DNA of 63,355 bases, filler included, from Olpidium bornovanus S191 (lineage: Eukaryota > Fungi > Olpidiomycota): the NCBI GenBank assembly GCA_017911155.1. It is 25 parts of 25 records of this genome, joined end to end, with 100 filler letters (N's around TTAATTAATTAA, not from the genome) between each part and the next. Parts side by side here need not be neighbours in the genome. Positions count along the whole stretch, not along the records: positions 27,413 to 30,667 come from JAEFCI010001105.1; 24 more parts are not named here. One strand, 5' to 3'. This document shows, piece by piece, positions 1-63,355 of the stretch. Each line of letters opens with the position of its first letter. Positions within the stretch are counted from its first letter, which is position 1. Made by a program: the position numbers and the translations under genes. The notes beneath the pieces were generated by a model. That model made no database searches. It had not been told where the DNA came from and was given only the letters and a program-made list of their open reading frames with translations.

Positions 1-1896
1 CATGTCGGCAGGAATGAGCTGCTGTTGCGCGGCGTCCTGTTCGCGGAAAAATTGCTCGACGTGTGAATTCCGGCCCAAACGGCACGTCGTGCGCGAGGAT
101 GTGGCCGTACGTCGCTTATCCAGGTCGTAGACGCCATAACTTCGACCGCCGTCTCGCCCTCCAGCGAGATGTACTTGTGTTGAGGCTTCTGTGCCGCCAT
201 CACCACGGTGTAGCTGATTAAAAATCCCGAAACACCGGAACACCATCAGGCATTGCGGGTACAAGCAGTGGGAAAGCACCGAGCGCATATTACCCGCGGA
301 CGCCTATTACAACGTCGTCCGTCAGCTTGAAAGGCACGCGGAATTGCGAGCGCTTTTTGACCTCCTTCCGCCGGATCTTGACAGCCAGGTTTTCAAGTTT
401 GGTCGCGCCCGATAAACCTTCCTCGTTTTCGTCCCTTGAAAGCGCGTCCTGTTGGTATTCAGCGTAAAGGCCGGTCAGGCAATTAAATTACCCCCCTCCC
501 CCCCTCCACGCCCCCAGGGATTCGCATTTGGCAACAAACCCATACAGCGTAGAAGTTCTCGAGATTAAACTCAACTCCTGGTTTTTCAAGACCGAAGAGT
601 TCGATCTGAATCCCTAGATCGGTGATATCCTTTTTGGGAGCAGTAGCAACATCGTCAACGGAAGCCTGTGCCCTGGATCCACCAGGAGACCCTTTTATCG
701 CGCTGACGTACTTGCGCGCGCGTTCTCGCGGCAGTCCGCTTGGCCATATCGCCGGAATCGGGGTCGTCCTCGTTGGTAATCAAAAAGATGCGTTTGGAGC
801 CGACCCGTTGGGCGCTGCCGCAGTATGTGCGCGACCAGACAAAGGTGCGTGTTGAGCGGCCGAAAACACCCGCATAGAAAAAAATTGCGCGAAGTTTTTT
901 TTTTTAATTCAAAAATCCGCCACGTTTGCTCACGCACTTGGCAGAGAACATGAGGTTGCACAGAAACAGCACATCTGCCAAACCTGCGCCGTTTGTAACA
1001 GTCCCGTAGTCCGTCCGGAATCTCGACGCATCCTTGTCTTCGCGACGTTGCGGGTTTTAAACGGCCGTCTCCACCCTTCCCTCCCCTCCCACACACACAC
1101 ACCTCCTCCTCCTTCCAAAAAAGCAAAGAAGAAGAACGGTCGAGAACTCTTTGCCGGCGGTTCTCACCTACAGCAATAGCTTCCAACTGCTTTATACGCT
1201 GTGCATCAGGTACGTCGAGTTCTTGTATAACGTAAACGTGTTCGGCGGAGGAGAACGTGTTCTTGGTTTTTTCCTGGAATGGAATCCGCGGGATACCAAA
1301 TGAGAAGTTTAAACCGCACGTCGCGACTTGCGGGTAAATCTTCAGCGCATCGGTCTCCCTGCGAACGATTTTCCGTCCCGACACCAAAGCCCAACCCCGT
1401 TCGCGCACCGTGTTGTAGTACACCACGCTAACGAGATCAGTTTCCGACGCGATGATTTTGTGCTTCAGGAACGCGCTGGCGCACGCGGTCGCTTGCACGG
1501 CCGGCGCACACTCGGTTTTGCCTGCGGGCTGAGAGACGAGCATCGCTGGCGCGCAGTCGATTGCGAATATGACGGCGTCCTTGCTGGCCCATTCCTGGCG
1601 GGGCGGGTTCCGAAAGAAATCGCGGGGTGGCGGGGTGGGAGGGGGGGAAGGGCCCTGAGGTTAGCGGCGCGGCAGCGTGAGCGCGGCGCTCGCCAGTCTA
1701 TTCTGGATAGTCCCTCGGGGGTCGGGAACGGCGGAGTGGCAAGGATGCGGAACGGGAAGTCGAACCGAACCCACGGCACCTGCTGAGCGTCGGTGACCAG
1801 CCCGTCCTGCAGCTCCTCCTCCTCGTCGCCGTCTCCAAAGTCATCGTCTCCCCAGCGCCTCCCGCCGTACCGAGCCGAAGAGTACCCCGTCGACAT
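1..1896 (-). CDS. KU70: Ku70 (ATP-dependent DNA end-binding, NHEJ), multi-exon, 3' truncated by contig end
   Basis: Spliced exons read MSTGYSSARYGG...DAVIFAIDCAPAM...KHKIIASETDLVSVVYYNT, EKTKNTFSSAEHVYVIQELDVPDAQRIKQLE, LADVLFLCNLMFS, KRIFLITNEDDP, DLGIQIELF, KLENLAVKIRRKEVKKRSQFRVPFKLTDDVVIGV. These are the Ku70 vWA and beta-barrel motifs. Confidence 0.93.
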
Positions 1897-2348
1897 GGTC
1901 GACCGGGAGCTTCCGCGTTGTGGTCGACGAGCTGTTCTCCCCCGCAGGTCGGGAATAATTTGCGCGCGGGGGCGGCTCTGGGAGACACTCTGACGTAACC
2001 GCCAAACTTGACGACTTGTCAACAGCTCAACAACCAGACCGACGTGACCAACCTTGCTAACTGTCAACCCATCCAATCTCCCCCAACACCAACGGCCCAT
2101 CCACCCCTACACCGGCGGAAGGCCGCCGGTGGCCCGGAATTTGCGGCGGCGCGGCTGCGGCAAATTCTGCAGTAAATGGCATCATTGCTGCCGAGTTGCC
2201 AACATTGTCGCTATCATCGTTCCCGCCATTACCATCGTCATCTTCGTACGGCAGGATTTGCGGCAGGATTTGCAGCGGAATTTGCCGCAGGCAGGATTTG
2301 CAGCAGGGTTCGCGGCAGGCGCCGTCAGAAAAAAAAAAAGAAAAAAAA

Positions 2349-2380
<32 letters not shown>

Positions 2381-2540
2381 GGGAAATGAAGAAGAAAAAA
2401 CGACGTTTTGTCAGCCGTCGCGCTTTCACTTGCCTCGTGGTTGACGGCGGTCGCCTCATACACTTCAGCCCGAGTGCCGTTGCCGTCGTGCCGCCGTCGG
2501 CCGTCGTGCTGTTGCTATCATGCCGTCGCCGTCGTGCCGT

Positions 2541-2709
2541 CCAGCCGTCGTGGCGTTGCCATCATGCCGCCGTCACCAGCGGTGCCCGTCGTCGTCGGCA
2601 TCGAGCTGTCGTCCGCCGTCGTGGCGTCCAGCCGTCGTGGCGTTGCCATCATGCCGCCGTCACCAGCGGTGCCGTCGTCGTCGGCATCGAGCTGTCGTCC
2701 GCCGTCGTA
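2541..2709. repeat. Tandem duplication of an 87-bp GCC/GTC-rich unit (2 copies)
   Basis: ccagccgtcgtggcgttgccatcatgccgccgtcaccagcggtgcc... starts at 2541 and again at 2628, nearly identical. Confidence 0.85.
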
Positions 2710-3103
2710 GCCGTCGCCGTTGCCAGCGTGCCGTAATAATCGCGCCGTCACCGATCCGGCGGTGGGATTCNNNNNNNNNNNNNNNNNNNNNNNNNNNNNN
2801 NNNNNNNNNNNNNNTTAATTAATTAANNNNNNNNNNNNNNNNNNNNNNNNNNNNNNNNNNNNNNNNNNNNCATGCCCGGAGCGGTTCTTTCGCAGGACTT
2901 TCTGTGATCGGGAACGGGGGCGGGTTGCAGAGAAGAGGGCGGGCGCGAAGACGCGGCAGGAAGGGGGAGGAAGGGGGAGGTCGGCAGGCGGGCGCAGAAA
3001 CCTCCCCCCGTCGCGAGCACGTGACTGCGGCCCGAGGCCAAAGCCCGCGGCCCGGTCGGACGTGACCTCCGCCGGAAACGCCCTAGCCCGAGCCCGGCCC
3101 CCC

Positions 3104-3155
<52 letters not shown>

Positions 3156-4836
3156 GAAAAGAATTACGTTCGGGGTTCCCCCGTCGTCGTCCGCGCGTCA
3201 CCCGCGGACGCCATCCCGGAGCGGAAATCCCATCCCGGAACTTAGCCTTTCCTCCACCGCCAGCCAGCCCGGAAGGTTTTTGCGCCACGCCCCGTGTTTC
3301 AATCCCCAGACCTTTTTCGGCGTCTGGGGTACCCGGCTTGGCCGGGGGGGGGGGGGGGAGGGGGAGGGACAACGGGTGAAGGGGATCCCTGTCTCGGGAA
3401 GCTCAGCGAACGCGCACCGGTCGAACGCCCCCCCCCCCCCCCCCCCCCCCCCCGCCCCCCCCCCTCCCCCCGCCGTCGCGCCGGATCCCCGCATCCCGGA
3501 ACATCTTGCGCGCGCGTCCGCCCGCGTCAGCGACCTCGGGAGTCTTTTTTGTTCTTGTGGGGAGGCGAGGCAACGGGCGGAGACGCGCGGCTTCAGCCCC
3601 TCGCGACGTAAAAACCCCCAAAGTCGGGCCCGGTCACCGCCGTCCGCCGTCAGCCGTGCCAGTGCTTTTCCCTCGTGCCCGTTCTGCATTTCCCGCCGAC
3701 CTTCGAACGTGCCCATCCCATCTCCGCCGCTTTGATGACGAGGGCCGCAAACGCCTCGCCGTGTGTGCATCCCACGCGGCAATCCGCTGCGCCGGCCGCG
3801 GTCCCCCCCCCCCCCCCCCCCCCCACACCCCCGCCCCCCCCCCCCCCCCCCCCGGCCCCCCCCCCCCCCCGCTCCCTCAGACGTCCGCACCACGACCTGC
3901 AACCGTTTCGCGCGGCCGCGGGGTTCCGGTGCCAACGCACTCTGCCACTTGTCTCTGGTGTTCCTGCGCCGTCACGGACGTCAGGTGTCATTTGCTGTCA
4001 CTGACCCTCAGGCCAAACGCAACGTTCGCTGACCGTAAGTGTCGCTGCACTATTACTGACTTCAAGTACTAGTCCACTGTCAATGGCTTTTGGGGCGAAA
4101 ACGATCCGTGATTAGTATCGCGTGCCCGTGCGCTGTCGTCTTCTTCGGGTGCGATCAACCATTGTCGAGAGCGCGACGCGGGAGCGTCGCCCGGCGATCG
4201 CGCGAACCCTCGCGGCGCCTGGAACCGGAGCCGCCCGCCGATTTTCCAACATTCCGCCGCCCCGGCTCTCTGAAACGCCGTAATGCAACGCCCTCGTCAA
4301 CCTCCCCCCCCTTTAGGTTACGAGCCCGAACGAGGCAGAACGACGACTGCGGCCGCTTCGAGCGGACCCCTGGCGACCGTGGAGGATGCCGCGCCGGGGA
4401 GGCTTTAATCCCGGCTCGTGATCCAAATCCCGGTGCGTTCCTCTTTTCTCGCTGTCCGCGGCGCTCAACCCCGTCTTCCTTCTCCGTTTCCCGAGTCCGC
4501 ACGCGCCCGCCGGGGAACGAAAACGCCCAGAAGGAAACCCCCCCGCTCTCGGCTACGGTTTCGCGCACCGCCGGCTCTCCCAGATTCGCCGACCGGGGAG
4601 ATCCGCCATCTCCCCGATCGCCTGAATCGCCGATCTTCCGATCCCCGATCGCACGATCGCACCCGAATCCCCCGTCTCCCCGCATCGCGCGATTGCCGAT
4701 CGCCGATCTTCCAGATCCTCGATCCCCGACGGCCGATCTCGCTGATCCGCAAAATCCCGCCGAGCTCCGACCGCTGTTCTCCCGAAGCCCCAAACTCCCC
4801 GATCTCCCTGATCACCAAATCTGCCGATCTTCCTAG

Positions 4837-4887
<51 letters not shown>

Positions 4888-6074
4888 ACCCCCCCACGCC
4901 TCTCCCCCCAGCCGCCGACCCCCACACTCTCCCTCATGCCCACACCCCCCGACCTTCCCCCCCCCCCCCCCCCCCCCTCCCCCCTCGTCTCCGTGACCCC
5001 CGACGTCCCCGACCACCAACGTTCCCTGACGCTCGTTCACCGGTGTCCCCGAAACACAACCCGCTGGTTTCCGTGATCTCCGATCTCCAATTGCTGATCT
5101 TCCCGCTCTCGCAGTAAAAAGAAGCCGCAAAGGAAAAGAAGCGCGCGACGGAAAAAAAAAAAAAAAAAAAAAAAAAGAAAAAAAAAAGAAAGAAAGAAAA
5201 AAAAAAGGTAAGTGCCGGCGCACCACGACGCACCTTCTCCAAGGCCACCCGGCACTTAAAAAGTAAGCGCCAACGCGCAGCCGCGCAGGTTCTCTTAAAC
5301 CTCAAGCGTAAATTTACGCGCCGAGCAGGTTCGACAGGCGGGGCCCATGTCCGGGTGGGTTTCTTTGATTCTTCCGGCGCGAAGGTTCAGATCAAAAGAG
5401 GCGAAGCGCGAGCAAGACGACACGCCGGCTTCCGGGTAGATGCGACCGAGGGCGGTAATGCCCCGAAGCGAACCGCGGACGGGAGAGGGAGGACCCCACA
5501 GGGTTGCCCCGCCCGATGCCTATGGTTATTCGAGGGCTTGACTCCAAGTTGGAATCTCGTCCAGTGAACGGAGTTTCCGGAATAGATTGATGCTGGCGAC
5601 AAACGCCTTGTTAGAGTTGCGTTTCCAAAAGGTCAACCTCCCTTGTACCAGTGGATCTGAAACCATGGTCATGGAAAGCTGGGTCGCTAGGAAATTGAAG
5701 CTCCGGTACGATCCAAGACCCGGCTGCATGATAATCACTTTCACCCGGTTAAGAACCAAACAGCCGGGGCGTGCCCAACCGCGGAGTCGGCCACTGGCGA
5801 TCCGGCCCTTGGCCGCGGTGCACGCGGGTTTTTTGCAAGAAAAAACCGCGTCCGAAAACTCATCCGAAAACAGACCTGCGCCCGGCCCCTGTCGCGGCGC
5901 GCCCGCGACAATGTCGACGCGGACGAGTCAGAAAATGCCGACAGTCACAAAGACCACGCGGCGCGAAGCCGCGCGTCGAGCCGCAAACCGTTTTGCCGGT
6001 CACGGGCCGTTCGGCTAGCTTGTACTGGCCAGCAGCGCATAACCGAACCGAAATGGCGCGAGCAGGGGGGAGGT

Positions 6075-6119
<45 letters not shown>

Positions 6120-6236
6120 CGGCGGGGGGGGGGGGGNNNNNNNNNNNNNNNNNNNNNNNNNNNNNNNNNNNNNNNNNNNNTTAATTAATTAANNNNNNNN
6201 NNNNNNNNNNNNNNNNNNNNNNNNNNNNNNNNNNNN

Positions 6237-7642
6237 CATGCTCGTACTCGACCTCCACGTGCGCACCGCGTCTCTTCTTCGCGCCGGGCAGCGGGACCCG
6301 CCGGGCGCCCTTTCGCTTGGCGCCGTATTTCTGTGCAAACAGAATCCAAAAAAAAAAATCGGCGGAGGGAGGAGTTACGGCTGCCTTGGGAGAAGCAACG
6401 GAAGCTCACGTCCGCGCTCGGAATACACCATCACAAACCTTCGGCCGCGTTCCGTCCATTTCATCAGCCGACGACGCGTCATCCTCGTCGACGGCTCCGC
6501 CCTCGAGCTCGTTTTCGTCACCGTCAAACTCGAAGATGTTCTCCATCTCCTCCTCCGACTCCTCGTCGTCTTCTACAAACTCGTGGCCTCCGAAATCGCT
6601 ATCTTCGATCTCGTCTTCGGCATCCTCGTCATCCTCTTCAGATTCGTCGCTCTCAACTTGGAGCCCTTCCTTCTCGCCTTCCAAGATCTCCTTCCATACG
6701 TCCTCGTTTACGTTCAGCGGCGCGTCACCGTACGCCTTCGTCCGCAACCGATCCAGCAGCTCCTTCTCAATGGATTTGTCCAGGCGGGCCGCAATCTCTG
6801 CCTTCTGCTCTCGCCGCTTCTCGCGCCTCTCCACTTTGCGATTGATGGGAATGAGTGTCTTCTTAGCCGCTTTCATACGTAGCCGGCGCATCTTGATAAG
6901 GTACTGCGTAATCTTAGTGAGACGTTGCTTGCACTTGTGGACTAAAAAGTTCGGCCAGTAGACCAGTTCGTCTTGGATCTGCGGCAGCCGAGGCGCACAA
7001 CATGGTCAACACAAGCGTTTCGGCGAGTACAACGGGACCGTCGGCGACAAAATCACAGCAATGTCCGGAACCATCAAACGGGGCAGGCCAGTCAGCCGGA
7101 TCGACTAACCTGCTGAAGCGCAGTCGCATAATTCTTCGAAAGCTTCACTCTCTCCCACATGTTTGCCGGCGAGTGGGCCCGCTCGGCGGTCTTCATGTAG
7201 AGGTAAACGACGCCGTCCCTCTCCCTGACAGTAGCGTACCGGCTGTTCGCGAGCGGGCACGACTGCCGGGTACAGAAGCCTGTGACATTGTACTCGTTCC
7301 GGCAAAAGGTTTGGGTTTCGAGCCTGGAAGACATCCGCCGAAATCAAAAACAAACGGTCACTTTCGGTAGCAAAGCGGAACTCTCTTCGACAACAGATAG
7401 CTTGAGGCTGACGCGACGGCTTTGTCCGCGCGCCGGGGCGCGACAGATGTCTCGCGGACCCCCCTCCCGGCCGGTCGCACGTGCAAAACGACGGTCGCGA
7501 AAGAAAAACGAAAAAAAAAAGTAGAGCGCCTCGGGTACGGGCCCCTCCCCCGTTCCCCGGCCGCCAGCGGGCGCAAGCGGGCGGAGAACACGCACTTGAC
7601 TTTGTACGAGCAGAAGTTCTGATTAATGCACTGCCACACGAC
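6237..7642 (-). CDS. MAK16: MAK16 60S ribosome biogenesis protein, multi-exon; start codon unresolved, 3' end cut at CATG
   Basis: [16 protein letters not shown] / [30 protein letters not shown] / [13 protein letters not shown] / [26 protein letters not shown] / [31 protein letters not shown], followed by an acidic tail and GAHVEVEYE. Confidence 0.96.
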
Positions 7643-7841
7643 CTGCGGGCGAAAGTGAAAAGCAGAGAGGGAGCGGGCCCCGGGGAAGCACACTGCGGTC
7701 GTCAGCGCATTGGTTCGCGGAGAGGTTGGTGGCCGGCCGCCNNNNNNNNNNNNNNNNNNNNNNNNNNNNNNNNNNNNNNNNNNNNTTAATTAATTAANNN
7801 NNNNNNNNNNNNNNNNNNNNNNNNNNNNNNNNNNNNNNNNN

Positions 7842-10800
7842 CATGTCCGCAGAGAACACTTGCGACCTACGGGAAATCGGCGACAGAAAATGTTCGGATT
7901 GTAGACCCGACCTCCGAAGACACGCATATCCACAAAGTTGGATGCAGCATACCATAGGTAACCTGATTTTAATCGCCCGGGATGAGGCAGATCACAATTA
8001 ACGGATCGCCTCAAATCCATATCCCAAAAATCCTCACGAAATCAGTTTACCATAATACCCTAATAAAACATAGACGAGGCAATGCGTCAGCAACTTAAGA
8101 TCGCCGGCAACTGGTGAGGATGCTAGCGGCTGCGCACATACCGGCGTCATAACCTTTGTTGACCGATGCGAACGAATAAACGCATAAAACATCGCATCAA
8201 CGCCTGTCCAGAAATACACACCCAAAGGCAGCGCAGAAACAACAAAATGACGGCCAAGACATTTACCGGCCATTATGTGACCAAAGCTGGCAGCCGGACA
8301 TGTATTCTGGGCATCCGTTGTCAGTACGCGGCAAACTCCTGCTGCGCCGAGAAAAAAACAGAAAAGAAAAATAAAAATTGCCAGCTAACGTCTCGTGTAC
8401 TGACCGGCAGGCCAAGAATCATCGTGATGTCCTCCCGTAGCTGCTCCCACAGCTTCGTCGTGTCCGTCTCGGCCTTGTCCGCGGGCAAGGAATGGACAAT
8501 CATGTCGAACGTGCCAAAGAATATCTGGCGGAGGTTGTTCAGCCCGGCGTTAACGTTCCGGGACTTGACCAAGCTCTCGATTTTGTCTCTTGGAATTTTT
8601 TCCTCGGGACGCGCGTAGTGCGAGGAGATGTTGTGCAGCACCTCCGGATCCCAGCACCTGCCGATTCATGTGCGGTTATGCACGTTGTTCTCAGCAAAAA
8701 AAAAAATGGAAAGGTAATGCCTTGATGTGCCTCCAACTCACCAGTTTTCCAACATCTGGGAGGTCGGGGATGACATCGTGAGGGGAAACTTTAGCAGCGC
8801 GTTTCATGCAATCCAGGAGGAAAAAAACAAAATCCCAATGGCGCGCCTTGTCACCTGCGATGGCGCCTCAACGAAGTCACGCTCGACAGCCGTGCCATGG
8901 AATCGAGACCTTTATGTGCGAAAAGCATTGAAAAAACATCGTTGAGGCACATAGGCGGTGAAGTTAGACCGTACAAGTGCCCGTTACCATTTGGTCTCGC
9001 TTAAAAGTGTGTGCATCACGTGTCCCAGCTCGTGGAAATACGTCTCAAACTCATTGTGCTTGAGCAACGACGGAGTTTCCGCCGTGGGTTTAGAGAAATT
9101 GGCGACCATCGCCTAGGAAAATCGAAAAAAAAAAGGTTACCAGCGCCGCGCCACCAAGCTTCCTGCCGTGTCAAAACGATGTCCCGCAAAACTTACGGCA
9201 GCCGGGAACTGACGGCCAATCGTTCCGTCCGCCCGTCGAATCGTGTATCCTGGAATAATGCCGAAGCAAGCCTGCGCTCGAGATTGTTGTTAGTCTATAA
9301 CGGGCATCGCAGCAGCCCAGGTGTCCAACGCCGACCCGCCCCCCTCACCGCATGGGTATATTTTCCGTCCCGCGGGTGAAGATCCAGATAAAAGTGACCA
9401 ATGAACTGGCCGGGACAGTCTGCATCCCAAACCTCAAACATCCTGTTTGTCGGCTGATATCAGCTCGTATCTGCGAACGGAACACTTTTGTCGTTCACGT
9501 CGGCTTACCGCACATCCGGATGCCAGACTTTTTTCTTGTCGTCTGGGACCTCCAAGAACTTGCAGCCTAGTGCCGCCTCGTATATCCCCAGCATCCCTGT
9601 CGTGACCTTTGCCAGACTAAAATATTGCTTGATCGCTTCGTGATCCACTTGGTAATTTTTTTCAAGGAGGATGCGCGTCTGCAACGCGTTTTTCCAAATT
9701 TCAGGCGACATTCGTGCCCAAAATTCCCGGTCACAGCACCTAACTGACCAGATAGGTGCTATCGTAGCTGGCGACCCTGTCGCTCTCTTCCCCTTCGGCT
9801 CTCCCGTGTAGTTGGATCTCGTCCGCCTTGAGCTTTTCCAGAACTTCGAGCTCCTTTGCCGCAAGGATTCGGAGCTTTGTCCTGAGCTCGTCAAGAAAAT
9901 TGCGAACGGTCTCCGGCGTTTTCGCCATCTTTGTCTCCAGCTCAAACGCCGAATGCGACTCGTATCCGAGAACCGCGGCAGCTTCCGCGCGAAGCTTCAA
10001 CGCCTCCTCAAGCAGCTTCACATTATCCCGCGTCTTGCTGTCATTAGCGAAAGCCAGGCGCCGCCGCGTCGTCGGGTTGCTGCAGAGCTTCAGGGCTATT
10101 TTGCGGGCAGCGATTCGGCCAGGTCAGCACGAACAACGGCCCGCCTCATCAAGCGACCTCACGAAGCCGGACCACAGTACCGGGGATCAGATCTGGATAT
10201 TTCATCGTAACGATGTATTTGCCGGACGGGTCCTTGTTTAAGCTCGACAACCAGTCGGCCGGCATTCCAGCAAGCTCTTCGGCGGTCAACGCAAGGGACG
10301 TCGTGTCCTCATTCATATTCGCCTGAAACTTTATTGACAGGTCTGCTTCCCTCTTCCGCAAAGCCTTCAACTGAAACGCAAAAGGGAAAAGACGGTGCTG
10401 CACTCAGCGAAAAAAACGGCTGGATTATGTACGCCGACAAAAAAAAGGCAAACCTGCACCTTTTCTCTCTCTGCTGCAGGCAAAGCCAGGCCGTTGCTAC
10501 CGGTGAAATTTGCGACGCTTTTCGTTAGCAGATTACTATTGCAGGTGCGCCGCACAGGAACGAATGGAAACTTTCACGCAGAACAAATACCGTCTAAAAT
10601 CCAGAAGAAACCTATCAAGGAGGCGTTTGTCTTCGTGTTGAAGATCCTGCGAGCTCGGATGCTTGGCGGCCGCACACACTGAGCAAAGTCCGTCCGCGAG
10701 CAAGTGTAAGGCGGCCGCGCGTTAGCGTTTGCAGGCTCGGACGTACGGGCGCGCCGGGAGCATTGGCAATGAACGCCGGGAGCATTGGCAAAAAAACGCC

Positions 10801-11733
10801 GTGGGTTGGTTTGCTGCGGAAAACCCCGAACGGCCAGTTGTGCGTGGGTTCAACCCCTTACCAGCCTCGAAAAGATCAAGTCTCATCGCGCTCTCTATCT
10901 CAAATTCCTTGATTGCCTGATTGGCTTGCAAGCTCGCATCGCGGACTGCCTTGTCCGGGTGCACATACTGCGGAAAATAGTAAGTGGCACTTTCTGTGGC
11001 AAAGCTGTTCTCCAGGTCACCCAGACGGCAAACCGCCGCATCAAAGGTACACGTTTCCGGGGAAAGCGCGGCAATTTCGTCCTGGATCTTGGTCGCCCGA
11101 GCGATAAGTTCTGAGTTTTTTTTTTTTCATGATTTTTTCCAGTCGGGCGCGCGGGAGACCCCGCAGTTCCGTTAATGTGGCCAGCGAGAAAACACGGGCC
11201 GCCCGGCGAAATATAAAAAAGGGGGAGTTCTTGAGCACGCCTGAGGGAGTCAGTCCCTCACCCTTCGAGCGATCAAGGATCTGCTGGGGGCCGAGACTGA
11301 AGTCGAGCGGCGGGTCCGGCGCACTGGCGGCCGCAGACATGGTCGCGTCCGGACGCGGGCCGGGGTCGTCTCGCGCGTGGGCCCGGGCGCTCCGCGGGCG
11401 GCCGGGCGCGGACGCGGAGGGGAGGAAAGCAGCCGCGGCGTTGGAGGCCGGACGGCCGCCGCGCGGAGAACCCGGGAGCCGCGGGACGGACGCGAAGCGC
11501 GGGCGGAGGGCGGCGCCGGCCGGAAAAGTGCGGACGAGGGCCGAGGAGAGCCCGCGGCAAAGCGGCGGCAGGACGGCGGGCGGAAGTCGGCCTGCTGCCG
11601 CCGCTGCTGGAGCCGCCCGGGCGGCGGCGAGCGCGCGGCCGGCGCTGGTGGCGACGGGAAAGCGGCCGCGCGAGCTGCCGTTGACGAGCGGGCAGCTGCG
11701 AACGACGAGCCTGGGAGCGGACGACGACGACAT
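7842..11733 (-). CDS. Peptidase family M3A (thimet oligopeptidase/neurolysin/saccharolysin-like), multi-exon, 3' truncated
   Basis: HEXXH motif FHELGHVMH at 9020-9034; [10 protein letters not shown]; FGHIMA-GYDAGYYGYLW; EVFSADM; [14 protein letters not shown]; [21 protein letters not shown]. Confidence 0.95.
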
Positions 11734-12242
11734 GGCGGGCCAAACGTGTTTCAGCACGGCGGTGCGCGCGGGGGAAAGTGGTCGGGTGGGAGTGGAGAGG
11801 GAAGGTTGGGAGACGGGGGAAAAAGAGCGCGCGCGCGGATCCGGAAAGATAAAGAAATAATAATTAAAAACCTGCCTCACACCGACGCCGTACGCACAGT
11901 AACGGTGCGCCCTCGGCACAACTCGCCGCAAGCCGACGAATGCTCGTCCCCTAGGGAACCGGGTTGGAGGAAAAGGGGGCAGAGAGTTGGCGGCCGGCCG
12001 AAAAGGGAAGGAGAGGGCGGGGGGGGGGGAAGGAAAAGCCCCGCGCGTTCGTTGTACGCGTAGCGGGCGTCGGGGCCGTCGGTTGGCGGAACGAGCGCGG
12101 GCGAGGCCTACGTTTACAACCAGGAATGGGGGGGGCCGGGAAGAGGGGAGTGGGGGGGGGGGAATGAAGGGGTCCGGGGACAGTTCTTTTTTTTCGGCCC
12201 GGGCCTTGGCTGCCCCGAAGGGGGGCAGGTTCAAACGTCCTG

Positions 12243-12252
12243 GTCACGTGAC
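12243..12252. promoter_or_regulatory. GTCACGTGAC palindromic bHLH E-box (one of 7 perfect copies)
   Basis: Perfect 10-mer upstream of the M3A peptidase start. Other copies at 17308, 24736, 36070, 36128, 39075 and 55007. Confidence 0.6.
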
Positions 12253-12278
12253 GGGCCCGCTGTGTTGCGCATCAAAAG

Positions 12279-12351
12279 TGGGCCGACCGAGGGTCGAACT
12301 CGAGCCCTTCCCTATCCCGGAGGGACGCTCTACCAACTGAGCTATCTGCCC
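12279..12351 (-). tRNA. 73-nt tRNA-fold gene, anticodon GGG (nominal Pro), atypical
   Basis: GGGCAGATAGCTCAGTTGGTAGAGCGTCCCTCCGGGATAGGGAAGGGCTCGAGTTCGACCCTCGGTCGGCCCA. D stem 4/4, anticodon stem 5/5, T stem 5/5 (one G-U), acceptor 6/7, intact A and B boxes, TTTT terminator just downstream (12274-12277). Confidence 0.85.
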
Positions 12352-24748: not shown

Positions 24749-26595
24749 CGCCCGAACCAACGCACGCCTCCAACCCGCTCTCCCAGCTGGAAGAGGGAAT
24801 CTGACATGNNNNNNNNNNNNNNNNNNNNNNNNNNNNNNNNNNNNNNNNNNNNTTAATTAATTAANNNNNNNNNNNNNNNNNNNNNNNNNNNNNNNNNNNN
24901 NNNNNNNNGGCGGGCGTTGGTGAAGCGCGTTTTTTTATTTTTTTCCTTTTTTCTTCTCTTAATTCTGCGGCGTGATTGGGCGAAAGGGGGGGGGGGAATG
25001 GGGTTAATTAAGCGCGCTTTCCCCCCTCTCTTCCCCTCCCTCCCCCTTCCCCTTCGCCTTCCTCACCCTTCCCGCCCGCGTCCTTCGCCCCCCTCCTCCT
25101 TCTCCTCCTCCTCCTCCTTTTCCTCCTCCTCCTCCTCCTCCTCCTTTTCCTCCTCCTTTTCCTCCTTCTCCTCCTCCTCCTCCCCCCTTCGCCCCTTCCG
25201 CGGCGACTGCGCGTCGGGCGTGCGCATTTTGCAGGAAAACGAGAGAAAGGAAAAAAGAAAAAAAAAAAAAAAAAAACAAACGGTTCCCACTTTCCCACCC
25301 CCCTTCCCCCCCTGCCCGCACCCGGCCGGTAACCGCGACACCCCAGCGGACGCCCCGTTCTCCTTCCCCCCCCCCTCCCCCTCCCCGCGGGACATGCGCG
25401 GAAAGCTCATCGCGGTGCCCTCCGCGGCGGCGACACGGAGCAGCGGCGGACGTTTTCCCGAGGGGGCTTTTGTGCCTGCCCAGAAACGTCTGTCTGTGTG
25501 TACGACGCGCGGTCTGCTGTTCTCGGCGGCGCTCAGAGATCTCGCGCGCCGTTAACGGGACAAACCGCCAGAAAATCTTTTTTGCCTACCGCCGCGCCCA
25601 CCACCCGTGAGATGCGCAGCCGGCTGCAAAGCCGGGGCCGGAGGCGCCGGTATAGAAAGCCCTGCGCAGTACAACGGCAGCAACGCCCACCGGCCACATG
25701 CGGCATCCTCCCGGGTCGCGTCGGTACCTAGTGTTTGCGTTTCTCTGCCTTAGCGCCGCCAATTTTCACGGGGCGAAAGTGGCACTTCGCCGGCCTGCTG
25801 CTCGCAGAAAGAAAGTTTGCTGGGAGCGAATGGAGAAGCACCGCTCCTGTAGGCCGACCCCACCTCCCCGCACACTCAATACGCGCGCGGATCGTGAAGG
25901 TCGCCCGAGAGCGATTGTCGAACGTTGGCCGCGGACAGCCCCCGGCTTTGTCTGGGTCGTCGCCTCGGCTACCGCCGAGGAAACCTCGGGGCCTGTGGGA
26001 TGTACGCTTGTGTGTTGGGGGAAACCCGGCTGGGCTTGAGCGTGTTTTTTTGCGCCAGAAGAGGAACACGAAGTCGAAAAATCCCCGCGGCCGGCCGCCG
26101 CAGAACTCTCCGGTGCTTCTCTTTAGCCGGGGGCGCCGCTTCTTTTGTTGCGGTCTACAACGGCTTCATCTCGCATCTTTTGTTGCGGTCTACAGCGGCC
26201 TTCATCTCGCGCTCCGGGGAACGTCGTACGAGTCCGGCGGGGACGTCTCGCAGGACACCAACAGAGCTTCTACAAGCTGAAAGAGAACGCGCGAGGAAAG
26301 GAAAGCCGCGTTCGCCGGCGAGCTGCGCTCCTGTGAAACACGTCTACGTAGAGCTTCCTGCGCAACGTCTTCGGATGCCCGCAGAACCGGCCGAGTTTGA
26401 CATCGCATGGTGAGTGCAGTGCCTTCTAACGGCAGTTGTCGAACGTCCGGAAGTTAGCCGCGACGCGGTAGATTAGCAGACGCGGTAGATCAGCATATAC
26501 TAGTTTCGTTAGGCTCGGGTTTGTATGGGATCGGACTCGAAAGAGTGCTGTTGGACAAATTCAACTTTAGAATGTCCTGCTTGTAGGTTGTTATG

Positions 26596-27200
26596 TCAGC
26601 TTAACAGCTTCAATTTAGTGCCTTCGCTTTTGATTCCAATCGCCTCGTGGACGCGAACAGGTCTGCTCTTGCCTTTCAGCTGGTGCTGGCCGACGTCGCT
26701 CGTCTCGGTCCTATTTTGGACGAGCACGAACGTCGACTCGCTGACGAGCATCTGGTCCTCGTGGGCCAGGCCGCAGATGCGCGACGAAGGTTCTACCGTG
26801 TCGCGATGGAACGGTATACTCGAGCCGCTGGGAGGGAGCCGACGAAAACCCCGAGACGAGCGTGCGGGCGTTGCGGCCGACGCCTACGGATATCGGCTTC
26901 CTTCTCGTACCGAACGCGCTCTCCGTTCATCCGGGCGGACGGACGGCCGTTCTTGAACTTCGAGCGCCGAGGCGACGCTCCCGAATTCGGGAATCCCTGC
27001 GCCGCGGTCCGCACGGTCGTCGGCGCGTCCGCGATGGTACTTGTCGACGACGCCGTTGCGGCCGAAGACGAATCTTCACCGGCCGCTCGAAGAAGTTGTC
27101 GAGCAGGTTCGAAAGACCTCCGACGGCGTGGAGCGATCCCGAGAGGCGGGTGAAGCCCGCGTGATGTCGGCATATATATGCGACCAATCTCGCGGCTTCC
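26596..27200 (-). pseudogene. Class III nucleotidyl (probably adenylyl) cyclase catalytic domain, 5' two-thirds broken by many small indels
   Basis: Frame-hopping translation gives YADI-RG-FTRLS...LLDNFFE..VKI-VF..NGVVDKY-I-D-A...KPISVGVG...QRLEYTV..DTV-N-SSRICGLAHEDQMLVSESTF...HQLKGKSRPVRVHEAIG*. The last ~60 codons are open. Confidence 0.85.
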
Positions 27201-27414
27201 CCTCGCGGACGCCTTCTCGAGCCTTGAATCTGGCCAGGCAAACCGTTTTTTTTTCAAAGTGACGGCGTCCGCCCCCCCCCCCCCCCCCCCCCCCCGGGGG
27301 GGGTGAAAAAAANNNNNNNNNNNNNNNNNNNNNNNNNNNNNNNNNNNNNNNNNNNNTTAATTAATTAANNNNNNNNNNNNNNNNNNNNNNNNNNNNNNNN
27401 NNNNNNNNNNNNAC

Positions 27415-27585
27415 AACTTCGAAGTCGAACGAGTCGTCGGACGACGTCGACGCCAAGGACGAACCCAATACCTCGTCCGCTGGAAGGGCTACGACGCGTC
27501 CGAGGACACGTGGGAACCGGCCGAACATCTCCGTGGTGCTCGACAAGCTGTGCGCGAGTTCCTCGCGCAGAACCCGTCGTCCTAG
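27415..27585 (+). mobile_element. Chromodomain at a 5'-truncated ORF end, most likely the C-terminus of a Ty3/gypsy chromovirus Pol/integrase
   Basis: NFEVERVVGRRRRQGRTQYLVRWKGYDASEDTWEPAEHLRGARQAVREFLAQNPSS*, followed by a repetitive UTR and a G-run (PPT-like). Confidence 0.8.
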
Positions 27586-27876
27586 ACAGGACACAAAACT
27601 GTCTACTTCTCACAACCGACGTTCGTCCTAGACAGGACGTAAAACTGTCTAAGCAGAACCGACGTCCTGGATAAGACATAAAAACTTTCCACACCATCGA
27701 CCGGCGTTCTAGACAAGACGTAAAACTGCCTTCGGCGACCGACCGCGCCGAGACAGGGACCCGGGTAGGTCCTTAAAACTGCCTGCGGCTCCCCAACAAG
27801 GAGCCGTGACTGGCGACCTCGGCAGGTCGTAAAACTGCCCCAACTCGAAGCGACTTCGGCAGGTCGAAAAACTGCC
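27579..27876 (+). ncRNA. Array of 7 predicted H-type pseudoknot units in the element 3' UTR (cis-RNA structure, predicted)
   Basis: Units at 27579, 27624, 27664, 27705, 27757, 27814 and 27851 share the layout S1-S2-S1'-(T)AAAAC-S2' with compensatory changes (see finding). Confidence 0.65.
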
Positions 27877-28394
27877 TCGACCACTCAGGCGGCAACGGGG
27901 GGAGCAAACGTTTTCTGCTAGTCGGAACGCCCCCTTCCCCCCTGTGTCGTCGAACAAACGAGACTGCGGCAGAGCCCAATGGCTCCTCCCTCCTGGGCTG
28001 CCTGGAGACAGCAGGTACTCCAGGCGTCGACCGCCCGGCACTCCAGGGGTGGGAGAACGACGCGCCGCGACAAGACTTTCCGCGGGCGGAAAGTACGGGG
28101 GGTGTGCTGTAGCACTGTGCTGCAGCACGGCCCTCAAACCGCCCGTCGATCGACCTCACGCAAGGCAGGCGGCGGGCGAAGGCGGGCGCAGGGCAAAGGG
28201 CGAGAGGGCAAAGGGCGGCGGAAGAAGGGCGCAGAGCAAAGGGTGAGAGGCGGTCGAAGGGCGGAAGCGGCGGCGGGATCGAGGGGATGGCCCCCGAACC
28301 TGGTGGTCGACCAATAGAATAGACCCCCTCGAAGCCCGCCAATCGAAGAGCGCTTCCCCCCTTCCCCCCCCCCCCCCCCCCCCCCCCCCCAACC

Positions 28395-28443
<49 letters not shown>

Positions 28444-28471
28444 TTCACGCACAACCCTTTTTGCAGCGGCG

Positions 28472-30157
28472 ATGGGCCACGCGATCCCCACGCTGGAGTT
28501 TGTCAAAAGGGCGTCTTCCCGCCACTGGATCACGCTCATGATGCCGGGCCCCTTCATCGACACGCTGCTCGAGCGCGGGATCTTTCCAGGCAGAGGGCGA
28601 CCGCACGCCGGAGCGAACCGCCGGACGGACAGACGGCGTCGATTTTGTTCCGAGTCGTCTCCGCCTCGTGCGCATCGAGGGGCTGCCCCCGTTCCCCGAA
28701 GACCCGCGCGGGGCACTTGGCCTGATAATCAACAGCCTCAGGGCTTACCGGCCGGTGCTGGAGAAGCACTTTCGGAAAGCGTCGGAACAGTTCGGCTGGG
28801 GCGCGGAAGCACCTGCGGCGGGCGGCGACACGGACGACAGCGCGAAAGCCGCCGGCTGGTGGCCGACGCCCCCTACGGCTCTCGCGGCAAACTTTTTCTG
28901 CATTGACCCCCTGATCAGGGCCGCGCGCACCGTGCCTGCCCTGAAGGAGCTGCCGACGTTTACGCTCTACCCCAGTAACCGGCGGGCCATCTTCGACTTA
29001 TTCAAAGACCATCCAGACGACCCCGGTGAAGAAGAGCTTCCGGAGATGCCGGACAACGTCGCGGACCCAAAAGCCGATAAGCGCGAATTCATCGAGGGGA
29101 CCAACTTACTCAAACCGAGAAGCTTTCCGAAAGCCTTGATGCTGTTGTTCTCGATGATCTCCAGGGGCACCAAGCAGAGCAACGGCTGCCTGGTCGACAC
29201 GTTCGAGGAACTGGAGCAGGCGGCGGACAACGACTGCCCTAATTCGCTCCCGTCGTTGCCGCTGTATTGCGTGGGCCCGCTGTGCGCGTGGGACATGCGC
29301 GAAGAAGCGCAGGCGCGCGCTGGTATTTCTGCCGAGCACCAGGCCATCATGTGCTGGTTGGACGCGCAGCCGCCGCGCTCGGTCATCTACGTCGCCTTCG
29401 GGAGCATTTTCTTCCTCGAAGAGGACCAGATTTGCCAGCTCGAGGCGGCCATGTTCGCCTCCGGCCACCCGTTCCTGTGGTCGCTGCGATTAAAGAATCA
29501 GCAGCCGCTGCTGTCGCCGGAAGCTCGGTCGAACCGCAAGTTCCCGGACGCCACTTCCATAGAGGTGCCCGGGGCAAAAGGGAAATCGCCGGCGTGTTCG
29601 TCGACTGGTGCCCACACCGCGCCGTCCTCGTCCACCCCGCCATCGGCGGCTTCATCAGCCACTGCGGTACGTGCGCTCAAAACTGCGCGGAAGGCAGAGC
29701 GAAAAGAGGCCGGGGGGAAACTAACATCCCGCCGCTCAAATCTTCGCCGTGCCCCTTCCCCCCGGTCTCAAACCGCCGACGACGACAAACCGCCGCCCGG
29801 ACCTCCCCCCCCCCAAAAAAAAAAAAAAATCGCGCAGGGTGGAACAGCTCGATCGAGTCCATCGCAGCCGGCGTGCCGATGATCGCCTGGCCCCTCGGCG
29901 CCGAGCAGCACGTCAACGGCCAGTACCTGGTGGACCGCAAGCTTGCCGTGCCGATGCGCCAAACCCAGCAGTTTGGCCGCACGGTCCCCGCCGACGAGAT
30001 CACGTCCGCCGTGCGCGAGCTTTTCGAAGGTCGGCCAGGAGGGGCCGGGTCACGGACGCGCGGCGAAGTGGCTCGGGACTTGTCGGAGAAAGCGAGGCGC
30101 GCCATCGGCCCCGGAGGGCCCAGCAGGGCAAATTGGGAAAAGTTCCCTGACTTCTGA
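28472..30157 (+). CDS. Family-1 UDP-glycosyltransferase with plant-type PSPG box; first exon missing, at least one apparent frameshift
   Basis: GHAIP catalytic His; LVDTFEELE; LYCVGPL; WLDAQPPRSVIYVAFGS; PSPG WCPHRAVLVHPAIGGFISHCG|WNSSIESIAAGVPMIAWPLGAEQ (intron 29667-29837); GGPSRANWEKF. Frame shifts near 29575-29585 and 28590-28632. Confidence 0.92.
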
Positions 30158-31029
30158 ATTTTAACCCCCTTCGCGCGCCCGAACCAGCCCCCACCGGTCA
30201 GAGTAGGGGGGGGGCGGGGGGCTTGTTTCCGTTCATTTTCCCACCCGACAACCACCACCAGCTGCATTATTTCCCACACCACCAGGTCCCGTCTTTTCTA
30301 TTGGTACCACGCCCTCTCCCCCCAACCGCACCTCTTGTTAAATTATGAGACCCGTATCACGTTTTCATTTTTTTTTTCCTCGGGCGCCGGCTTTCGCGTC
30401 TGTCTTTTCTTGCCCGGGTAAAAGGAGCAGGCCGGGAACACCCTTCCATGGGTCACATCGGGGATTTTTACCCCAGCGTAGCGGGGAAAAAAGGGTAGGA
30501 GGGGGGAGGGGAAGAAGGGGGGGGGGAGAGAAAGAGAAGGGGGGGCGGGAAGGTCGCCCGCGGCGGCAAGGAGAAGCGTCCGCTGTCACGGGAATCAAAC
30601 TGGAATGGACGTATAAACTTGGCTGCCGGTATAATTCCCCAGCGTGCGAAAGCTTGACATGGGAAGCNNNNNNNNNNNNNNNNNNNNNNNNNNNNNNNNN
30701 NNNNNNNNNNNTTAATTAATTAANNNNNNNNNNNNNNNNNNNNNNNNNNNNNNNNNNNNNNNNNNNNCATGTCGTCCACCTACACTAACACCCAGATGCG
30801 TCTGCACTCCGGCTTCGTCGCCTCATCCCTGTGGCCGAGTCTGCCTCTCGGCGTTGTCGACCTGTCGTACGTGGCAATCATCGTGCCTCAGCTGGTCGTT
30901 GCGACTGAAGAAGAATGTGACCCAGAGCACGATCAACTCGTGATGCAAAGTGTCATCACGCAAAGCGCCGGCCGCTTGAGCTTTGCCTGGCCTTCCTTTT
31001 CTTCCGAAAGCGACCGCGGGCGCGCGTGT

Positions 31030-31060
<31 letters not shown>

Positions 31061-31512
31061 GGGGGGAGGTGGGTAGAGGTAGTGCAGACATTCGGTTTTG
31101 CTATCGCGGATCGAGCAAGGGCCGCAGAGAGTCTGTCTGGGAGCCCGTGCGGTCGGAAGCAGTCAATGGTTGTGCCGTTGTTTCAGGCCAGCACACGATC
31201 ATGCAGAAGCGAGAACAGGGTGGTCGTGGAGAGACGCCGAACGCTTTCTGCTCGGGTCCACGTTTCGCAAAGCCAAAAAATAGAACAAATAGAATTGCGG
31301 TGGTTTTTTTTGGCAACGAATTTTTTTTTTTTTTTTTTTTTTTTTTGCGCGCCTGGCGCCTATCCCTGGGGCTGGCTGGCCGGGAGGGCAAGTCGCCTGC
31401 GGCCCGCCGCCTCCCGTCCCTCGTCCCCGGACACGCGCACGCGCGCGCCCCCCTATCCCGCCGTTTTCGAGCAACACGTCGAAACCGAGCGACGCGCTCC
31501 TCGTCTCCGCTA

Positions 31513-31551
<39 letters not shown>

Positions 31552-31813
31552 TTCTCTCCGTTCCCTATCTTTCTCTCTCTCTCCTTCCCCCGTCCACCCC
31601 CTCCCCCTCCCTCCCGTCCCCGCTCACGCGGGCGTCTCGCTTTGATCTCCCCGCGCCCTCTCTCTCTGAAACGCGACGGCCCTCACGCCGGCGCGCCACG
31701 CGCCCGCATCCGGCTTCCCCTCCGCCCCCCCCCCGCCCACGCCCACTGTGCGCGGCCGTGGAACTATCGCGCGCGACCGTAGAAGAGAAACAAGAAAAGA
31801 GGACGAAAAAAAA

Positions 31814-32643
<830 letters not shown>

Positions 32644-32850
32644 TGTGTAAAGGACACGCTTGTTTTGAGATTCTGATGCGCGTTGTCATTTTGCTAAATA
32701 AACGTGACGCGGCCCGTTACGGACATAAAACAGGGAGACGTGGACGGNNNNNNNNNNNNNNNNNNNNNNNNNNNNNNNNNNNNNNNNNNNNTTAATTAAT
32801 TAANNNNNNNNNNNNNNNNNNNNNNNNNNNNNNNNNNNNNNNNNNNNCCC

Positions 32851-32895
<45 letters not shown>

Positions 32896-32972
32896 CGGGG
32901 GGGGGGGGGGGGGGGGGGGAAGAGAACGGGATGATGGTGATGCCGCGGAGGACGGGCGCGGAGGACGGCAAC

Positions 32973-33087
32973 GAGAGAGAAGAGAGAAGAGAAAAAAGAG
33001 AGGAGAACAGAGAGAGAACAGAGAGAGAACAGAGAGAGAGAACAGAGAGAAAGAAGAGAGAGAGAGAGGCAGAGAGAGACAGAGAGC
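32973..33087. repeat. Purine-only (GA)n/AGAGAGAAC microsatellite
   Basis: About 115 bp almost entirely A/G with repeated AGAGAGAAC units. Confidence 0.85.
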
Positions 33088-33617
33088 CGGTGTTTTTTCC
33101 CCCGGGTCAGCCCAGCGAGGGGCGGGGCGGGGGGGGGCGTCTCCCCCCCCCCCCCCCCCCCTTTGGCCCCCTCAGCCCCCCCTTTTCCCCTTTTTCCCCA
33201 CTCTCCGCCTCAAGGAAATCTCACGCACTGAAAAAAAACCCCCCCCATCAAAAAAAACCAATCAAATGAGACAAACATTTTTTGCCGCTTCCGGACATGA
33301 CGAAGAAGAAGAAGGAAAAAAAAAAAAAAGCCGCACTCCGCACCCCCCCCCCCCCCTCGCACGCACACACGCTCCCACCCACGGCACGCGCTCACCGCCC
33401 GGAGAGATACCCCCCCTTTTTTTCCCCCTCCTTTCCCCGTTCTTCCTTTCACCTCCCCCCCCTCCCCCCACCGCCGTTTCCCCCTTCACCTGTGTACACA
33501 TACTGTAACACGTCGCCGCCAGTATCATACCCCGGGTGAATGGATTCCCCCCCCCGCACCCCCGCGACGGCAGAGGCCTCCGGCATCTTTCGACCCACCC
33601 CCCCCTCCCCCCCCCCG

Positions 33618-33666
<49 letters not shown>

Positions 33667-34329
33667 ACGCACCGCCAAAAGATCACGGCTTAGACCACGC
33701 CGTTCCAGACCCAGCCTTTGATCACTTGTGTTTTGGAAACAAATCAGAATTGGCGGCCGCCAGCGTTTGTGAGGTCATCGGAGTAGGGAATCATGATGAC
33801 CCGTTCTGTAGTATCCCGCATCGCGGCACCTGGCTTCTTTTCAACACGCCCGTCACGGAAACCGCTGCGCGCCGGCGCTTCATGAAACCGTGAGCTCTTG
33901 GGCCGGCAAAAGGCCGTCAAGTTTTTGCGTTTTTTGTTTTTTCTACCGGAAATCATCCCCGAATCGCCCGCAATTGACACGCCGACCTGTCACGTCCCGT
34001 GGCTACGTCACTAAGAGAAGCGTCGGGCCGCCCGTCGCCGTCGCCGGTACCTCTTGATACCAACGGTTCAACGTTCTGCTCGATAACCCCCCTCCGATCG
34101 TCTCTGGGCTCAATACCCAATCGGCTCGACACATAACGTTCGACCCCGGCAGGCCGAAACCGAACTAAGATGACGGTTATTTAAGCCGACCATCAAAGTT
34201 CCGTCTGGAACCGGCTCGCACGTCGTCCCCCCGTGTGCCGTCATCCCGTCTACTTCGTCTCTCAGCTTTCCGCTCCTCTGATGTGCAAAGCCGCAGGCCT
34301 GCCGTCCGCTGCCGAACTTCCAGTGCGGA

Positions 34330-34947
34330 TTGACGAGCCCGCAGCATTTTCATTTCCGCATCGCCGATTTGAGCTCCAGCGATTTGGAATCGCACCCCGC
34401 ACCCGATTGCTTAAAGGAAGGCCACCGCTGTCGCAATCTTCGAACCTCACTTGGCCGACATATACGAATTGCACCCGCCTGGAATCGATCCCATCCCCTG
34501 TCGATTTCCCTGAAGCTGAGTTACATGCGGTGGTTGTCGGCAACACGGCTGCTGCAAATACCACTCATTTCCGGCACCCCAGCGGAAATTCGCATTGGCC
34601 GTTCTGACCTCTCGCTGGGCCCGCGTCACGCTCTGATTGATCTCCTTTGCAGACACTCTCATCTATTTGCGGCTCAATTCCGCGAATCCAGGGACATGTC
34701 GATCCTGTGATCGTCAATATCAACACCCAGGCTCACACCCCTGTCACCTCTGCGCGCTTCTGTGTCTCGCCTGCGTAACGTGCCGTCACCGACGAACACG
34801 TGCAGAAGATGCAGGGCACGGGGCGTCTTCGTCCCATCAAACAGCCGTTGGGCTTTGCTTGTCGTCCTCGTCCCCAAGCCTGGAGGTGGAATTTGTTTCT
34901 GCATCAATCATGACGCGTCAAATAAATTAACGAAAACTAAAATTTAG
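34330..34947 (+). mobile_element. Degenerate Ty3/gypsy pol fragment (protease-RT linker and RT N-terminus)
   Basis: SDLSLGPRHALIDLLCRHSHLFA, GHVDPVIVNINTQ..PV...VSPA*RAVTDEHVQKMQ, GVFVPSNSRWALLVVLVPKPGGGICFCINHDASNKLTK. Matches the gypsy RT start, with a stop and frameshifts. Confidence 0.85.
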
Positions 34948-34980
34948 TCGGAGGGCAACGCGCCGGAAGCGCGTGAACGC

Positions 34981-36063
34981 ATGGAAAGGACTGCAGCGCC
35001 GGAAGCGCACGGACGCCAACGAACAGAAGGAACCACTGCGCCTGAAGCGCGCGGGGTGCGTCCGAAACAGAAACCAACCGCAGGAGAAGCAGCAGCAAAG
35101 CCGCCGCCCACCTGGAAACGCGTTTTGAGGTTCTCCTCAAAGCGAAGGACGCAGAAAAAGAGGAGAGTCGTAAAATGCAGGCGCAGTTAGCGCGCAGATG
35201 ACCGCTCTCCTCAACCGCCTGGCCACGTCTACCACCGGAAGAGAAGAAGAGAGGGAGGTGGAGTCGGGCGCAGTTTCGGCCGGCACGCATGCGCGTCGGC
35301 GGATATCCCCGCGAGCCACACCCCCGAGTTCTCGTAACAGGTGCTAACGACGACATATACGGCAGTCGCTCTGTCACAACAAGTGCAAGTGCAAGTACAC
35401 CAACGTCTTCGTCGGAAATGTGGATGGTCAAACAGCTGCTCGCCGATGTACCAAAATTTGACGGGCACGGCGGCTCGGACAAACTGGAAGCCTTCGTTTT
35501 ATAATTCGATACATATGCCCAGCACGCCACCTACCTCATATCAGAGACCATGCGGCTGACGCAGGCTGTCGGGAAGCTGAACGGTCGCTCACTCGATCTC
35601 TGGGAAGCCCATGCACAGAAGTACCCTGTCGGAAACGACCAACAATGGTCAAGCTGGCCGAAATTATGCAGCGCCCTGCACAAACCCGTCTAATTATACG
35701 AAGCAAGTGTGCATTAAACTAACAAAGCTGCACTTCTCGAAATTTTCCAGCCTCGCAGCGTACACGGAGGCGTTTAATACGCTGATCATGCAGCTGCCAG
35801 ACGTCGATGATGACAACAGCGCCAGACGTCGACAACGGCTCACGAAATATAAGCAGAAATTCTTGAAGGAGATACAGGAACGGTATACTTCCCTCGCTTC
35901 CCAACCCACAACACTTACAGACATGCAAGATTACGCAGCAAAATTCCCCCACTACATCAAGTGGCCGCAGAAGCCAAGTCATGTGAATTGTCACGGCGCG
36001 CCCGCTACGGTGGCGTCAAACCCCTCAGGCTGCGTCAAGCCCCTCTCGGGGACAGCCTGCTGA
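34981..36063 (+). mobile_element. Degenerate retrotransposon gag
   Basis: Coiled-coil leader, then LADVPKFDGHGGSDKLEAFVL*FDTY...GKLNGRSLDLW...KLTKLHFSKFSSLAAYTEAFNTLIMQLP. In-frame stop and frameshift. Confidence 0.65.
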
Positions 36064-36659
36064 GCAGCGGTCACGTGACCTGAGAATCGCCGAGACCACC
36101 AGACACACCAGTGTGTCTAGTCGTGACGTCACGTGACCCCCAGACCCAGATCAAGATCAAGAACAGTGTGTGTGTGCGGGCCCACCAGTGTGGTGGCGCC
36201 CGCAATGTGCGTGGGCTCGCCAAGTGTGGGCTCACCCGGTGTGGGCTCACCAGTGTAATGGCGCCCCAGCCGCATTATCGGTGAATTTCTACCATGCTGT
36301 GGCTTTCGGAGTATTTCCGAGCCCGCGGCGTATTTTCACCGCGTTCTAGGAGCATTTCCGAGCCCAACGCCAGTGCCGGAGCCGCAATACCGGACATTGC
36401 GTACCACATATTGCGCACCGGATATTGCGCACCGGATGGTGCGCACCGGTACGCGCGGTACTGCGCACACACACGCACATACACCACATATCACCACATA
36501 TCCGCTACGGCGCCGGCTATGGCAGCCGCGCCTATATAAATCATATATAACATGTACCCTTAGAGCTACTGTTCTCCCAAGATATTTCCAGAATCCTGTA
36601 CGCTACGTACTCCAGATCCAGATCCAGAGCCAGACGGCGAATACAATGCCAGGGTTACC
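35989..36659 (+). mobile_element. LTR-like region (U3-type short repeats, two E-boxes, TATA)
   Basis: Starts TGTCACG; GTCACGTGAC at 36070 and 36128; GTGGGCTC and TGCGCACCGG repeats; TATATAAA at 36533-36540; followed by TGGTAT. No second LTR is available to confirm. Confidence 0.4.
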
Positions 36660-36846
36660 TGGTATTTTATAGTGGAGTTGGGGTGGGGGCCGTTCGAGCA
36701 AAACATAACTGAGTATTAGGTGTAGGATAAGCACGGACAAGGAAAAAACCTTATTTTATTCTTGTTCCTATTGGCCCCCTTGTGAGGCGCTGTGAGGGGC
36801 ACGTTATGCTTATTTCCAAAACCAAATTTTATTCTGCCCCCCCCCC

Positions 36847-36898
<52 letters not shown>

Positions 36899-37005
36899 AC
36901 TTCACNNNNNNNNNNNNNNNNNNNNNNNNNNNNNNNNNNNNNNNNNNNNTTAATTAATTAANNNNNNNNNNNNNNNNNNNNNNNNNNNNNNNNNNNNNNN
37001 NNNNN

Positions 37006-38760
37006 CATGGCACGATCCAATGGTCAGGAGCAGCTTCGACACTTTCCGAGGTGGGGGTACGGTAATGGAAATTGACAAGCAACCAGTTGCGGCAGAGGTA
37101 GGAATGCGTGACACTTGGCTGCCCTGCTGAACGGGTAAATCTGTAGGTCTTTGATGCCCCGTCTGTAGCCAGCCTAGGCGCGAGGTCCAGTCTGGATGCA
37201 CCGGCGTCCGCAAAAACGCCTGAGAGACCTGTCGATCTGTGGACGAGTTACACGCTGTTGTACCTAGAGAATGGCAAGCATTCAATACAGACCCAAATCC
37301 GCGATAAACTCAGCGCGAGAAAAGTTGCGCGACGGAATGGCTTTTATCCAGAGTACCGTAAATATATTGTGGTACCAACGCGTTGAGGAAATAGGATCGC
37401 GTTTACACAGGCAGCCAAATGGAATCATGTTTAGGGGTTGCAGGACTAGACTGCTCCACCATGCGCTGGTCAAGCCGTTGACAGAAAACAAGACCCGCCG
37501 CACATTACCTTTTCCTACCTGCCGACTGATATGCTCTCCGGTCATTTCTACGGAGTGCGGCACTATTCACTTCGAGGCAACGGAGGACGGAGGAGTACGA
37601 GTAAACCGGTTGCGGAGGCGCGCGGCGATCAAACGATCCTTTATTCGTACGTGATCTCGTAGCATGGATGTCCCCGGAAAATAAATCAGCCCGCGCGTTC
37701 CCGTTTGCGGACTGCTCAACACCGCGAATGCCGTCGGTTGCGAGCTTTTTCGGGGTATATCCGTCCGGACAGTGAGTATACCCTCGAACTTGCAGGTCGG
37801 CGCCGGATGCCGGATTTGCCACCACGTTAATGTCTACCGGAGAATGACGTCTTTTCCTCTGTATAGCCGTGGTCAATGCGTTCCGGGGAATGCGACTTGC
37901 CGACGCATCCGGCTTCAATGCCTCTGCGCATTTTAACGCCAAAAGCCCACGCGATATTCTGTTAGGTCGGTGATATGATATCCGAGCAAGGACAAGCGGC
38001 GGAGTCTTGGACGCAGCGGCTCTTCAGAGGGCGAACCTTCAAAATTTCCGGGCCCGGGCTTGTTGACCATCGACCACGGAAGGTGCGATGGTTGAGAACC
38101 GGTTGCATCAATGTCCATTTTGCCCTGGTGAAGTATGGCGGCCACACGACGGTTTCTTCCCTGGCAATCAAGCATGCGCCTTTTTTCCCCGCGCAGGTGA
38201 TCGGCTGCCGCCTGTGCCTGTCTGATGCCAGTCGTCTGTACTTGGGATGAGGATCCGCGCGACACCGTCGCCATGGTTTGTCCTTCCGGCAGTTTCCACA
38301 CATACTGTTGGGGCAGGCCGGAGCCTGCAGCCACCAGCGACTGCGGGAGGGGCGGCGCGGGGACCCGCGGCACAGGAGGCAATCGCGGCACGGGACCTGC
38401 CCAGAGCGGTCCAGCACGGGCCGCGACCAGCGCAAGCGCCTCCTCCCAGTTCCGAGGAATAAGACTTCCCCATTTGCCGCTTTCAGCGCAGGAACCAAAA
38501 CTCGTGTTCGAGGTGACAGCAGGAGCATGCTGGCCGCCCCACCTGGCGTTTCGCGGCAAGCGCGCGCCGTGCTCCATTGGCGGCTGAGCCCGCCGGACTG
38601 CCCGGGGGAGCGATCGCCTCGGCGGCCTTCCGTTTGGCACGGCCTCCTGTTCTTGTCGCGTCCGATGCGCGTCCGGGTTGCAAAATGGGCGCGGCGCCGG
38701 GCTGGACACCTGGTCGACTGTTGCACGAGGAAGGCGTGTCACCAACCCATCATGAAACAA
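37006..38760 (-). CDS. Probable multi-exon gene of unknown function (fragment)
   Basis: Balanced-composition coding-like stretches (37282-37563, 37505-37942, 37933-38760) with GT/AG boundaries. No family recognised. Confidence 0.3.
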
Positions 38761-39961
38761 GTTAGGCGTCGACGCAGGGGTGCATCATGTGTGCCGCGGG
38801 GAAGCGGGAACGCCCGCCGGCGAGACCGCCTCCGCTTCGAGGGCACACACCGCACCCGATAATCCCGCTCGTGCGTGCGAAGGGACACTCTCCGTGGGCC
38901 GGAGGTGGCATGGCCGGCCCCGACCGACGGGCATTTCCAAACAAACGGGCCTGATCACGTTCGACGGACACTTTTCGCACGGACCTGCGTGGTTAGCAAC
39001 ACAGCGTCTTCCGACTAACCGACTCTGCGGGGAAAGGGCCATTAGCGGAGCGGGCGAGGAGCGTGCGGACAGGAGTCACGTGACTAGCCTTGCTCTTTCG
39101 CCCCCTTCCTCGCCTTGTTCGACGCGTCGCCGACGCGTCCCTCTTTCACCGAAAAGCCTTCCCAAACCCGTCTAACCGACCTCACCGTCGGAGGCCCCAG
39201 ACCACCTCGATCAGCGAGACTTTCCATCCTCTTCAGCGCAAAAAAAAAATTCATAAAAAAATACGGAAAGAAAGAGAAAACTCCCGCGAATCCTGCAAAA
39301 AAGCGAAAAGAAAATCTCACGAATACCGCGAACCCCGCATAAATGATTGTAATATAAATATTTTTTATAACATCAAAATATATAGAATACAAAAAAAGAA
39401 AAAAAACCGAAAAAAAGAAAGGATCCCGCAGAAAAAAAAAAGGAAACATCCTGCGAATGCAGCAAAAAAAATGAAATAAGGAAAAAAAATTCACAAGAAA
39501 GTTAGCTACGCTGCGGTTCGTCAGAACCCTAAATTTCTGATGTCTTTTAAGGGATGAAGGAAGAAGGAGGTCGGGGAAGGGAGCACGACCCGGTTAGCCA
39601 CCACACATCTCCCACTGTGCCCCAGGCAGAACCTAGCAGACACGTCACAACGCCACCTTCCGCCACCATGTATCGAACGACCCTTCCCCCCAATTCCTTC
39701 GTTCCTTCGTTCCTTCCCTCCATCATTCCAAGGCGTCAAAAATTTAGCGGTTCTGCCGCCACGTACACAAATTGGGACCCTTCCGCCNNNNNNNNNNNNN
39801 NNNNNNNNNNNNNNNNNNNNNNNNNNNNNNNTTAATTAATTAANNNNNNNNNNNNNNNNNNNNNNNNNNNNNNNNNNNNNNNNNNNNACGTTCCTTCCGT
39901 TTTTCGCTCTGCTAAAGTCGGGTTTTCTGTCTCGCAAAAAAAAACAAACAAAAAAAAACAG

Positions 39962-40290
39962 GCGACCGCGCCAAGCCGCAGGCGGAGCCGAGGCCCGAGG
40001 AGTACATGGCCATGATCGTGAAGGAGAAAGAAAAGTGCGAGAAGTACATGAGCCAGACGAAGCGCTTCGACGACGAGCTCCACCGCAAACTCGCCTTCTG
40101 CGCGGAGCTGCTCAGGAAGCCTGCGGGAGAGCCCGACGACGACGACGACGGCGGCGGCGGCGGCGCCAAGAAAGGATTCCCTCCGGACGCTCCCGCGAAC
40201 GGCGCCGGCGGCGACCAGTTCAGGCCCGCGAGAAAAATAAGCTCCCGCCACCCGAGCGCGACGTTCCCCGGAAGCGCCACGGTCTCCTAG
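39962..40290 (+). CDS. Terminal exon of an unknown protein
   Basis: Acceptor CAG at 39959-39961, charged coding-like stretch EEYMAMIVKEKEKCEKYMSQTKRFDDELHRKLAFCAELL ending at TAG. Confidence 0.4.
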
Positions 40291-41702
40291 CTTTCTTGCT
40301 TCGCAGGACAAAAAAAAAACAACCGCGAAGCCCAGGGCGTAAGCGCTTTTTAACGGCGCGCGCGCCTGCCCGAATCTTGCGCAGCGGAAAGACCCCCCCG
40401 CACGGGGGTCGTCGAGAATCTGTTTTAACTTTTTGCTTCCGTTTTGGCGCCAGCGTTGTTGTTTAAAACGCTCAGGCCCGCCTTCCCCGTTCCTTCTTCC
40501 CCCCCCCCTTCCCCTTCCTCCTCCGTTTGCAATTCGGGCACTTCGAAACGCATTTCGGGGCTTTCGTAACCGGGATTTTGCGCACTCCTCGCCCGTCGCC
40601 CTCAAACTATCCACGACGCTTGCTCTGCGCTCCGCCACCGCGCGGTCTCACCGTCGTACATGTCCCGTATCAAGTTCCTGCCGAGGCCTTATCCTTCACT
40701 AATCACGAACGCGCCTTTTTTTGCCACACCGCGCACGGCGGGCCCATCTTCCGATATTTTTTTTTTGCCGCGACGGCGCGGCCCATCAACCCAGCTAAGC
40801 GGGGGCGCAGCCAAATCTCGATGTCGCATTTGCAACTTGGCGGGCAAACCAAAAAAAGGGGGGGGGGGAGAGCAGAACGCGTGCTAAGTGCCGGGATGTC
40901 ACGCAATTGCCGCGTCCGGTGAATTGAAAAAACCTGACTCTGCCCCCAGAAAGAAATAAAGACCGGTCGATCGTTTGCCGCCGACGGGCTGGTTCGGACG
41001 GCTTCGAATTTTTTTTTTCTCGCGGCCGCCGCGGCCCCCCACCGCTCATTGGCGATTAGCGAGGAGGATGTTGGGGAAAAGTTCGTAACGCTGGCGGATC
41101 ATACGGGCGTCCCGGAGTAATTTCCTCCCAAGAAAGCCTGCGGGGGCCCGGAGAAGGTGCAGGTCGCATTTTCTCCAAAAGGTACATCTGGAGGCCGCAA
41201 TTCGGAGCGTTTTTCTTTTTCTTTTGGTGGGGGGCGGGGGGAGTGGGGGCCGGGTCCCCAAGGGGAGGAGGGGGTGGTTGGGGCAAATTGCATTGGCGTG
41301 CGATGCGGTGCGGCGGCGCATTTTCAAACGCACAGACAGAGCTCACCACAGCCGACGGAAGACACGCGCCGTTCGGGGTCGTTTCGCCCCGATGAGATTT
41401 CAAGAGCGCCTGGTTTGCAAGGTTTTACGCTGATTTTATGCCGCAAACGTAAAATACAAGCGCGCGAAACGCGCAGTACGTCTGCTGCATCGAGTTGGGA
41501 TTAGCTTACCGGAGAAATAGTGGATGGAGTACATAAGATTAGAATTGAACGCTCAAGAGTTAATAGTGCGGGTTGGTGCTCTTCTGTTGCATTTTACACA
41601 TGNNNNNNNNNNNNNNNNNNNNNNNNNNNNNNNNNNNNNNNNNNNNTTAATTAATTAANNNNNNNNNNNNNNNNNNNNNNNNNNNNNNNNNNNNNNNNNN
41701 NN

Positions 41703-42957
41703 AAGCATGTTGTCGAACGTCAATTCCGGTTCGTTGTCCGGTTCCCTGTTCGCAAATGGCGCATTTTCGAGAGCATTCTGGGTAATGCTCAAGTTTGGTA
41801 CGTCTTTGGTGAACGCTCCGCCGAAAAGACTCTTTACGCTGATATCTCTCGAGCTTTGCCGGGATCCTCGCGGTGACCTCAGTCCCGGAAAGCCACCGTC
41901 CCCTGATGGAAGTTTTCCGGTGGATATTATGGAGTTGGCTGCACTTTTACGGTTCCATGTGCTCTCAGTTGGTCCGCTGGCCCCTTTCGGATGGAGCAGT
42001 TTTTCCAAGATAGTTGAAACTCCCGAAGTGTTCAGCGTTCCCGCACGACTCCTCGGCCGCAGGGTGACGGACTTTGCCGTATCGTTTGTATATGCGAGCC
42101 CGGGCAGCCCGGGAGCCGACAGGTGCGCGGCAGATACCCTTGTTTTCGCAGCCGAAATGCCCGCGGGCTTCGCGTCCAAAAGCGAGTTTTCGCCTTGGGA
42201 AACAACCGCCTCGGCCGAATTACGATGCACGGAGTCCGCCTCTGGAGACGAACGGCTGTGCCGCTGACGGCCCATTATCGGTTTTCACCGTGTTCTCCAG
42301 ACGGTAGGGTATAGCGAATGCTTGCAGGTGGAGGTGCTTGTTCCGCTGAAATGCCTGCCAGCTTTTCGAGATTTCTTTGCTAGGCGAGACGGGAGAGAGG
42401 TGGTGGTGGGGGGAAGGGGAGGGTGGCCATCCAAATGCGAAACGCCGGGCTTTCTGCCGGCCAGACGGCTGTTTCCCGGGGGTTCCGCCGGCTGCTGAAA
42501 GCAATTTCGACAATGCCGCTCCCGATCGCCCCAATTAATTCCACGGCTGAAACTGGCGGATGTTACCTTGTTCCCACGGAAAAACATCGGTTCAGGAGAT
42601 TTGGGCGGGCATCGGATTGGGCTTGCGTGATTGCGACGTACTCCGAGTCAGGGGCCGGTTGGCAACGTCGTCACAGCAACCGTCGTCAATGGACCCAAAC
42701 GACCGGTAAAATCTTACCGCGTCGCCGTGGTGCAGCTATCCCTCCTCCCCCCCACCTCCTCCCCCAATTTGCAGGGCGGTTACAGGAAAACGGACTTTGC
42801 TTACGGCGGCTCAGCCTGGCAGGTAGCCTCTTTTTCCATGGCTTTCCACAAACCGACCAGCTCGGCCAACCGGGTGCCGTTCAGGCCCGCCCAGTCACCA
42901 AAGCGAATGATGGCCCTTGTCGCCGCGGCCTTGACGCGGTTCAGCAGCCGCGGCTCG
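41703..42957 (-). CDS. Internal exons of an unknown protein with a long Ser/Ala-rich disordered segment
   Basis: EPRLLNRVKAAATRAIIRFGDWAGL... followed by a GTAAGC donor, and an open ~190-codon segment to the contig end. Confidence 0.4.
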
Positions 42958-43057
42958 NNNNNNNNNNNNNNNNNNNNNNNNNNNNNNNNNNNNNNNNNNN
43001 NTTAATTAATTAANNNNNNNNNNNNNNNNNNNNNNNNNNNNNNNNNNNNNNNNNNNN

Positions 43058-44858
43058 TCATGTCGATCCCGCCGCGGTGAGGAGTCCAGCACGGGTTGCG
43101 CTCAATGTCAGCAAAGCTCATACTCTTGTTCGTATCATATTGGCGTTTCGTCTTCTTCAGCGAGCTTTTGGAGGAAACCTTCCCCAGCTGGGTCAGCGAC
43201 GGCGGAGGCGGGGAGCCCTTCAGTTTGAAGATGCGCCCCTCAACAGCATTCTTCGCTTTCGAGAACCATTTCTGCGGACCGACGTCGTCATTCAGCAAAA
43301 AGTCCGGCGGTGTATGGACGTGGAAACAGGCTGATGAAAGGGGCGTCTCACTTCGTCCTTGTATTCCAGTACCGCCTGGAGGCCGGTCTTTTCGCACGTG
43401 ATGACGGCGATCTCGCTGACGCTGATGTACAGCGAGCACCGCAACCACCCGTTGATGTAGGCCGTCGGGTGTGTGCACGCATATTCCTCGCCGTCCCGTT
43501 GCGAAAGGACAATGTATATGCCTCTATTTTCTTCTCCAGGGGTGATTCGCACGGCTGCGAGATATCCCAAGGCGCGGTCGTGAGTCACGCACCGCTGCGA
43601 CGGTGCGGACAACGCGACGGGGCAAAGATCAGGTCGGGATTCGCACCTGTCCCGGTAAACTTGGCAGCAATCTGGTCCAAGCCACGGGCAACGATTCCCT
43701 TCTCTTGGCACTCGTAACAAAACGCAGAGATAGGCGGATGGTGGGAGATCTGCTCGATCATCATCGCCACTTTCCGCGTCGGGCCACCCGCGGATTCTGC
43801 GACTGGCGTGCCGGAAAACGGCGGTGTTGCGGGCTGCGTGTTGTACTCGGCCAGGAACTGCTCGCCAAGGGTGGAGTTGTACGCCTTGACGAGTTTATCT
43901 TTCTACGGCAGCGACAGCAGTCCGGGTCCCGTAGAGGCCAGGTACTCAGGCTACAACGGACTTCTCAATAGGCAGATGATGTGCCGGCCGGCGTGTACTA
44001 CTCACGACAAATTTCAGATCTTTGGACAAATACCAGCGCACGACTGCCGCCATACGCTCCACAGGGTCGTCTGGATCTGAAATTACACTGAAGTAGTCCG
44101 GGCGGTCCATGTCTGCAGGAAACGGTAAACTTCAACGCTCCTGCGCAAGGGCTGTCATGAAGCGCACCCACGGGCAACGTACAATTCCAGTATTCAAGAT
44201 TTGATCTAAAGCAGGGCCGGAATCGTCAACGACGGCTTTCTCATCGAACAAGCAGCACCATAGGCGGGACGGACGCAAACCCGACACGCACATTGGATCC
44301 AAAAGCTGTGCAGGCAATGATATTCTCCTGCGTCGGTGTTTAGGAAGGAATCAAGGTACCCGCAAACGCCGCTTACGAGGAGAAAACGGGGATACGTGGG
44401 GAGCACTCACATTCCCACGATATCCTTGACACCAACCATTTTCCTCAAGAGTCCCAATATGACCTGGTCGGGGTCCAACCAAATGAGTCTGGTCAGCTTG
44501 TATGCGACTCGAACCTTTCCAACGCAAGCCCGGCGCAAACCAGCAGTTCCGCGGCCTTCGCACAACCCCTTCGTGGGTTTCCGGACCTCCTGCTGTATAC
44601 AAAAAGATGCACAAAAAAGTAGGAAAAGGTCGAACTCACCTGGAACTTGCTGGTGTTGTCCTCGCTGGCGACCTGGACGTTCTCCACACTGTGCTCCATG
44701 GCGGCCGCGTCTACGTCCGACGCCGCGGAACTCTTCTCGGCGGCGGCAGCGGCGGCTCCGGCGACTCCGGTTTCGTGTTCTCCGGGCTCTGTGCCCGGGG
44801 CTCCCGAGCCGGCTTTTGACAGCAACGGCGAAACCTCGACGTCGCCCTTTTCGGACAT
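43058..44858 (-). CDS. Oxysterol-binding protein (OSBP/ORP/Osh family), multi-exon, 3' truncated
   Basis: MRISLPAQLLDP-IPNLEYWN; DDPVERMAAVVRWYLSKDL; KAYNSTLGEQF; signature EQISHHPPISAF; EEYACTHPTAYINGWLR. Confidence 0.93.
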
Positions 44859-45478
44859 TGTCGGCGGCAGCTTCAGGGGCTTCGCGGGCTTTCCGCGGCG
44901 AAATGGGGCCGGGAAACAGGAGAGCGGTGTCAGCCGGCTGCGGCGGCGGGCGCTTGCGAAAAGGCGACGGGGACGGGAAGGAGCAGCGGCAGTTAGCGCT
45001 GGGTCTCCCACCTAAGACGGGGTGCGAGATGCGGGAGAGTGCGGGGGTTGGTTGGTGGGTGGGTGGGTGGGTGTGGGGCGGGAGGCGGGCAGCAATTTTT
45101 CCTTTTCTTTTTTTTTTTTTTTTTTTCTTTTTTTTTTTTTTCCTAGTGCCGAGGTCGAGGCGGAGAAGGATCGGGCCTCGTCTGACGGGGCAGCGCAGGA
45201 GAGAGAGAGAAAAACCCGAACGACGACAGGCACGCCAAAACGAGCTTCCGTCCGAACGAAACGTATTCCGCGCCGATTCTGGTCGTGTTGCCCGATGTGC
45301 CGGAACGTTTGCCACGTCTGCCTGTTCCGAATGGCGCGGCATCGGATAAATCTGAACGTCGTCACTCACACACACACACTCTCTCTCTCTCGGATTTCCC
45401 TTAAATCTCGAAAACAGAGATAAAGGTAAGCAGGCCTGCCTTTGCAGTGTGGCTGATGAAAAGTTGACACTGACGGCG

Positions 45479-45519
<41 letters not shown>

Positions 45520-45537
45520 GAGGGCAGGGGGCCGCGG

Positions 45538-45573
<36 letters not shown>

Positions 45574-45748
45574 NNNNNNNNNNNNNNNNNNNNNNNNNNN
45601 NNNNNNNNNNNNNNNNNTTAATTAATTAANNNNNNNNNNNNNNNNNNNNNNNNNNNNNNNNNNNNNNNNNNNNAAAGTTTTTTTAGGGGCAAAAAAGTGT
45701 ATCTCCGCAATATCGGAGAATACAAGGCGCTCTGCCCCCACCTCCCCC

Positions 45749-46911
45749 CTACTTCTGGGTTTTGATTCCCGTACCAAAAATGGGGGTGATCATGTTCGGC
45801 CGGTCCCGGTCCAGCAGGCCGTCCGGACCGTACGGCCGCCAGTCACTCTCGCCGAGCGAAGACGTCGTGGCTAAACTCGAGGTGGACGAGATCCCGTCGC
45901 TCTTCCCGCCCGGCCCGCCGCTGCCGCCGCCGCCGGGTATTCCCGCCAGGATCGCGGCGGCGTTGCCAGCGCCGTGCGAGGAGCGCGACGGTCCGACGGC
46001 GTACGTGCTGCTCATGCGCGGGTTTACGAAACTTCTCGTAGGAGCCCCCTGATTCGCCGGGGGCAGACAACAGATTGAGAACCGAAAGGCTGCAGCGACA
46101 TGCAATGTAGTCTTTGGAGCAAGAAAAATAAAAAAATGGAACGCGGAAACAGGGCGCTCCTCACCGTTTCGTCTATTACGCCGTGGCCCGAAAATGGGCG
46201 TCGTGCTCCACCCGAGAATTGCCGCCTGTTCCGAAAATAACGCGGGCAGGTCCCCCATCCCCCCGGCGGGCGCGGTTGGGCAGACAATCGTCCAGGGAGC
46301 AGACAAACACTTAAAACCCGGACGAAAGAAAGAAAAAAGTTGAGCCACGCGGCTCACCTCCCGGCCAGCCTCAAGGCGTCCGACCTGTACCGACTCTTGT
46401 CGAACTCGGAAAACCCCGCCACGCCGCCTTCCAAGATGTCGCTGGCGTCGAAATAGACGTGCCTGCCAACCTTTTGTCCGCCGCCGGGGCCGTGGGGTTG
46501 GTGCGCCCCGCCGTATGCGTTCGCAGCGTGGTGCGGGTGCGGGGGCTGGTGCTGGCCAAAGAAGTATGGGTTCTCAACGGTCGGCTGGTTCGCGACGGGG
46601 CCCGATTCCAGAGATGACATGGAGGACGCCATGTCCTGCTGCGTGTTCGGACGGAGGGGCGGCAGTTTCTTGCCGTGGGAGGTCGACGGCCTGGAAGGCG
46701 CGGGCGCGTTTTGGAGTTTAAGGGGGCCAATCCTGCATGAGGCGCAGCGCGTGAGTCGAATTGCAAACGACGAGCGACGGCCGGACTGGGCGCATAATCT
46801 GGAACGGAAGTTCACGCCATACCCGGTGCCAAAAAGCACGTCGTTCAGCTGACTGGTGGGCGGGTTGCACGCCGGAACGCTGGGTACAGCGGAAGGCGCC
46901 AGAGGGATCAA
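45749..46911 (-). CDS. C-terminal exons of an unknown low-complexity protein
   Basis: Two coding-like open stretches (46354-46911, 45749-46030) with G/S/P/H-rich composition. No domain recognised. Confidence 0.4.
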
Positions 46912-47438
46912 ACGGCCTGCTGTTGTAGCATTGCTGAATTCAGTTTCGTGAAACTATTCAGCGAGGGAACCTGCAGCATATGCTCAAAATCGCGCAGTGT
47001 CCGCGAGTCCGACAGTCCGACGTCCCATACCGCTTCCAACCAGAATACGACAAGATACGGCGATCAACACCCGTGGCCAATGCCGGCGGCGGCGGCGGCG
47101 GCTGCGACTTTAGGTTGCCGTGCGAAACGTACGCGTGCCCCGCGTCTGAAACGTGAGCGGAGGTGGGACGCGACGCCTCGAACTGTGTGTCGTCACTTGA
47201 CCGACACGTGTCTCGTGAGAAAATGTCCATTTGAGTGTCTGACATCTGCGTTGCGTACGGGCAAGCTACCTGGAACTTCTCCTCGTGTTCGTGCCTTCGT
47301 CTCGCCGCTTTTGCAACGGAACCGGCTTGATAGTCATGNNNNNNNNNNNNNNNNNNNNNNNNNNNNNNNNNNNNNNNNNNNNTTAATTAATTAANNNNNN
47401 NNNNNNNNNNNNNNNNNNNNNNNNNNNNNNNNNNNNNN

Positions 47439-47473
<35 letters not shown>

Positions 47474-47594
47474 AAAACTCTTCGTGCGTCGCGTTGCGTC
47501 CCCTAACCGCTAAGGGCGTCTGTTTTGCTTTTCTTTTTCTGCTTCGCCCCCTTCTCTTTTTCCTTTTCCTTTTTTTGCTTTTCGCTCCCTGCAG

Positions 47595-49238
47595 TTGCAA
47601 TCTTGGCTGCCCGTCACCTGCCACCCGATCGTCGTCTTCGACAGCGACATCCTCAACCCGAACCGCACGCCGCTCCCCTGCAACATCACGGACGACGCCG
47701 ACCTCGATCAGCTGAATAGAGCCGCGCTGACCTTCCGCCTGGACGACGACGGCGAAGAGATACCTGTCCCGCTTGCGGATCTCATATTCGACTATCCGGA
47801 CGGGAAGAAGGGGTGAGTATTTTTTTTTCCCCGCGAGGAATGCCTGCCAAAATCTTCCCGCTTCAAGCACGCGCGTACACCCCTCCTTCCTGCGATTTAA
47901 AACGAAAAATTCTGAACGCGGGTGGGATTTTAAAAGGTTGTGTGTCAAGTCGACCGGCGTCTCGGCCTCGACGGCGGCGATCCGGCGCCTGCTCTCCCCC
48001 TTGGACACCACCGTCCTCGCCGACACGACCAACACGCTCGGCCTGCAGGAAATCGTCCTCGGCAGCCGCGCGATGCGGAACGTCTACATGGCCTTCGACT
48101 ACCAGACCGGGCGCACGGGACTGGCGCCGAAGAGGAACGTGAGCGGTAAGAGGGGAACTACGTGGCGTGGGAGGGGTTTTTTTTTTTTTTTTTTGGTGGC
48201 ACATCGCGCCGTCCTCTCCTTCCTTTTCCCTTCCCCCCCCCCACGCCCCAGCAGGCCTTTTTCCCCTCAAAAATGGCGACTTCATGTTTTATTTTTTATT
48301 TTTTTGCGCTCCCCGTTCCCTCTAACTCCCCCCGCTCTTCCCCCCAAGCAGAGTTTGACACATCGCTGGGCGGCGGTATACCTCAGAAAAAGTGCACCGG
48401 TCTCCAAGTGTACTACGAAGTACGTTTTTTATTTTTTTTATTTTTTATTTTTTTTTTCCTGCACGGTCAGAAACCGGGGTGGTGGCGGTTGTCGCCGACG
48501 AGTTTAGACGGGTGGCGGCGGAGCGCGTGTTTCGTAAACAAAAAAAAAAAAAAAAAAAAAAGGCCCGTTTGTGTGCGGTCGCGAACCCCTATCGGACACT
48601 TCTCACCTCCCTTTTTCCCCGCCAAAAAAAAATAAAAATAAAAATAAAAATAAAATAAAATAAAATAAAATAAAAATAATAAAAATAAAAAAATAAAAAA
48701 CAAAATCGCGCCGGCGATTTCGCCGCCCCCCCCCCACCTTCTTTTCCTTTCGTTTCTCCCCGACGGCAAAAACAAAACCAAAAACCACGTAGCCCTTGAA
48801 CACGTGCATCGGGCCAGTCTGCGACGCGTACCTCTTCAGCCGCCTGAACGACGCGGAGGATCAGTGCGAATTCGTAAGTGCGCGGGGGCGCAGGCAAGAA
48901 ACACAAAACAAAACAAAAAAACCGGAAAACAGCCCTTCCCCCTCCCCCTCCCCCTCCTGCGAGTAAACTCTCGACGAGTCGGGCGCGTGGGAAAGGAATG
49001 ACCCGGCTAAACTTTCTTCCTCTCTTTTGCGTTCGAAAAAAAATAATATTGGAACAAATTCGAACGTCGCCCCCCCCCCCCCTCCCTCCCCCCCCCCCCC
49101 CCCCCTTTCACCCCCAAAAAGGCGCCCGTTTACCGATACACGATTGTGGCCCTGGGGGCGGTCATCATCGCGGGCGAACTGGCGTACTCGGCAATGTACG
49201 CATCGTTAACGCAAAAAGCCCTGGCGTCCTTGTCGTGA
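47595..49238 (+). CDS. Pepsin-like (A1) aspartic peptidase C-terminal part with Cys-rich linker and C-terminal TM helix, multi-exon, 5' truncated
   Basis: LTFRLDDDGEEIPVPLADLIF; IVLGSRAMRNVYMAFDYQTGRTGLAP (A1 C-terminal motif); KKCTGLQVYYE|PLNTCIGPVCDAYLFSRLNDAEDQCEF; YTIVALGAVIIAGELAYSAMY...*. Confidence 0.7.
48624..48705. repeat. (AAAAT)n microsatellite inside an intron
   Basis: Repeated AAAAT/AAAAAT units directly visible. Confidence 0.9.
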
Positions 49239-51240
49239 GATTCCAACCAATGAACCTCCGCCCCGGCACAAACGCAATGCACACGCACCTCCATCCCACC
49301 GTTCTCCCCGATCTCCCCCCTCCCCCCCCTCTCCCCATCCCGCCGCCGCTGCCGCCGTCGGGCCTCGTGGTGGTGGTGGTGGTGGTGGTGGTGGGGAGGT
49401 GGGGGCGGAGAGGAAGGTTAATTCCTCATTACTAAATTCCGCCGTTTTGTGAGTCCGGGGAGAATAGAAATCGACTTCCCGCATATCGTGTCGCCGGCAG
49501 TTTCCACCGTCGTTTTCCGGTCCGGTCGCGTGTCACGCGTTCGGACGACGTTCTCCGGGAAGAACAAAATAAAAGTTCCGTTTTGCGGCTTTCCGCAACG
49601 CAGACCGGGGCACATGGGAGCTCGCGGTCGGCGCTCCAGTGGCCCGGGCGCCCGCCGCACGTTACTCTCTTTGTTTTGTCCCGACACCGGCGCACACTTA
49701 ATTCTGATATAAAACCGGAATCAAGGTGATCCTTGTTGGTCTTGAGAAACCACTACTTCCGGCCCCTTCCCCAGGCCGGCTCTCGCGGTCTGACAGTGTT
49801 TGATCTAGACTGAATCGCCAGAGCTCAAGGAGAGGGCGCGATCCCGGTGAATGCCTCCTGCGCCTTTTCGGCGGTGTTGTGTCTCGATCTAGAGTCTCTA
49901 TCTACATCATCCTGACTCAGCCATGGGCCGCACCTCCTTCCTTCCCTCCAGCGAGCTTGAAGCTTGGAGCCACTCTCGGGAATCACGTAACTCCACAATT
50001 ATGACAAGCGTCGATCCCTTTATAAGCGAGCTCTTTTTGCTGCTGGCCCCGCGTACTGTAAACAGTCGGTCAGTTTTCTCAGTCTCCTCCTTTGTGCGAC
50101 AGCACTGCTGAATATTGCAAATACGCATCGCCCGGCAGCAATTGCCTCCTTGTCACATCGCGCTGTGTCCTTACCCACGCGTTCCCGGCGTCGTCGACCG
50201 GAAAATTCGCGTAGAGGAAAAGTGTTAATATTTGGTGCATTGTTTCGTCTCCTCCAATAGCCTTCGATTTCTCCTTACCCCAATCCCAAAGCTTAAATAG
50301 CATATTTACAAATGGATATAAGTATCGATGCAAATCAATATTAATATATAGAAATACATTAGAAATAAAGAGATGTCAAACGAAGGTGCAATTGTATTTC
50401 AGTCGCAGTTCTTGTTTGCGGTTACATCTACGTTTTCTTTGTCGCCCCTGGCATATTACATAGAGAACATAGCACGGCGTGCCAACACGGAGTGACGGTC
50501 GGCGGCGAGTTGGACCAGGATCTGGTAATATGACTTGGTCACCGAGGCCGTGCAACTTGGCCTGTCGCCTTTTTTGTCCTGCACCGAGAGCCGGAGCGCC
50601 TCTCTCACCGTGGCGCCTTCCCCAGGCAGGCCGGGCGAGGGCCGCGCGTTTCTTTCTCTCGCCGTGGGCAGCGTGGTTCCTGTGTGCGGAGCCGTGATGT
50701 TTGAAAAAAAAAGTTCTTCCACTTCGAACGGAAAATCCCTCCATATATAAAGGGTGTGCGCGAAACGCGCATTCTGCAACGCTGTCTCGTCGCAAGGGCG
50801 GGCCGGCGAGGCCGGGGCTTTCCGAAGCCCCCGCGTGCGGTTCCGAGCGTTTGGACGCGATAGTTGCGGAACGGCTCTCGCGCGTGGTCCGACATGTGTT
50901 TTGCACATCCGCTGTCGTTCCCAGGACTTACGTTCCTCTCGGAACAGCGTTTGTGGATCTTTGTGGATACACTTTGCATCCGAATTTCTGTGAAAGTTCT
51001 TCAAAGTGTGCCATTTTTTCATGATGCTTTTTGAAGTCTCTGCCTGGCAATCCCCACATCCTGCGCGCTTCAGGATTATTCTAGTTCCTTTTTTCCCCCT
51101 CACAGGGGTTTGTTCTTTTCCGCCGAACAACGAAAAGTGGNNNNNNNNNNNNNNNNNNNNNNNNNNNNNNNNNNNNNNNNNNNNTTAATTAATTAANNNN
51201 NNNNNNNNNNNNNNNNNNNNNNNNNNNNNNNNNNNNNNNN

Positions 51241-52452
51241 CATGCGCTTGACCCCTGGTCTGTTCAGCTGCCGGTCACGGAACGACGCCAGCCCGGGCTC
51301 GACAGGCGCAGGTGTCAATGGGTCCTGATCAAGAGCAACAACTCCAATGGAGCTACAGTTATGAAGATGCGCGCCAGATCAGAATGGTGTTTCGGCGGAG
51401 TGGCGGATGATGTTCGTGTCCGGGACGAAGCTGCGCTTACCCCACCATCCGCATTTTAGGCTTCTCGGCAATCAGGCGTTGCCTCCGGCGTACGAGTTCG
51501 CGGTCCTCGTGCGGCGAATCGCTCGCGGAATCTTCTTCAATCCGCAGCTTTTGGCTAGCGAAAAGCAGGAATCGCACACGCATTCGGTTGTGAGAGCCGG
51601 TTGGAGGGCGTGCGGGAGAACAGTCCCGGTACGGAGTAGAGCTATGCGGTTATCTTACTTCCGCTCCTGCTCAGCAAGCTGCTCTAGCAATTCGGCGGGC
51701 AAATATTTGGGTCTTTTAGATTTCCTGCCGATCGTATCCGTTTCCTTTTTGGTAGATTCCTCGTCAGATGACAGCTCCTCCGCCTTCCGGCTTCCGAGGC
51801 GCGCGACCTTCTCTTCGTGCTGTCGCTTCAGCTTTGCGTCGAGTTCTCGCCTGCGCTGTTTTTGTTCTGCGGCGTCTCTACGTAGGGCAAGAGATTAGAG
51901 AGTTCCTTGACGTACCGTGAAACGGCAAAACGCGCCACAGCTGACACGGACGGGAACTAGGTGGCGTGTCTGTTCCGGACACGTACTTCAGATTCCGTTC
52001 TCGTTCCCTCTCGCGCGCCGAAACTGCCGCTTCCCTGGCGACCGCCGTCGAGACCGTCTCCGGCTTCTCGTCGTCACTGTCCGCCTCTTCCGCCAAAGAG
52101 GAAACCTCCTGGACCTCAAGCTCTCCGTCGCTAGAAGCATCCGTAGAAGCTTCTCTCGACGCGCCGTCGGTGTCGTCGCCCTCTCCTCCTTCCTGGACCG
52201 CAACCTGTCCGTCACTGGAACCACCCGCAGCGTCTTCTCGCGACGCGCCGTCATCGTCGTCATTCTCTCCTTCGTCTTCCTCGCTTTCTTCTCCGCTTTC
52301 TACTTCTCGTCCGCCTTCCTCCTCCTCTTCTGAAGATTCGCCGTCGTCATTTTTCAGATCTTCTGACTCTTCAATTGCCTCCTCGTCTCCCGTCGACTGG
52401 CTTTTCGTGTCGTCTAATTCCTTTACCTCGACCCCTTCCGCGTCACTGCCAG

Positions 52453-52489
<37 letters not shown>

Positions 52490-52855
52490 AACTTCGACAA
52501 CCTCCACTTCCTCGTCGTCGTCTTCGTCGTCAAATTCAATAACCTCCACTTCCTCGTCGTGGCCTTCGTGGTCGCTCTCGTTTTCGACGTCTCCTTCCAG
52601 TTCCGCGTTCCGGCGCCCCTCAACCTGCTCGTCTTCGTCGTCGGTGTCCGCGCTCTCCTCCACAGCAACCACTTCCGGCTCCGGGACCGGCTCCGCAACA
52701 GCTGCGAGGTTCTGGGCTGCGGCTCGCCTGTCCGCCTTTCTTCTTTTCTTCCCCTTCGTCACGTTCTCCGCCGCCGTCACAAGCTCGGCGTCGCGATGCA
52801 CCGGGGCTGCCTGCCGCACGGCCTGCGTCCTCTTCCTGCCGCCTTTCTGCTCCAT
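51241..52855 (-). CDS. Highly acidic, probably nucleolar protein, U3 snoRNA-associated (Bud21/Utp16/NOL7)-like; 3' truncated
   Basis: About 290-aa D/E-rich exon, then DEKPETVSTAVAREAA, QKQRRRELDAKLKRQ, PKYLPAELLEQL, LASFRDRQLNRPGVKRM. Coding status is clear; the family assignment is tentative. Confidence 0.55.
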
Positions 52856-52882
52856 GAGAAAGCGGTTGGTTTGGTTTTTTTT

Positions 52883-52917
<35 letters not shown>

Positions 52918-52949
52918 CCCCCCTTTTTTTTTTTTTTTTTTCCCGTTGT

Positions 52950-52985
<36 letters not shown>

Positions 52986-53213
52986 GGAGGGTGTTGTGTG
53001 CGTGTGCGTGGACACAATCGCGCTGGGTGGGCGTTTTGGGTCAGGTACATTATTGCGTATTGCATATTAATGATATTAGTTTTAATTGTGCGCCTGGGCT
53101 GACCGAAGTGTACNNNNNNNNNNNNNNNNNNNNNNNNNNNNNNNNNNNNNNNNNNNNTTAATTAATTAANNNNNNNNNNNNNNNNNNNNNNNNNNNNNNN
53201 NNNNNNNNNNNNN

Positions 53214-53333
53214 AACGAATCGCGCTTTAAACTTTTCAATATCGCCATTGGGGTTCCTTTTGGTCTTGAACACCCATTTTCCAGAACAAATTGGTGAATT
53301 TGTCGGTCTGGGGACAAGCACAAAAGTGTCATG
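53214..53333 (-). mobile_element. Ty1/copia reverse transcriptase (RVT_2) N-terminal fragment
   Basis: HDTFVLVPRPTNSPICSGKWVFKTKRNPNGDIEKFKARFV matches the copia motif W.LVPRP...GCKWVFK.K...DG.I..YKARLV. Confidence 0.88.
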
Positions 53334-54707
53334 TCCACGAGCGCCGCGGCTAGCACGCCTGCTAAAAGGAGACAAAGTGTCTTCGCATAACCCAAGTTGA
53401 GGAAAACTGCGTGAGGGTATCGGCTTCAGTAACGTCCCGCCGAAGAAGTACTCTCTGGCGTCAAGCGATAAACAACACGTACCGGCCAAGGCCTGGGTGT
53501 TCGACGTGACAACCACTAGGTTGATCAGCCAGGAAAAATCCAGCTCGTCGTAATCCCAGATTACCATGAGGACAAACAGAAGCTCGCCAAAACTGGAGAT
53601 AATGAGCGCCATACTCATGTAGTTGTATCTGGCGTGGTATGTTGAATTAAAATCGCGTGCAGGAACAGGTTGACAAATGAACAACAGCCAAACCCTACGA
53701 CGCGGTAACGCGCACCCCAACACAGAGGGTGGGAATATAGCCAACCGAATGTCCATGCCGCTTCGGCGGAAGTACTGGTAAACCGCGAACCGAACTACAA
53801 GGTGGAACGTAATAAAATCTAGGACGATAACGGCGAAGACGAGCAATGAGCAAATGCGTGGATTCCGGGTTGGCAAAGTTGCCTGGTTTCCATTGTCGAG
53901 GGTAGGAAAATGCCTCGGTATCTCCATGCAAAAAGAAAATAACTACCTGGAAAGCCTACCTATAATACACACGAGCAACATCGAAATATATTGCATCTGC
54001 AAAGGCTGACGCATGAGCGGCAGTTCCCCTGTCGTGTGATAGTTCTCTATCCGGAACCATTTAATGTCTTTGTTGCAAATTATTATGCTGTGATCAGAAA
54101 AATTCCGGCCAAAAGATTTGTCCACACTGCCGACCGACTTGCTAAACTCACAGACGTCAAACAAAATCAGTAATATAGCAAGTTTTGAAACAGTCGGCTA
54201 TTGTGTCGGCAAGCGGCGATCAAAGAAAGTAAATCTCATAACGGAGACGCAGAACGCACGAATCCGTAAATAGCGTCCTCACGTCGATTCCCGCTCCCTG
54301 ATAATCTAATCGATTGAATAAAACATGGCGGTAGACTTGAGGCTTGTGCAGGATCATGTCCATGAAGATGACGACGAAGTCGTGTTCGATGTACTTGTCT
54401 GCGAACTTCTTGCATTTTTTCTTTCAGAGCCGCGTGGAGATATCAAGGACCATGCGCACAGGTCCCGCTGATTGTCAGGGCTTAACTTACGCACTGTGTC
54501 AAGCGGATGTTTCCCTTGCCGTACTCGTTGTAGAGTGTGTCAACTGCACAGAAGAAAGGGAAATCGTGCTTCAGATTGCCACGCTAGCACGCCGCACTTC
54601 TGTCAGTAAAAAAAAAGGGGGGGAGGGGGGGGGGGGTTGGACGCGCCCAGTCACCGCGTGACGGTTCCCACCGAACCTGGTGCAGTGCACTCGACACAGA
54701 TCGGCAT
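53334..54707 (-). CDS. ARV1: ARV1 lipid homeostasis membrane protein, multi-exon; last exon cut at a CATG junction
   Basis: MPICVECTAP|VDTLYNEYGKGNIRLTQC|..KFADKYIEHDFVVIFMDMILHK|PQVYRHVLFN...YNYMSMALIISSFGELLFVLMVIWDY. Confidence 0.93.
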
Positions 54708-55679
54708 GTGCTGCGCCTCGCTGTTTTCGCGTAATCACAATCCGGGTCTCCCTGAAGGGGCCGCGTTCTCGGTCCCGCTCTCTGATGTGTCGGAATTTCA
54801 AGACGCTGGCTGAGCTCACCGCGCAAGTTCCGCCAATTGCCGCTGCTCTCCCGCGTGCACAGCGCGACGCCCTAGTACCACCTCCGTTAACGGGGGCGTT
54901 GCCGTGCAAGAGTTCTGCGGTCCTTTTTTTTTTTTCTTTGCGCTCGGTTCGTTCGTTCTGGCAAGGGCGGGGGGGCTAGCCAGCGCTTTCCCTGGTTGCA
55001 CCCGGAGTCACGTGACTTGCCCCACCAAACGTGAGAGCACCAGAAAACCCCCCGGCGAAACTTACCTCGCCTCGAAAGCTGCCCGATCACGTGATTGTCG
55101 ATTGCCTTCCGCGGAAACGGCGGGCGAGGAGGCGGCACCGCTTTCTCACGCACGCATTCCCGAGCGACCGCCCAACCGGCCCAACTCCTGGCCTCGACGA
55201 CGGACGACCGGCCCTTCCCGACTGCCCGACCGACCGACCCGGTTGGGCGGAGGCGAGTACAGATACAGACGCGGAGAGAGAACGCATCGACAGAGAGAGA
55301 GAGAGAGCGAGAGATACAGGGAAAGGGTGGTGACTGGGGTAGGAGGAAGCGAGAAAGCGAGAAGGAAGAAGGTGGAGGGAGGAGATTGCAGCCGAATTAA
55401 AGGAAGAAGAAGCTGCGGAGCTTTGTTTGGGGAAGAGGAGCAGGAGGGGTCTGGGACGGGGCCAAATCCTCCTTCTCGCCCTCTCTCCTCTCCCCGTTCC
55501 CTACCCCCCCGCTTCCCCTCCCTTTCTGGGCCGTCTCCGCGCTCGCGGCGCCGTCGGGCGGCCAGCAGCAGGAGTCCCCGGACGGGGAGGGGCCGTGCTG
55601 CGTCCTAAGCGGCGCAAACGGGCTCGAAATCCCGACTTTCAAGCAACCCTCGAACCGGCGGCTGCTCGCCTAAAAAAGC

Positions 55680-56377
55680 ATGTCGGAAACAGACTTGTCA
55701 TCGTATCTGCCAGAGGCAAAGTCGCTCGTCGGGGTGCTGTTTGCGGTATTCGGCAACGTAAGTGCAACGCTCTATGCGCAGAGAGCCTGACTCCCATCCC
55801 GAACAAGCCCCCAACCTACCCCACCTCAACTGCGGATCAAACCCGGCCGCAAAGTTTTGCTGACTTCTTTAGCCTTTGGCTCCCGCCGCCTTTCATTCGT
55901 CCTTCACCGTTCCGCCGTTCCTCTAACTGCGGCTAGATGACGATATCGGTTGCCATCAACATCCAAAAATATGCCCATAATAAGCTGCAGAAGGATGCGC
56001 CACCGATCTCACCTTCGGAGAGACCGATGATCACGAACGCGGTATCGGCGGCAGTGGCCGACACCGCCCCATACGCAGTGGGGGAGGATTCGGACGAAGA
56101 AGGACCCACGGGAATGAACACCACGCTCAACTCCCGGACGAGCCCGCACACGTTACCGATGACGCCAGGTCTCGCAGATGACGCGCGGGACCCATCATAC
56201 GGCCACGACCTCTCGGCGGCGAGCTCAGCGCAGACGACGCCGGACTTCCGACCGAAGATGCAGCGGCCCAGCGCCCACCAGCACATTGAGAGTATTTACC
56301 CGCCACCGCCCACCATAGCCGCTGCGCCGTCGCCGGCCACCGTCGCCGTCGATTCTCTGCAGACAGAGAATGCCATG
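55680..56377 (+). CDS. NIPA-type magnesium transporter family protein, N-terminal exons, divergent from ARV1
   Basis: MSETDLSSYLPEAKSLVGVLFAVFGN|MTISVAINIQKYAHNKL resembles the first TM motif of fungal NIPA-like proteins (G...A..GN.LIS.ALNIQ.YAH). Confidence 0.75.
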
Positions 56378-56478
56378 NNNNNNNNNNNNNNNNNNNNNNN
56401 NNNNNNNNNNNNNNNNNNNNNTTAATTAATTAANNNNNNNNNNNNNNNNNNNNNNNNNNNNNNNNNNNNNNNNNNNNC

Positions 56479-56583
56479 ACGATCGTGTTCCTGTGCTCGG
56501 CGCTCTGCGCGGTGCTCGCGACGGTCAGTCCCGTCCGCGCGCTGATGAACCGCAAGCTCGTTTCCCTCCTCAGGGAACTATGA
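56479..56583 (+). CDS. Last 34 codons of a membrane protein, FtsX-like permease C-terminus
   Basis: TIVFLCSALCAVLATVSPVRALMNRKLVSLLREL* resembles FtsX/DUF214 permease ends. Very short evidence. Confidence 0.45.
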   Translation, partial: TIVFLCSALCAVLATVSPVRALMNRKLVSLLREL

Positions 56584-57604
56584 ACAAAAAACCAGAAAAA
56601 AAACATCGCGTTTATTTTTTTTTTCTCAACTCTTTTGAATCATAAATAATCATTTTGGCCTCATATCCCTTGTCCGTCATGCCGAATAGCATGCGCGCAC
56701 CAGTTTTTTTTTTAATTAAAACCGCGTGGTACAAATTCGGACTCCTCACCGCTCGGTGGCCTTACCCTACCCCTATTTTTTTTGAACTTGTTTTTTAAGC
56801 TTTTTGCCGCGGGTTACAACTTCGGTATTGTGATAAACACGCTTGCTGTTCTACTTTTTTTCTTCTTTCCCCTGCAGTTTTCGGAAACGTTTTTTTCGCC
56901 CACCTTCGGGTCCTCCACCCAGAGTTACGCGCTCACTGAATCGAACAACCGGCGTTGACGTGCAGAAAACCCTAAGAGCGAGGGAGGAAAAAAAGTTTGG
57001 CCGGAGCGAGGGAAGTTCTTCTCCCGCGGCCTTTACGGCTTTTGCCAGATAATTTGTACTGGACCCTCCGGGGAAGACCGCCGGGCCTTTTAAGCATAAT
57101 TCGACACGCGTGTCCCTGCGCCCAGTTGAATGCAGCGCATCGCTTCGCGGTTTGTACTTAACATTCGTGTTCTGGTGTGAATAACGGGGGGTCTCAGAGC
57201 TTATCGACATTTTTCGCGTCGAGTTTTTGTGTGTTTAAAGGCGAGTTGGCGACAAAATCTGAACTCGGGTTTGGAAGGCAACCGGAAATTAAACTGTCCT
57301 CCGCCCACTTCCTCCTCTTTTCCCTTCTTTCGCCCATCTATTTTCTGCAAGGATGCTGTGGGAGCGAGGGGTGCCAGTATGTACATGACGCCCGAACACG
57401 TCCCCAACACCATCATCCATACCACGTCAAAGTTCACGGGAGGGCGCGCGAGAGAGAGAGAGAGCGAGAGAGGATATTTGGTGCGCTAAATGAGCTGGAT
57501 GCTCNNNNNNNNNNNNNNNNNNNNNNNNNNNNNNNNNNNNNNNNNNNNTTAATTAATTAANNNNNNNNNNNNNNNNNNNNNNNNNNNNNNNNNNNNNNNN
57601 NNNN

Positions 57605-59090
57605 CATGTAACCGTCGTCCGAGAGGCACTCGAGTGGCAATTTCTCCAGATCGGAGTCTGAGAGCTGTTGATACGAGATTGCCACCTGAAGTGGATTTCC
57701 AGCAATTCGCAAACTTTCGGTCGTCAATACGAGGGTGGGCCGCAAGAAAGACGCGAAAAATCGAATCGGCAAAAGGAGAGCTTTTCTTAATCTACACTCA
57801 CTCCGCGAGTTGGATTTGCGGACGACAATTCCCACGGCGGATCGATCACAATGACGTCAAACTTTGACCAGCGTGCCAGTTTCTTCGCGCGTACATGAGA
57901 TAGGCCGATTTTTTACAGCCCCACATTAGTGCGGAAAGCGTACATCAGCGTTCTCGTCACCCTTTTTCGAGACCAGAAAACGTGAGCACCCGGTCCCGTG
58001 ACCTCGACGCGTCTGGTATGTTTCCACCAGCCGCACACGGAGCGAAAGGCGGAAACATCCCTGTCAGGCCGCGCGTATTAGCAGACGTACGCGAAAGTCG
58101 AACCACAGAACATCTGCGTTAATCGGACAGCACCACTCAGGCACTTTATACTCGCACGCTGAAAATAACGCGCGACAGAGTGGTCAGCCGGCCTTAAGTA
58201 GGGAATCGCTTTCCCCCTGGCTGCCAGCGAGGGAACACACTTAGAGCGAAGATGGCCGGAAGCACTCTTACCCCCGATTGTTTTGAAAAAAGCGTCTAGC
58301 TCGCCAGTTTGCTTAAGCTCCTCCTTGGAGAGCTCGTAGATCGCGTCGGCCAGCTTGTGTTCGACCATGATCATTTGCAGAGCAAGATCCATCTTCTCTT
58401 CGAGCTGGGCCAACATCGCGGGGGACGCCCGTTCCGCGATTACAGCGTAGTTCGCCACGAACGTCGCCGGCTTGTGCAGCCAGGAAGGGCCCGGTTTGTG
58501 CTTGACGGTCGACGCGCCACCGGCCGAATCTTCCTGCTGACCAGCGGACAAAGGCAGAGGACGGCGGCTTCAGCCCGGCCCACCCGAGGAATTCGGACAG
58601 TGCCGGTTTTCGTCTTTACACATTTCGACAACCGTGTCACTTACATCCGCGTCCCCCGTCGCATCCGGAAAGCCTCCGGAGTGAAATTGTTCCTGGGGAT
58701 TCCGGGCGGCGGCCAACGCGTCCTCTCGCGGGTCAACCTCTGTGGCCAATTCGACGTCAGCAACCGGCCCAAATCCGAGCTGGTCACCGGACGTGTTTGC
58801 GTCCGCCGGGTTCACGCCCACGTGGCCGCGGCTGTCCCGCCCTGGGGTCGGCCCGCTTTCCACGGCCGCCGGCGGCCCCGTTTCCGAGGAGCCCAACATG
58901 CTCGCGTCTTGCCGCCGGCGAGGGCCGAGAGAGGCTGATGTTGGCAAGAGCCCGCGTGTCCCTGAGCCAACGCTTGCAGGAACGGGAGTGGCGAAAGAAA
59001 GCGAGCAGGTGGCATCCTCTCTCTGTAAACAAAAATTCCCGACGGAAACGTGCAATGCCTCTCTTACTATGGCAACATGTTAGGGTGCCG
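57605..59090 (-). CDS. MT-A70 family adenine methyltransferase, AMT1/MTA1-like (DNA 6mA), multi-exon, both ends incomplete
   Basis: CCPINADVLWFDFR|KLARWSKFDVIVIDPPWELSSANPTRG|VAISYQQLSDSDLEKLPLECLSDDGYM. DPPW at 57832-57843; context matches the AMT1 clade (DPPWQLSS..P.RGVAI.Y..L.D..I..+P+..L..DG). Confidence 0.88.
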
Positions 59091-59648
59091 ACGGGTGTCA
59101 CCTGGACCAGGCAGAGATTTAAATAAATGGTGCGGCCCCACCACCCAACCAGACCCATCTAGCATGCAGGCGACCCGCGCCCGGCCCGTGCTGGATGCTG
59201 GGTCGCGTACTGGATGCTGGCTCGGAAGTATTCTAAACATTACAACGCGGTGGTTGTCCGCCGACATTAGGACTTAGGTGCCACCACGCTGACACACACT
59301 ATATGCATCAACTCTAGGTTTAGGCCGGTGGTCGTGTGACCAAGCAACGAAACACACAAGCACACCAGGCTACTGGCAATGTCTAGTGATCTAAGTGGGT
59401 TGTGAGTTACATGACTTGGCTCGCAACATGACTCAGCGCGGCGTCGCGTCGCCCACCTCTTCCTTAGGAAGGAGTAAGGTCTGATGGAACCGGCGTCATT
59501 ACAAAAAAGCTGCGGAGTAGACTGCCTTTCTGAACGTTGCTGTGAAANNNNNNNNNNNNNNNNNNNNNNNNNNNNNNNNNNNNNNNNNNNNTTAATTAAT
59601 TAANNNNNNNNNNNNNNNNNNNNNNNNNNNNNNNNNNNNNNNNNNNNC

Positions 59649-60838
59649 ATGCAGCTTCGCAAGGTCTGCAATCACCCGCTACTCTTCGAGCAGGAGTACG
59701 AAATTAATGAGGAGCTTACCACGTCCTCTGGAAAGATGCTCCTTCTCGACCGGATGCTTCCAGCACTACTGGAGCGTAACCATCGCGTTCTCATATTTTC
59801 CCAGATGACGTCAATGCTGGACATCCTTGAGGAGTGGTGTGTGCCCCTCCGGGACTGGCCGGTTTTTAGAATTGATGGCAATGTATCTCAGCCGGAGCGT
59901 CGCCGCCAGATGGAGCTGTTCAACAAGCAACGCCCAGACAAGTCTTCGGAGAAGGACGTCAAGATTTTTTTATTATCCACCCGCGCTGGCGGCCTTGGTA
60001 TAAACCTTACTGCAGCTGATACGGTCATCATCTTTGACAGCGATTGGGTAAGCTCTTTACTTTCGGAGCTCCTGCTGCCGACTTTCAACGATCCCGCGCT
60101 CCAGTCTACCTTAACACCGCTGTCTTGCGCTTATTCTCGGCTTTCGTAGAATCCGCAGGTGGACCTCCAAGCCCAGGACCGTGTCCATCGTATAGGCCAG
60201 ACTAAGCCAGTTAGTGAGTTTTAATTTTTGAATATCCTACGCTTCAGTTAGATTTCCATTTGCATTTCTTTCCTAGATCTTTTTGCCGCGCTGAGCCTCA
60301 ATTTTTTGACTTCTACTTGTTGTCTTACCCTCTTCTTGTCTTTAACGCACCAGACGTATATCGGTTCGTTACGTCCGACACAGTAGAGGCACATATCATC
60401 AACACAGCCAGCAGCAAACGGAAACTTGAAAAGCTGGTCATGCACAAAGGGCGTTTCAAAGGGGACCGCATTTCCCAGAGTTCGGCCGGCGTGGCGGCAT
60501 CCATTGCAGCCGAACTAGCAGAGATCCTGGCTACCGAGGATCAGGAGCGTGCCAATTCGAATGGACACTCCTTGTCTTCTCCCACTTTTACCACGGCCGC
60601 GGGGTTCACGAATGCTTCCTTGGAACCTCGGCAGATTTTGAGTGACGAAGATCTTGAGCGGCTCCTCGACCGCAACCCGGCCGCTTACGAAGCGACGGAG
60701 GCTGTGCTGAAAAGTGGAGCAGCGAGCGAGCTTGGCGCTCCCAAAAGCAAAGCCGGATTCTATGAAACTAGTAGGGCATTCAGGGTCATCGAGCACGTCT
60801 CCGACGAGATGGCGGACGCACTGGCTACGAAGCCCTAA
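59649..60838 (+). CDS. SNF2-family remodeler, HELLS/LSH/DDM1/Irc5-like, C-terminal half, 3 exons
   Basis: [70 protein letters not shown]|[49 protein letters not shown]. The last two motifs favour the HELLS/DDM1 subfamily. Confidence 0.88.
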
Positions 60839-61189
60839 GGCGCAGGGTTGACCTTGCTTAGCGAAATTGAGCAGGCCTCCGACAAGGTCGCTACCACACT
60901 AACAACGGATACTTGATGCGCAGGGTTGGCCCTGGAAACAGCAGCTGCCGCGCGTGGGTTTCCGCACGCCCAATATTTCAAAGGCGTGAGCAGGAATTTC
61001 AATTCGTGAAGCGCACAACCGACGCGCAGCAGTGCCGCTAGCAGATTTTTTAAAAGATCAACTTTTTACGTAGCGCAAACGACTGGTAACTGTGGGTTGC
61101 ACCAGCAGATTACAAACACCATTCCAACGCAGGTTGAAGTGTGAAAAGAGAAGGATATGTGGTCATGACCCAGCTGGGACTTCTGTTTG

Positions 61190-63355
61190 AAGCTGCCGAC
61201 AGACCCGCCCGCTGATCAGCTAAGCGACCCCTTCAGCAATCGCCCACCGGAAGCTCTTGCAGCCATCCCGGTGGTGATCATGTCGCAGAAAATGCAGCGG
61301 TCGGGTCTGGCCAGGTTTAGAGTCACCGCCATTTCCAAGTTCGTCCAAACGAGGATCGGCCGTGGCACCACAGCTGGCGCGCCGCAGCTCTTCCCATTTG
61401 ATTCTCCCGCTGCCGCGTTCTGCCCTGGCCACTCCAGCCCGTTGGCATCTCTGAGGCGAGCGGTGAATCCCCGAGCGCACCTTTTCACCTGTCCCAAATT
61501 GCGACCAGAATGGACTGCGACTCATCGTATAAAGGCTCTCTGAACGCCAACCAAATCTTGTCGGGTAGGGCCTGAACGTTGTGCTTGATTTTATTGGCGT
61601 AGGCTAGCTGTTCCTTTTCCTCGAGCTCCTCTTACTGCCAACTCGAACTCGGCCAAAATGTCCTCAGGCGTCTCCTGCTCCGTAGTCGAGGTACAAATTC
61701 ACTTGATCAAGGATATTGCCGTGTCCCGGCCCTTGGCCGCCGCGGCAAACGCCGTTCTCAGTCTGGCCTTTTTCCCGGCCCACGACTCGGTGCCGCTCAG
61801 CGCCGCTGTCGGCGACCAAATGGCTGCTCGACGAGCCGTGTCGACGTCGACGGCCAAGGCCCCTACCACGCTCTTGAAGTCCGCGCGTCGAGAACGATCC
61901 CCCCCCCTACTTCGAACGGTTATTCTACTTCCCTGTGTTTTTGGATTTTGCTATCGCTTCGCCTTCGATTGTAGGACGGGCCACGTGCGGACCCCAATTT
62001 TCTTTCCTTTTGCTTTCCCATCCCGGTATGTTTTTTTTGTCCTTCTTGCACGTCGATCTGTACCCCTCGCTTCGAACGCACTTCGGCTCCGACGAAAAAC
62101 AAAAAGAGACTCGGCGCTCCAAGCGCACCATCAGCCGTCGGGCTTCGATCCGTGTCGCATCGGAGACCTTCGTTAAAACCGTCTCGGCAGCGTGGGCCGC
62201 CGTGTGGATACTGGGCGCGTCCGACCGCTCTTTTTTTTTCGTCGCTTCTCTTTTCGGCTTCGGTGTCGACGTGCCGGAGCGCGTTCCGGTTGAGGTCGAC
62301 CCGGGGTGGTGACTTGACGCTCTACCGCGGCCCCCCACCGCCCTGTGCCCTCTGCGGGCCTGGCACCGGCTCCCCTTGCCCTCCGTCGGCTTCTCAACCT
62401 CGGGGTTGGAGAGAGGCGACACCGCGCGTGCCTTGGCCTCAACCCTCGAATCAAAAGTCATGAGGAAGTAGTGACTGAGCTCCTCGTCTGTCAGTTGCAG
62501 AACCCTCATCCCAACTTGAAACATCGAGGAGGTACGCGGTGATTTCGTTCCCGACAAATACACATTTTACCCAAGTCAATCCAGAAACAACCTCTGGATG
62601 TTCTTGCGCATCCTCCTGTCGTCTGTCCGCTCATGGCGGAGCGCCGCTCTTTCTCGCTCAACGGCCGACCGTTCAAGTTCGATCTCTCTTGCCTGGTGCT
62701 CTGGTCAAGTTCGCGCGGCACCTGATCTAAAGAGGTCGCGAGGATTGCCATGTCGTCGCGCGTGGCCAGCACCGGGCTGTCCGGCTGCGCTGCGTGTCTG
62801 TGCGTGCTTCCTGATGGGCACAGCCGGTATTCCCCCCTTGCGAAAAGCCTGGCCCTGGGTGGTCTGAAAATTTGAGTTTGTGCGCTCGGGGACCTCCCCG
62901 GTGTCGCTAGCATCCTTTCTCCTCTCTCTCTCTCCCTTTCTTTCCGTCAGCTTCAGCCTTCGAGAGGAAACTGGCATCAGCCCTCGCGAGTCGTCGCGTT
63001 AGAGGGGTATACCCGTCTTCTATCCCTCTCTTTCGCCGGCTAAGATATGGTACAGGAAAAGGTACGCGGATGGGGAAGAGTGCGAATCGTTGGCAAGAAG
63101 GGTTTTCTTGTGTGCGCGCGCCGCGCCCACTGCGGCGCATTCGGGAGCGAGCCGCCGGGACTGCAAGGACCTTCCAGCTTCTCTACACCCGGCGGAACCT
63201 ACCTGCAGAGCTGGAAAGCTGGGCGGCCCCAATTCATGGAAGCCGCATACTCCGGGATAACCAGCTCTGCGGTTTTCCAGGGGATGGTGGACACTTTAGG
63301 AGAAGCATTCAACATGGTTTCCCAGCGTCTGGTGGGCATGTCTTTCCACAGACAG
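61190..63355 (-). CDS. Probable multi-exon gene of unknown function, convergent with the HELLS-like gene
   Basis: Several coding-like exons with GT/AG ends (EYAASMNWGRPAFQLCR|ENPSCQRFALFPIR; VLQLTDEELSHYFLMTFD; EELEEKEQLAYANKIKHNVQALPDKIW). No family recognised. Confidence 0.35.

Follow-up and report, generated by a model that had tools for sequence, protein, structure and literature searches.

The 3' UTR of a chromodomain LTR retrotransposon from the fungus Olpidium bornovanus S191 carries seven tandem units of a small predicted H-type pseudoknot, placed between the stop codon of the element and its inferred 3' LTR. Both stems of the units covary, and the units match the viral motif coremin (xrRNA-C) in stem 1, in the ends of the loop and in the spacer. 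Comparison of sequences supports the prediction that this array of ~28-nt pseudoknots is a selected cis-acting RNA of the chromovirus 3' UTR. By analogy with coremin, the array may well be a tandem roadblock for the exoribonuclease Xrn1, made of Watson-Crick coremin variants with 8-nt loops, a reading to which we give about an even chance.

The window, i.e., the whole stretch of DNA analysed here (63,355 nt), consists of 25 pieces joined by runs of N, and real neighbourhood is assured within pieces but not across the gaps; the one gap inspected has a linker with stops in all frames inside it. Elsewhere in the window (20210-20419) a 70-nt unit is repeated three times head-to-tail with 93-96% identity. 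According to the cited section of PMC7865070, the published O. bornovanus assembly was binned out of non-axenic material. The contig piece with the array begins at position 27413 within an ORF whose final 56 residues form a chromodomain (Pfam Chromo, E 7e-18), in agreement with the chromovirus-like ORF of the original prediction. The nearest proteins, the gene call at this locus (98%) and a second copy (88%), carry the NCBI name Olpidium bornovanus, and the 88%-identical copy (P0003) has a Tf2-1-like SH3 domain followed by a chromodomain. An integrase-type SH3 domain followed by a chromodomain, with a purine tract and an LTR downstream, are features of chromoviruses; the reverse transcriptase and the integrase core are located outside the contig. 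By these sequence features the element is a chromodomain LTR retrotransposon (chromovirus), which is present in multiple copies, several diverged ones being visible among the contigs of seven public runs aligned to the region.

The aligned contigs show the pattern expected at an LTR border, with the purine tract reaching 28102, TG from 28103 and unrelated flanks before 28116. Loose ends of unrelated sequence occur before 28116/28125, and the summed depth of run X9 rises sharply at 28117. A 13-nt duplication (28103-28128) is confined to this copy, the 13 nt at 28111 being missing from other contigs in three runs. Given this placement of the copies, the purine tract and the LTR borders, the array occupies the first 300 nt of a ~520-nt 3' UTR between the stop codon and the purine tract/LTR (Table 1). 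The structure of the stretch between the array and the LTR is not unusual (z -0.91). The public gene call P0004 (window 27415-30157) joins the chromodomain to a UDP-glycosyltransferase gene (28440-30157, Pfam UDPGT) and is spliced over the array, which is probably an annotation artefact. The inferred LTR lies just 5' of a pyrimidine tract and a CAG resembling a 3' splice site, and the element may occupy an intron of the UDP-glycosyltransferase gene.

Table 1. Features of the pseudoknot array and its surroundings, in window coordinates
Feature	Position	Strand	Details
3' end of element ORF (chromodomain)	27415..27585	+	5' end cut by contig start at 27413; TAG at 27583-27585
Unit 1	27578..27605	+	5' strand of stem 2 includes the stop codon; 3/4 + 6/6 pairs
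Unit 2	27624..27651	+	4/4 + 6/6 pairs; stem 1 is that of BNYVV coremin hp1 (numbering of PMC6546385)
Unit 3	27662..27691	+	stem 2 with 5/6 pairs (one U-U); mismatch in stem 1 here, C-G in other copies
Unit 4	27705..27732	+	weakened here: closing pair U-G, but C-G in 3/3 covering runs
5-bp hairpin directly 3' of unit 4, candidate coremin hp2	27733..27750	+	-7.3 kcal/mol
Unit 5	27756..27785	+	5-bp stem 1; stem 2 6/6, two G-U pairs
7-bp hairpin directly 3' of unit 5, candidate coremin hp2	27786..27806	+	-11.9 kcal/mol; one double compensatory change among copies
Unit 6	27814..27841	+	4/4 pairs + 4-bp stem 2
Unit 7	27851..27878	+	4/4 pairs + 4-bp stem 2; loop starts with T in this copy, with C in 4/4 runs
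Likely polypurine tract, purine-rich with six G at its 3' end	28085..28102	+	from sequence; directly 5' of inferred LTR start
Start of inferred 3' LTR, TG at 28103	28103..28350	+	from contig tables

The sequence contains all seven units as originally described, and likewise the TAG within unit 1 and the 7-bp hairpin. A relaxed descriptor, composed after the units had been seen, identified seven plus-strand units in the 63-kb window, every one of them between 27578 and 27878, and no minus-strand unit; among 2000 dinucleotide shuffles of 27571-28102, 1996 had no unit, four had one and none had two. Even with pseudoknots not modelled, the array folds better than 100 out of 100 shuffles (z -3.9). 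A search of the array with Rfam gave no real match, its six matches being at chance level. From unit to unit, both stems show changes in both of their strands (C-G to G-C, U-A to A-U, A-U to G-C and U-A to C-G), and bases without variation in the viral family described below stay fixed, while the spacers between units are not conserved. Units 1, 3, 4 and 7 of this copy contain mismatches or wobbles, for which other copies have the fitting base in units 3, 4 and 7, and only four pairs are formed in stem 2 of units 6 and 7.

The position of the stop codon bears on the readthrough signal that had been among the original guesses. Pseudoknots for readthrough or -1 frameshifting lie 5-9 nt behind a stop or slippery site and are followed by an open frame. 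The guess is not supported, since unit 1 itself contains the stop and the frame ends 18 codons further on. With a slippery site added upstream, coremin-type knots can stimulate -1 frameshifting in vitro, according to the cited sections of the coremin papers, but no slippery heptamer was seen just upstream of unit 1, and in the viral set the frame past the stop is likewise short (median 7 codons among 79 units). We consider a readthrough or frameshift signal hardly credible.

The pairing register was derived from an alignment of 104 units (five from the window and 99 viral). Stem 1 has 4 bp and stem 2 has 6 bp in this register, along with a single C, one free base and a WAAAAC loop of 6 nt, and 90.8% of the cells are paired. 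The two stems and the A-rich loop thus stand as first drawn, whereas only four out of 104 aligned units form the inner, fifth pair of stem 1, and a seventh pair of stem 2 likewise in 4/104. A G occupies the free position in five of the seven window units, so an extra pair is possible there. Changes on both sides were observed in six of ten pairs, and the covariation score of the 104 units was reached by none of 500 shuffles, a control that ignores kinship. The claim that both stems covary is borne out by this score and by the two-sided changes. All 104 units keep the W-W' pair of stem 1 complementary, as A-U in 53 and as U-A in 51. The patterns used to collect viral units were built from the window units, so that the 5' halves are partly forced, and relatives were counted more than once. 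With the 3' strand of stem 2 unforced, at least five of its six positions are paired in 88 out of 99 distinct viral units, compared to 3-5 out of 99 in slid controls; in a set of 100 distinct viral units, collected with the 3' strand absent from the pattern, at least four of six are paired in 99 and at least five in 89. Both flanking C's remain C in 11/11 units once freed in the pattern, and the junction base, which is free in viral units, is T in 48, A in 36, C in 14 and G in one. Wobbles in the stems are G-U in 93 cases and A-C in 25, an excess partly forced by the patterns, which points to sense-strand RNA.

Judging from these pattern searches, the predicted ~28-nt fold is widespread in phages and present in some RNA viruses. 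A wider pattern gave 23 distinct units, of which 21 have at least four of six unforced positions paired, and with the junction base freed 123 loci were found in 10 out of 64 parts of the viral collection, the search tool estimating ~800 stretches overall. A half-pattern intended as a negative control returned 131 loci; the unspecified first stem was present in exact register in three of 117 distinct contexts, and in all three an open frame has its stop 5-6 nt upstream of the unit. The narrow pattern was absent from two samples of bacterial genomes (0/151 and 0/201), and a slightly wider one was found in two of five genomes reached via matches. BLAST searches with short units pointed to phages of Mycobacterium, Arthrobacter, Bacillus, Lactobacillus, cyanobacteria, Rhodobacteraceae and Moraxella, as well as to a microvirus. 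Among 11 matched records, chosen for having no feature under the match (weaker matches lying inside genes were left out), all matches are intergenic and a full unit was confirmed in three. Several loci with a reverse-strand coding look (L158, L172, L185, L188, L206 and L207, perhaps also L171/L240) are not counted as evidence, L207 and L240 still being within the viral set of 145 units. A two-unit pattern gave two chance-like matches in viral contigs. The sole tandem cases among the 145 units are the phage loci L359 and L360, with two or three coremin-like units within 100 nt, one of the two having a spacer nearer the plant-virus form.

The viral units have a preferred position relative to genes. 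Among 143 viral and bacterial units with enough flank (pairing-filtered), 51 are located 4-8 nt past a stop codon, compared to five of 136 in the antisense control, and 79 lie within 15 nt of a stop closing at least 50 open codons. No unit lies 0-3 nt from the stop, and 36 are found at 5-6 nt, which is about the distance from the ribosomal A site to the mRNA entry. This spacing suggests that the knots could act on ribosomes, halting those that scan or slide past the stop and thereby keeping the 3' UTR clear, with its purine tract and packaging or strand-transfer signals, or altering termination or nonsense-mediated decay. Such a role would be compatible with an Xrn1 roadblock and agrees with the cited sections of PMC10520033 and PMC10321173, which describe coremin as a block to scanning ribosomes and as a frameshift stimulator, in the case of the WCC type even without a second hairpin. 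Against it, the phage spacing is not reproduced in the array, because unit 1 contains the stop, with unit 2 beginning 38 nt beyond it; one contact with the ribosome needs fewer than seven copies, and the spacing may merely be the shortest gap that leaves the knot folded. We regard this role as unlikely.

Transfer RNA genes provide a second context. A tRNA is found within 40 nt downstream of 14 of the 143 units, at 2-4 nt in nine of them, and no unit was found near an antisense tRNA; at L237, L247, L250, L256, L264, L295, L321, L333, L379, L393 and L395 the knot is within or just 5' of phage tRNA arrays, L250 having an additional sub-threshold match to twister-P1. Processing of such a tRNA would put the knot at a new 3' end, and with the knot close behind the upstream stop codon this would fit a barrier against 3'-to-5' decay, shielding coding RNA from the exosome after deadenylation (from PNPase or RNase R in bacteria), or a substitute for poly(A) like the tobamovirus upstream pseudoknots. 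The knot is also near the contig end in the RNA-virus contigs L143, L331 and L340. However, the tRNA acceptor stem 2-4 nt downstream could equally be the second hairpin of an Xrn-type block, the array has no match to the tobamovirus pseudoknot families of Rfam, and resistance to 3'-to-5' decay is not reported for coremin in the cited sections of the coremin papers. A 3'-to-5' barrier appears quite unlikely to us. The genes upstream of viral units do not tell the direction of protection, since no single family prevails among them: 25 out of 61 have a PHROG match, to head proteins, Hsp20, polymerase, HNH or unknown proteins.

Among RNA-virus contigs (L143, L145, L262/L268, L310 and L331) the knot is located 3' of the stop of an ORF for RdRp or a capsid-like protein. 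Three short viral contigs contain an RNA resembling the GIR1/lariat-capping ribozyme (L262:963-1167, L268:1493-1697 and L276:255-459; Rfam E 1e-9 to 5e-12, below the gathering score) directly 3' of a tombus-like RdRp ORF (Pfam-tested in L262 and L268), with the knot occupying the place of P2.1 in the GIR1 model. L310 has an RdRp, the knot and then a similar but truncated downstream stretch. The presence of the knot in the retroelement would reflect either viral capture or convergence, 28 nt being too short to tell these apart. The wide distribution also bears on a repeated binding site for a protein, such as Gag nucleocapsid or an export or localisation factor recognising the knot. Seven copies in a 3' UTR would suit such a site, and the structured export element of MusD, which contains a pseudoknot (as described in the cited part of PMC12786077), is a precedent; yet a single protein of a retroelement or fungus hardly explains why RNA viruses and the phages of many bacterial groups share this knot with its sequence constraints, and we hold this explanation to be improbable.

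Variation among the copies was taken from the contig tables of public runs, X9 having no coverage over the chromodomain and unit 1. Among other Olpidium-like copies there are 17 distinct stem substitutions, of which 11 keep or improve pairing and six break a pair, and eight further substitutions hit unpaired places. The only double compensatory change between copies is in the 27786-27806 hairpin (three runs). The copy-level evidence is therefore modest. In contigs of X1, X3 and X7 the stems of this hairpin differ from those at 27786-27806, and a loop with CGACAA is kept within the element family. The general motif does not include a conserved YGACAA hairpin loop, which was found in two of 145 viral units compared to three in the control. 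A neutral tandem repeat, in which a knot captured or arisen once was duplicated without selection, would fit the broken pairs, the lone compensatory change, which is in the hairpin, the partial decay of this copy and the number and order of units, which differ among contigs. It does not explain stems that change on both sides between units while virally invariant bases stay fixed next to unconserved spacers, and we consider it highly improbable. The knot motif was absent from six distant integrase/chromodomain loci (28-40% identity), and protein-led scans found two viral and six metagenome loci (28-45% identity), with no close copy among them and none with the motif, several having less than 500 nt downstream.

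A nuclease roadblock, originally one guess among several, is now the favoured reading, with the coremin match in stem 1, loop ends and spacer in its favour and two coremin rules failed. By analogy with coremin and luteoviral-type pseudoknots, a single C would bridge stem 2 and the A-rich loop would pack on stem 1, the longer Watson-Crick stem 2 possibly standing in for the position-2 G and the second hairpin of coremin. After decapping, Xrn1 would digest the element RNA as far as the first intact knot and stall at the foot of stem 1, leaving 3' fragments that contain the array, the purine tract and U3-R as stable non-coding RNAs. These fragments may tie up Xrn1 or blunt silencing, similar to BNYVV ncRNA3, which inhibits Xrn1 in vitro (cited part of PMC5869530, where coremin is also described as active in yeast via Xrn1), and tandem units would give redundancy, as in tandem viral coremins.

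Several observations speak against an Xrn1 roadblock. The position-2 G is present in 0/7 units, a downstream hairpin in 2/7, six of the 17 stem changes among copies break pairs, and the motif is found in 0/6 of the distant integrase/chromodomain loci. Moraxella phages are among the BLAST matches, and most of the Moraxella group is not known to have RNase J. Phage units sit 4-8 nt past stops and 2-4 nt short of tRNAs, a placement no less compatible with a role linked to ribosomes or protecting upstream RNA. Moreover, several ordinary H-type pseudoknots of similar size failed to stall Xrn1 notwithstanding an added hairpin, as described in the cited section of PMC10321173.

In a fuller version of the roadblock reading, the retrotransposon would make non-coding RNAs similar to flavivirus sfRNAs by means of seven Xrn1 roadblocks in a row, which would make it the first retroelement with an array of exoribonuclease-resistant RNA; the knot would be a portable roadblock common to phages, RNA viruses and a fungal retroelement, and its covariation would supply the register missing for the unsolved coremin structure. 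We propose this version tentatively and judge it possible rather than probable. If true, it would extend nuclease-resistant RNAs to chromosomal mobile elements, in the kingdom where coremin stalls Xrn1 (in yeast, according to the same part of PMC5869530). About 100 natural variants with a fully Watson-Crick second stem define the paired and the invariant bases and offer a tiny, easily synthesised target for probing and structure determination. The array also lends itself to testing whether a longer pseudoknot stem can take the place of the second hairpin, since a hairpin follows two of its seven naturally varied units and is missing after the other five.

The structure had been put forward as undescribed, which applies to the array but not to the fold. 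The latter shares its core with coremin/xrRNA-C and xrRNA-WCC, as these are presented in the cited sections of PMC6546385, PMC10520033 and PMC10321173, and resembles the 5' half of GP20-b. A retrotransposon with such a tandem array did not turn up in the literature: no description of coremin or of tandem pseudoknots in retrotransposons, of the motif strings or of a counterpart in phages was encountered in a search of texts that included few subscription papers, with figures and supplements outside its scope. The new part is the seven-fold array in a eukaryotic retroelement, in a host kingdom that has the enzyme blocked by coremin, together with numerous naturally covarying variants of a motif whose structure is unsolved.

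Among known RNA elements, GP20-b (Rfam RF03003) has the same layout in the 5' half of its Rfam consensus. One phage unit with the next fold aligns to the whole GP20-b model at 26.2 bits (E 4.6e-4; gathering score 36.2), and the window array has no Rfam match to it. GP20-b is tied to GP20 genes and its function is given as unknown in the cited part of PMC10690425. The array shares with tobamoviruses the tandem pseudoknots located 3' of the stop codon, and no tobamovirus pseudoknot family of Rfam matched it. The tobamovirus upstream pseudoknot domain, luteoviral frameshift pseudoknots and tmRNA PK1 are all compact H-type folds with an A-rich loop along stem 1. As to tmRNA PK1, no tmRNA was found at six out of six look-alike loci, and none by Rfam at the window. 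The ENE and dENE, RNA-stabilising structures in the 3' regions of plant and fungal transposon transcripts, clamp the poly(A) tail in a triple helix; they differ from the array in having an unrelated fold and in acting at the opposite end of decay. Luteoviral-type knots differ in that BWYV-type ones do not stall Xrn1, according to the cited sections of the xrRNA papers, and the array lacks a recoding context.

The closest relatives of the array are the coremin-type xrRNAs, which the cited sections of PMC10520033 and PMC10321173 report from RNA viruses only and state to be without a solved structure. As described in those of PMC6546385, coremin hp1 is formed by C1-G12, G2-C11, U3-A10 and C4-G9, the bottom pair being dispensable, position 5 is C or U only, U14A occurs naturally, the loop ends in A-D and the spacer A16-A20 is essential. 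Coremins with 7- and 8-nt loops still stalled Xrn1, whereas tetra- and hexaloops (YGAD and YGNNAD) needed a G at loop position 2 (PMC10520033, same sections). Coremin is found at 3' UTR starts, over stop codons, in tandem and in mycoviruses (PMC6546385, PMC10520033). A descriptor made from the coremin rules minus the position-2 G gave six matches on the plus strand of the window, all in the array, and three on the minus strand.

The array shares with coremin/xrRNA-C, known from BNYVV RNA3, cucumoviruses and mycoviruses, a first stem of 3-5 bp closed by a pyrimidine-purine pair, which is C-G in six of seven units (U-G in unit 4 of this copy, C-G in other copies), and stem 1 of unit 2 is identical to BNYVV coremin hp1 (PMC6546385). 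The loop begins with Y and ends in A-D in all seven window units (the last base being C in 14/99 viral units), the spacer core A16-A17-C18-U19 (AAACU core) is present in 7/7, and the position at the start of the 3' UTR over the stop codon and the tandem copies are common to both. By contrast, no unit has a G at loop position 2 (U in six and C in one), a rule that was derived for 4- and 6-nt loops while the array loops are 8-nt. Spacer position 20, which is A in 13% of the viral set, is G in six units and U in unit 3, and pairs with the loop. The units also have a Watson-Crick second stem of 4-6 bp, occur in seven copies and reside in a retrotransposon, not in an RNA virus. The hairpin directly downstream that both coremin types need follows units 4 and 5 only (2/7), and in the viral set it was found in 22 out of 144 units compared to 29 in shuffled sequences.

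Similar to xrRNA-WCC, for which the cited sections of PMC10321173 report that a Watson-Crick loop-spacer pairing, G8-C18 with A7-U19, stalls Xrn1, the units have a canonical loop-spacer pseudoknot, with A7-U19 in 7/7 and a possible G8-C18 in five of seven, and this Watson-Crick stem comprises 4-6 pairs per unit with family-wide covariation. The natural xrRNA-WCC example SPlV5 sits 8 nt past its last ORF (PMC10321173). As defined there, xrRNA-WCC differs in having a 4-nt loop, a 3-bp second stem, a required G instead of C as the bridging base and a need for hp2 in Xrn1 resistance, whereas the units have C (six) or U (one) at the bridging base and an 8-nt loop. Since they lack the position-2 G and A20 and only units 4 and 5 are followed by a hairpin, the units fall outside xrRNA-C and xrRNA-WCC as these classes are defined. 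By analogy, they would represent a longer-looped Watson-Crick variant of coremin, most likely working alike.
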